Shown here piece by piece: positions 1-64,000 of a stretch of DNA of 64,000 nucleotides. Within the stretch, counting starts at the first letter, position 1; each line of letters opens with the position of its first letter. The stretch is from Spironucleus salmonicida (taxonomy: Eukaryota). Location: the NCBI RefSeq assembly GCF_000497125.1, contig NC_090600.1, forward strand, positions 1,633,197-1,697,196. Reading direction: 5' to 3'. The notes below the pieces were generated by a model, which was given only the letters and a program-made list of their open reading frames with translations, did no database searches and was not told where the DNA came from. The position numbers were made by a program, and so were the translations under genes.

Positions 1-477
1 ATTAGGTACCATCCAATTTTCAATTTAATTAACACTATGCAATGCATAATCTATTTTGATCTACTATTTATAATATTAAAAAAATTATGAAATTGAATGT
101 AAATCTACGTCAATTTTATCTTTAATTAAACTATGGACCTTAAAAGATGTAGTCTTTAATATTCCCAGCGATTATATAACGGTGGCTAAAACTTTTTAAT
201 CAAATATGCTTAGATAACCCAAAATTTATTCAGGAGATATATCTATTACTTAAGCTTGTTTTATCATTTTAATTAACCGATATATATCATCTTTATTCAT
301 ATTTTCTAGTAAGCTAATGTCAATATAACGTTTTTATCTATGGATCAAAATAAAATGATCTATATCAGAAGTTGACAAAGGGAAGTCACAAAAAGAATCA
401 TTCTCCTCAAAAGAAACTTTATAACTAGAATCTGTAGAAGTATCTGAGCTATATTCACTTAATGTCCTTTCTGTCAT
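1..477 (-). CDS. Hypothetical protein, 5' part (runs off left edge)
   Basis: ATG at 477 after A-rich leader; MTERTLSEYSSDTSTDSSYKVSFEENDSF..., read with TAA/TAG=Gln. Confidence 0.55.
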
Positions 478-535
478 TTTAATTTAGATTTTTTTTCTGA
501 TATGAAGTGGTAAAAGTATAGATTAAATATAATAT

Positions 536-1234
536 TCATTGTGATTATTTGTATAAACACAAATGTTTTTGAATATCAAAATCATAAATTTGATTAATAA
601 ATTTAGTAACGAAAAGCTTATCATAATATATATAACTCCAGCACACTAAAGGTGATGGAAAAGGTGGGCTCAAATACTATTTAAAATTTTCAGATAGGTC
701 TAGTAAAATAGAATGAGAGTTTAAAAATGTAAAGACTATAAAAGAATCCGACTCAAATGAAACTATATCAGACTATAGAGTAACACCACTTTTGATTTTT
801 ATAATTTAATTTTGACTAACTTCATAAATGTTTAATTAATAATCTATAACATAAGTAATACCATTATAATAATGAATAATACAATTTTAAAATTCTTACA
901 GATACAATATATTACCTGACTAATCTAATACTGATAAATTTCCTTGGCTATAAACTAGAAATTTATCACCATACAAATCATAAGAATCAACTAGTTGTAA
1001 CTAAGATACTTCCTCAATATTATCTTGATTATATCTAAATAAATATGATTTATCGTTGTTTGAATGAATTCCATAGAACAAGTTACTAATATTAACTGAT
1101 TTAGAAGGATACTTTTAACTATATGGAAAGATAATTGGTTTATCCATGATTTTCTTTAACTCTAAGTTATACAATGAGGCTAAATTATTATCGTAAGAAT
1201 ATAAAATATTTTAATCTTTATGTAGGAATTGCAT
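536..1234 (-). CDS. Hypothetical protein (~232 aa)
   Basis: AAAATG start, MQFLHKDQNILYSYDNNLASLY..., in-frame TGA at 536-538. Confidence 0.5.
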
Positions 1235-1584
1235 TTTCGAAATTATGAACCTTCAGTAAATAATATATTATTAATATTAATTAATAGAAATTATTTAGAA
1301 TTTTAATGTCTATTTTTATACAAAAAATAATACTAGATGATTTACTCTTATAAGATAATTACTAACAAAATTATAATTGGTTCATAGATTTTACTTACAT
1401 ATTGAATTTCATACCCTTCATAATACATATTCATTCAATCTATAATAGTTAAGCCTAATATTGATTACTTAATGTTAGTTAATATTATATTTTTAAATAT
1501 CTCTAGTAAACAAATTATGTTGAAAATAACAAAATTATATATTTTTCTAATACATCATAGATAATATATTTTTACATTTCAATA

Positions 1585-2703
1585 ATGATTCTCATTCTTT
1601 AAATTGACTGCTAGGTTTCTACCTGTGCTGCGCTAAATTTCCTTCCTCACATATCGAGTATTCCAAAAAATATAGATTTGCGTGAACTTGGCCTTATTAC
1701 TAGTGCAAAGTCGTAGGGAAACTGCTTTGCTTCATTTGCTATTATCATGAACTCGTTACTAGAAAATGCTATTTTACTTGTTTAAGATGTCACGTAAAGA
1801 GATTTTTGGCGTAAAAATGCAAATGAGTTATCATTATCAACATAGTTTTTGTTAAGCAACACCCGTGGTGCTAGCGCTTATTGTGATGGAGGAGATGCAG
1901 TAAAAGGGCTTAATTATTTATATTCATCCAATATCACTACTGTAGAACTAGAAATTAATTTTCCATATAAACCAGAGCATTTTATAGAGAGATATTTTAA
2001 GAATAAGACTCTGAAACCTATACTGTAAGAACATGACTGGATACTACCATTTGAAATTTTATAAATTCAGGATATGATTGGGAAACAGAGCACTCCTATT
2101 ATAAGCTTAAATAAAGGAGGTTAAATGGATATAATGTAAGTTAAGCAATTTTTAGCTCGAGGTATAGCAGTTATTAGCAGCGTATATACTGGGATCTAAG
2201 AGTAATAGTTTAAAAATTATAATGGATCATTTGTTATGGATAATTATGGGTGTAACAATAAATTGATTTTTAAGTAAGTGCTGATTGTTGGCTACGGATT
2301 TTTCAAGGGGAAAGAAGTTTGGATCGTATAAAATACAGCAGGGCCATATTGGGGCAATCATGGGTTTTTCTATGTAACAATGTGGAATAATAATATGTGC
2401 ATTGAAGATAGCGCATTTTCTATCTTACCAAAATATTATGATATATCAAAAAGAGTATTTGATTCAAAGTATGAATCTAATTTCAATCTAAAACGAGGAT
2501 TTGATGGCCTAGATAACGATGACGGGAGTTTTAATGATTTAACTGGACTAAATAGTATTGCTATTACAATGATTGTTATTATCAGTATGGTCTTATTTTC
2601 CCTTTTGATGGCGGGGTTAATCTTGATTATATCAAAAATCAAGAAGACGTAAAAGCAATCCTACTTTAAGCTAGAAAACAAGGATTACTTATCGCGAGAT
2701 TGA
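1585..2703 (+). CDS. Papain-family (C1A) cysteine protease homolog, catalytic residues substituted, C-terminal TM helix
   Basis: IPKNIDLRELG..SQGNCFASFA, LSLSTQFL..CDGG, KQVLIVGYG, WIVQNTAGPYWG..GFFYV; hydrophobic IAITMIVIISMVLFSLLMAGLILII then a basic tail. Confidence 0.85.
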
Positions 2704-2747
2704 TAATATAGAACGAATGAATAAACAAATAATTAATATATATTCCT

Positions 2748-3476
2748 TCATACCCTATTTGACAGCTCGTCATCATCCTAATTATTTTTAATAGGGTAAA
2801 GCTCAGCACTTCTTCCAGCTTTGAGTCGAACAAACAAAACAACTTCTTCACGCTCTAAGCCTTCAATAACTCGCTTTTCATCCTTCCCAAATAGCATCTC
2901 TAAATTATCACCGTCAGATACTAACCTAACATGCCCGTTTACTTACGCACCAAACAGTACATGCCGTTAGTTGACGAGACATACACCACATAGACACAAC
3001 TCGTTTAGTTAAATACTGAATTACCCGACACCATTAATTAATGATCTTGCTGAGTAAAAAGTACTATAACTGAGGGCAGTGATCTTATTTTCTATAATTT
3101 ATGCTTTTGAAGACTGTTAAAAAGAGTCTGTCGGAAATAAAGTTTTAGACAAAAATAGTTTATCCATCAAAAAAATCTCTATCAGAACCTCTTGAGTTGG
3201 TGGAAAGGCAGCAAACAAGCTACCAATTTATTATCCACAAATAACAGGCACCTGGCTTCTATTAATACGAAGTAAAATAATATTTTATAATGTTTCAAAG
3301 GACGCAGATGCTATTCGGTGGTTCTTTGAGTTTCTGAGATCAGGAAATATTCGAATTTATGCGTTTAGCCCGAAGTAAAACTAAGAAATCTTAAATTATA
3401 TATCTGACTTCTCTATAATTGGCATTGAGTCACCAAACAGATTATATAATTAGTATATGATGTGGGACTAAGTCAT
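2748..3476 (-). CDS. Hypothetical protein (242 aa)
   Basis: TGA-free frame MTQSHIIYQLYNLFGDSMP...DDELSNRV*. Confidence 0.7.
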
Positions 3477-3527
3477 GTTAGATTGAAAAATAATATATAT
3501 TATTATATAGCATAAAATATATATATA

Positions 3528-5663
3528 TCAATCATCAAAATATGATTTTCTAACAGAAGATGTATCTATCTTAAAGCCGACACCACCGTGTTTTCTCTTA
3601 TTTTTAGTAGTTCTATAATCTTAACCACATTTATCATTGAAAGGCCGATCATTAACAGAGTGTTATTATCTATCAGAATATTATCTAGTTTGACCTTTAT
3701 CTGAATTTTGACTACGATAATTATTTTGCATATTTTTCGGTTATTAAATAGAAGATGAAGATTCTTAATCAACAACTATCTTGGAAGTCTGATTTGGCTA
3801 TTTTTAGGCTGGTGCTGAATCTGAGCTTGAACTGGAAGATGAATCAGAGCTTGAAGAGCTTTTAGGTTTAGAGCTTGGGGAGCTTGGGATGGAAGATGAA
3901 TCAGAGCTTGAAGAGCTTTTAGGTTTAGAGCTTGGGGAGCTTGGGATGGAAGATGAATCAGAGCTTGAAGAGCTTTTAGGTTTAGAGCTTGGGGAGCTTG
4001 GGATGGAAGATGAATCAGAGCTTGAAGAGCTTTTAGGTTTAGAGCTTGGGGAGCTTGGGATGGAAGATGAATCAGAGCTTGAAGATGCTGACTTTATCAC
4101 TTTCCTGGCAGGAGGTGGGCTTGAACTGGAAGATGAATCAGAGCTTGAAGATGCTGACTTTATCACTTTCCTGGCAGGAGGTGGGCTTGAACTGGAAGAT
4201 GAATCAGAGCTTGAAGAGCTTTTAGGTTTAGAGCTTGGGGAGCTTGGGATGGAAGATGAATCAGAGCTTGAAGAGCTTTTAGGTTTAGAGCTTGGGGAGC
4301 TTGGGATGGAAGATGAATCAGAGCTTGAAGAGCTTTTAGGTTTAGAGCTTGGGGAGCTTGGGATGGAAGATGAATCAGAGCTTGAAGAGCTTTTAGGTTT
4401 AGAGCTTGGGGAGCTTGGGATGGAAGATGAATCAGAGCTTGAAGATGCTGACTTTATCACTTTCCTGGCAGGAGGTGGGCTTGAACTGGAAGATGAATCA
4501 GAGCTTGAAGATGCTGACTTTATCACTTTCCTGGCAGGAGGTGGGCTTGAACTGGAAGATGAATCAGAGCTTGAAGATGCTGACTTTATCACTTTCCTGG
4601 CAGGAGGTGGGCTTGAACTGGAAGATGAATCAGAGCTTGAAGATGCTGACTTTATCACTTTCCTGGCAGGAGGTGGGCTTGAACTGGAAGATGAATCAGA
4701 GCTTGAAGATGCTGACTTTATCACTTTCCTGGCAGGAGGTGGGCTTGAACTGGAAGATGAATCAGAGCTTGAAGATGCTGACTTTATCACTTTCCTGGCA
4801 GGAGGTGGGCTTGAACTGGAAGATGAATCAGAGCTTGAAGATGCTGACTTTATCACTTTCCTGGCAGGAGGTGGGCTTGAACTGGAAGATGAATCAGAGC
4901 TTGAAGATGCTGACTTTATCACTTTCCTGGCAGGAGGTGGGCTTGAACTGGAAGATGAATCAGAGCTTGAAGATGCTGACTTTATCACTTTCCTGGCAGG
5001 AGGTGGGCTTGAACTGGAAGATGAATCAGAGCTTGAAGATGCTGACTTTATCACTTTCCTGGCAGGAGGTGGGCTTGAACTGGAAGATGAATCAGAGCTT
5101 GAAGATGCTGACTTTATCACTTTCCTGGCAGGAGGTGGGCTTGAACTGGAAGATGAATCAGAGCTTGAAGATGCTGACTTTATCACTTTCCTGGCAGGAG
5201 GTGGGCTTGAACTGGAAGATGAATCAGAGCTTGAAGATGCTGACTTTATCACTTTCCTGGCAGGAGGTGGGCTTGAACTGGAAGATGAATCAGAGCTTGA
5301 AGATGCTGACTTTATCACTTTCCTGGCAGGAGGTGGGCTTGAACTGGAAGATGAATCAGAGCTTGAAGATGCTGACTTTATCACTTTCCTGGCAGGAGGT
5401 GGGCTTGAACTGGAAGATGAATCAGAGCTTGAAGATGCTGACTTTATCACTTTCCTGGCAGGAGGTGGGCTTGAACTGGAAGATGAATCAGAGCTTGAAG
5501 ATGCTGAATTCTTGATATTTTTTTAAATCGGTTCATTATCCGAAAAAGTTAATTTATTGATTGTATTTATTAATTCTTTTTCTATAATTTTTTAATCAAT
5601 CTTAGTTTATGAAGATAGCATAGAGGATAATGACTTTGTTAGATCCTATGTCTACTTATTCAT
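3528..5663 (-). CDS. Nopp140/Srp40-like nucleolar phosphoprotein (711 aa)
   Basis: Alternating Ser/Asp and Pro/Lys repeats; C-terminus DKCGQDYRTTKNKRKHGGVGFKIDTSSVRKSYFDD resembles the SRP40_C domain; continuous frame under code 6. Confidence 0.75.
3826..5507. repeat. Coding tandem repeat of 66-bp and 57-bp units with a 360-bp higher-order duplication
   Basis: 66 bp (SASSSSDSSSSSSPPPARKVIK) ~16 consecutive plus 2; 57 bp (SSSSSDSSSIPSSPSSKPK) in two blocks of 4; lines at 3841 and 4201 are identical. Confidence 0.95.
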
Positions 5664-5730
5664 TGAATTAAAGTGGAAAAAGAAAATGTTTTATTATTAT
5701 AATATATTATATAACTGATCTACAAAATAA

Positions 5731-6600
5731 ATGTCAAAATAGATTTGGGGGTATAATTAAAGCACCATGACTCCGGCTAAGATAAAGTAAAGGTCATAAT
5801 AACTAAAATCTTCTAAGAAGTTATAATAAGAGCTATATATAGATAATAAATAATTGTCTGAAGATCAAATTAATAAAATATTTTTTGTTAATGAAGACTA
5901 CATTTCAGAAGAGCTTGACAAGAAAAATAATTTAGTTATTAAAATTGCTGAGCTGATTATTCCGATGTCAAAATAATTTGAATCTTCCCATATAAAAGAT
6001 TTTCTAAATTTTTAATCTCTTTTTAGACTTTACACCTTCAAAACACCCCAATTGTAACTGAAAACTTATTTTAACCCTACAAAATCTACCCCATATTTCA
6101 CAAAAATGACTCGAAATGAAATACTCATGTTTAAATTTGTCTTTAAATAGTTTGGCTTAACGTTTAAAACTGTAGAACAAATGTCAATTTAGCTATTTTA
6201 GTACTTCACCTCTATTTCTAATAGCTTAATTTCGAACTAATTTACAATAAATATGTCTTTATACGAAAGATATAAAATTACTGTATTAACCAATATTGGT
6301 AATGAATTTGATATTTGTAATGTGGAGAATGACATAGATTTTGCGTCAAGACTTAAATAAATTTTCGAGTCAAAACCCAGATAAACTGTAATTTTAGAGC
6401 TAAAATTGAAGTTATTTAAATTATATTCTGCCCAAGAACATAATTTTCCTGAAGTGGAAAACGTTTTAAAAATTAATTTTCCTGGCGTGTTTAAGGGTTC
6501 TGTTGTTACTTTTCTACTTTAAATGATATAGATGGCATAATAAATTTTTGGGAAGAGTATTTTTTAATATTTTTAAAGTAAGTAAAGTGATTTTGACTGA
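5731..6600 (+). CDS. Hypothetical protein (289 aa)
   Basis: MSKQIWGYNQSTMTPAK...KQSDFD*. Confidence 0.7.
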
Positions 6601-6652
6601 TTATAAGAATAATTATATATAACGTATATATTCTCTTCTTTTTTCACTTCAA

Positions 6653-9600
6653 ATGAATCCTGATCAGCCTTAAGAGCACAAAGCTCGTTCAAAATCTGGA
6701 AATAATAGAAAAACAAAGGAAACTAAGCTCAAAAATATTAGATCATCGTCATAGAGAGGTGCTAAAGCTTCTGCATTACGTAATCCTAAAAATGAGAGAT
6801 TTAAATTATAACGTGCTGCCTAAATAGAACACTTAACCGCAAAAGTACCAACAGTAAATATTACTGCAAAATTACCCCCGCCAGATGTTGTTGCAGTGAT
6901 TGGACCTGCTTAATCTGGTAAAACTACTATTGTAAAGTAACTTATAAAGTAATGGACAGGTGTTTAGGTCACTCCTATCGGTCCTGTAACTGTATCTGCA
7001 AGTAAAACAAAGAGAATAACTATTTTTGATGTACCTAGTAATATTCCTGCCGTTTTGGATGCAGCACGTGTAGCTGACTTAGTAATAATAGTTATTAATG
7101 CAGAAAAGGATATTGAAACTGATGTTTTCGAGTATCTTAATGTTTTGTAAGCAATAGGTTTTCCTAAAGTATTTACGGTTGTTACACATGAGGATTGTTT
7201 TGCTAAAGTTTCCCATAAATAACGTAATAATAAGAAATTAAGAGAACGAATTTATAAAGAAATTTATCAAGGAAGTAAAATATTTTTCCTTGATTGGTAA
7301 AGCCATTCTTATAAAAATGATCAAATGGCTACATTATCACGATGTATTTCTTAGTAAAATTACAATATACCTTTATCTTGGCGGTCATAGCATGGATGCG
7401 TGTTAGTAGATAGGGTGGAATAACATGTTAATAATACAACAACTTGCTTTGGTTTTGTCCATGGGACTTTTATTAATACTCATTAAAAATTTCATATTCC
7501 TGGATATCAGGATGTTGATCCAGTTAATTTTGAAGTATTATAAGATCCAGCTATGCCAGAAAATAGAAAAGTATTACAAAAAGAAAAACCTGTTGTATAT
7601 GGACCAATGAGCGAAATAAATGATGTACGTATAGATGATGCGGGGGTTCATGTTAAAATAAATTTAAAATAAACACCAGGGCGACTTGGAAGAGAAGAGA
7701 AAGATGTAATATCATCTCTTAAGGCATCCTTAGCTGTATCTAAATAAGGTATCTAACTTCTTGACGATGCAGAATAGGACTTAAATCATATATTACCTTC
7801 TGATTAAGATGAGCCAGAGGAATAAGAGTTTTTATGTGAGGAACACTCTGAAAACATTCACGAAGATATTAACGAAATAACTTAGTAGAACTAATGGCTT
7901 GTAGATGAAACCAAAGGTAACGATTCATATCCAAAATCTGTTGAAAGTTTTGAATCTACTGCCAGTAACTTAGATGACGTTGAAATTCAGGAGGAAAAGT
8001 TTGAAATAGAGGAATAATAGTAGGAATTGGAGGAAGCTAATTTAAATAACGAAGAATTTAGAGTTAATCATATATTGAAAAAACTAAAATTAAATAAATA
8101 ATAAGCATCATAACAATATTGGGCGGATTTAATCTATAATTTCCATAAGACATCAGTTTCTTCTCCTACTTAAAAAGCAAAAGATAGTAAGAAGTAAAAA
8201 ATACTATAATTATTTGAGGATGATGAAATAGATCAAAACTTAGTAAATATTTAGTCATTACCTGCTAGCTTTTGTTCTGTTTATGGTATAAATACTTTTA
8301 GTAATTCTTAGATTAGAGGTATAACAAAATAATTCCCTACATCATTTTCATTTAAAAAGCAAATTGGACAGGAAGCTTCTATAAATATAATGCTTTCAAC
8401 ATATATTAAAAATGCATTTATTACGACAGATATAGATTTTTCTACAGCATTATCCAAATGTTTAAATGGTGAATAACCAGTTGTTGAATAGGAAGTTAAA
8501 GACACGAATTAATATAAACTTGACTCTTAATATCATGATAATCTTACACATTAAGCAAATCAAGCAAAATAGAGAGAAACTTTACTGAACCCTTCACTTT
8601 AACTTAAAGAAACTCGTTTTCCTCCAGGTTCTTATGTCAAATTTACTTTCGACTCAATTCCTGAGTTTTAGTAAAATTTAGACCCACATAATCCGTTAAT
8701 ATTAGGAGCATTATTGCCATAGGAGACAAACAAAAAATTTATTACTGCCCGTATTAAAAGACATCGTTGGTATCCTAAAATTTTAAAATCCAGAAATCCT
8801 CTTATTTTTGCAATGGGGTGGCGTAGATTTTAATCGCTTCCAACATTTGCCAGTGAACAAATGGAGCATCATGAGGCGAATCTTGATACTGCCTTAGTTA
8901 CAGATTCTCCTCCACTCAAAATGCTTAAATATACACCCGAACATATGCATTGTGCTGCTATTTTCTTTGGGTACGGGGTTCCTGCAGGTACTGGCGTTAT
9001 CTGCTTTTAAAATCTTAACTCCAAAACATGGAGAGTAGCTGCCACAGGAACAACATTAGAATCTGGAGAATTCCATCATGTTTTCAAACGTTTAAAACTA
9101 GTTGGTTTCCCAGATAAAATAATGCAAAAAACTTGTTATCTTAAAGACATGTTCAACACGAAAAACGAAGCCTCCGCTTTTGTAGGAGCAGAGGTAAAAA
9201 CAGTAAGCGGTATTCGTGGAATTCTGAAAAAGGGTGAAGAAGGCGGTCGCGTGATTTGCAAATTTGAAGATCGGGTGAGGATGACAGACGTTATGTTCCT
9301 AAAGACAAATGTAAAAGTGAAAATTGACAAAATTTGCATTAATTTTGATAATCATGTGTCTAAAGACTTCGTTGGAGTGCGAACTGTCGCTGAAATCAGA
9401 CACGAGAAAGGTATAACCTTGACATATAACAATGATAGTTAATATTAAAAAGAGTAAAAGGAGATTTTTGTTAAACCAGAATTGCACATTAATGAAAAGG
9501 TGATGAAATAGTTACCGTTTGCTGAGCAAAAGAAGCATTTTGATAAAAATTAAGATTTTAAAAAACAAAACATCAAGGATTAATATATGAAAAGCTTGGT

Positions 9601-9844
9601 TTAAGGAAAGAAGTAGTTTGACCGAGAACGTATTGTCTAATTGGCAACAAAGATTCAAAATACGGACTTGCAAGACTAGTTAGAAAAGCAGAGTAAAGAG
9701 CTTCATGCATAGCAGCAATGGAAAAAAGGTATGAACAAAAAGAAAGATAATATATCAGCAGAGAAGAAAAAGGAAGAATCAACTAAAAAGAGGGTGATCA
9801 TAGGGCGTGCATAATAACGAGTTCTTAAAAGGGGTAAATTATGA
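6653..9844 (+). CDS. BMS1: Ribosome biogenesis GTPase BMS1
   Basis: [90 protein letters not shown]. Confidence 0.95.
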
Positions 9845-9882
9845 TTGGTTGTTATTATATAATATATGAAATAAATATAAAA

Positions 9883-10512
9883 ATGAATGATAAACTAGAT
9901 TCACTAGAGGTCCAGTTTTAGCATCTTGTAGATAGTTTTGGTGAATAAATAATAACTTAAAAAATAATTTACAGAAATAATGAGTATTAGAAATCTTCAC
10001 CTGTAGTAAAGAAGCCAATACAGATTTAAACCGATACTGCTGTTGCTGATTTAGTTAAAATTTATAATAAACGCGTAAGCGAACTAAATAAGTATGTTAA
10101 GACTAAAGATTTAACATGCTATGAAAACAAAGTTCAGAATTAGTTAATTGAAAAATATCATGCCACAGATTATTAAATTTAATCATTCAAACCTAGTTAT
10201 AGGTAAAATTGTTAGACTAGGAATGATGGTTTTTTAGCATAATTTTTGGCATAATTTTGTCCTTAAGTTGTTACAGAATGTGACTGGTAGAGTATTTTAA
10301 AAGTTGTATAGCGAAAGTTATAAAATGTTAGAAACCAAGCTACATTGTTGTACTTTAATACAATTTAACAATATTGTGATAATTCAGATGTCATGAGGGG
10401 TATGAGAGATGTCGGATTTATTTTAGGTAAAAGTAAGACTTGGATAAGTGGAGAAAGATTAGAAATTTAGTTATATAATGAAGAGCATAGCGAAGATTAT
10501 GATTTTACATGA
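9883..10512 (+). CDS. Hypothetical protein (209 aa)
   Basis: MNDKLDSLEVQFQHLVDSF...EDYDFT*. Confidence 0.65.
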
Positions 10513-10570
10513 TTATTATATATCTTTTAGAATATATATTAGATTCTTTAAAATTTACCTTTCTTTTTTA

Positions 10571-10945
10571 ATGCAAAGTTAAACAATGCTCAAATAATTA
10601 GGTGATCTTTTAGCTGAGGCCAGAAATACATATTATAAACTCTAAAATGCTTAAACTAAAGTATCTATGATTAGGTAAAAGCAAGCTCAATATCATACTA
10701 CTATTTTATTATAAAAGTTAAAAATGTCTGACCATCTAGATAAAATATTTAGCTAAAACTCATAGATACTATAAGCAATATAGGAATAAAAATATTCATA
10801 GCACTAATAGAATAATAAAGCCACCAAGTATCCACCCAAACCATTTTCTTAGAATGAACCTTTCAGAAATGATCTTACACCAAAAGCTACAGTTAGTGCT
10901 TAGCCTCCTCGTTATAAACAGGTTGTACCTATTTAATATGTGTGA
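10571..10945 (+). CDS. Hypothetical protein (124 aa)
   Basis: MQSQTMLKQLGDLLAEAR...VVPIQYV*. Confidence 0.6.
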
Positions 10946-11021
10946 TTATTATTATTATTATGCTAGTTGCTTATGCATGTATTATTATATACAAATTTAA
11001 TAATACTATATCCACTCCACT

Positions 11022-11666
11022 ATGAACTTTGAAGATCTTCCATCTTTCTTTTAAACAGAACAGTCAATCACTGATGGTTCAGAATATTAATCTATAAGTA
11101 CTACGATTCCAAACACAATTGAACCAAAAATCAAATTTGTTGCCCCAACACCATAGCTTTTAGCCTAGAATTCAATTGTAGTAGATAAAAAAACATTTAT
11201 CGAACTAGGTTATTTAGTTCAAAACAAGAATTTTGTAGTTTAATAAGCCAAATAGAAAGCTAATTTAATATATAATAAATAAAAAATTCATTAATCACTA
11301 CCTTAAAGTTATAGGTCTTCTAGACCAGAGCGTTAAAAGTTCAGATGGGAAATTTAATAGTAAACAGTATTTGCAATTGTAGTTTCTGGTCTAGGAATAT
11401 CATCAGCTAGGCCGAAATAAATTTTGCCTTTAATGCCAGTAGAGTATAACCTGGACCAATAAATGATTGCCTCTCACTTACAAAAATATCGCTAAAAGAT
11501 TATAAAAGATTTTAATTTGTCCTCAATGAATGATATTTAAAACTAATTTTATCCTTAACATATCACAAGTCCAATAGTCAAAGAAATTTCCGATAAATGG
11601 AAAGGGGATGCTGCATTTCATGGCTATACTGAAGGATAAATAAAAGAGATTATTAGGAGTTTGTGA
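11022..11666 (+). CDS. Hypothetical protein (214 aa)
   Basis: MNFEDLPSFFQTEQ...KEIIRSL*; C-rich leader tccactccac. Confidence 0.65.
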
Positions 11667-11697
11667 ATTAACTTAATTTATTTAACATAGTTTTCAT

Positions 11698-13092
11698 TCA
11701 AGTTCTGTATTCGTCAAGTTTTGAAGCTACGAAATCGAATACTTTACTTCTCATATTCTATAGCTAGATAGGATCATCTTTAGATTCGGTGTGGAGGTCA
11801 GCACAATGGCCACTATCTCTGCTATCAATAAATATATAATTAGGCGAATTAGGTTTTTCAGTGGTGACTCCACAAATATGCCAAACATCTTGCCAAAAAT
11901 TTGTAAATATAGTATCATTACCATACACCATATCTGAACCATAATAATCGTTGGTCCTTTTAACTATACCTTCCATAATATCATAATTTAAACTCATATT
12001 AAAGGCATAATTACAAACATCATAATGATATTATAAAGTGACTTTCTAGCTCCTAATACTATTAAATTACGGAGCTGGCTAAAAGTAAGCAAACTCAGAA
12101 CACGTCTGATACCACCACTATCTAAACGCATCTGATTATCCTACATTTGCATTTTTAAGGTTAACTCTAGAATAAGGTGCGAAATCATATCTTTCTTTAA
12201 TATACTACAAAAATGCTATAGTCACATTTCCAGAATCTCTATAAACATTATTCAAATTATGTTAACATATATCTGTCCAACTTCCATACTAAAACGCCAT
12301 TAACCCTGCATCAGCTAAAAAATAGTAAAAATCGTCAATAAATCCATCTGCAGCCACCAATTCTGGTTCAATATTCAATAAATCTATCGGCCATGAACTA
12401 CCATTTTCTAATGCTTCCTCTATCTCTCTCATTGCAATATTATACGCATAACCACAAGGTGTTCCTGCAGCAGCGAAAGTATGTTAATCAAATTCTGGAA
12501 TTGAATGAATAGCATTTACAACACCAGAACTAGAAACACCAGCAGCAAACATGAACTATAACTTTTACATTATGAAGCCAGTTACAGCTCCAGGATAACT
12601 TCCTCCGGCAATTATCCATTTGAAACACAATTTTCCGTCTATACGTTCAGTTTTGCAATATTTTTGATCCATTTAGTCGATAAAATTAGCCAAATCAGCA
12701 ATGGCCTGTTAAGAGTTCAACAAGTGCAGATTTTAGTTCTATGCATCAAATTTATCTCCATATTTAAAAGGATGAGACTTGCCATAAAAACGATGTTCGA
12801 GTGCAAAAATCATTGCATTCTAATCGCGAGCAATTTTACCTAGTATGTCTATTTGACTAGCATCTCCCCCAGGAGCAGCACGTAAAGCTCCTTCACCGCC
12901 TATTTCGATGATCATTGTTGATGTAGTATTAGCATAAAAATTTGAATTCTGAAAATAACGCTGTTCAAATAGTGTAAAATAATTTTTATTGAAATGGAAA
13001 TGGTCAATACGTTATTTGAAATAAAACTCAGTGGATGGTGTTCTTAGCATTGTGTAGTGCTGATTAGTTAATTTAGATAGTAAAATCAACAT
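11698..13092 (-). CDS. Serine peptidase family S28 (prolyl carboxypeptidase/thymus-specific serine protease-like)
   Basis: QRIDHF, FEQRYF, IGGEG, LEHRFYGKSHP, LNSQQAIADLA, WIIAGGSYPG (Ser), QDVWH (Asp), GHCADL (His). Confidence 0.92.
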
Positions 13093-13164
13093 TTTAAAAT
13101 GAAGGGGTTTAGTATATGTTTAATACATAATAATCATAAATAAAGTTTTGATTTATTTGTTAAC

Positions 13165-13911
13165 TCATTCGAAATTAATCTTAAGTTCAGTGCTGGTAAT
13201 GAAAATTTCTGTTCCTTTAGTATATACCACTGCATGTGCTGCAGCAATTCCACAATCTACCCAATTAGTAACAAAATTTAAGAAAGATGATGAATTTTTC
13301 TATATTGGTTTGATGAAAACTGTATTTTAACTTAATGAAAATATCCAAGGCTGTTTGTTCATAGCACTAGGTGCTAAACGTAATTTTTAAAGTAATTCGT
13401 CATTATCTATCCAGTCCTCAATTAATTTAGAAGTAGGTTTCCTTTTATGAGGATTAAAATCTTGACTACTTATTCCAACTGAGATTACATAAGGGCAAGG
13501 GTTTTAAGTATTAATAACTTTTCTTGCCTATTCAGATGAGAAAAATATTTTATCTCCCCCTAACCACACAGTCCCTAAATCTATTTAAGTTGCTTTTAAA
13601 ACAAAAAGTTGCCCCAATAATCCAATAGTTACATCCTAGAATGGTCTTTCTCCAGGTAAAGCTTCTATAATCAAAGAAGCTCTAGTGTGTTTTATAAATT
13701 TAAATAACAATGGAGACATGAATTATGTTGAATTTTTTACTAAATGTAGTTTCACCTAATCTGAGATTTTATTTAATTCGCCAATAAACTCTTCTAGTAT
13801 ATCAAATCTATTTTAGTCGATATCTATATCTTAATATTTTCTAATAGAACATCTTTTTTCTATAGAATCACTAAGATTATCTAGATTGATAGATTTAATA
13901 TTTATACTCAT
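13165..13911 (-). CDS. Nitroreductase-family protein (two-domain, TM1586-like)
   Basis: SIEKRCSIRKY, GLLGQLFVLKATQIDLGTVWLGG, CPYVISVG, RLAPSAMNKQPWIF. Confidence 0.85.
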
Positions 13912-14058
13912 TTTTACTAATATCGATTAGGAATATAATATTAAATTTAAAATATATTAATAATTAATTTATACTATTTTCCAACCATGATTATTCTGTA
14001 GATAAAAAACGATCTTTATTTAATATTGATATATAATAGTATTATACTAATCTGAATT

Positions 14059-14421
14059 ATGATTACTTAGCTACTACCTGCTTCAAACGAGATGAATACA
14101 TCAAGTACGTCAGAAGAATCTTTATCAAACAATGAAGCTAACGAATAGATGAGTTTATATGTCAAATCTCAGGCAACTGAAACAAGGATGCGTTAACTTT
14201 TAAAAGCTGCAGCTTCTCTCACGTTTTTTACAATTTTATTTGTAATTCTAGCAGTTTTTCTTTATTTAATTGAAGATGATTACGCATTACTTTCAGTCTT
14301 TATTATGATATTTGATTTTATAGTTTTCGTATGTAGTATTATATGCTGGGTTCGCCATGTCTTCTACAAAAAGAAGCTGAGACTATATACTAGTTTACTC
14401 AGAGAATATGAGAGAATATGA
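14059..14421 (+). CDS. Small protein with two predicted TM helices
   Basis: LTFFTILFVILAVFLYLI and LLSVFIMIFDFIVFVCSIICWV, basic tail. Confidence 0.75.
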
Positions 14422-14436
14422 GTGATATACATAAGA

Positions 14437-14973
14437 TCATTTTTTGGGGAATATTCCACTTGATTCATACTAGTAACTAACTTCTCTTTTTGATCTCTTT
14501 TATTTTTACTATATACCTTTTTTAGCAATAGATTCCCACACTCCCGTTTAAATACCTAAAAATTCTTTTTACACATATTCCGGTTTAATGGTAACCTTTT
14601 AATAATGTTAATTTACAACCCCTGTTGTAAAATCAAAATCTTTATAACGTTTTTCTTAATTAATCATTTTCTTATGATGGGTAAAATCAGGTGGATTCAT
14701 AGAGTTTTGCAATGCAATTGTAACATTATCGACTGGTGGCGGATGGTATAATGGAAGAGGCTTTCCAAATATATAGTTAATTTTAGGGACTAGTTAAGGT
14801 AAGTTAGAATACATTTTTTTAATATTTTCTTAAGGTGCTTAATATTCTTTTATCTGATGAAATTTATTCATTTAGGATTATACTTCACGTTTGTAAAATG
14901 GAAACTGTGTTTAATGAAGCAAATTGTTACTATTATTATTAGCAAAAGAATTAGATAAAATATCTTTTAGCAT
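14437..14973 (-). CDS. Hypothetical protein (178 aa)
   Basis: AAAATG start MLKDILSNSFANNSNN..., in-frame TGA at 14437. Confidence 0.6.
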
Positions 14974-15035
14974 TTTGCAAAAGAAAATATGATAAATATA
15001 AAAACATATAATAGTGATAATAAAAATTAAGCTAA

Positions 15036-16460
15036 ATGAATATTTACCTACATGATAAAATAATTGAAGTAGTAGATCCGTATAACTCAATATTTTAATT
15101 CACATAAACTATTACACAAGATATGATTGCAAATAATAATATTGTTGAAATAATACAATCTAATTTATATGAAATTAGTTTATAATATAAATTAGAACTA
15201 AACATGTAAATTAATGAAGCTATTTTAGAAAAGTAATCTATAATTACCAATGATGAATAATAAAGTATTTTATAATTCAATATTAGTAATTTACCATCTT
15301 ATAATAACGAATAATATCTAGTTCCTGAAATTATGAATAACCCAGTAGTCATTTACAAAATTAAAGTTTTAGATTAGATTTATTTGATTACTAATAGTGG
15401 ATAGTATAAAATTTAAATTCCAAAATCAGTTAGTATTCAAGAAATATAATTTCTACCATTATTGCAATGTCAAATGTAATGCATATCATCATAAAACCAA
15501 GAAATATAATAATTATTCTAATTGGTAGAAAGAGCCAAGAGCTAAAATTTTTATGATATTAAGAATTAAATATAAAATTATGAGGTTTCTTCTATAGATG
15601 CTAAAAGAGTTTAATTTAATGAAAAATTTGATCTATTGAATATATTTTCTGAATCTAGCACTCAGAACATGGGAAAAGCATAAATAAAATTGGTTAACGA
15701 ATAAATTCAGTTCCTTTTATAGCATGGAATTTAAATTGAAGATCTGATTACATAAAATATGGAAATTAATAATAATACATTATTTAAGATAAGTATTTAC
15801 TCATTAGACGAAAACAGTCTTTAATATTTGAAAAATTCTTTATTTACAACCGAATTCTATTATTTTAAAGATGAAACTCTACTAAAACTTTCCGTTTTAT
15901 ATTAGTAAAAATTATGCACAATAGATTAATTTCTAAATATATTTGGTTAGCATATCTATAATACATTATAACTTAATAACTAAGGACTTAAATTTAGCTT
16001 TTTAGATTATGTTTAGCTAAATGAAATATAATCTGGACAACATCTCCCAGATAAGGTGTTAATAATGAATAAATATAATACTTTATTTTCTTCATTCTAA
16101 TAATCACTTCCCAAATTTAATTTATTCAATAGTACAATAAATATAGGCAAACCATATGTTATTCTCTCAGAAACTGATATAGACTAGTTTACCACTGTTG
16201 CTCCAGACTCTTATGATGAAATTAAATAATGTTCTTCGTAATATTTGTTATAAGGCGATTTAGTATTATTATGCATATTTAAAATGATTGATTACTCCTA
16301 AAGTTAGGAAAAAAATAATTAGGGCTAAAATGACAATGATAAATTATATTTAGTAAAATTCCGTGATAATGAAGATATTTAAATAAACTGGGTAACTGAA
16401 GAGTTTATTTAATTATTTCCATAATAACTTAAATAATTTATAAATTCATTCAATCAGTGA
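15036..16460 (+). CDS. Hypothetical protein with C-terminal chromodomain-like segment
   Basis: C-terminal IFKMIDY...LYLVKFRDNEDIQINWVTEEFIQLFPQQLKQF resembles the chromodomain YLVKW...TWEPEENL pattern. Confidence 0.6.
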
Positions 16461-16912
16461 TTTATTATTGAGATTATGCGCTCATATTAATACTATAGTA
16501 TTTTAGCTAATTTCTATATTATCACAAAATTAACCGCAAAATAACTGAATAAAGCACCAAATAGAATACCACCAACTATCTAATATAAATAATGGTACCC
16601 ATCTATATATCTTTCTAAAGAGACTAAAAGTAACATAAATACATAAGCGGCAATTCTCTGTTATTAAAAATACATAACTATTATGTATCCAGACCAAAAC
16701 ATAGAATGTGCTGAAGGAAATCCCCTTTCTTCTGATGATGGTCGAGGCAATTATATTATTAATTTACAAGAAGCAGACACCAAAATATTTAGGAATTAGA
16801 TAATACCTAAGTTAATAAGATCTAATTATCTTGATTTCGATTTAGTTATAAGAAATTATATAACAAGTGCAATACCTGCGATATACGGTGAATAATGTAG
16901 TAGTTTCATCAT
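16454..16912 (-). CDS. PAP2-superfamily lipid phosphatase (dolichyl-pyrophosphate phosphatase-like)
   Basis: KLIIQLPRP, GFPSAH, ERYIDGYHYLYQIVGG plus hydrophobic helices. Confidence 0.85.
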
Positions 16913-17478
16913 TTTGTGATATTTGTTATTGAATATAATAAGAACATTATTTTAATATTTTGTTTCATTTACTTAATACAAAGTATAATAATACCTATAT
17001 AAATTTATCATACTATCTTGAATATGTTTATGTGAAGGTATGAAAATATTATTGATTACTTTATGCTCAAAAATAATACAAATTTAATCAAATCTATTCA
17101 AAGATAGTTTTCAAACTTATGTTTTTTAATATGTTAATCATAATATGTAATTAAATAATTTATCTTCATTATAATATGTACTAATAATTATAAATACATA
17201 ATTTGAAGAATAAAACATAAATATAGTAAAATTATGAAATTATTATAGTCCAATATCTCACTGAATACTTTTATTTTATATCAATTAGATTGGATTGATT
17301 CTGAGTTTCTATAGATTAATACTCATATTATATTTAAAAACTAATATTTAGTAATAATATTTACGATAAATATTTAATTATCCTTGATTTAACATCCTAA
17401 TTAGTTGTAACGATAAAACTATTAAATTAATATTTAATATAATTAAATATAATTAAATCTTGTCAAAAGAATTAAATA

Positions 17479-18153
17479 ATGCATTAAAGAAATTTTATAA
17501 ACTCAGCTATAAATAATTAACTAAATTTTGTCAATAAAAATCATATTGGTTGGATTAATTAACAAGATAACAGGAAAACCAATGTAAAAAGGAAAATAAT
17601 TTAATCTTTAACTCCTTTTACTTATACAATATATTACTAGTTAGAAGATTAGCTTGTTTATATATTAGATAAGTATTTCAAAGCAATTGATTTTGTTTTT
17701 CATGAGACTGTAACTCTTATTGATTAACATAATTAACCTTTTCTACTAATTAGAGGATAAAATATATTAAATTTAGCCGTGATAACAGGTAACTTTAAGA
17801 TTTACTAGATTCTTTACAATTTTGCATCTTGTAATGCTTTTATTTAATTTCCACTTAAACACACCCCTTTGCATATTACAGCTAATATGAACTGTGATTT
17901 TTAGCAGTAACTTTTAGATTCTTCAATTATGAACTAGTATTTAAATATAAAATCTGAAATACAAGATTAAAACCCATTGTAGATTGCATTAGGTAGGAAC
18001 AACTTTTAATTCTTTATAGATATTACTCAAATACATATGAATTAGTAAAATAAAGAAATACTTATTGAATTTTTGAAAAAAACAATGTAGGTTCCCCAGT
18101 TAGATGTACTTAGAAATATTTTCTTATAAGAAAATAGTGAAATTTTAGAGTGA
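17479..18153 (+). CDS. Ankyrin-repeat-like protein
   Basis: LTPFTYTI, GQNILNLAVITGNFKIYQIL, HTPLHITA, QNPLQIALGRNN; start uncertain. Confidence 0.65.
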
Positions 18154-18163
18154 TTGAAATAGA

Positions 18164-18502
18164 TCAGTTGAAATTATAAGGAATGTCAACTAGACTTATA
18201 GAAATAAGTCTGTCAAGAGTTGCATCTAGAGTAAATCTGTCCTAGTAGAGATGTACATCATTCCAAAATATCTCAGCACAAAATTTTTTTAAATCTTCTA
18301 AATCTATTTCTTCTTCAGGGGTCATCTTCAAAACTTTACGGATTTAAGGATTATATTTTTCTACAACTCTTTACATTTTACTAAACATACCTGACGCGCA
18401 AGTCTAATTAGGACACTTCTTAGGGCTACTCTAAAACGGAGCTTAAAATGTATGACTACATGTTGGACAAACATAAGTACATGTTTTACCTTCTTTGCCC
18501 AT
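18164..18502 (-). CDS. Small zinc-ribbon protein (112 aa)
   Basis: MGKEGKTCTYVCPTCSHTF...KKCPNQTC. Confidence 0.65.
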
Positions 18503-18543
18503 TTTGCAAAATAATATAAATATAATGTTAAATGTAATATTAA

Positions 18544-19491
18544 TCATAATTCATCAAAATAGAAATCTACATTAATGTCTGCCATATCTAATGTATCTAT
18601 TTTCTATGTTGATTATGGTGGTTCCGCTTTATTTGAACTGTTGTTAGGTTCATCAAAGTTTCTGGTACTTTCCTTTTCACTTTATCCTATATTAAATATC
18701 GATACATTATTAACAAGAGGTTCAGTTAATTCTGTGCTGTTATAACTAACTTAGCTGGATAATCTTTCAGAAAAGTTTCCAACCATATGTTCAACACTAT
18801 TATTGACCCGAATTTACTATGGATGTAAAGGAGGTAATTAAACTGGAGAAATGTTATTTTACTGGTCTAACAATGATGGAATTCTTGATAAAGTAACATA
18901 TTACTATTCAGTATTTTTATTTATCAACTAATGTAGTTTTTAGACATCAAGAACTTCTATGTGATCATTATCTACATCAAATGACAAATCCATTTATTCA
19001 GAATTATCATTGTATCGAATTTTTGACTAAAAGGTATCAATTTCCTATTGTTTATTTTTTGATATTGCTTAAGATTCTATTTTCGTTTGATAATGGGCAT
19101 TATACTATTTTTAATATTTCTCTTTTAATAAATTTATCTATAATTATCTCACGGATAACTGGTCCTATAAATTAGAGTGCTCTTACAATAGCAAATTTAA
19201 ATCTTGTTATTTTTGATATTAAATATTTGACTGCTTATATCTATATTTATAGTCAAAATTCTGCTAGAACATACTTATTTTAGTTGTATATCTAAAAATT
19301 TTTCTTTTAACCAAATTTATCTATACTTATATTTCGTCATTTTTAAAATTAATTTCTTATAAAAAATTAAAAAATTAAGCATAAATAGGGCAAAATTTGC
19401 ATTCTTAATTTAATAATTTTTAATAATTCAATTATTTTTCGTCCAAATTCACTCTAATCTCCTACAGTAAGTTTTTAATAATTTGTGTCAT
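18544..19491 (-). CDS. Hypothetical protein (315 aa)
   Basis: MTQIIKNLLQEIRVNLD...VDFYFDEL*. Confidence 0.65.
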
Positions 19492-19529
19492 TTATTAACT
19501 AAATTATATTATAGTAATCATATGATATA

Positions 19530-20375
19530 TCACTGTTATTTTTTAACCCTCCATTTTTCAAAACGTTTCTATCCAGAACTAAGTCTTTTCCCTTTATTGA
19601 CCCATTATCTTATCTCTTTTTTTTAAGTTCCAGAATCTACCACCCTATTAGACCGTCTCACCAAAATTTCTGCATTTTTAGCTATGCATTTCTCTACTAT
19701 CTAGCTTTCTTTTAGTAATTTTTCAAACATTAAGTTTTACATATATACAGAATCTACTTTTTCACCTTAAAATTCACCTCTAGGTCTCACTATCCACTTA
19801 TCTTTATACTTAAAAATAGATGCAATTTAGCCAAAATGTTGTCTCCTAAACTACCTTACGGATCGACATTCTGGAGGATTAAAGCTTACTAAATCAAACA
19901 AAATCTACTTTGGGACTCCATGAAGTAGAGCTGTCTTTATCAATTTTGCAGGAAAATTTTGTGAGTAGTGTCTACAAGATTCTAGCATTATTTAATGTGT
20001 TTCATAATATACTTTGTTGCACTCTATAAAGCAAAATTTAAATTTTTTGATGTAGATTGAGTTTTTAATCTCTTTTAATGGAATATTAAAAAGTATTGCA
20101 AATGGAGAGTTTTCATCAGGTTTAGGTTTAAAATTTGGAACAGATACTTTAAATTAGTCGTTCAAAACTATATATTCACTTTAACTGAAATAGTCGAAAA
20201 CGTCTAACAGGTGAATATTTTTTTACTTTTGAAGTGTAATAAAAAATACGTCGGATAGGATATCAACGCTGTTATTTGTAATTATAAATTCATTATAAAG
20301 TGCTGGTGTATTGTAAATGTTTTAAATACTATAATGGTTAATTATAAGATTAGCAATTTAGTCTGTTATGGGCAT
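19530..20375 (-). CDS. Hypothetical protein (281 aa)
   Basis: MPITDQIANLIINHY..., ends CAG-TGA. Confidence 0.65.
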
Positions 20376-20397
20376 TTTTAGGAGTGAAAAAATGGTA

Positions 20398-21546
20398 TCA
20401 CTTGTTCAAGTCAATATCTAATTTAAATGGTTCTAGGTCGCCTTTCCATTCCCTCATAAAAGGATTTACGGGCCAATAATGTAGATATTATGAATCTAAA
20501 TAGTGATGAGCTTTATCTTCTGACTTCACCATTCTTTTATAGAATTCTTCTACGTATTCTGGTTTTAGATATATGACTACTTCATTAGAGCTTCTAAATA
20601 ACATAATTCCTTTTTAACGCAGAGAATCACAAATATCAACTGCTGTAAACAATGTATGTTTAGCAATATCAGCAATAGAAACAGTAGGATCTGGCCAAGA
20701 AGATAGAAAATCAATAATTCTTGTTTACCAATACGGCATAAATGACAAATAACCCAAATCTGAAAGTGGCTTTTCTGGTGACCCAATATTATTTTCTCTT
20801 GAGCATAGCATATAAGCAGCATCAATTAAAAGTGAACCATATCCTTTTCCCTAATAGCAAGGTAACGTCAATATACAACTTAAAATATTATGAATAGGCT
20901 TTTCCTTACTAAAATATCCTACTAACTTGTAACTATCTCCAAACTTGGCGTACATAACGTAAAAATAGAAGATATCTACGTCAATTTCTAGAGTTTTATG
21001 TAGTAGGAATAACCTTGCAATATAAGAAATATTACGACAATAGTTTTTCTAAATCGCTCCATCAACTTCAAAAACGCAAACTTTGCTATCTCGGTAGATT
21101 TCGTTCCCTGGGGGACATTTTTAGCTACATTTTTGCAAATGACGTTGATACTACCTCTTTGAGGACATGAAATTCAAGCAAAATTCACAACAGTAAATTT
21201 CTGGGTTTTGCAGTTCTTATGGAAATGGCGCATAGTACCATGTTTACATTTCGTATCCTGACATAATAAGCCGCTCAACCTCGGGTACATTGTGGAGATT
21301 CTCTTTCGATAATTTAATTTATTCAATAGTCTCACGAAACTTTTCTAGATTTAATCCGCGAAGTAGCTCAACCTCGTCATGTGCGTACCACCCGTCCAGA
21401 CGAGTATTAATTTTTCCAAATCTTAAGTAATATTGTGGTTAAACATCTCTAACTTTCATTATACCTGCTGGGAGCCTTTCTTAACCTTAATCTTCTCTAC
21501 ATAACGCTAGAACATAGTCATTTTATGTATATAGTCGTTGAGCCAT
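20398..21546 (-). CDS. MYST-family histone acetyltransferase (Esa1/Tip60-like) with N-terminal chromo-barrel
   Basis: [75 protein letters not shown]. Confidence 0.95.
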
Positions 21547-21593
21547 TGAAAATGAAATGAAAATATTTATACTATTATATGATATTATACCAA

Positions 21594-22181
21594 TCACTTC
21601 CTGACGCCTAACATTCTAATTAAATCATCGAAAAATATGTCAGCATCCAAGCCTTTCACGATGTCAATTGCATTCTTTTCTACTCTGTAGTCAAACTTGC
21701 AAAGAATATCGAATATTTGAAGTAATATTTCTTTTGATATATATCCAGCTTTTATTTTAAAAACAAAAAATGCTACTTATAAGACATCATAAAGCTATGC
21801 ATAAATAAGGCAGAATAATAATGTAAGAGTTGTTATTGATGACTCATTTGTCATATTTAAATTCTCTCTTCCAAATTTATACCATAATTATAATTGTTCG
21901 ATTAACTCTGAAGGAACTTCTGCTTATATTTATTATAGTTATTCTCCTAAGCTCTTGCCATCAATTCTTTTATAAATATCGGCCAATAAATCTAGATTAG
22001 GTTAAAATGTGGTCTTTTATGGAGTAGGTGAAGTAGTCTTTAACATACCAAAATATTTAATTGAAAAGTCTACCAAATCAGCAGGCTATTCTGAAAGTAC
22101 GGCTTTGGAATAATTTTTCAATATTTCAGGTAAAGTAGGAGGTATGATAATTTATTCAGCTGCATAAATTGTATCATTCAT
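21594..22181 (-). CDS. RIIa docking-domain protein, radial spoke protein 11/ropporin-like
   Basis: MNDTIYAAEQIIIPPTLPEILKNYSKAVLSEQPADLVDFSIKYF. Confidence 0.8.
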
Positions 22182-22246
22182 ATTTTGCGGAAAGATTAAT
22201 TATCAATTTTATATTATTATTATATACTAAATTTATTGTAAATTTA

Positions 22247-24733
22247 ATGAAATCTAACATCACCGTTTCTGTACGAATAAGACCTTATTTATAAAATGAA
22301 GGATAGATATCTGAATAAGAAATAAAGTGTACTGACTAAAAGGTTCAGATAAACTAAAAAGTCTATAAGTTCGACAATGTTTTCCCTCAAGACTCTACCT
22401 AAGATTAAGTATTTGAATATGTCGGATAACCGATTCTGAAAGACTTTTACTTAGGATATTCAGGAACTATTTTTGCTTATGGATAAACTGCCAGTGGTAA
22501 AACATTTACTCTTGGTCAAAACGGAATAATATAAAATTGTATTTAACATATTTTTGAATAATTAACTGATTCATAATAAGTGAATATGTCATACTATGAA
22601 ATATATAATGAAACATTTTGTGATTTATTATATTAGGGATCACCATAAGGTAGATAGTAGCATAATTCCTAGCTTATACTAAGGGAAGCAGATGATGTTT
22701 TCGTATAGAATTTAAATATTATTTCAGTAAACTCACTTAAACAAGCGTAGAAACTAATTTTTATTGGATAAAACTCTAGAATAACAGCAACAACCTAGGC
22801 AAATGAGAGATCGTCTAGATCTCATGCGATTTTGACTGTTTATCTTACCTAGTTTGAAAGCAATTCTAAAATTGTATCTAAACTAAATTTAGTAGATTTA
22901 GCTGGGTCTGAGCGTCTGAAATCATCAGGAGTTTCTGGATAATAGTTTAAAGAAATGGTAGGGATTAATTCAGGATTGTTGGCGTTAGGCAATGTTATCT
23001 CGGCATTAAATGAGAATAAGAAACATATCCCATACAGAGATTCAAAACTAACTAGAGTTTTATAAGATTCATTAGGAGGGAAATCTAAATGTAGTATGAT
23101 TGCATGTATCAGCCCATCTGTTGATAGCTATGATGAAAGCTTAAACACATTAGTGTATGCATCTAGAGCAAGAAATATTATAAATAAAGTTGTGAAAAAG
23201 ATAGAGAAGATAAATAAACCAGATGCTGAATTAATAAAGATTAAAGAAGAAAATTTACTACTAAAAGATTATATAGAAAATATGATATTTTAAAGAACTG
23301 AAGAAGTGGAATAGTTTGAAATACTTAAATAAGATAATTTAAAATTAAGATAATAACTTGGATATATTGGAGATGATGATTATAAATAGGAAATGGAATA
23401 TATGACATTAAGTATAAATAGAAATATTTTTTAGCCATATGTAGATGAGGAGATTTAGGAGATTTATAATATTATAGATAATAAAATTGTTAATATTTTA
23501 TAAAATAACAACTACGAGATAAGTAAATGTTTGGCTAATACTTAGTTAAAATTTCTTATTGTTTAAGCTCTCCAAAGACAAAAAATTGATTTTTCGTAGT
23601 TAGGTGATTTAGTTGTTTATGACGGTGAAGCATATAATTTTATATCTGAAGAAATATAAATTCTTATAAATCAGATCATGTTAAATGATTAAAAAAATAG
23701 CGATAATGAAGATTTATTTATTTAATAGTGTTAGTAGGATAATTTATAGTATATGAAATATTAAATAAATTTTGATATAGCTCAAAAGTGTGTCGAGAAT
23801 ACGTAGTTATAGGTTTATCTCAATCTAAAAAATGAAGGATTTGATATTGAATAAGATTTTAATTTCATAAGAAATAAAATAACTGAATAATTAGAAAAAA
23901 TAGAAGTAGTAGATTTTGAGAAATCAATTATCTAAGAACCTCACCCCGAAGTCATAGAGGTAAATGGTCCATCAACGTTTGTCACTAATTTATTTTCGGG
24001 AAAATAACTAGAATATTCTAGAACATCTATATTAGATGAAGATTATACGTGGAGCCAAGTAGATGGGAATTCAAAATAAGATGATTTTGAGTAAGATGAT
24101 TTTGTAGTTTTAACTTAAACTACAAATGAATCGGTAAGCGATGAGTCATCGTCGGATTCATTGAAATAAAGCACAAAGATGATAAAACTATTATAAGAGG
24201 TAACTGAGAAAGCAGAATAAATGAGTCTAAGCTAGCTTAAAGACTACATGCATGATAGAAATTAAACTGGACAATAAGAACCAGATTTATTCAATAATTT
24301 TTTAGTATAAGATGGAAATTAAAAAGCCGATAATAATTAAGTATATAATATTAACGAAAATGATGCTATTGAAAATACTTAACCGTAAAAAATCATTTTA
24401 GATAGATCTGAATCCTAAAGTTCGCTCGGAGTTTCAAAACTAGATGCTAAATTATAAAACTTGCAACATCTGTTTTATGATGACTCAGATACAGTGAAAT
24501 AATAGCTGAAATAACTATTAGTAGAGCGAGGATTAGTAAATAAAATTTTAAAATAAGAAACATATCAATCTGTAAATTCTAATTTTCAATAGACACCTGT
24601 TAATCAGTTATAATAGATAAGGAGTTAAACTGATAAAAGGGCGACTGGTATATAGCAGTTTGATGATAAAGAAACTAGAAGGATTCCAGGAAGTCAGCGA
24701 ATTCTGAAAAGAAAGGTATTGCGCAGTGAATGA
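22247..24733 (+). CDS. N-terminal motor kinesin (kinesin-4-like by motif inspection)
   Basis: [69 protein letters not shown]. Confidence 0.95.
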
Positions 24734-24775
24734 ATAAAAGTATTATATATACATTGTTTTTAATTTTAATTTTAA

Positions 24776-27199
24776 ATGTCCATGTAAGACAGTTTCAAAA
24801 GCCTGCTTTAAATGTTAATTGAAGACTTAAAAAACGCTTAAAAAGATGTTCAACAAATAACAGAGATTTAAACGAAAAAAGAAATATATTATTTTAAGGA
24901 TTATTAGTTTTTACCTGTTCCAAATCCAGTTGAAAAGCTTGGTGCACAAATTACTGCAAGAGAAAAATATGAGAAATTAGTAAAGTTAGTATTTTAAAAC
25001 ATGACCAAATCACTAAATATTATGCATTAACAAAATTTTAAATTAAAATAAAATTATGATTATCCAAAAGTCATATCCTGGGTTAACTAAGGATATTAAT
25101 TTTAAGCAGATAAATAATCATACAAACAAATTGTATAGAATTTTGACATAGAAAATCGATAGAATTAATAAGATTAAGATTTTTAAATAACTAGAACTCA
25201 CTCAGAACATTTACATATTTTATCTAAATATCCAGAAATTATGATATTTTATGCAGAAAACATGTAATACGTATAAAGATAGGCACTATTTATAAGTTAT
25301 ATTTAATATTTGGAAATGATTTGTATCGATTAGAGCTTTGGTACTATATATGAATCATCCTTACTATTACCACCTTGTTCATATCTATAAACACCTTTAA
25401 CAAAACTAATATTTCTTAGTATATAAAAATAACTTTTGTCTTAATAAGATATTTCAAGCTTTCCCAATTTTTATTTATATAGATCTTCATCCTCATTAGG
25501 CATATTATGTGATTTAATGTATGCCATTATATAGGAAAAATCTATATAGAATTGGATTAGCTTAAAACTTGTCCCTATAGTTAAAGAATTATCGTTAATA
25601 AGTCATACTAAAATATTTTCTTAAAAATTTTTAGATAATCCCTAATAATATTAACGATTATAATTTACAATTTACTAGTTCCTAGCAAAATTATATATTA
25701 TCATGAAGGACCCTCCAGAATTCTTAATGCTAATTTTTTCTATTGTTTAATTTAGTTTGAAGATATTTTTTGATAATATTATTAATACTATTAATAATAA
25801 ATCACCATTATAAAATATTTTTAAGAAGAAATATTTTAAAATTGAATCTGAAAAAACATCTGATTAACATGTAGAATAGATGATGTACAATTTTAAATCA
25901 ACCCTTGTTTTTGGTATAATAATTAGACATATTTGTGCTGATCCTTACTCTAATAACATCTTCTAAGATAAATAAGATGAAATAATACTATAAAACTTGC
26001 TGTTTGTTTCAGATTTTGTTACAGAAATAGCATTAGGATAAGAAAATGGTCCCTTTAACATTTAATAGATTCAAAACCCATTGGATCAAGAAATTATTTA
26101 TTGGAAATAATTTACCTAATCTAACTGTTAGCAACTTAAATAAATCATCCAACATCTAGTAAATAATATATACGTTCCTGATGATGATTTTGATTTTATT
26201 TAGAAGTATTTAGCCTAATAGCCCGAAGACACAGAGCAAAAATTAGTTGGTAATATTTGGCTAATACCAAGTTAACTTGCAGAATACATCGATTCTATTC
26301 GAATTTTATATGCCGATTTTATTAAATATTCTATGAATAAATATGAAAAGTTTGTTAAATAGGTTCTTATAAAACTACCTATTTAATCTACATTATAGAT
26401 TTAAAATATAAACACTTTCTAATATACCGTAGATCAACTATAAATTCTTTCACAAATCTCACCATCACCTAAACTTAAAAATATAAAAATACTTGCAGTA
26501 TAATTTAGTGATGATTTGCCGATAGAAATTGATCATTCTATTTCGGATAAATTATACTATATGAAAGAAAATTTAACTTAGGTAACACAAGAATTTACCT
26601 AAGCATGTCAAATTACTATACTTGAACCTATTTTTTTCAAGTCTTCTGAGCTAACTTATTATTAAAATACTTGTCTTAGATTAATATAAATATTTGAGAT
26701 TGAAAATCTTATTTAGTCTTAAATATCGCATATTTAGTCATTGTAATTTGAAAATGAAGATGAGTTTAACTTAGTATTTACAGACTTATAAGAGTAAAGT
26801 GCTTAAATAATTAGTAAAAGTAATGATAATCTCAATAAAATGGCAGACTTTCAGGATATTTTAGATTCATATAGATACTAAAGTGGTTTAATAGAACGAC
26901 TAGTTCAAATATTAGAATTAATTTTAAATGACTAGTCCGAACCAATATATAATAATATTGATGTTGAAATCGATACATAATTAATACAGGACACATTGCA
27001 AGAGCTATTATTATAAGATGAAAGTTCAAATTTACCTTTAATATAAGCTATAAAATGGCATAATAGTTCTGTAAATCATGTTTCACTAGCGAAAGCTAAA
27101 TAGTTTGTTCCATAAACTATTTTTGAAAGAGTTTTCATGTTTAAGGATTAAAATTAGCATGACTTTAATTCTGAAATTAAAAGCAAATTATATGATTGA
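24776..27199 (+). CDS. Large hypothetical helical protein (~807 aa)
   Basis: MSMQDSFKSLLQMLIEDLK...KSKLYD*. Confidence 0.7.
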
Positions 27200-27235
27200 T
27201 TTAATATATTATTATTAAAAATTATAAAATATAGA

Positions 27236-28663
27236 ATGAACTTTGGATGCAATAGATGTATTCTTTTAGAAGAACAGATATTAGAGTTACAGGAGTTGGT
27301 TACTTAGGAGTAACAAAAAAGAAATTAGACATCAATGATAGCAGAAATGTTAAGAGATACTTGCATGAATTAAATATAAGAAAATGAAAAGGAAATTTCT
27401 GAACTTAAAAATACAATATAAACTAAAGAAGAAATCGTTAACTCTCTTAACAGTTTAATAAATACATAAACGATCACAATGAAAGAAGTTGAAGACTAAA
27501 GTTTAAAAGTAACTATTGAATTTTAGAAATCAGTAGCTGACTAATCCAACAAACATGAAGAAATCAAATTACAGAAAATTATTTTAGAAGAATAAAACAG
27601 TAAGAATTTTAATATTATTACCGAGTTGTAATAATAAAAAACGAATCTTGAATAAACTCTAAATACTTAAGAAGTTTTATTTAAAGAATAAGCTGATAAA
27701 TTAACAGAAACCACTAACTTTATTGCAGAAAATGATATAAAGAATGAGTAAAGATTCAAGACAATATTAGCAGACAAAGAAAGATATTATATTGAATAAA
27801 TTGCCGATTTAAAATAAAACAAAAATTAACTTTATTCCGAAAAAACTTAATTATATCAAACTTTATCTGATAGTAAGCAGTAACTGCAAAAGTAGTAGTC
27901 ATAAATTTAAATTTACGAGCAATAATTTGAAGACTCAAATAATTTATTAGTAAACCAGAACATTCAAATAAAAGAATTGGCTGAATAGCTTTCATATATA
28001 TAAAAAAGTTTAAAGATTTCTAATGAAAAAATCGAGTAAATCGAAAAGGAGAAAGATCTTACCACTTCTTTATTACAAACTACATAAATTGAGTAATAAT
28101 AGGTTTAACATAGTCAGATTACGGCAAAATAATATTAACTAGAAATGGAAAATGAGAAAACTTAAAAATTAGAATTACTGAATGCTAACATTACACTTAA
28201 TGATGTTCTTATGAGTAAAGATGAATAAATTTCTCGGTTAACTATTGAAATTACCAAGCTAAATACTAAATTAACATAGTATTAACGAAATGATATTTTA
28301 GCATGTAACCAGATTGATATTAATGTACAAAGATTAACTTAATACTATCAAAATGCAATAACCAAAGTAATAGAAGGACATGAATTTGTAGCAAAGGCTT
28401 CGTCAAGTTTTGAAACAAAATTATAAATACTAGGTGAGGAATTGGGAGAATTTACTACATTAAGCTAGATTAAAGAGTTTATTATTTATAATTTTGATGA
28501 AAGAGTAAGCATTCTAATCTAAAATATATTAACTATGGATTTGTATAGCGAAAAAATTGAAAGAAAGGGTATATGCAAAATGAAGTGCTTCCCATTTGAT
28601 TCTTGTGGAGGTACCTATGAGTTAATTATTGTTTTAGCTTTTCTATTATGGGTGCAAATGTGA
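27236..28663 (+). CDS. Coiled-coil protein with C-terminal hydrophobic tail
   Basis: E/Q/K/L-rich; ends CFPFDSCGGTYELIIVLAFLLWVQM*. Confidence 0.72.
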
Positions 28664-29320
28664 TATTTTGATATTTATCTTTAATTCACTATTCCTAGAT
28701 AATAATTTGTATTAAATTTAATTGTTTACTTAGTTAAATATAAAATTAGCAATGATTATCAAATATTTTACTTAGTGCTAAACTAATTGTTCATATTTTC
28801 GTATTGTCTATAGTAGATAACTTATACTTATATACTGTGTAACTAAGACTATAGATTCTCTTATAAAACATTACTAGTTAAATAGATGTATCAAATTTAT
28901 TCAACTAATAATGTGTTACTATATGAACTATTAATAAAATATTTATTTAATAGATAGAAATAAAATATGTTATAAAATACTAAACGTATTGAACTGATAT
29001 ACAAATAGCTATTATTTCATTTTCTTAATTTAAACCAAAACATAAAATAATTTATTTCCAATAGTAGATTAAATCTATGTAAATATATTTTCTTAAATAA
29101 CACTTATTGATAAATAGTATAATTTCTTTTAAAATAACTTATTGGTAATACCTCTGCTTTTAATTATCTATATAACGAGTTGCCAACTATAAATATATAT
29201 AACAATAGTTTAACTAAAGTCTATGTTTTATTGTAATCTATCAATTAGTATACATTATCAGTATAATTATTTTGTAGTTTATTTTATAATTTTTTAATGA
29301 AAATAAATTGTAAGAATCAT

Positions 29321-29965
29321 TCAAGACATCTGTTATATTTATTTTACATCATTACATACATATGATATCAGTTCCTCAATACCCCAGTCATCTAGCAAGT
29401 ATACAGTTGTATGAACTTCACCATACCATTCATTCCATCCGATAATGCTAATTTCTTTATCTTCTTAAACTTATAATGATTACCATATTTTTTTCAAATT
29501 ATAATAATAATCCTTATAATCTTATGATTCCAAAAATAATTTATAATCTAATATACCAATAAAAACTCTTTCCATCCTTACCAGCTAGTTTTAAGAAAAT
29601 AATGAAGTACAAAGGCTGAAGCTTTTTGTACTGCATGACACATCATCCCATGTCTTTGAAGCAAGCACAATAGCAGTGAAAACAATTTTATAAAAGTTTG
29701 TTTACGAAAGATTTACTTAGGTATGCGCTTAAAATTAATCAATATAGATCAATGCTGCTATTAGACACTCTGGTTCAATTTATGCCTTTCGGAAGAGCTT
29801 GTAAATAAAAAGATAGATATCGTTAAAGGATACTGAGCAACTCTACCCTTCAAAAACGTCTAATAACTTGGTAACTTATTTTTATGACCCTCTTAGTTAA
29901 GACTACACAAGCTTAGAATATAAAACACACGTTATACCTTTGACAGTTTAATTAAGTCTTTGCAT
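29321..29965 (-). CDS. Cyclin Y/Pho80-like cyclin
   Basis: IYLFIYKLFRKAQIEPECLIAALIYID, IVLASKTWDD, MERVFIGILDYKL..DYYYNL. Confidence 0.88.
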
Positions 29966-30092
29966 TTAATAGAAATGTAGATATTCGAATGACTACTTTT
30001 CGTTAGGAAACTGAAAACGTTTCAAATGATTATTTATATATTAGTATATTTTTATTTTATTGTATTTTACAAAATTATAACTATCGAAAAAA

Positions 30093-31907
30093 ATGAAACA
30101 TGAAACTTCAACAATCGACTCGATGCAGCAGTCAGAATCAGTGTCAGTTATAGTATAGAAATACAGAGATAAATACTAATCATCCCTGAGCGATGATTCA
30201 AAAAGCTCGTAACAGTCATAAGAGCACAAATTTTAGCCAGCGTAACCGCCAACAAAACAGTCTGCTCACCCATTATCCATCTCTAACTTTTAAGAAGACA
30301 GCTCTCCTAAAGAAACGCTCTGTTTGACTGCTATTTAGTCAACGAGTTCATCTAAAGTACTCGAAAGCCAACTAAAACAGCCAGAACCTACAAATTCGCA
30401 GCCTATATTATTACCAACCGTCACTTAGCTTATTTTTACGCAGATAGAGGACCTTAGAAGCGAGGTTAAGGCCCTAAGGCTCGAAAATCAAAACCAGGCG
30501 CTAGAGCTCAGGAGATTGTCCCAAAGGCCTGCATTTCAGACACAGCCTCAGCGGATCGACACGACAGAGGTAACGAAACTAGCACTCTAGACCTTCGTCG
30601 TCCAACAGTTTGAGAATTATAAAAGCAGCATTGAAAGGGACCTTTTTGAACTCAACCAACATGCCAAGCGGTCAGTTTACGACCGGACCGCTTGCGTGAA
30701 CTCAGGAGTTTTCTATGAGCAGGTCCTGCGTCGGTTGGTCTGCGTTGAGAGCGCCGTGTAGGCCAAGGGTGAGATGCAGGATCAGGAAATGCAGCTGATG
30801 CAGAACCAGATTGACAGCTGCGCATAGGTCGTCCAGGCTAACTTTTTATCTCACAAAAAAGCGGTGCAGATTGTTGCAGACCTGTCGGACGGCAAATTTC
30901 AGGAGGTAAAGAGGGCTAACAGGAGTCTCAAAGGTCAGATTCGGGTTTGCAGGAAAATCGTAAAAAAATCACATGCGATCCTAGCAAAGGAGATGGAAAT
31001 GATCAAAGCGGAGTTTCATGGGACGATTTAGCGGGTTTAAGAGTTCGCTGAAAGCGCGAACTCTAACTGCCAGAACCAACGTTAGTTTATGGATAAAATC
31101 AGCAGCGAAATTGGAGTTAAAAGCAAGATAGAGGAGCAGTTTAGAAATGGAATTAACAAGATTTAGGAGGAGCTGGTTTAGCGAATATAAAGTGCTGAGT
31201 AAGATATATAGGGGTTATTTGGGGTTCGTGGAATTAGCGTTTAGTAGTCAGAGAAAATTGTCAGAGAAGCTAGGTTAGAGCAAATTCAGCATAGAGAGGA
31301 TATTTTAGTATAAGATACCAAAGTAGAAAATTAAAAATAAATAGTTAAGAATATATTATAGCAATCAAAGGATGAGAAAAAGGAAGCTGATTAACAAGAT
31401 TAAAAAGGTTATGGAGCAAACGATCCAATTAGAGCACAGAAGCTTACTATTTACAATAAATAAACGTCACTATTAGATAATTCTTAGCTTTTAGATAAGG
31501 AATATTTATATTAAACCCCATTTAATGCTAGTATCGAAGAAGAGTCTTGTACCGAATATGCAAAAGATGCCCATTATGGTTAACATTAAAAACTTTAGTA
31601 TTAACCATTCAATAATATTCCATATAATACAGATTACGGAGATAAAAAATCATAAAAGTTATTGAAAAGTGATATTTAAAAAATTAATAAAGCTGTTCGA
31701 AGCCCAAGCTTGGGCAAGGTTGATCTGAAGCGAGTTATTAAAAATATGTAGAAAATGAACCCATTAGAACCTGAGATTTACAAAGGTAGTAAAAGTAAAT
31801 AATATAAAAGAGATAACATTGATGATATTTTAAATAAAATAGATAACATGAAGCGGCGGGTAGGTCAAAAAGAAATATATTAAATGTATAGCGATTCAGA
31901 TGATTGA
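30093..31907 (+). CDS. Hypothetical coiled-coil protein (604 aa)
   Basis: MKHETSTIDSMQQ...IEDLRSEVKALRLENQ...YSDSDD*. Confidence 0.75.
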
Positions 31908-31915
31908 TATGTATT

Positions 31916-33439
31916 TCACTCTAATTCTTCATCAATATCATCATTAACATTACCATCTAGCATGTCCATTAGTAGTTCTCTACAACGTTATTAGCATTTT
32001 CGCAGTTATTCTAAAATATCGCTGTTTGTACCTTTCATACTATATAAAGTGCCTAAAGTAGCTTCAATTACACTCATCAACATTCTTCCAGCGACAAGAC
32101 AACCTTATTAATATTAAAATCCTTAAGTATTTATTTACTATAAACTATCCTATTGGCTGAATTAGTCTCCATTATCATACAACTTTGTTGCATTACCTAC
32201 ACCACCAGTTTATACTAATTATCTCAGCATTCTAACTTCATCCTATAGAAATTTTAAATTGTTGTTACTCTGAACCTGGTGCTCATCTCCCATTTTAACA
32301 ATTATTTTTTTAGATATTGATTTTTTATCAAGAACATTTTCATATAAATCCTTATATTTTTAGCATAATGCTCTTAATCTCTTAATCTGTTCTTCTAGTT
32401 AAACAAGCGAATATGGTTTTTATAAAAGTAATTTACGATTAAGGTTTTCAATTTCTTTATTTTGCTTATTAAGTTTTTGGTTTATATCGTATGATTTTAA
32501 ATTCTAACAGTATTCATGAAATGTAGCAGATAATTAAACTAAAAGTTAGTTTGCTTCTGAAGTTTTTATAGTTACACCATTTATTCTTTATAACTTAGTG
32601 AAATTTTAAATTATGTTCAATGCTTTTCTAGGAATAAAGTCAATATTTTGCATGTTAAATTACTATTCCTGAATAATATAAGTCTTTTTAAGTTCTAAAT
32701 CATTTTCATTTGCCATATCTTGCTAAATTTTGTCTAAATATGCCTAAAAACTAACAAAACTTTCATCTTGATCTTTTTGTTTTAAATCTAACATATTAGC
32801 ATTTTTATACATCTTTTAATACAAATCTCTTTTACTAAACTACGGTGCATTTATTTCATTTTAACATGTTAACAAAATCTACATACTACATTCATTTTAA
32901 TCAATAAAAACCGGTAATATCTCAGCATCTCCTGCTACTTGCAAATCTTTAAATATACGAACTGCATATTTAGGAATTTTGTTATTTTACTATCCTAAGA
33001 CATTGAGAATTTGTAATAAAGCCTAAATTGTTTTAATCAATACACGTGAAAATTCTTTTTCTTATTAACACTCTACCTCTGCCTATGTAATTGAGCGCTT
33101 TTATACTTCTGCAAGTTTTTCTATGTTTCTATCAAATACAACTTTCTATTTTGAGGAAAGCTGCAGTTGTTTATTTTCAGCTTAAAGCTAGACTATCTCT
33201 TATTCCTTCTAATAAAGTTAATTTTTAATTTTTCTAAGTTCTATATCACGTTAATCTGCTAATTAACGCATTGTAAGGGTTTCCTGGGCTAAGGACCGAG
33301 CGTCTGAGTGCGTTGAAAGGCGATTTCCTTCTAAAGTAGAGAGCAATTACTTAGTACGGGATTTATACTTTTCTTTTGATTCAGTTAGCTCTTAAACCAT
33401 CTTTTAAAGCCGTTCAATCTCTTATTCACCTTAATACAT
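31916..33439 (-). CDS. Hypothetical coiled-coil protein (~507 aa)
   Basis: MYQGEQEIERLQKMVQELTESKEKYK...; alternative in-frame ATG at 33454. Confidence 0.72.
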
Positions 33440-33516
33440 TTAACAAAAATTCATAAAGTTAAACATATTTTTCATATATAATAATGTGTGAATATAATAT
33501 ATTTTCCCCTTCCACA

Positions 33517-34239
33517 ATGGAGTACATACAACTCGTTGACAATTTAGTCGCTGATAACGTAGAGTCATAGGACGCATTATATTAACTCCTACCATTATCA
33601 GTTACACCTGCTATAGCTTCTTACGAGCTATCATCTCCCGATACGAAGCGCCAAAAAGCCGTAGATATTTTAGCTAAAACACTCGCACTAAAGATTGAAA
33701 TAGACTCACTTCAGAATCTTAGAATGGATTTATAAGAAGCATAAGATCTCTCAGGACACCTTAACATTGCCCTTTCGGAACTATTTCCGAATGCAATTTT
33801 ACATGAGTCGTTCTACTACTTCTAGCCACAGTTCCAAGATGCTGCGGCGTACCGAATCGAACAAGCACTACACGCTAGATAGCTGAATTCGAGGGACTAC
33901 TTCGATGCATTTTTGCTGCTAGAAACGGCGCTTAGCCATAGTGAGAACTCCGTTCTGCGTTTTAAGGCGTTGTTCGGAATCAATCACCCTGTAGCATTAG
34001 CGAATGCAAAAAAGAGCGATTTGGAACCTGAATACGAAAAAAACCAGAGAGCAATTGCCACAGAAGATATTCTGGCGAGCAAGGATCTAGGAAGATACGT
34101 TGTGGAAACTGGTATAAAATGCAAAAAATGCGAGAAAAAGACAGTCACAAGATAAGAGAAACAAAGCAGGTCAGCTGACGAAGCTACGACTATATTTTAT
34201 ACATGTTCGAGCTGTGGTTACAAATGGAGTGTAAATTGA
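33517..34239 (+). CDS. TFIIS: Transcription elongation factor TFIIS
   Basis: C-terminal zinc ribbon CKKC...QSRSADEATTIFYTCSSCGYKW. Confidence 0.88.
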
Positions 34240-34514
34240 AGGTTTTATTGACATATTTTTATATTTTTATATACAACTGACAGTTAGCGAGTAACCGTAT
34301 TGTTATGATTAAACATTAATTTGAGGAACTATAAATAGTATAATTGGTGCAATTTTATTGATTAAATTATCGGTAGTAGTTTAATGTAGTTAATTATAGT
34401 TCAATTCAATTCGTTGCATCGGCATAATGAATAAATTGAAATTTGACATAAACCAATATGCTTCTCATGATAAAGTCAGTCAAATGATAGTCTAATATAT
34501 AGTAAGAAATTCAT

Positions 34515-34898
34515 ATGCAGTGTTTTTAAGAACAATTGCGAACCTCTGAAATGAAATGGTTCGGCGAAGTAATTTTGCAGCGAATGTTTTTCAAGAGGAA
34601 ACGGTTTTTAGTTCTAATGGATCCACCTTGTAGTGTTTAAATATTTAGCACAGAGAGTTAGTTTTAGAATGGGAGATGCCCTAATGTGAGTTACAGTTTA
34701 ATAGGTGCTATTGCATCATTTATTGTTAAAGATGAAGATTTATGGGTAGTAAATCTATAGGTGGGTATAAAGAGGCTATAGATATGGAGCAAATATGAAG
34801 ATGATTTGAACAACATTGTTGTTTTCGTTAATCGTGTGGCAAGTCAATATTCTATAAAGTAAACATTGGAGGTTTAGGAAATTAATGATATTATATGA
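34515..34898 (+). CDS. Small PH-domain-like protein
   Basis: GEVILQRMFFKRKRFLVL...VQIF...SYSL pattern; domain call tentative. Confidence 0.5.
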
Positions 34899-34918
34899 GT
34901 AATTTGTGTATTTCGAAA

Positions 34919-36193
34919 ATGTTAGAAAATATTAATAAATTATTAAGGAAGACAATTCCTTCCACAGAGTTAAAAGATGTTATCTCCTTTACTACATTAA
35001 CATCTTTTTATATAATAATAAATGAATAAAAACATTCTGTATTGTATCATTATACGTTACCTTATGATCCTATTATAATACATTAATTTAATTTTAGGGT
35101 AGATAAGATGTTCATTCGTGATAATTTTTTATACTGTAAAGGACAAAATATTTACTAAAAGATGGATTTAAAAACGACTATTGTTTAATAGTTATATAAA
35201 TGTGAATATTTAACTACCAATTTTACTATTAGTGGTACTAGTATAAAGAATATTTTAACAAATTAGATTATTTATTAATTTGATAATGATGATATTATTA
35301 ATGTTTTTGAATAAGAGGTATCTTTGGCAGTTTAGACAAAAGATTAAATAATTTTTTATGCTAAAACCAAATCTAATCTTTATTTACGTTAAATATTATA
35401 GATTAAAGGAGAATGTTTTTAATATTAAAACCTAATATGTATTTTTGGAGATAGTTTTCTAGTTTATCAGGGTTTTGAATTTTAGAGAAAAATCGACTTA
35501 AATTTTAGCAATATAATTTAAATTGGTAACTAATTTTATTGTTCTCATAATGCTGATTTATACTAAATAATAATTGGTAATAATTTTAAGATTATAGTTA
35601 GAAACTTGAAAATTAATATTAAGTCAAATATTTACTTATCTAATGGAATATTATAATTTAGTAAGTTAAGAAATATGGATATAGTTGACTAGTTATTAAT
35701 AACTAAGCAAGACTTGGGCTAAAATATGAAAGGACTTTAATCAGATTTAAAATTTAATGATAGAAAATAAGAGCACTAATCAGCAATATAGTTAGAAATA
35801 TTAATAAAAAAATTATAACATATATTAAAGGGAGACTATTTATCATCTAATAATAACATTATTGATACATAACTGTTATTTTAAGATACAGTTAAAAATG
35901 TTTAGGAATGCTAAAAAACATTCTAAGTTGTAGATAATAATATAAAAGTTAGCAGTAATATCCAGTAACTTTATTAAAAATTAAATAATTATCCTATTAA
36001 GATATCAAAGTAAACTTAGAAATAAGAAGTATAATTAACCTAATAAATTTTAAGAATATATGATTTATTTGAATAAGTAGAAAAAATGCGTTAAAAAATA
36101 TTTATTGATGAATAATAATTTAGCCCAGAAATAATACTAGAAGACTTTGATGAAATAAAATTAATGGAAAGTTCAGTTCATAATCAAGAATGA
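34919..36193 (+). CDS. Hypothetical protein (424 aa)
   Basis: MLENINKLLRKTIPS...VHNQE*. Confidence 0.62.
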
Positions 36194-36233
36194 TTATTTA
36201 TCATATAATATCATATAATATCATAAAATTTAA

Positions 36234-37136
36234 ATGAATTTTATAGATCATTACTAACAGTTTTATACAAATTTACTTCATTCATTCAGATTAGTATAGT
36301 AATATCATGGCTTTGCACTGAGTGATCTTGTCGATAATTGGGGTTTGGAATTAAGAGAAATTTCAGTTGGCTTACCACTAGTAGCTTTCAATTCATTTAA
36401 ATTAAATATTATTTTAAAGAATATTGGTGATACTTTATTAAATCGCTTATTTGGAGGGTATTAATAGTGCTTTTGTGGTATTACAGCTGTGTAGTTCATA
36501 TTTTAGAATTAAAATATTAATAAATTGATATCTTGCTGTACAAAATGTTAAGGTACGCCAAAAATAGAAGATTATCCATTAATAATATTCAGCTCATTTT
36601 ACAGTCTAAAAGGGTAGGTATAAGATAATGTAATTTTAGACTAGGCAGAATATGAATTATAATCAGTTTATTGTTTTGATTTAAGTAATATTTTTAAAGC
36701 AGCTTTACATATTCAAAATGATGTGGTTGTGGCTTGTTATAATAATTGTGTAGAATTTTTAGATAAACGATTATTTGATTTGTATAAACTTGATAGTACT
36801 ATTGGACGTTGTTTTAAACTATTTGGCTATATTAAATATGCAGGTTATACTTTGAAAGATAAATATATAAATAGTACTATTAATATAGAGGATTAGTAAG
36901 TCCAAGATTAACAAATTTTATAAGAAATCCACAAATAGAAAGAAATTACTTAACCTCTTATAATAAATGAAGATTTTAATTTGAGAAGAAATGAAATTTA
37001 AAGGTGGAATATTAATGGAAACACATTATATGAATATTTTCCTATTGAAATGACTGATAACAAACACCATATACACCAATTTCCATTGAATAAAAAATTA
37101 AAGGAGTTATTAATAAAAAATTAAATAGTGTTTTGA
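36234..37136 (+). CDS. Hypothetical protein (300 aa)
   Basis: MNFIDHYQQFY...KNQIVF*. Confidence 0.6.
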
Positions 37137-37375
37137 TTACGATAATATATTAATTTTTATAGTATAGAAAATGCTAGTATTATTACCTAGGTTAAAACAA
37201 TTAGTAATCGATATACACTAATAGTGAATAGTAACTGTCGTACCATATTCATATGTTTAGAGTACTTGTATGTAAATATTGGATTGGTAAAGCTATGATC
37301 GATAAAGTCTTTAATAAATTTAACTGATTTACTTAATTATATATATATTAAATTTACATTCTATTCATAATCATA

Positions 37376-40249
37376 ATGATAACAAATTTCGCATAATCTT
37401 TTAGTCTTAACTAAAGTTAAGTCACAACGATGTCAAATTATATTATTACATCATTATTTAATTATATTTAAGTTTTTTAGTATAAAAATCGTTAGATTTA
37501 TTAATTTTAGCTGCTAAGTCTTCCGTCACCCCCTAGTATAATACATGCGGTTGAGGATAAAATTTTTGCTTTGTGCGATAATTATTTATACGTAACTGAA
37601 GTAAATAGATAAAGCTAATTTCTTAATACAGGTATAATGATCGATAGTTGCATATCAGTTGCAGTTATAAATAATACAATAGCCTTAGCCAATTTAAAAC
37701 GAATCGATATCTTTGATATAATTTCAGGTTAAAAGAAAATTAGTATTACAAGTGTCGAAGATATTGTTAAAGTTATTTCATGTGATGATTAATTTGCTTT
37801 TATTAGCTTGTAATCAGTAGGAATAATATTTGAGAGCACAAATAGTAAATACGTGGTTTAGCCTCATTTATAGCAAAATATTAAAGATAAAGCAAAGGAT
37901 ATAGAGTTTAAATATGTTGATTTAATTTATGATAAATGTTTGTATATTGTTAATTATGATGGTAAAACTATATTACTTGATAATAAATTGACTACATTGA
38001 GGTGGTAAAATATTGAGGAACTTAAATTTATAGCTTAAAATATTTTTAATGTTGATGGGAAGAGTATTATTTTATTTGATAATGGTGTTTTAAAGATAAA
38101 TAAACAAGATAATCTTTAGTTTTTAGGAAAAGTAGCTTTCTCTAAAATTAAAAATTGCTAGTATTTATCAAATTATTCAATTTTAAAGGGTATTGGTGTT
38201 TTTGGAGATATTATCCTAGTCCTTTCAAATGGAACAATAGTTTCTATTGCAGTTGAGATTGTGTAGGGGTCAAATGGTAAGGAGCGAGTAGGTACTGTAC
38301 AAAAAATATATGAACTTGGTGGAGGATTGAATTAATCAGCACAATCTTCATTGTACCATTAATTTGTAGCAAAATCTTCTAACAAATTAATGATAATTAG
38401 AGATTTAGATAACTAAAAAGACATGGCACTAGATTTACTACCATAATTTATTAAGCATATTTTCCTTAATGATGATGTTATATTAGGTATACATAAATCA
38501 TATAATGTAAAAGATTACCAAGTTCCAAATATATAAAATAGTTAGTTAGTATTATCATTTATAAATAGATTAAAGGCAGGTCCTGTTAAATTTTATGGAT
38601 TATAAAGTATTAATTAGACTGATTTTATTGATGTATTTGAATTAGATGATTATCTTTCAATAATGTTTGCAAATAAGAGCGGAAACATATCATCATTTAT
38701 ATTAAATATGACTTAAGATCTATAAGAAGTTATTACACATGATTTAAAAGCGGAACTACTTAATATTAAATAAATAGATATAAATAATTTTGCATATATT
38801 ACTAAAAATAATAAAGTAGTTATTCTTAATATTTAATCAAAAGAATCTACCTTATTTGTTAATCTAGACAAGTTTGCTAAAATTTTTTCATTGACAGTTG
38901 ATAAAGAAAAGAGGCTTATTATTATTGGTGTTATTTAAGAATTCATGGATAATAATATTATGATATACTAACCTAAAATATTTATATATTAAAAAGGGAG
39001 CCCGACGTTAATTTCAGCTATTTTGTTAACAGAAACATCCAATATTTAGGATTTACCAATAGAACATGATATTTTACTACTAAATATGAATAATTAAGCC
39101 GAGCAGCTTTGTTTTGCTATAATATATAAAAATTAATTACAAATACGATTACTGTGTAGTGGAATTATATTGGACATAATTGATATTAACTAAATAAATG
39201 TAACCGACTAAGTTTATATGTCTTTTTATTAGAATAAATTGAATTTAATATCAAACTAGTTTTATCTTCAATATTCAGGAATAACATTGGATACAATTTA
39301 AAGTTATATTGATGAAGGCTTAAATTATGAGCAAGCTTAACAAAAAACATAGTTATTTAATGAATTTGATGATACTTAATTCAATACTTAAATAAATAAC
39401 TCGTACAGTAAAGCAGTATCGTCCGCAAATACTACCAAAAGCCCAACCTTAGCTATTAATATTTAAAATGAGTCAGCTCCAACAGTATCTGAGATTTAAG
39501 ACGAATAGTTAAGGAATGGTTTAACTGAGTAAAAAATTTCCATTGTTAAGAAGTCAATAGCTGAAATGTCAAGCGATTTTGATGAAGATATTGAGAAAGT
39601 AGTTCAAGACACAATAAAAACTAGAAATAATGTCGATGATTTAGACGTATCTTAATTAAGCAATAAATAATCGGAAAGCTTAACATAAAATTTGTAAAGA
39701 GTTATTTAAAACATTTAAGTTATTAATGAAAATGATTATTTTCCAATTTTTAATTTAAGGCCTGATTAAGATTTAGAAATTGATGTAGAGATAGATAAGG
39801 CTTAAAATGAATAAATAGTTGGATCCAGTACATTGCTTAAGACTCCAATAACTCCAGTATATAGAGACTCTATTTCTAATGATTTTGACGATACAGTGAA
39901 AGAGATCACAGCTTCACAGCTAGTTAAATTAGAAAATTCTTAAACTACAATTTCAACAATACCAATTGAGTTAAATAACCAGTCTTTAACTATGTCAATA
40001 AGTCTCACAAGTACTTTAGTCTAGATGTAGTAAGTATTAAATTAGTAAATTTTGCTCGCAGAAACTTAGGATATAAATTTACAATCTATACCAGCTAATT
40101 AACGCAAAGAAGTTAAAAAACAAGTGGATTTGCTATAAAATACTATTAGACGAATCAATTTATTATATGATTTTGATGATGATGTTGAGAAAAAATTAGA
40201 AGAACTTACAAAGACACTTTTAGGAATGACAATAAAAAGTGATAAATGA
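37376..40249 (+). CDS. Large hypothetical protein, beta-rich (WD40-like) N-terminus, low-complexity linker, C-terminal helical region
   Basis: Long frame with short hydrophobic strand-like repeats; ends TLLGMTIKSDK*. Confidence 0.68.
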
Positions 40250-40288
40250 TATTTTTATAAGAAATATATATATTTATTTTTTACAATA

Positions 40289-40696
40289 ATGCGACAATTT
40301 TCAAAAGCAAAGTAGTATTATGGCATATCTGCACTGCGTCCATAATAAATACAAGAGCTAGATGACGTTGAGCTAATATTTCAGAGTATTAATAATAAAA
40401 ATCCATTTATATTAAATACATAAATTAATCAAGAATTGGATTTTGTACATTCAGATAATTAATTCAAAGATATAGTTAGAGAGAAACGAAAGCAATATTA
40501 TATTAGGCAAAATGAAACCAGGAAATATTAGTAACTACGAGATTCACATTAAATGGCTAAAAAATCATAGATTTTGCAATATGAAAAAAATAAGGTCAAT
40601 AATTTACTGAATTTTATTTAAAAAAAAATAAGGTAAGATCTAGATTTAACATACAAAATAAATAGATAGTATGCGCAGAGTAAAAAATTTTATTGA
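40289..40696 (+). CDS. Hypothetical basic protein (135 aa)
   Basis: MRQFSKAKQYYG...SKKFY*. Confidence 0.6.
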
Positions 40697-40736
40697 TTAA
40701 ATATAATTACCATTATATATAAGTTATTATGTAAAA

Positions 40737-41816
40737 ATGATAGTAAATAATAAATTGATGGTGGATCAATAGCAATTATAGCTTACTAACGAAAGTTTAC
40801 GATCTCTAGTATTCAAAATATATAATTCTAAACTATCATATCATGAGTTTCTAATAACCGAAGGGAGAATCCAACCATAATAGATACTTTAAATTCCGAT
40901 GATAGTAAATTCATCAATAAGCATGATTTCTTAACATTAATCATTTTAAGACGGATAGACACTGGTTTGGTGTTTTGATGATACTGAAAACACGGTGCTC
41001 TAGGTTTTGCGGCTGAAACAGCGAGATTTGAAAAAAATTGTTTTCCAACTAAGTAAAGAAATTAACAAACCTAAACAATCTTAATTATAAGAGATTCAAT
41101 TGCAATAAATTTCTAATTTGGTAAATAATTCGTCTTCAATAATTGATATTAATCTGCAGCCAATCTAACCGTAATAGCTTGTAAATAATTTCAATATATT
41201 TTCTGAAGATACAAAAAATGATATCATGTCATATTCTGGGATTTTTGACTAGGTAGAACTCAAAAATGAATCTATTCCAATTCATTAATTGTAGAATAAA
41301 TCAGAACTACAACAAAATATCAACAATGTAACGTAAAACTTTGCACCACTCAGTTTTCTCCCACCAAGACCTAATTCATTTGTGAACCTTATAGAACAGC
41401 ATACACCAACACAACTTAGACTAGAAGAGTAGAATATCTAGCGAAATTAGCATTTAGATGATTTAAACAGTGATGAAAACTAAAACAAAAAACATTAATA
41501 AGAATCAAATTTTCTTAAAATGTCAGATAGTGGAGATGGTTAAAATATAAAGAATGAAGAATCTGAAATCATCGGATTATAGTAGAAGATTTAGGATGTT
41601 GAGCTTGTGACTGCAAATCTTATTCTTCAGGCTGAATACGTATAAGAGATGGATTTGACACTAGATAAAATGGCTCAATAGATTAATAGGCTGACGAAAT
41701 AGATTGTTGGGAACAAAAGAATGATTGTACACGGCAGATTTGAGTAGTATTTGACGTGTTGTGTTCTAATTTCAGTAGTTTTAATTTTGAAGTTTTCTTA
41801 TAGACTAGATGAATGA
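40737..41816 (+). CDS. Protein with C-terminal SNARE-like coiled coil and TM segment
   Basis: IIGLQQKIQDVELVTANLILQAEYVQEMDLTLDKMAQQINRL followed by YLTCCVLISVVLIL. Confidence 0.55.
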
Positions 41817-41870
41817 ATATATAATAATATAAGTTTAATAATATACTTTTTCTTTTCTTTTCCTTTCGCA

Positions 41871-42344
41871 ATGCCACCAACCAAAGGGGGAAAAAGATAG
41901 AAAAAACACTAAGAGAATGAAACAAGAGATATGGATATTGCTCGTTAGTTAGCCTTAAAATAAGAAGGTGAAGAATATGCACTTATTTTGAAGGAATTAG
42001 GTAATAGAATGTTCCGTGCATATTGTTTTGATGAAAAGGAAAGACGTATCCATATACCCAAATCAATTCGTTAGAGACTTGGAGCTGGTTCTTTAGTTCT
42101 TGTTGCTAAACGTGAATATGCTACTGAGGATAATGAGGCGGATATTGTACATGCATATTTTAAAGAAGAAATCAAACAACTTTAAGAGTTTGGCTATATT
42201 TCAGATAATTTAGAGGCAATTATGGAGGCTAAAATTGGTACTGCAGCAATTATGGAAAATTTAGGTAAGAAAAGTAAAAAGAACGAGGTTGTAGAAGATG
42301 AAGAGTAATAACAAGAAGAGTAGGTCGATATTGATGATTTGTGA
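41871..42344 (+). CDS. EIF1A: Eukaryotic translation initiation factor 1A
   Basis: MPPTKGGKR.., EGEEYALILKELGN, CFDEKERRIHI, LVLVAKREY, ADIVHAY; acidic tail DIDDL*. Confidence 0.9.
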
Positions 42345-42549
42345 TCTATTTTTCTAAATATGTTATTTAATTGTAATTAGTTATATAGTTTTTATTATTC
42401 ATAGATAAATATAATTAAGACAAAATAGATAGATTTTTCATTTGCTTGTAAAAACTTCCTTTGATGAATAAAATATATATTTGGATTAAAGGTTAAATTT
42501 TATTAAGAGCATACTTATTTATATATAGTTATTTATATCTAGTAATTAA

Positions 42550-43275
42550 ATGCCAATATATTTAAACATAGATAATTGCACAGGTTGTTCGAGTTGCGAG
42601 ACAGCATGTTCTAAAGAGGCTTTAATAATGATAAACAATAAACCTGTATTAAATTCGGATGAGTGTGTTCTATGCGGTCATTGTTTTGCTATTTGTCCAA
42701 CAGGATGTTTTTCGTTATTAGGTTATGAATCTGAAAATTTATAAATGGATGTTAATAATATTATTGATGCTATAGTAATGAGAAGAACGATTCGCCATTT
42801 TAAATAAGAAAGTGTCGATTAAGATTTATTATATAAAATAATTAACATCAGCAGGTATGCACCATCTGCCTCAAATAAACGTCCAGTTAAATTTTTAGTT
42901 ATAGGAAGATCTACCATGTAACAATTACTTCCTGTCATTGTAAATTAGTTACAGCTCACTAGCAATGATAATACATATCTTGTATATCGAAATGCTCCAC
43001 ATTGTATTATCACATATGCATCTATGGATTTAAAATATCCACCTGAATAAGATGCTGCTATTTATTTAACTCAGATTGAATTGTATGCACAAAAGTATGG
43101 ATTAGGTACATTTTGGGCTGGTAGAGTTTCGAATGGACTCTAATAGTAAGGTGCTTAAATATTAGGGCTTCAAGGCATGTCAATTCTAAGTTGCATGGGT
43201 ATAGGGTATCCAAATATAAAATTTGCAAGACCTGCTGCAAGGTAGGATGTTGGAAACGTAATTTGGATTGATTGA
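42550..43275 (+). CDS. Ferredoxin (2x[4Fe-4S])-nitroreductase fusion
   Basis: CTGCSSCETACS and CVLCGHCFAICP; MRRTIRHF, SRYAPSASNKRP, ELYAQKYGLGTFWAG, MGIGYP. Confidence 0.92.
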
Positions 43276-43304
43276 GAGTTGTATAGTATCGTATTTTTTA
43301 TAAA

Positions 43305-43934
43305 ATGTAAAGACTAGTTTAAATCGAGATCCCTCAACCTGTTGGGATTAAAGTAATAACTGCTGGCGATGTTGTATAAATATAGTCATCTGAGTAAGCT
43401 TGGTCATACAAAAATAAACAAGTTAATCCAAACTATAACGAGCACTTAGGATTATGCTTATTGTTATAAGGTTATCTGCAGGCAAGATTGAAAAATGATA
43501 AATCTATTGAGCTAATTAAAAAAAGTATAGAGTTGGTACCAAATTCTTTTAGAATATTGTCGTCTGATTTATATTTGATGGCAAAAGCTTATATATTTGA
43601 AAATAATATATCTGGAGTACCAAATATGTTGTCTACAAAAGATTTAGATGAGTATTCTATTTCATATACTTTAGCTACTACAGAGGCTTTATTTATAGCA
43701 GGATAATATTATAAGTTAGCAGTTGAATAATTATAGTCTTAAAAATTGAAGGAGTGGTGCTAGTAAGGTGTATATAGATGTTAAGAGAAAGTAATTTAAA
43801 CTGGAATCTATTCTATCTTTGAATAGGCTCCAAATATAGCTTATACGTTATCACTTAAACTTAAAGATAAAGAATAAAAGGCTTATTTATAAAATATAAT
43901 AAAATAAAGATTAACCAAGAATGTATAAAAATGA
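43305..43934 (+). CDS. Hypothetical protein (209 aa, helical)
   Basis: Code-6 extension of track ORF 43488-43706. Confidence 0.65.
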
Positions 43935-43983
43935 CTTTTATTATTATATATAATTTAGTAAACAAAAAGAATTACCACTTTAT

Positions 43984-44781
43984 ATGCTTTACTTCAAAAC
44001 TAATTTTGGATCAATTCCTCATATTACTCCACGCTTATTGAATGACATCGACCCAGAACACTAATTCGGATTATATTTAACCTACGATGTTTTAAAATAT
44101 GATAATATTACGTAAACTTTAAATTAGTTTATTAATGACGATCGAAAAATTTTATTAGGACCATCATCTCCACAAATCACTCCAATTATGTAGAAAAGCG
44201 ATGTAAAAGTAAAAACCAAAAACGGTTTCATTACTGTATCTCATGAATTATGGAATAAAAAATTAAGCTAATTTAATGTTAGAGCGATTGCTCCAAATCC
44301 TCACCCGTAAAAGAAAAACGTTACCAGAAATGAATTTCTTACATTTTTAAAATTTGAAGGAGTTGATTGGGTATACAATGCCGATTGGAACGATTTTTCA
44401 GCCTCATCAGCTGTGTTTAGCGATGATTTGGAGCTTTTGAGAAAACTACCTTCTAAAGAAAAATATTATTTTGTAGAAAACAACTTATAGAATTTTAAGG
44501 ATGCCGCTTAGCTCGAAATTAATATTATTTGCGATATTAATGATTTTTATACTAATAAAGAAATAATGCTTAAAAATGACTTTTAATTTCATTTTGTTAA
44601 AAATGTAAAATACGAAGCGACTTGCTAAGTTCTGGATAATGAGTGCAAAAACGAGTGTTGTTAATATAGCAAAGCATATTTAAGACATCTTTTGAACTGT
44701 CATGAGTTAACTGGGTGGGTATTAATGTAAATTCACAATGTAGGTGTATTATCAAGATATTTTAATGAATAAAAAGAGTGA
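43984..44781 (+). CDS. QTRT2: Queuine tRNA-ribosyltransferase accessory subunit-like
   Basis: N-terminal TNFGSIPHITP; C-terminal Zn site ECKNECCQYSKAYLRHLLNCHELTGWVLMQIHN. Confidence 0.78.
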
Positions 44782-44793
44782 AGATTGCAAAGT

Positions 44794-45327
44794 TCATTTT
44801 TTATATCTTAAATATAAAGCAAACAAAATGGCTGTCATAAAGCCAAAAGTATAAGACTTGCAAACTGTTTTAAAGTTTGAAGTTGGAGCATTCTTTTTAA
44901 TTTATTTTTTAAGGGTTGCAGGACTACCTTACTCCATCATACTACTTACCATTTAGCTAGCTGCCAAGATTTGGCTCATGTCTGCTTTTTCTAAAATACT
45001 TTTCTCATTCTGCTCTGTTTTTTCTGCCAAGAATGTTACTTCTTAAAGCAGCTTGCTATTTCTTCTTAATATAGTAGAAATATTATCATTTGAGTTATCT
45101 TCAATGTAAACAAGCCTTTATTGTTCCATTGGAGTAATTCCTAGTTAGGTTTCTTATAACTTCAAAGTTAAAGTGAACTCAGTTTTTGCTTTGATTCTAC
45201 CATCTAATTACTCAAATGTATGAGCTGCTAGAGGATTATTATAGATCTTAAATACTATATCTGATGTGGTTGTATTTTGTAATACAACTTTAGTTTACTT
45301 AGGTTTGATTACATTGTCGACTTACAT
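44794..45327 (-). CDS. VAP/Scs2-like MSP-domain tail-anchored protein
   Basis: KVVLQNTTTSDIVFKI..GRIKAKTEFTLTLKL (MSP-like); C-terminal TM FGFMTAILFALYLRYKK*. Confidence 0.65.
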
Positions 45328-45457
45328 TAGAGTTGATTATGAAGAGGAAAAACCGTAACATTATATGCTATAATTTATAATTATACTAACTCATACTTTT
45401 TAAAACATGAATATTATGTTTAATTATATTATAATTAAATGCAATTTTTCTCGAACA

Positions 45458-47464
45458 ATGGAGATATAAACATATATTTTTTGTTAAAATGAGAGCCTTG
45501 CTAAGTAGCTTAATTTTCCTCATTTTCTCAACATTTAACCTGATTTTTAACCCTAGTATGATACTGTTGTTTACTCAACATTCAATTCAGAAACTATATT
45601 GAGATCCACGTTAAAAAATGAATAATTAGATCTATAAAAGTAATAGATATATAAAATGTGTGGTTAAAACTGCCTATTTGTTTAGAAATTGGACCAGTTA
45701 AAAAACTATAAGGTATTTGAGCCCCTTTATAATGGATTAAATCTAGCTAAAACGGAGTCAACTGTGTTATTACAGCAACCATATTAGATTATATTATTAC
45801 TTAAGTTGAATGAGCAAAATCTATAAAAAATCTAAAAAGTTAGTTAGCTATTTGGTAAGTTATAATTTTTGAATGCTTCTCTATCATCTTCTTTAATTTC
45901 TGAAGAACTGCCGTTAGTAATAATTTCCCCAGAAAAACACAAAAAAGCATAATAAGAATTAATTAATAGTATACTAGAAGCTAGAAAATAGTTTTAGGAC
46001 ATCAAAAATATGTAATTTCCAGAGACAAACGATTCGATGATATAGGCAAATGACGAAGAAATTTCCCCTAAAAAGAAATCAGTTTTAAGCCAGTCACCTA
46101 GTTCGTAAAATAGTTCCAATAAAGCGATGACACCTACACTGGAAGAAAAATAGTCTTAGTTGCCACCTTTATTTTAAGGATCTTATATCTAACATTAATT
46201 ATAAAATAGTGATGTTAAATCACTTTAACATTAAGTGATTTCACCTATATAGGGTTATAAAGAATGTTCATAAAACTCAGAAGTAGATATTTTAGCGGAG
46301 GTAGAAAATAATTTAGACGTGCTGAATAATGAGGAATTATAAGATATTATCAAAGCTAATGAATAATTTTAAAACGAAATTATTAATGATTCTAAGTAAT
46401 CTACTGAGAGTATTATGTTTAGCTAATAGTTGACTAGTTTAAACTAATCTCCAATTAGGATTAATAATAATAGTTAAAGTTAGCTTCCACATTCTCCTTA
46501 TAATGATGTATAGTCTAGATTAAAAGACGTAGAAATAATATTATAAATGAATAATAATTCAACATTATAATAGTCACTTTTTGTGATTCAAGAATTAATA
46601 GATGATATCAGATTAAATAGTTAGCAAGATCCCAAAGTTTAGGAGAATTTGACAGCATATTTTAACTTTTAAAGTTAAGATGTGAAACCTGAGAATGTTA
46701 TATATTTGACAGAGGTAGAACAGATAATAAAAAAGCACTAATTATGCTACTCAGATTCTCTAATAGTATTAAATAGCGCAATAAAACCTACTAGATAATT
46801 AAGAACTAGAATATAACCTCTTCAAAAAATTGGGCTTATGTTAGATGCTAGTTATTACCCAATTGATAAATAAAACCTGACTGGCAAGTAGGATGTTATT
46901 AAAGCACCGAAGGAATCATCACCTATAGTATAAAACAGATTTACATTCCATCATACTCCGTTAAATAATAACAGTTCAAGTCAGTTAAAAGAGAAATAAT
47001 TATCATAAAATACCAAATCTAATGAATATCAGTATCTAGATTATAATCCAGATCATTTATAAGATATGTCGTTAATTGAAGCCCAGACAGTCCGGGCATT
47101 ATAGTAGTTGGGCGATAAATTGGAATATTCTGTAAATGTGAAAGAAGAGGCATTAAAATCTGGAATATCTTTTAATTATGATGATTTATATGAAAATGGG
47201 ATATCATAATCTAAAAATATATCACCGGTAGTCGCTTAAGAATTTAATGATATCAAATCAGAACTACATTTGATTAAGGATCAAGTATCTTAGATTTCGT
47301 AAAAGGTTAAAGACTCTAGTATTGCTGAATCATCATTTTATGAACGATAGAAATATGCACCAACAGTTTAAAGAATTCACGTTCCTGCATATAAAGGTGA
47401 TTCTTTACTAGATAGAGTTCACAAGGCTAGAAAGAATATCTTAGACATAAGATAATCATAATGA
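45458..47464 (+). CDS. Hypothetical Gln/Ser-rich protein (~668 aa)
   Basis: Long frame MEIQNIYFCQNE...ILDIRQSQ*. Confidence 0.65.
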
Positions 47465-47544
47465 TTTTGTTAAATTATTATATGTATTTTATTACATAAA
47501 TTGACATAAACCACACAATATTATTTAAACCACAAATTTTAAAA

Positions 47545-48309
<765 letters not shown>

Positions 48310-48680
48310 TAATATTAATTCAGTATCTAGATTTACTTATACTAGGGTCTATTCTCAAGCTTTACATTAATAATATGTAGTATTTAAAAATATCAACTGT
48401 TCCATTACCTTATGAATTAGGTTCCGACTTTATCTGAATATTGCCTTGGTATAACATACACTAGATATAAGATACATTAGTTTGAAATTCAGTGAAACCA
48501 AATATTAAGTTTTTAATTAATTTAACTAGCTATTTAATTTGATTAATATTTTTATTAGTTATAAAATATTGGCAATATAATTATAAAAAGTTACGAATAT
48601 AATGTATTACTCTATAATCATTAACAATTATTTTTAGCACTAAAAACTATAAAATCATTATAATATCATAAGTATAACAA

Positions 48681-48866
48681 TCATTTCAATGTATCGCCTG
48701 CTTTTGCCAACGATTTTTCAACACTTTCTAGAAATACTTTAATTTGTTAGTCCAGGTATTACATATTGGATTGCTCTTATTAAAGCTGCATGTCCAGGTA
48801 ATTTAAGGAAACATTTTAGTAATGCATTTGTTAATACAGTAGTTACTTTTTGTCTTGATCAGTCAT
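48681..48866 (-). CDS. Small hypothetical coiled-coil protein (61 aa)
   Basis: AAAAATG start; MTDQDKKQLYQQ...LESVEKSLAKAGDTLK*. Confidence 0.5.
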
Positions 48867-48903
48867 TTTTACAAAATAAATAATATTGTATAATAGTATA
48901 TAA

Positions 48904-49611
48904 TCACATGAGATTTAAAAATTATTACCAATCTAGTTATTTGAGTGATTCATCTTTAAAGCATATAAGATCGGCAGCTGATGGTTTCCTTGATTATGGT
49001 TTTTCTGGCTCTTATAGCTAGTGTTAAATAGAAGTTATTCTTGGAATAACATTATTATGCAAACAGTTTTATATTTATATTACTTTTGATACTTGAACAC
49101 TAAGATCTTCAGATGATTTAATAATCGGCAATTTATCATTGTTTTATTGTGAAATAAGTGGTTTTTAATTTTTATAGTCAGCTTTGGTTGAAAGTTTATA
49201 ATTATCCTTTCTTATTTTTTAGAGACATCTATTGATAGCTTGATGCAGTGACTTATTGTGGATGTTTAAAGCCTTATTTTGTTCTTTGAAAATCCCACTT
49301 ACAAGTTATACTAATGTTTTGTCCGATAAATATAAATTCTACTTGCAACAAATATTTTCAAGCTATGTCTTAAATTCTTTTATATCTGTATAAAACTATT
49401 TAGACCAGGTGTTGTGAAAGTAATCATGGACCTATAATTAAGTAACTTACAGAGCTTATGCAATAGTTGTCCAAATGCCTCTTTTCTCAGAAATACTAAG
49501 TGTTTGTAGGTACTTATATGTGTCGTTTTCAAATTAAATGTTGAGTGAGTAGTTTTTATTTAAATATTCCCTTAAGTACTACGAAAACTGCTCTTTTTAT
49601 TATTAGTCCAT
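48904..49611 (-). CDS. Hypothetical protein with Myb/SANT-like helix-turn-helix segment
   Basis: GIWTTIAQALQVTQLQVHDYFHNTWSKQF; frame traced fully to TGA at 48904. Confidence 0.7.
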
Positions 49612-49770
49612 TTAGTAACTAATTGAGATATACATTTATTATACATAATACTATTTTACTTTAAAAATACTTTATATTACAATTTATATCATAAAATAAT
49701 GGTATTATAACATAATTTAATATTATAATTATTATATAGAAATTATGCTTAATTAATTCCTAAAATTTAA

Positions 49771-50535
49771 ATGTCCTCTCACCAGCTAACCTTTGACCCC
49801 TTATCCATCCACATCCTAGACCGGACGGCCGCTCTCATTCACTTTGCAATTTTATCTAAACATACCAATTCTCTTCACTTTTTCGATTTTAACACATCCC
49901 AGCAGTCGCTGTCTGAAACACGCAAAATACTCCTCAACAACCCAGTAATCTCCTCATTTTTTAACAGTAAATAGATTTTGATTTTGTAAAATTCGTCGCT
50001 GACCATATATCAGCTTTCAGGGCAGCTCAGAGAAGTGGAACTGTCCTTCACGCCACATCAAATTTTTCAAAATTACATCACATCGAAATCCGGTTAGATT
50101 TTCATTTTCAACTCCCAATTCGACATAAATTTAATCGCAAAACTTGCTCTTCCACCACTTCAAGTTTTGCGATTAAACGATCAAATTTTGACCATTTCAC
50201 TCCTTCAGGCTCAGCGGTTCGAAATTCAACCTAACGATTCGCTGAAGGAAATTCTAAATTTGCGTGTGAACTGCAGGGCCGCTACGACCAAAAACGATAA
50301 AATCGTATTCGCGTCTGAGAACAAGATTTATGAATTTGGAACGGAGATTAAAGAAGTGAAAATCGAAGTCGGTGTAAACGTGATGCATTTGGACTGTTTT
50401 GGCGAGCTCAGTGGGAAGTGCTGGTTCCGTGACAAAGAAATCGGCAGTGGATTCGGGAGCGTTGTCAGCTGCTGCGAGGGAGTGGATTGCTAGATTTTCG
50501 GGTTTTAGAGCTGGGAACTCGGCATTTGGTGGTGA
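49771..50535 (+). CDS. Hypothetical beta-rich protein (254 aa)
   Basis: Joins track ORFs 49771 and 50167 under code 6; ends SWELGIWW*. Confidence 0.7.
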
Positions 50536-50925
50536 TGTGAAGAATGAAATTAATTATAAATATCGCTCAGGATAATTATTAAGAGAAATAAACTTTCTGG
50601 GTCTTTGGTCTATTGAATTAGTTTAAGTTAGCATATGTACTTAAAACGACTTGATACGTAGTTTTAAGACGTATAATAGAAGAACATAATTGAAGTTGAA
50701 TGACTAAGTTCAAAGAATACAATTACATTTTTTGTTATGAAATATAATGTATGAATAATTTGTATGATGGTTTGATAAAGACCAGTTAATTTAGTTATAA
50801 AAATATTAAAGTAACTTTATTTACACTTTTATTACATAGTAATAATTAAGTACGATAAATAGCGAGTATTATCATGTAAGTCATGATAATAATCGATAGA
50901 GATGAGTATTTATATTGAATTCTGA

Positions 50926-51375
50926 TCACTTGAACTTTTCAATTATACAACTGGCCCAGTCGCTGAGATAGTCTTCAAGACTTTCCTTAGATGCTCTGTC
51001 AAATTTATACAGTTAGATCATTCTCTATCCACCTAACTTCATAAATATATTATCGGCATCAATTGCAGCATAATTATGCTTTTCATGGCGCGAGCTTCCA
51101 ATGCCAAAAACAGCATATTTTTTGCCATTGAAGTTATTGATAAATTCTTCTGATTCTGCAAAAAAATTCATTCCTCTGTTGGCAGAAGATGGGTGATCAC
51201 CGTCAAAAAATGTAGATGTTAAGTATACAAAATCTGAGTTTACTTAAGCAGGCATAATATCTTTAGTAGAAATTGGCTCAGATATGGATATATTCTTAGC
51301 TTTAAGTAGGCTGAATAAACTACCTGCAACGGTTTTAGTTTGACCTTTTTCCGTGGAATAAATAATTTGAAGCAT
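50926..51375 (-). CDS. Flavodoxin
   Basis: IIYSTEKGQTKTVA, LTSTFFDGDHP, KYAVFGIGS, LGGQRM. Confidence 0.9.
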
Positions 51376-51759
51376 TCTAATTTTGTATACTTCTTATATG
51401 ATATTTAATTTTGAAAATAATATTCAAAATAAAGAGTATAATCAAACAATATATACACCTGAAAATCTTTGAATGAATTATTTATACTATAAATATGAAC
51501 TAGATTAGGTGAATAAACTGTAACGATAAAGGATCAAAACTCTCAAAACCTTACAAAAATAAAATATAGTATCTAAAAATATCAATAACTATAAACTAAT
51601 TATAAATTAACTTTTTTGAATAATTATTTTTAAAATAAATAAAATATACAGATAAGCAGTAATAAAAGATTAAGAATCAAAACCAACTTATAAATAAGTG
51701 ATATCAGCTCTATAAAAATAAGATGCTTTAGGAGAATACTCAAAAGAGGTGATCAAAAT

Positions 51760-52230
51760 ATGGATGGACTTCCAAAAAGTCCGGGCGCCGATGGCGACCA
51801 TTAAAGTAAAGTAAACTTCAGTCAAACCAATTATAATAATATGCAATTCTCTTTATTAAAGTTTGAAGAGGATAGTAATAATACTAAGTTTGGTCATTAT
51901 AGTAAAATATTAATAGCAAGATATATTTCTTTAGAATTAATAGATAGACTATTGTATGACATGGTCGAATAAGTTGTAGCATTATCAGAGTACTGTTTTA
52001 AGGGTGACGTTAGATTGTACAATACGATGATTATTTTAGACACGATTCTGTAAGAGCACTAATCAACGTCATCTAAAGTATGTAAGATTTATTTATAAGA
52101 ATTAATTAATAAAGTTTTGAAAAATAATAAACGAAAAGATCTCATTAAATTAGTTGAGAATCTATTTTAGATAGTAACTAAAACGTTAACATGGGGTGGA
52201 ATGTGCACACATTTATTTTTTTAATTTTGA
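51760..52230 (+). CDS. Possible hypothetical protein (156 aa)
   Basis: Open frame MDGLPKSPGADGDH...; no motif, start uncertain. Confidence 0.35.
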
Positions 52231-53315
52231 TTTTGTGCGTTAGATATATTTTCTATTTCCCGCTGTATTTGAAATAAATATAACCGATATTTATGATCTA
52301 TTTTAATTTATTCGAATCTTGAGAAATTATTATAATTATTAAAAATAAATATTAATAGTGGGTAAAATGATGTATAATCCATCGGAAAACACGGCACTTA
52401 TTGGCGGTACAACTGGCCCCCAATCTCTAAAGAGATCGATAGTACAACCGATACCGCTTTATTTGCTATTCTGTTGATATTTTTTTAAATCAATCTTTGA
52501 TATTGATAAAGCTGCAAATATTTATAGATTATAAAATATTGTTGCATGCGATTTTTTAGTTTGATTAACGATCACATGGGAATTTATGGGGGCGCACCAT
52601 TCTCCTAACTGCTGCATCTTATTTAAATTGACTGAGCAGAATAGAATTTGAATTAGAATTATAACACTCAACCCACAATCTTCATTCCGCACCAGCCTGC
52701 AGTTCATCGGCACTCAGGCTGGTGCTCAACCACATATCATAGAATCGGTAAACCGTTAAAGACCACCTGGTATCCTAATGCAATAAGTGCTCCCATCATC
52801 CGCATACCAGCACTGACTCACACCAATCAGGCAGCAGGTGCACCTGATAGTTGGCATGGAACTGCTACATTGGACTGGATACCTTTCACATTGAGCAGAA
52901 TTAAGAGCGAACCCCACCCCACCTAAACTAATATGCTGCTCTCCCAGCGATCTTCAGGCGAGCACTGTTATTTTGATGCATATCAGGACGCCTGAGCTGC
53001 TGCCTCCGGTTCATGCTAACAGTGGGGCATGCACAGATAAACTACGGTTGACTCGAATATGAGATAGGTGTATAGAATATAATGCATAAATATATAATAT
53101 AATTTAGAGAATGCAGAATATATACTATTTACACTTTAGCACTGAGCCTATATTGGTTATGCCCAGAGGATATATATGATAATAGATATACTAGGCTAGC
53201 ACGCACTAGTGAAATACTAAGTTCGGTAAGTTAGTTAGCTAGCGTCCTCAAGCAGCTAGTTGCTAGCTAGCAAGAGCTTGGGTAAGATTAAAGCACGAAT
53301 GAAGAGCTACCTTTA

Positions 53316-54203
53316 ATGGTACGGTAAGGATCCCCATCTGCCGCATTATACTATACCCCAATAGAAGCATATCGGAATATATTCTATTAGACGAATTTGT
53401 ATATAACGAGGTTAGGGAGTATATTGCTAGCCTAAACTATTTATAATAGTATTTAGTATGAATATATCTAGTTATAATAATATCAAAACACAAAGATACT
53501 GTGTTCGAAAAAGCAATCTAATACAGCGACGGAGAAGGGAAAGTTAATCAGAAAGTCAAAAACAAGAGATTAAAATTGCATATGGATATCATACCCAGAG
53601 CGAGCATACTATAGTTTAGCTTTTGATGGGTTCGATGGATATGAAAACTTGCGTATAGAGCTAATCGTTCTATTTCGCTACAGCATTACTGGTAGGTTTT
53701 AGGCATCAAATGTATTGCAAGCACCTATTTCGTTAAGTACAAGACGATGCCTCGGTTGCCAATAAGTTTTGATATTGGGTCCTACATTCTTGGGCATGGA
53801 AGCACAATATTGGACTTAGTGTATTCTGCTATAAAATAACACTTTCGGTACAATATTGGTACTAAATTATTATAGTAGTAATACTAGCAGTAATTCTATA
53901 TTACCTTCCACATATCAATATCACATATATTTAATATATGGGTAGAACTTAGCGAAGCGGATATGCTAGATGGGGAGTATGGTTCTGCCAGTAGGCACTT
54001 AGCACGCCTGTAAGAATAAATGGCTGGGAAGTTTGGACATAAAGGTATCAGCTGGCTTTCTAATGTTTGCTTTAGCCGGTGGCGAGGATAGCGCTAGCTG
54101 GTGGTCAGGATCCAGCGAGGTAGCAGCAATAACGTAATTTATCGAGAGCAGGGTTGAACTTATGCTAGCTTAGGACTTCCACATTTTGGTGCTACGAGGC
54201 TGA
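53316..54203 (+). CDS. Orphan ORF (295 codons) reading into the satellite array
   Basis: ATG 53316 to TGA 54201-54203 traced codon by codon without internal TGA; no recognisable motif. Confidence 0.3.
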
Positions 54204-57200
54204 GTCGATGCTGTTGGCATACTGAATAATGGTTTACTCTTCATATTTGGCATAGGTGGCTGCTACTGAACTGGGTACCACCAGTACTGGTACCCCAAGT
54301 AGTTCCATAGACAGCACCAAGGCAGGCGTGAGTGGTACTGGGATAGTGCTGGATGATTATACAATACTATAGTATATATAGTAATATCTTAATTGGAGTT
54401 TAGTAGTATATATGCATTGGGAGTGGTGCCTATAAGGATATTTAGCATATTACTATTGTATTTATAGAATATACTACTATGCTTACTAATATATATTCAC
54501 TTATGAGCCCAGGTGCACAGTAGCCTAAGAAGGCTATTCTTACTAGTAATGCAAGCACAGGCTATGCCGAATACTGTTTGTATATTCTATCTTTAATACC
54601 CGGATGCTGCATAATCTATCAAAAATGATACTCTGCAGTCTCACTCGGTATGCTGCTTAAGACCGAAGCATAGGGATAGATGAGTTTTAGCTTGTAACGA
54701 CGACTCGCAGGATGAGTTTTACCAAAGCGAGGTCAGCGAGAGTGTGGCTATCAGGGTGACGAGATGGCGCTAGCTGGTGGTCAGGACCCAGCGAGGTAGC
54801 AATATCATAATTTAGCAAGAATAGGGTTGGACTTATGCTAGCTTAGGCCTTCCACATTTTGGTGCTACGACCCTGAGTTGCGGCTGTTGGCATACTGAAT
54901 AATGGTTTACTCTTCATATTTGGCATAGGTGGCTGCTAGTGAAGTGGGTACCACTAGTACGGTACCCCAAGTAGTTCCATAGACAGCACCAAGGCAGGCG
55001 TGAGTGGTACTGGGATAGTGCTTGATGAGTATGCAATACTATAGTATATATAGTAATAGCTTAATTGGAGTTTAGTAGTATATATGCATTGGGAGTGGTG
55101 CTTGTAAGGATATTTAGTATATACTATTGTATTTATATAATATACTACTATGCTTACTAATATATATTCACTTATGAGCCCAGGTGCACAGTACACTAGG
55201 AAGGGTATTCTTACCTGTAGAGTACAAGCACAGGCTATGCCGAAGACTGTTTGTATTCTATCTTTAATAACTATCTGCTACTGAAGTGGGTACCACTAGT
55301 ACTGGTACCCCAAGTATTTCCATAGATAGTGCTAAGGTAGGCATGAGTGGTACTGGCATAGTGCTTGATGACAATGCAATACTATAGTATATATAGTAAT
55401 ATCTTAATTGGAGTTTAGTAGTATATATGCATTGGGAGTGGTGCTTGTAAGGATATTTAGTATATACTATTGTATTTATATAATATACTACTATGCTTAC
55501 TAATATATATTCACTTATGAGCCCAGGTGCACAGTACACTAGGAAGGGTATTCTTACCTGTAGAGTACAAGCACAGGCTATGCCGAAGACTGTTTGTATA
55601 TTCTATCTTTAATAACTATCTGCTACTGAAGTGGGCACCACTAGTACTGGTACCCCAAGTATTTCCATAGATAGCACCAAGGCAGGCGTGAGTGGTACTG
55701 GGATAGTGCTTGATGAGTATACAATACTATAGTATATATAGTAATATCTTAATTGGAGTTTAGTAGTATATATGCATTGGGAGTGGTGCTTGTAAGGATA
55801 TTTAGTATATACTATTGTATTTATATAATATACTACTATGCTTACTAATATATATTCACTTATGAGCCCAGGTACAAAGTACACTAGGAAGGGTATTCTC
55901 ACTAGTAATGCAAGCACAGGCTATGCCGAAGACTGCATGTATTTTATCTTTAATAACTATCTGCTACTGAAGTGGGCACCACTAGTACTGGACCCCAAGT
56001 AGTTCCATAGATAGCACCAAGGCAGGCGTGAGTGGTACTGGGATAGTGATTGATGAGTATACAATACTATAGTATATATAGTAATATCTTAATTGGAGTT
56101 TAGTAGTATATATGCATTGGGAGTGGTGCTTGTAAGGATATTTAGTATATACTATTGTATTTATATAATATACTACTATGCTTACTAATATATATTCACT
56201 TATGAGCCCAGGTACAAAGTAGCACTAGGAAGGGTATTCTTACCTGTAGAGTACAAGCACAGGCTATGCCGAAGACTGCTTGTATTTTATCTTTAATACC
56301 CGCATGATGCATAATCTATCAAACATGATACTCTGCAGTCTCACCCGGTATGCTGCTTAAGACAGAAGCATAGGGATGGATGAGTTTTAAATGGTAACGA
56401 CGACTCGCAGGATGAGTTTTGCCAAAGCGAGGTCAGCGAGAGTGTGGCTATCAGGGTGACGAGATAGCGCTAGCTGGTGGTCAGGACCCAGCGAGGTAGC
56501 AATATCATAATTTATTAAGAACAGGACTGACCTTATGCTAGCTTAGGCCTTCCACATTTTGGTGCTACGAGCCTGAGTCGATGCTGTTGGCATAGTGTAT
56601 AATGGCTTAACCTTCATATTTGGCATAGCTGGCTGCTACTGAAGTGGGTACCACTAGTACTGCTACCCCAAGTAGTTCCATAGACAGCACCAAGGCAGGC
56701 GTGAGTGGTACTGGGATAGTGCTTGATGAGTATGCAATACTATAGTATATATAGTAATAGCTTAATTGGAGTTTAGTAGTATATATGCATTGGGAGTGGT
56801 GCCTATAAGGATATTTAGTATATTACTATTGTATTTATATAATATACTACTATGCTTACTAATATATATTCACTTATGAGCCCAGGTACACAGTAGCACT
56901 AGGAAGGGTATTCTTACCTGTAGAGTACAAGCACAGGCTATGCCGAAGACTGCTTGTATTTTATCTTTAATAACTATCTGCTACTGAAGTGGGTACCACT
57001 AGTACTGGTACCCCAAGTATTTCCATAGATAGTGCTAAGGCAGGCGTGAGTGGTACTGGGATAGTGCTTGATGACAATGCAATACTATAGTATATATAGT
57101 AATATCTTAATTGGAGTTTAGTAGTATATATGCATTGGGAGTGGTGCTTGTAAGGATATTTAGTATATACTATTGTATTTATATAATATACTACTATGCT

Positions 57201-60200
57201 TACTAATATATATTCACTTATGAGCCCAGGTGCACAGTACACTAGGAAGGGTATTCTTACCTGTAGAGTACAAGCACAGGCTATGCCGAAGACTGTTTGT
57301 ATATTCTATCTTTAATAACTATCTGCTACTGAAGTGGGTACCACTAGTACTGGTACCCCAAGTATTTCCATAGATAGTGCTAAGGCAGGCGTGAGTGGTA
57401 CTGGGATAGTGCTTGATGACAATGCAATACTATAGTATATATAGTAATATCTTAATTGGAGTTTAGTAGTATATATGCATTGGGAGTGGTGCTTGTAAGG
57501 ATATTTAGTATATACTATTGTACTTATATAATATACTACTATGCTTACTAATACATATTCACTTATGAGCCCAGGTGCACAGTACACTAGGAAGGGTATT
57601 CTTACCTGTAGAGTACAAGCACAGGCTATGCCGAAGACTGTTTGTATTCTATCTTTAATAACTATCTGCTACTGAAGTGGGCACCACTAGTACTGGTACC
57701 CCAAGTATTTCCATAGATAGTGCTAAGGCAGGCGTGAGTGGTACTGGGATAGTGCTTGATGACAATGCAATACTATAGTATATATAGTAATATCTTAATT
57801 GGAGTTTAGTAGTATATATGCATTGGGAGTGGTGCTTGTAAGGATATTTAGTATATACTATTGTACTTATAGAATATACTACTATGCTTACTAATATATA
57901 TTCACTTATGAGCCCAGGTGCACAGTAGCCTAAGAAGGCTATTCTTACTAGTAATGCAAGCACAGGCTATGCCGAATACTGTTTGTATATTCTATCTTTA
58001 ATACCCGGATGCTGCATAATCTATCAAAAATGATACTCTGCAGTCTCACTCGGTATGCTGCTTAAGACCGAAGCATAGGGATAGATGAGTTTTAGCTTGT
58101 AACGACGACTCGCAGGATGAGTTTTACCAAAGCGAGGTCAGCGAGAGTGTGGCTATCAGGGTGACGAGATGGCGCTAGCTGGTGTTCAGGACCCAGCGAG
58201 GTAGCAATACCGTAATTTATTAAGAACAGGACTGACCTTATGCTAGCTTAGGCCTTCCACATTTTGGTGCTACGAGCCTGAGTCGATGCTGTTGGCATAG
58301 TGTATAATGGCTTAACCTTCATATTTGGCATAGCTGGCTGCTACTGAACTGGGTACCACTAGTACTGCTACCCCAAGTAGTTCCATAGACAGCACCAAGG
58401 CAGGCGTGAGTGGTACTGGGATAGTGATTGATGACAATGCAATACTATAGTATATATAGTAATAGCTTAATTGGAGTTTAGTAGTATAGATGCATTGGGA
58501 GTGGTGCTTGTAAGGATATTTAGTATATACTATTGTACTTATAGAATATACTACTATGCTTACTAATATATATTCACTTATGAGCCCAGGTGCACAGTAC
58601 ACTAGGAAGGGTATTCTCACTAGTAATGCAAGCACAGGCTATGCCGAAGACTGTTTGTATATTCTATCTTTAATAACTATCTGCTACTGAAGTGGGCACC
58701 ACTAGTACTGGTACCCCAAGTATTTCCATAGATAGCACCAAGGCAGGCGTGAGTGGTACTGGGATAGTGCTTGATGAGTATACAATACTATAGTATATAT
58801 AGTAATATCTTAATTGGAGTTTAGTAGTATATATGCATTGGGAGTGGTGCTTGTAAGGATATTTAGTATATACTATTATATTTATATAATATACTACTAT
58901 GCTTACTAATATATATTCACTTATGAGCCCAGGTGCACAGTACACTAGGAAGGGTATTCTTACCTGTAGAGTACAAGCACAGGCTATGCCGAAGACTGCT
59001 TGTATTTTATCTTTAATACCCGCATGATGCATAATCTATCAAACATGATACTCTGCAGTCTCACCCGGTATGCTGCTTAAGACAGAAGCATAGGGATGGA
59101 TGAGTTTTAAATGGTAACGACGACTCGCAGGATGAGTTTTGCCAAAGCGAGGTCAGCGAGAGTGTGGCTATCAGGGTGACGAGATAGCGCTAGCTGGTGG
59201 TCAGGACCCAGCGAGGTAGCAATACCGTAATTTATTAAGAACAGGACTGACCTTATGCTAGCTTAGGCCTTCCACATTTTGGTGCTACGAGCCTGAGTCG
59301 ATGCTGTTGGCATAGTGTATAATGGCTTAACCTTCATATTTGGCATAGCTGGCTGCTACTGAAGTGGGTACCACTAGTACTGCTACCCCAAGTAGTTCCA
59401 TAGACAGCACCAAGGTAGGCGTGAGTGGTACTGCCGTAGTGCTTGATGACAATGCAATACTATAGTATATATAGTAATAACTTAAATGGAGTTTAGTAGT
59501 ATATATGCATTGGGAGTGGTGCTTGTAAGGATATTTAGTATATACTATTGTATTTATATAATATACTACTATGCTTACTAATATATATTCACTTATGAGC
59601 CCAGGTACAAAGTAGCACTAGGAAGGGTATTCTTACCTGTAGAGTACAAGCACAGGCTATGCCGAAGACTGCTTGTATTTTATCTTTAATACCCGCATGA
59701 TGCATAATCTATCAAACATGATACTCTGCAGTCTCACCCGGTATGCTGCTTAAGACAGAAGCCTAGGGATAGATGAGTTTTAAATGGTAACGACGACTCG
59801 CAGGATGAGTTTTGCCAAAGCGAGGTCAGCGAGAGTGTGGCTATCAGGGTGACGAGATAGCGCTAGCTGGTGGTCAGGACCCAGCGAGGTAGCAATACCG
59901 TAATTTATTAAGAACAGGACTGACCTTATGCTAGCTTAGGCCTTCCACATTTTGGTGCTACGAGCCTGAGTCGATGCTGTTGGCATAGTGTATAATGGCT
60001 TAACCTTCATATTTGGCATAGCTGGCTGCTACTGAACTGGGTACCACTAGTACGGTACCCCAAGTAGTTCCATAGACAGCACCAAGGCAGGCGTGAGTGG
60101 TACTGGGATAGTGCTTGATGAGTATGCAATACTATAGTATATATAGTAATAGCTTAATTGGAGTTTAGTAGTATATATGCATTGGGAGTGGTGCCTATAA

Positions 60201-63200
60201 GGATATTTAGTATATACTATTGTATTTATATAATATACTACTATGCTTACTAATATATATTCACTTATGAGCCCAGGTGCAAAGTACACTAAGAAGGCTA
60301 TTCTCACTAGTAATGCAAGCACAGGCTATGCCGAAGACTGCTTGTATTTTATCTTTAATAACTATCTGCTACTGAAGTGGGTACCACTAGTACTGCTACC
60401 CCAAGTAGTTCCATAGATAGCACCAAGGCAGGCGTGAGTGGTACTGGGATAGTGCTTGATGAGTATGCAATACTATAGTATATATAGTAATATCTTAATT
60501 GGAGTTTAGTAGTATATATGCATTGGGAGTGGTGCCTATAAGGATATTTAGTATATTACTATTGTATTTATATAATATACTACTATGCTTACTAATATAT
60601 ATTCACTTATGAGCCCAGGTGCACAGTACACTAGGAAGGGTATTCTTACCTGTAGAGTACAAGCACAGGCTATGCCGAAGACTGCTTGTATTTTATCTTT
60701 AATACCCGCATGATGCATAATCTATCAAACATGATACTCTGCAGTCTCACCCGGTATGCTGCTTAAGACAGAAGCATAGGGATGGATGAGTTTTAAATGG
60801 TAACGACGACTCGCAGGATGAGTTTTGCCAAAGCGAGGTCAGCGAGAGTGTGGCTATCAGGGTGACGAGATAGCGCTAGCTGGTGGTCAGGACCCAGCGA
60901 GGTAGCAATATCATAATTTATTAAGAACAGGACTGACCTTATGCTAGCTTAGGCCTTCCACATTTTGGTGCTACGAGCCTGAGTCGATGCTGTTGGCATA
61001 GTGTATAATGGCTTAACCTTCATATTTGGCATAGCTGGCTGCTACTGAAGTGGGTACCACTAGTACTGCTACCCCAAGTAGTTCCATAGATAGCACCAAG
61101 GCAGGCGTGAGTGGTACTGGGATAGTGCTTGATGAGTATACAATACTATAGTATATATAGTAATATCTTAATTGGAGTTTAGTAGTATATATGCATTGGG
61201 AGTGGTGCTTGTAAGGATATTTAGTATATACTATTGTATTTATATAATATACTACTATGCTTACTAATATATATTCACTTATGAGCCCAGGTGCAAAGTA
61301 CACTAAGAAGGCTATTCTCACTAGTAATGCAAGCACAGGCTATGCCGAAGACTGCTTGTATTTTATCTTTAATAACTATCTGCTACTGAAGTGGGTACCA
61401 CTAGTACTGCTACCCCAAGTAGTTCCATAGACAGCACCAAGGTAGGCGTGAGTGGTACTGCCGTAGTGCTTGATGACAATGCAATACTATAGTATATATA
61501 GTAATATCTTAATTGGAGTTTAGTAGTATATATGCATTGGGAGTGGTGCTTGTAAGGATATTTAGTATATTACTATTGTACTTATATAATATACTACTAT
61601 GCTTACTAATATATATTCACTTATGAGCCCAGGTGCACAGTAGCACTAAGAAGGGTATTCTTACCTGTAGAGTACAAGCACAGGCTATGCCGAAGACTGC
61701 TTGTATTTTATCTTTAATACCCGCATGATGCATAATCTATCAAACATGATACTCTGCAGTCTCACCCGGTATGCTGCTTAAGACAGAAGCATAGGGATGG
61801 ATGAGTTTTAAATGGTAACGACGACTCGCAGGATGAGTTTTGCCAAAGCGAGGTCAGCGAGAGTGTTGCTATCAGGGTGACGAGATAGCGCTAGCTGGTG
61901 GTCAGGACCCAGCGAGGTAGCAATATCATAATTTATTAAGAACAGGACTGACCTTATGCTAGCTTAGGCCTTCCACATTTTGGTGCTACGAGCCTGAGTC
62001 GATGCTGTTGGCATAGTGTATAATGGCTTAACCTTCATATTTGGCATAGCTGGCTGCTACTGAACTGGGTACCACTAGTACTGGTACCCCAAGTATTTCC
62101 ATAGACAGCACCAAGGCAGGCGTGAGTGGTACTGGGATAGTGATTGATGACAATGCAATACTATAGTATATATAGTAATATCTTAATTGGAGTTTAGTAG
62201 TATATATGCATTGGGAGTGGTGCTTGTAAGGATATTTAGTATATTACTATTGTACTTATATAATATACTACTATGCTTACTAATATATATTCACTTATGA
62301 GCCCAGGTGCACAGTACACTAGGAAGGGTATTCTCACTAGTAATGCAAGCACAGGCTATGCCGAAGACTGTTTGTATTCTATCTTTAATAACTATCTGCT
62401 ACTGAAGTGGGTACCACTAGTACTGCTACCCCAAGTATTTCCATAGATAGTGCTAAGGTAGGCATGAGTGGTACTGGCATAGTGCTTGATGAGTATGCAA
62501 TACTATAGTATATATAGTAATATCTTAATTGGAGTTTAGTAGTATATATGCATTGGGAGTGGTGCTTGTAAGGATATTTAGTATATACTATTGTACTTAT
62601 ATAATATACTACTATGCTTACTAATACATATTCACTTATGAGCCCAGGTACACAGTAGCACTAGGAAGGGTATTCTTACCTGTAGAGTACAAGCACAGGC
62701 TATGCCGAAGACTGTTTGTATTCTATCTTTAATAACTATCTGCTACTGAAGTGGGTACCACTAGTACTGGTACCCCAAGTATTTCCATAGATAGTGCTAA
62801 GGCAGGCGTGAGTGGTACTGGGATAGTGCTTGATGACAATGCAATACTATAGTATATATAGTAATATCTTAATTGGAGTTTAGTAGTATATATGCATTGG
62901 GAGTGGTGCTTGTAAGGATATTTAGTATATTACTATTGTACTTATATAATATACTACTATGCTTACTAATACATATTCACTTATGAGCCCAGGTGCACAG
63001 TACACTAGGAAGGGTATTCTTACCTGTAGAGTACAAGCACAGGCTATGCCGAAGACTGCTTGTATATTCTATGTGTAGTACCTGCCTGCTACTGAAGTGG
63101 GTACCACTAGTACTGCTACCCCAAGTAGTTCCATAGACAGCACCAAGGCAGGCGTGAGTGGTACTGGGATAGTGCTTGATGACAATGCAATACTATAGTA

Positions 63201-64000
63201 TATATAGTAATATCTTAATTGGAGTTTAGTAGTATATATGCATTGGGAGTGGTGCTTGTAAGGATATTTAGTATATACTATTGTACTTATATAATATACT
63301 ACTATGCTTACTAATATATATTCACTTATGAGCCCAGGTGCACAGTACACTAGGAAGGGTATTCTTACCTGTAGAGTACAAGCACAGGCTATGCCGAAGA
63401 CTGTTTGTATTCTATCTTTAATAACTATCTGCTACTGAAGTGGGCACCACTAGTACTGGACCCCAAGTAGTTCCATAGACAGCACCAAGGCAGGCGTGAG
63501 TGGTACTGGGATAGTGCTTGATGACAATGCAATACTATAGTATATATAGTAATAACTTAAATGGAGTTTAGTAGTATATATGCATTGGGAGTGGTGCTTG
63601 TAAGGATATTTAGTATATTACTATTGTACTTATATAATATACTACTATGCTTACTAATACATATTCACTTATGAGCCCAGGTGCAAAGTACACTAGGAAG
63701 GGTATTCTCACTAGTAATGCAAGCACAGGCTATGCCGAAGACTGCATGTATTTTATCTTTAATACCCGCATGATGCATAATCTATCAAACATGATACTCT
63801 GCAGTCTCACCCGGTATGCTGCTTAAGACAGAAGCATAGGGATGGATGAGTTTTAAATGGTAACGACGACTCGCAGGATGAGTTTTACCAAAGCGAGGTC
63901 AGCGAGAGTGTGGCTATCAGGGTGACGAGATAGCGCTAGCTGGTGGTCAGGACCCAGCGAGGTAGCAATATCATAATTTATTAAGAACAGGACTGACCTT
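54080..64000. repeat. Two-module tandem satellite array (A ~343-345 bp, B ~335 bp), truncated by window end
   Basis: A starts ctgctactgaagtgggtaccactagtac, B starts cccgcatgatgcataatctatc; about 21 A and 8 B copies plus a partial leading B. Confidence 0.95.

Follow-up and report, generated by a model that had tools for sequence, protein, structure and literature searches.

Spironucleus salmonicida contig C5 carries, near its right end, two alternating modules of ~340 bp, A and B, which raise the question of what such an array is, and whether its order constitutes a grammar, as an earlier note on this DNA had it. The two-module repeat is real, but it is very probably not a centromere, and it is no code; the interpretation given in that note is, as a whole, partly supported. 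The array is best read, with a probability of roughly 0.68, as a compound tandem repeat, variable in copy number, that lies in the flank upstream of the members of a telomere-linked multigene family; it would have been built by nested duplications and recombination and is probably a passenger.

Structure of the array on C5

Across the window (the whole 64,000-nt stretch analysed), anchor mapping returned a half-B followed by A-B-AAAA-B-AAAA-B-AA-B-A-B-AA-B-AA-B-AAAAA-B, identical to the string read earlier by inspection of the letters. It comprises 21 A and 8 B, the B anchors (54592, 56292, 57997, 59012, 59685, 60698, 61713, 63758) lying at most 6 nt from the B starts first proposed. The spacing is 342 nt from B to A, 340-346 from A to A and 328-332 from A to B; 13 of 28 steps are not multiples of three. 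No homology links A to B (the best BLAST match covers 13 nt at E 2.1), and in this sense they are the two unrelated modules they had been called, but B is not independent, the array ends being parts of B. The proposed start at 54080 is confirmed (54078), but the ~10 kb described is only the beginning: the array runs past 64000 to a total of 35,860 bp (77 A, 28 full B and 2 half-B), starting 44,861 nt and finishing 9,002 nt from the contig end, which is capped by about 2.9 kb of (TAGG)n. The features are as follows; a cassette consists of flank, array and ORF, oriented toward the contig end.

52614..54077, +, proximal flank of type U1, 87-97% alike in 9 chromosome-end cassettes
54078..54260, +, leading half-B (B2, B positions 164-342), proximal end of the putative ancestral B2-A-B1 segment
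54261..54591, +, A x1
54592..54933, +, B (B1, junction, B2)
54934..56291, +, A x4
56292..56633, +, B, with the outer duplication junction at about 56431-56439
56634..57996, +, A x4
57997..58338, +, B
58339..59011, +, A x2
59012..59353, +, B
59354..59684, +, A x1
59685..60026, +, B
60027..60697, +, A x2
60698..61039, +, B
61040..61712, +, A x2
61713..62054, +, B
62055..63757, +, A x5, with a junction of the second A-A type at about 63073-63086
63758..64000, +, B, truncated by the window end
to 1723133 on C5, +, rest of the array beyond the window, its last element a half-B (B1)
1723134-1723500 on C5, +, flank D, 367 bp, between array end and ORF
1723501-1728915 on C5, +, ORF P0001, 1,804 aa (code 6), distal of flank D
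about 1729289 to contig end 1732135 on C5, +, (TAGG)n tract, telomere

B as the joint of a duplicated segment

The ends of the arrays bear on the nature of B. Arrays start with the 3′ part of B (B2) in 22 of 23 cases, the exception at C9 left beginning in a broken A, and finish with its 5′ part (B1) in all 23; a single half-B-A-half-B unit is preserved at C2 right, C2 left and C1 right. The junction within B has the same sequence in 86 of 92 full B, its left side matching the distal flank and its right side the proximal flank of type U2, which is unrelated to U1. At the outer duplication junction of the B at 56292, distal-flank-like sequence is likewise joined to U2-like sequence, over short microhomology. 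The U1 flank, 68% similar to two internal C5 sites, joins B at B position 164. The flanks show a ground state of one segment, B2-A-B1, which measures ~660 bp and is separated from the start codon by ~360 bp; the junction shows that a tandem duplication of this segment joined B1 to B2 and created what reads as B, probably only once. The A-A junctions fall into two types (103 and 66, plus 5 variants, of 174; 12 and 1, respectively, in the window) and would have arisen at least twice, in a presumed order, by duplication of A alone or by loss of B between two As.

As B is the junction of a duplicated B2-A-B1 and the duplication of A is nested inside it, recombination would alter the A runs and could not make BB. 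This is the pattern found: 19 arrays have 397 adjacencies (AA 175, AB 111, BA 111, BB 0) and 4 further arrays also lack BB, so that the statement that B is never doubled holds in 23 of 23. The absence has a chance of 0.075 for the window alone, which is not significant, and of 5e-5 for the full C5 array. The variation suggests that the joints A-A, A-B and B-A are reshuffled by unequal exchange and by gene conversion over short tracts, both at one chromosome end and from end to end: 690 of 1,035 informative site pairs in the C5 array fail the four-gamete test, the divergence of A is flat with distance, and monomers drawn from the C5-right and the C3-left array resemble each other as closely as do those of one array (B 0.012 versus 0.017 and 0.006). 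Reshuffling of only these three existing joints would thus yield arrays of 0.63 to 35.9 kb in which BB is never seen; it offers a natural example of a 'forbidden' word in a two-unit satellite that stems from nested duplication and whose single-copy ancestor is extant.

The supposed grammar hence comes down to one rule, the absence of BB, which derives from the origin of B. The A-run lengths of the three longest arrays fit a geometric distribution (chi-square p 0.44, 0.38 and 0.99) and show no serial correlation (lag-1 permutation p 1.0, 0.10 and 0.58). With such runs, and a longest exact self-repeat of 773 nt in 35.9 kb, the C5 array has no fixed multi-monomer period, and a higher-order repeat satellite was rejected for it; local regularity occurs elsewhere, for example as (AB)n on C23. 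The array shows neither a signal of RNA structure (z -0.9 to +0.5) nor an excess of palindromes and has no Rfam match, and a hairpin is perfect in only 75 of 284 A. A-to-A back-junctions are present in short-read contigs of runs X1, X5 and X6. The array length and the monomer order on C5 are those of one assembly, in which the last three A monomers are gapped (15, 30 and 4 columns).

A cassette of chromosome ends

The genome holds 23 cassettes. They occupy 15 of the 18 ends of large contigs and also occur on 3 small contigs that bear a telomere. All lie within 56.1 kb of a contig end, and none of the 23 distal-flank motifs is internal; mapping the related arrays chromosome by chromosome, as had been proposed, bears out the subtelomeric placement. 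An end carries up to 4 arrays, and cassettes stand head to tail at C1 left (4, the terminal one adjoining (TAGG)n), C6 left (2) and C1 right (2). The 3.8-kb spacer at C1 left contains no ORF above 290 codons. Tandem cassettes have no telomere repeats between them, a difference from yeast Y′, whose tandem copies can be separated by such repeats.

The array had been described as gene-free, which is true of its inside; a large ORF, however, lies directly downstream in 23 of 23 cases, outside the view of the window. While array length varies 57-fold, this ORF is always present, and its start codon lies 353-370 nt from the array in all cassettes measured (20 of the 23). In the terminal intact copies, of which 5 were measured, 373-880 nt separate the stop codon from the telomere tract (373 bp in the case of P0001). 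Array-less and internal paralogues of the gene also exist.

Two other kinds of chromosome-end sequence found no support. Telomeric non-LTR retrotransposons of the GilM/GilT or HeT-A type should bring a reverse transcriptase or endonuclease ORF, and the adjoining ORFs have no such Pfam match, nor does the C1-left spacer hold an ORF of that size; subrepeats of an rDNA intergenic spacer should adjoin rRNA genes, and Rfam gave 0 matches in 13 end loci (127,816 bases). As far as our searches reach, this is the first description of telomere-adjacent DNA in S. salmonicida, a diplomonad fish parasite: its telomeres neighbour an array and an orphan gene of 1,500-1,900 aa, open at nearly every end, whereas in Giardia the neighbours are rDNA, retrotransposons or cysteine-rich surface genes.

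The adjoining gene family

The array-linked ORFs are open for about 1,470-1,890 codons in 21 of 23 cases; the genes at C3 right and on C14 have frameshifts. P0001 contains a Walker A-like SQSSKSGKS (aa 308-316) and a Walker B-like IILVDE (aa 519-524), and such motifs are kept in paralogues down to about 20-25% identity. The motifs that would mark a P-loop NTPase domain, S[KR]SGK[ST], hhhhDE and hhhGTD, are conserved across paralogues, but the predicted model has pLDDT <50 there; its residues at about 740-990, where a REase-fold nuclease might be sought, form a fairly confident alpha/beta region, fold searches having used the whole model only. The array-linked proteins have no Pfam or PDB-sequence match, P0001 lacks the SF2 helicase motifs DExH/D, SAT and QxxGR, no helicase-core Pfam match was obtained in sets of 4 and 14 family proteins, and sequence searches found no named relatives outside S. 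salmonicida.

The array-linked genes are patchworks of one another. The best match of the C5 gene among other ends switches every few hundred bases, blocks of 95-100% standing beside blocks of 24-60%; the same exchanges that reshuffle the array would continue through the adjoining gene and make its copies mosaic. As a large and mosaic family that lacks annotation and is strongly induced by stress, the genes are a better target than the array.

Passenger or functional element

The variability of the array makes the passenger reading the most likely: the array would grow because chromosome ends recombine, adding homology and distance between core and gene, with no particular length needed. Counting against it, B2-A-B1 is kept in at least one copy at 23 of 23 cassettes, and the distance from it to the start codon hardly varies; this suggests some role of the segment for the gene.

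A doubtful but more far-reaching picture is that the cassette is an independently evolved counterpart of Y′ or fungal TLH: a telomere-capping unit whose P-loop protein, of a new family (possibly an NTPase combined with a nuclease), would be induced by oxidative stress to work on the ends of chromosomes, its copies being diversified by segmental conversion and the amplified upstream segment setting the stress response or feeding recombination. Were the protein truly an enzyme that acts on telomeres, the TLH/Y′ layout would have evolved a further time, at a great distance from fungi.

That the array itself is regulatory, B2-A-B1 being a stress-responsive enhancer or a telomeric-silencing buffer whose copy number tunes the adjoining gene, we consider unlikely. 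The distance to the start codon would suit this role, and published RNA-seq (PMC6397501, supplement) lists the family as up in 22 of 22 rows without antioxidants and 16 of 22 in oxygen (1,424 and 1,031 genes, respectively, are induced genome-wide); only 12 of these 22 rows, however, can be tied to a sequence, and reads cross-map among near-identical copies, so that rows are not independent. Oxygen induces all 8 mapped array-type members but, of the 4 without an array, only 1 (Fisher p 0.018, post hoc), which hints at a regulatory role, yet one array-less gene (tag 12028) is induced 3.3 log2. Contigs of runs that are only guessed to be RNA cover B2-A-B1, but the known promoter signals of the species lie, in the excerpt of PMC3916229 available, within about 60 bp of the start codon.

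It is quite improbable that the array serves as a recombination platform like the trypanosome 70-bp repeats, selected for starting or bounding gene conversions that diversify the telomere-proximal gene. The 23 sites share position and orientation, with long arrays at some and minimal ones at others, their genes are mosaics, and the U1/U2 flank types show no linkage to the sequence beyond the array on its distal side (Mantel r 0.01 and 0.05). The last B1 and the adjacent flank D are, however, unlinked too (r 0.02, of low power on 110-340 nt), so that exchange would need no array boundary; breakpoints in the C5 gene are scattered within it and not anchored at the array, and the array-less copies at C4 right and C2 left also share blocks with array-linked genes. 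Nor does the protein resemble a surface antigen: P0001 has a highest 19-residue hydropathy of 1.47, 1.3% Cys and no CxxC, and the published predictions, with which their authors urge caution, give no signal peptide for any of the 22 rows and a membrane helix for just 1 (PMC6397501).

Little more can be said for an element that is selfish or maintains telomeres, in the manner of yeast Y′ or fungal TLH, in which flank, array and ORF would be mobile together and the P-loop protein would aid spread or stress repair of ends; its chance is about as small. Head-to-tail cassettes, stop codons close to the telomere tract, conserved Walker-like motifs and induction by oxidative stress are all consistent with it. 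The missing Pfam, PDB-sequence and SF2 matches argue against it, as do two unrelated proximal flanks and the array-less and internal paralogues, which leave no fixed left end, and a predicted localisation that is mostly cytoplasmic (PMC6397501).

The centromeric domain envisaged in the earlier note is very improbable: a size of 36 kb and monomers probably close to two nucleosome lengths would fit, but the array occupies both ends of 6 of the 9 large contigs, in 1-4 copies per end, can be as short as 0.63 kb and never lacks its gene, and no internal site was found. A collapsed or falsely expanded assembly can practically be dismissed, since the probable excess of the array over typical read length, the gaps at its distal end and the frameshifted C3-right and C14 genes are set against the lack of any long verbatim block, 23 arrays with distinct variant sets and junctions seen in short-read contigs.

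Comparison with known systems

Plasmodium falciparum TAREs lie between telomere and genes. TARE/rep20 resembles the repeat described here in its variable-length non-coding tandem arrays at most ends, beside a multigene family; the Spironucleus array, in contrast, precedes the last gene as seen from the centromere and is a two-unit nested duplication. Crinkler/RHS-type families, including trypanosome subtelomeric RHS, are also lineage-specific, subtelomeric and recombining, and in them, too, P-loop-like motifs precede a C-terminal domain predicted to be alpha/beta (PMC5289972, in excerpt), but the Spironucleus proteins have no Pfam match to any domain of these families, and the copies examined have no retroelement insertion.

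Trypanosoma brucei 70-bp repeats likewise form a variable-length block upstream of a telomere-proximal gene, long or short by site, and VSG copies exchange sequence as the Spironucleus genes do (PMC4858185, in the part available); here, however, no anchoring of breakpoints at the repeat was seen, nothing in the gene product marks it as a surface antigen, and many copies respond together in bulk RNA. The Y′ elements of Saccharomyces cerevisiae are telomere-adjacent, single or in 2-4 tandem copies, and mobile by recombination (PMC2709909, again in part), whereas the Spironucleus protein shows Walker A/B-like motifs only and its cassette has two alternative left flanks.

The closest architecture, as far as the excerpt of PMC1635262 goes, is the TLH region of Magnaporthe oryzae with its compound HAR-CDEF array. 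One gene stands at most ends (11 of 14 there; here the 15 large-contig ends and 3 small contigs given above), its 3′ end toward the telomere; the compound array stops shortly before the start codon, at 181 bp in Magnaporthe and about 360 bp in Spironucleus, varies between ends, and has certain units that never occur in tandem. TLH is, however, a RecQ helicase, and RecQ/SF2 motifs or a Pfam match are lacking in the Spironucleus protein. Several HARs carry telomere-like motifs, whereas the reference monomers have 1 TAGG in A, 2 in B and no TAGGTAG; A and B, each ~340 bp, come from the segment upstream of the gene itself. Of the 11 TLH copies only 4 are full length, the majority being broken, whereas nearly all array-linked Spironucleus ORFs (21 of 23) are open, and they are mosaics.

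Array at the right end of contig C5

Mapping with fixed anchors finds 21 A and 8 B modules (~340 bp each) behind one leading half-B in the window, and reproduces exactly the order given in the earlier note; A and B show no homology, in keeping with the claim that they are unrelated, and differ in GC content (~36% in A vs 46% in B). B is indeed never doubled, at a chance of 0.075 in the window alone (not significant) and of 5e-5 in the whole array. This extends past the window to a total of 35,860 bp with 77 A and 28 B (44,861 to 9,002 nt before the contig end), an exact length and order that rest on one assembly. Distally follow the flank D (367 nt), an 1,804-aa ORF (P0001) reading toward the contig end, 373 nt, and ~2.9 kb of (TAGG)n, known from PMC9509377 as the telomere repeat in S. 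salmonicida. The longest exact self-repeat inside the array is 773 nt, both types of A-A junction are present in short-read contigs of coded runs, and the last three A monomers have an error-rich look. The window spans C5:1633197-1697196, and the source genome comprises 14.5 Mb in 42 contigs; code 6 (TAA, TAG = Gln) gives open frames for ordinary genes, e.g. triosephosphate isomerase.

Cassettes at chromosome ends

A motif from D, searched genome-wide (control: 0 occurrences), occurs 23 times, each time oriented to a contig end at most 56.1 kb away. The nine large contigs carry it at 15 of their 18 ends; the other occurrences are on three small contigs ending in (TAGG)n (C14, C23, C28). At the three ends that lack the motif (C4 left, C6 right, C9 right) no (TAGG)n tract was found in the assembly, and the small contigs may thus be those ends. 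Related arrays do exist elsewhere: counting the one on C5, an array lies upstream of the motif at 23/23 sites (19 + 4 mapped); the arrays range from 0.63 to 35.9 kb and sum to ~150 kb. The C5 array is genuine, a compound repeat of the subtelomere, which was one of the two candidate locations in the earlier note.

An ORF of the same family follows the array at every site, its start codon 353-370 nt away wherever this was measured (20 of 23; 14 + 3 + 3); outside these are the terminal C6-left and C14 ORFs, whose listed frames begin at an in-frame ATG further upstream, and the C28 ORF, for which the listed start is atypical and 403 nt from the array. Frames are open over ~1,470-1,890 codons in 21 of the 23, with frameshifts in C3 right and C14. 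Four cassettes stand head to tail at C1 left, and additional family members occur without an array, several at internal positions.

Origin of the module order

Arrays start with B2, the 3' part of B, at 22 of 23 sites (C9 left opens in a broken A) and end with B1, the 5' part, at all 23, and a lone B2-A-B1 unit of 634-669 nt makes up the whole array at three; read from these boundaries, full B is B1 joined to B2, the mark left where B2-A-B1 was duplicated in tandem. The middle of B matches D leftward and the alternative proximal flank U2 rightward, across short imperfect microhomology. The junction sequence is identical in 86 of 92 full B, which points to a junction that would have arisen once and then spread between ends. 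The other proximal flank meets B at position 164, beyond the U2-derived bases, and so looks like a later graft onto the array:

window 52614-54077, U1 flank, common to 9 cassettes

In 19 arrays the joints number 175 A-A, 111 A-B, 111 B-A and 0 BB; A-A joints are of two types (103 and 66, plus 5 variants, out of 174). Since no other joints exist, homologous exchange among them would let A runs grow or shrink and could not form BB. In the three longest arrays, the lengths of A runs follow a geometric law with no serial correlation. The supposed grammar thus retains one real rule, the absence of BB, which nested duplication accounts for; the rest of the string is unordered.

The adjoining gene family

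The earlier note ranked the array as the most unexplained structure; with its string explained, it is the gene family that remains so. A Pfam search of the family proteins gave no credible family, and a profile run against 1.84 billion representatives gave 20 matches, of which 10 were looked up (8 named S. salmonicida, 2 without name); named matches of the gene beside the C5 array were S. salmonicida proteins only. The motifs S[KR]SGK[ST], hhhhDE, hhhGTD, D[FY]hhxhhG and [ED]xGxH persist in paralogues at ~20-25% identity, which suggests a P-loop NTPase; structure models are poor in the motif region.

Distant family paralogues, ~25% identity
C8:22039-27198
C4:1686805-1693929
C9:3615-14000
P0021, P0022, P0032, P0043

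Some of these carry long coiled coils or ~110-aa repeats, and UniRef calls one 'dynein heavy chain', a label that Pfam does not back. At an internal site (C5:1080298-1117668), two array-less family genes form an inverted pair ~36 kb apart, each side also with a 68% match to U1; the pair is possibly an old chromosome-end relic.

In the available part of PMC6397501 (supplement file 3), an orthology group with these genes has at least 22 rows. All 22 family rows listed go up without antioxidants (log2 1.4-7.2) and 16 of the 22 in oxygen (log2 1.2-4.5), rows that are not independent because of cross-mapping between copies; genome-wide, 1,424 and 1,031 genes go up, respectively. With published rows up under both stresses, the family is transcribed and stress-induced.

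Probable exchange between ends

Divergence within and between arrays is 5.5% and 7.6% for A, and 1.7% and 5.2% for B; for 35 of the 92 B, a different array holds a copy without a single substitution, and the C5-right and C3-left arrays are almost impossible to tell apart. In the C5 array the four-gamete test fails for 690 of 1,035 site pairs, and monomer divergence does not increase over distance. A Mantel comparison of flank type, first B2, last B1 and D over 22 of the 23 cassettes (C9 left omitted) finds them unlinked (r 0.01-0.12, p 0.05-0.39), with low power on such short segments. Along the C5 gene, compared in 18 windows of 300 nt, the closest copy keeps changing, nine of the 18 others taking a turn, which makes the gene a patchwork. 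Monomer divergence, four-gamete failures, absent linkage and the patchwork gene fit short exchanges that happen often between chromosome ends and ignore the array boundary, and we read the array as a passenger of this end-to-end recombination, at a probability of roughly two in three.

That the array is regulatory we consider unlikely: its near-constant distance to the start codon could be counted in favor, as could an oxygen response in 8/8 array-type vs 1/4 array-less genes (p 0.018, post hoc; 12 rows tied to sequences), a comparison subject to the same cross-mapping. An array serving as a recombination platform would suit the shared position and orientation at the 23 sites, and is improbable given breakpoints that are scattered inside the gene; a selfish or telomere-maintenance reading, for which the terminal position speaks, seems to us just as improbable. 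The occurrence of cassettes at both ends of 6 of 9 large contigs leaves very little room for the centromere also proposed in the earlier note.

Comparison with known systems

The available part of PMC9509377 describes S. salmonicida chromosome ends as gene-poor, and no mention of the array was found in it. The nearest layout is the Magnaporthe TLH region, an end-linked gene (11/14 ends) with a compound array, some units of which are never tandem, stopping 181 bp from the start codon (PMC1635262). Yeast Y' elements share terminal copies in tandem (PMC2709909), and trypanosome 70-bp repeats a variable repeat ahead of the last gene (PMC4858185). In Giardia, chromosome ends are occupied by rDNA, retrotransposons or pseudo-VSP arrays (PMC7641422), whereas those of S. 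salmonicida carry the array and an orphan-family gene instead; rRNA was not found in 13 end loci. As a TLH member the Spironucleus protein fails, helicase motifs being absent from P0001, and as a VSG it fails likewise, surface-antigen marks sought in P0001 giving none. With its Walker A/B-like motifs it is at most a candidate Y'- or Crinkler/RHS-type protein.

Other features of the window and contig ends

window 3528-5768, minus strand, ORF with Ser/Pro-rich two-unit coding repeat
window 42519-43275, plus strand, apparent ferredoxin-nitroreductase fusion ORF (by eye)
window 47461-48309, plus strand, triosephosphate isomerase (Pfam TIM, E 2.5e-81)
window 50926-51375, minus strand, apparent short flavodoxin ORF (by eye)
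C1R, C2L, C4L, C4R, C6R, C7R, C9L, C9R ends, second end-linked gene

The first ORF holds a second two-unit array inside the window (units of 57 and 66 bp, the latter in 16.5 copies at 100% identity), and its C-terminus is presumably SRP40/Nopp140-like. The triosephosphate isomerase gene lies ~50 kb from the telomere. Inverted copies of window 51615-52206 (600 nt), 85% identical, lie near the C8-right and C6-left ends. The second end-linked gene (490-720 aa, common C-terminus, opposite strand, eight ends) has a GSGLGG dinucleotide-binding motif in copies whose start was seen. Where ends of C2, C3, C4, C6 and C9 lack (TAGG)n, tracts of (TATTA)n or (TATAGTAA)n form the terminus or lie within the end, and exceed 12 kb at C6 right. 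Contig C5 itself closes with ~27 nt of sequence other than telomere repeat, which resembles leftover sequencing adapter.
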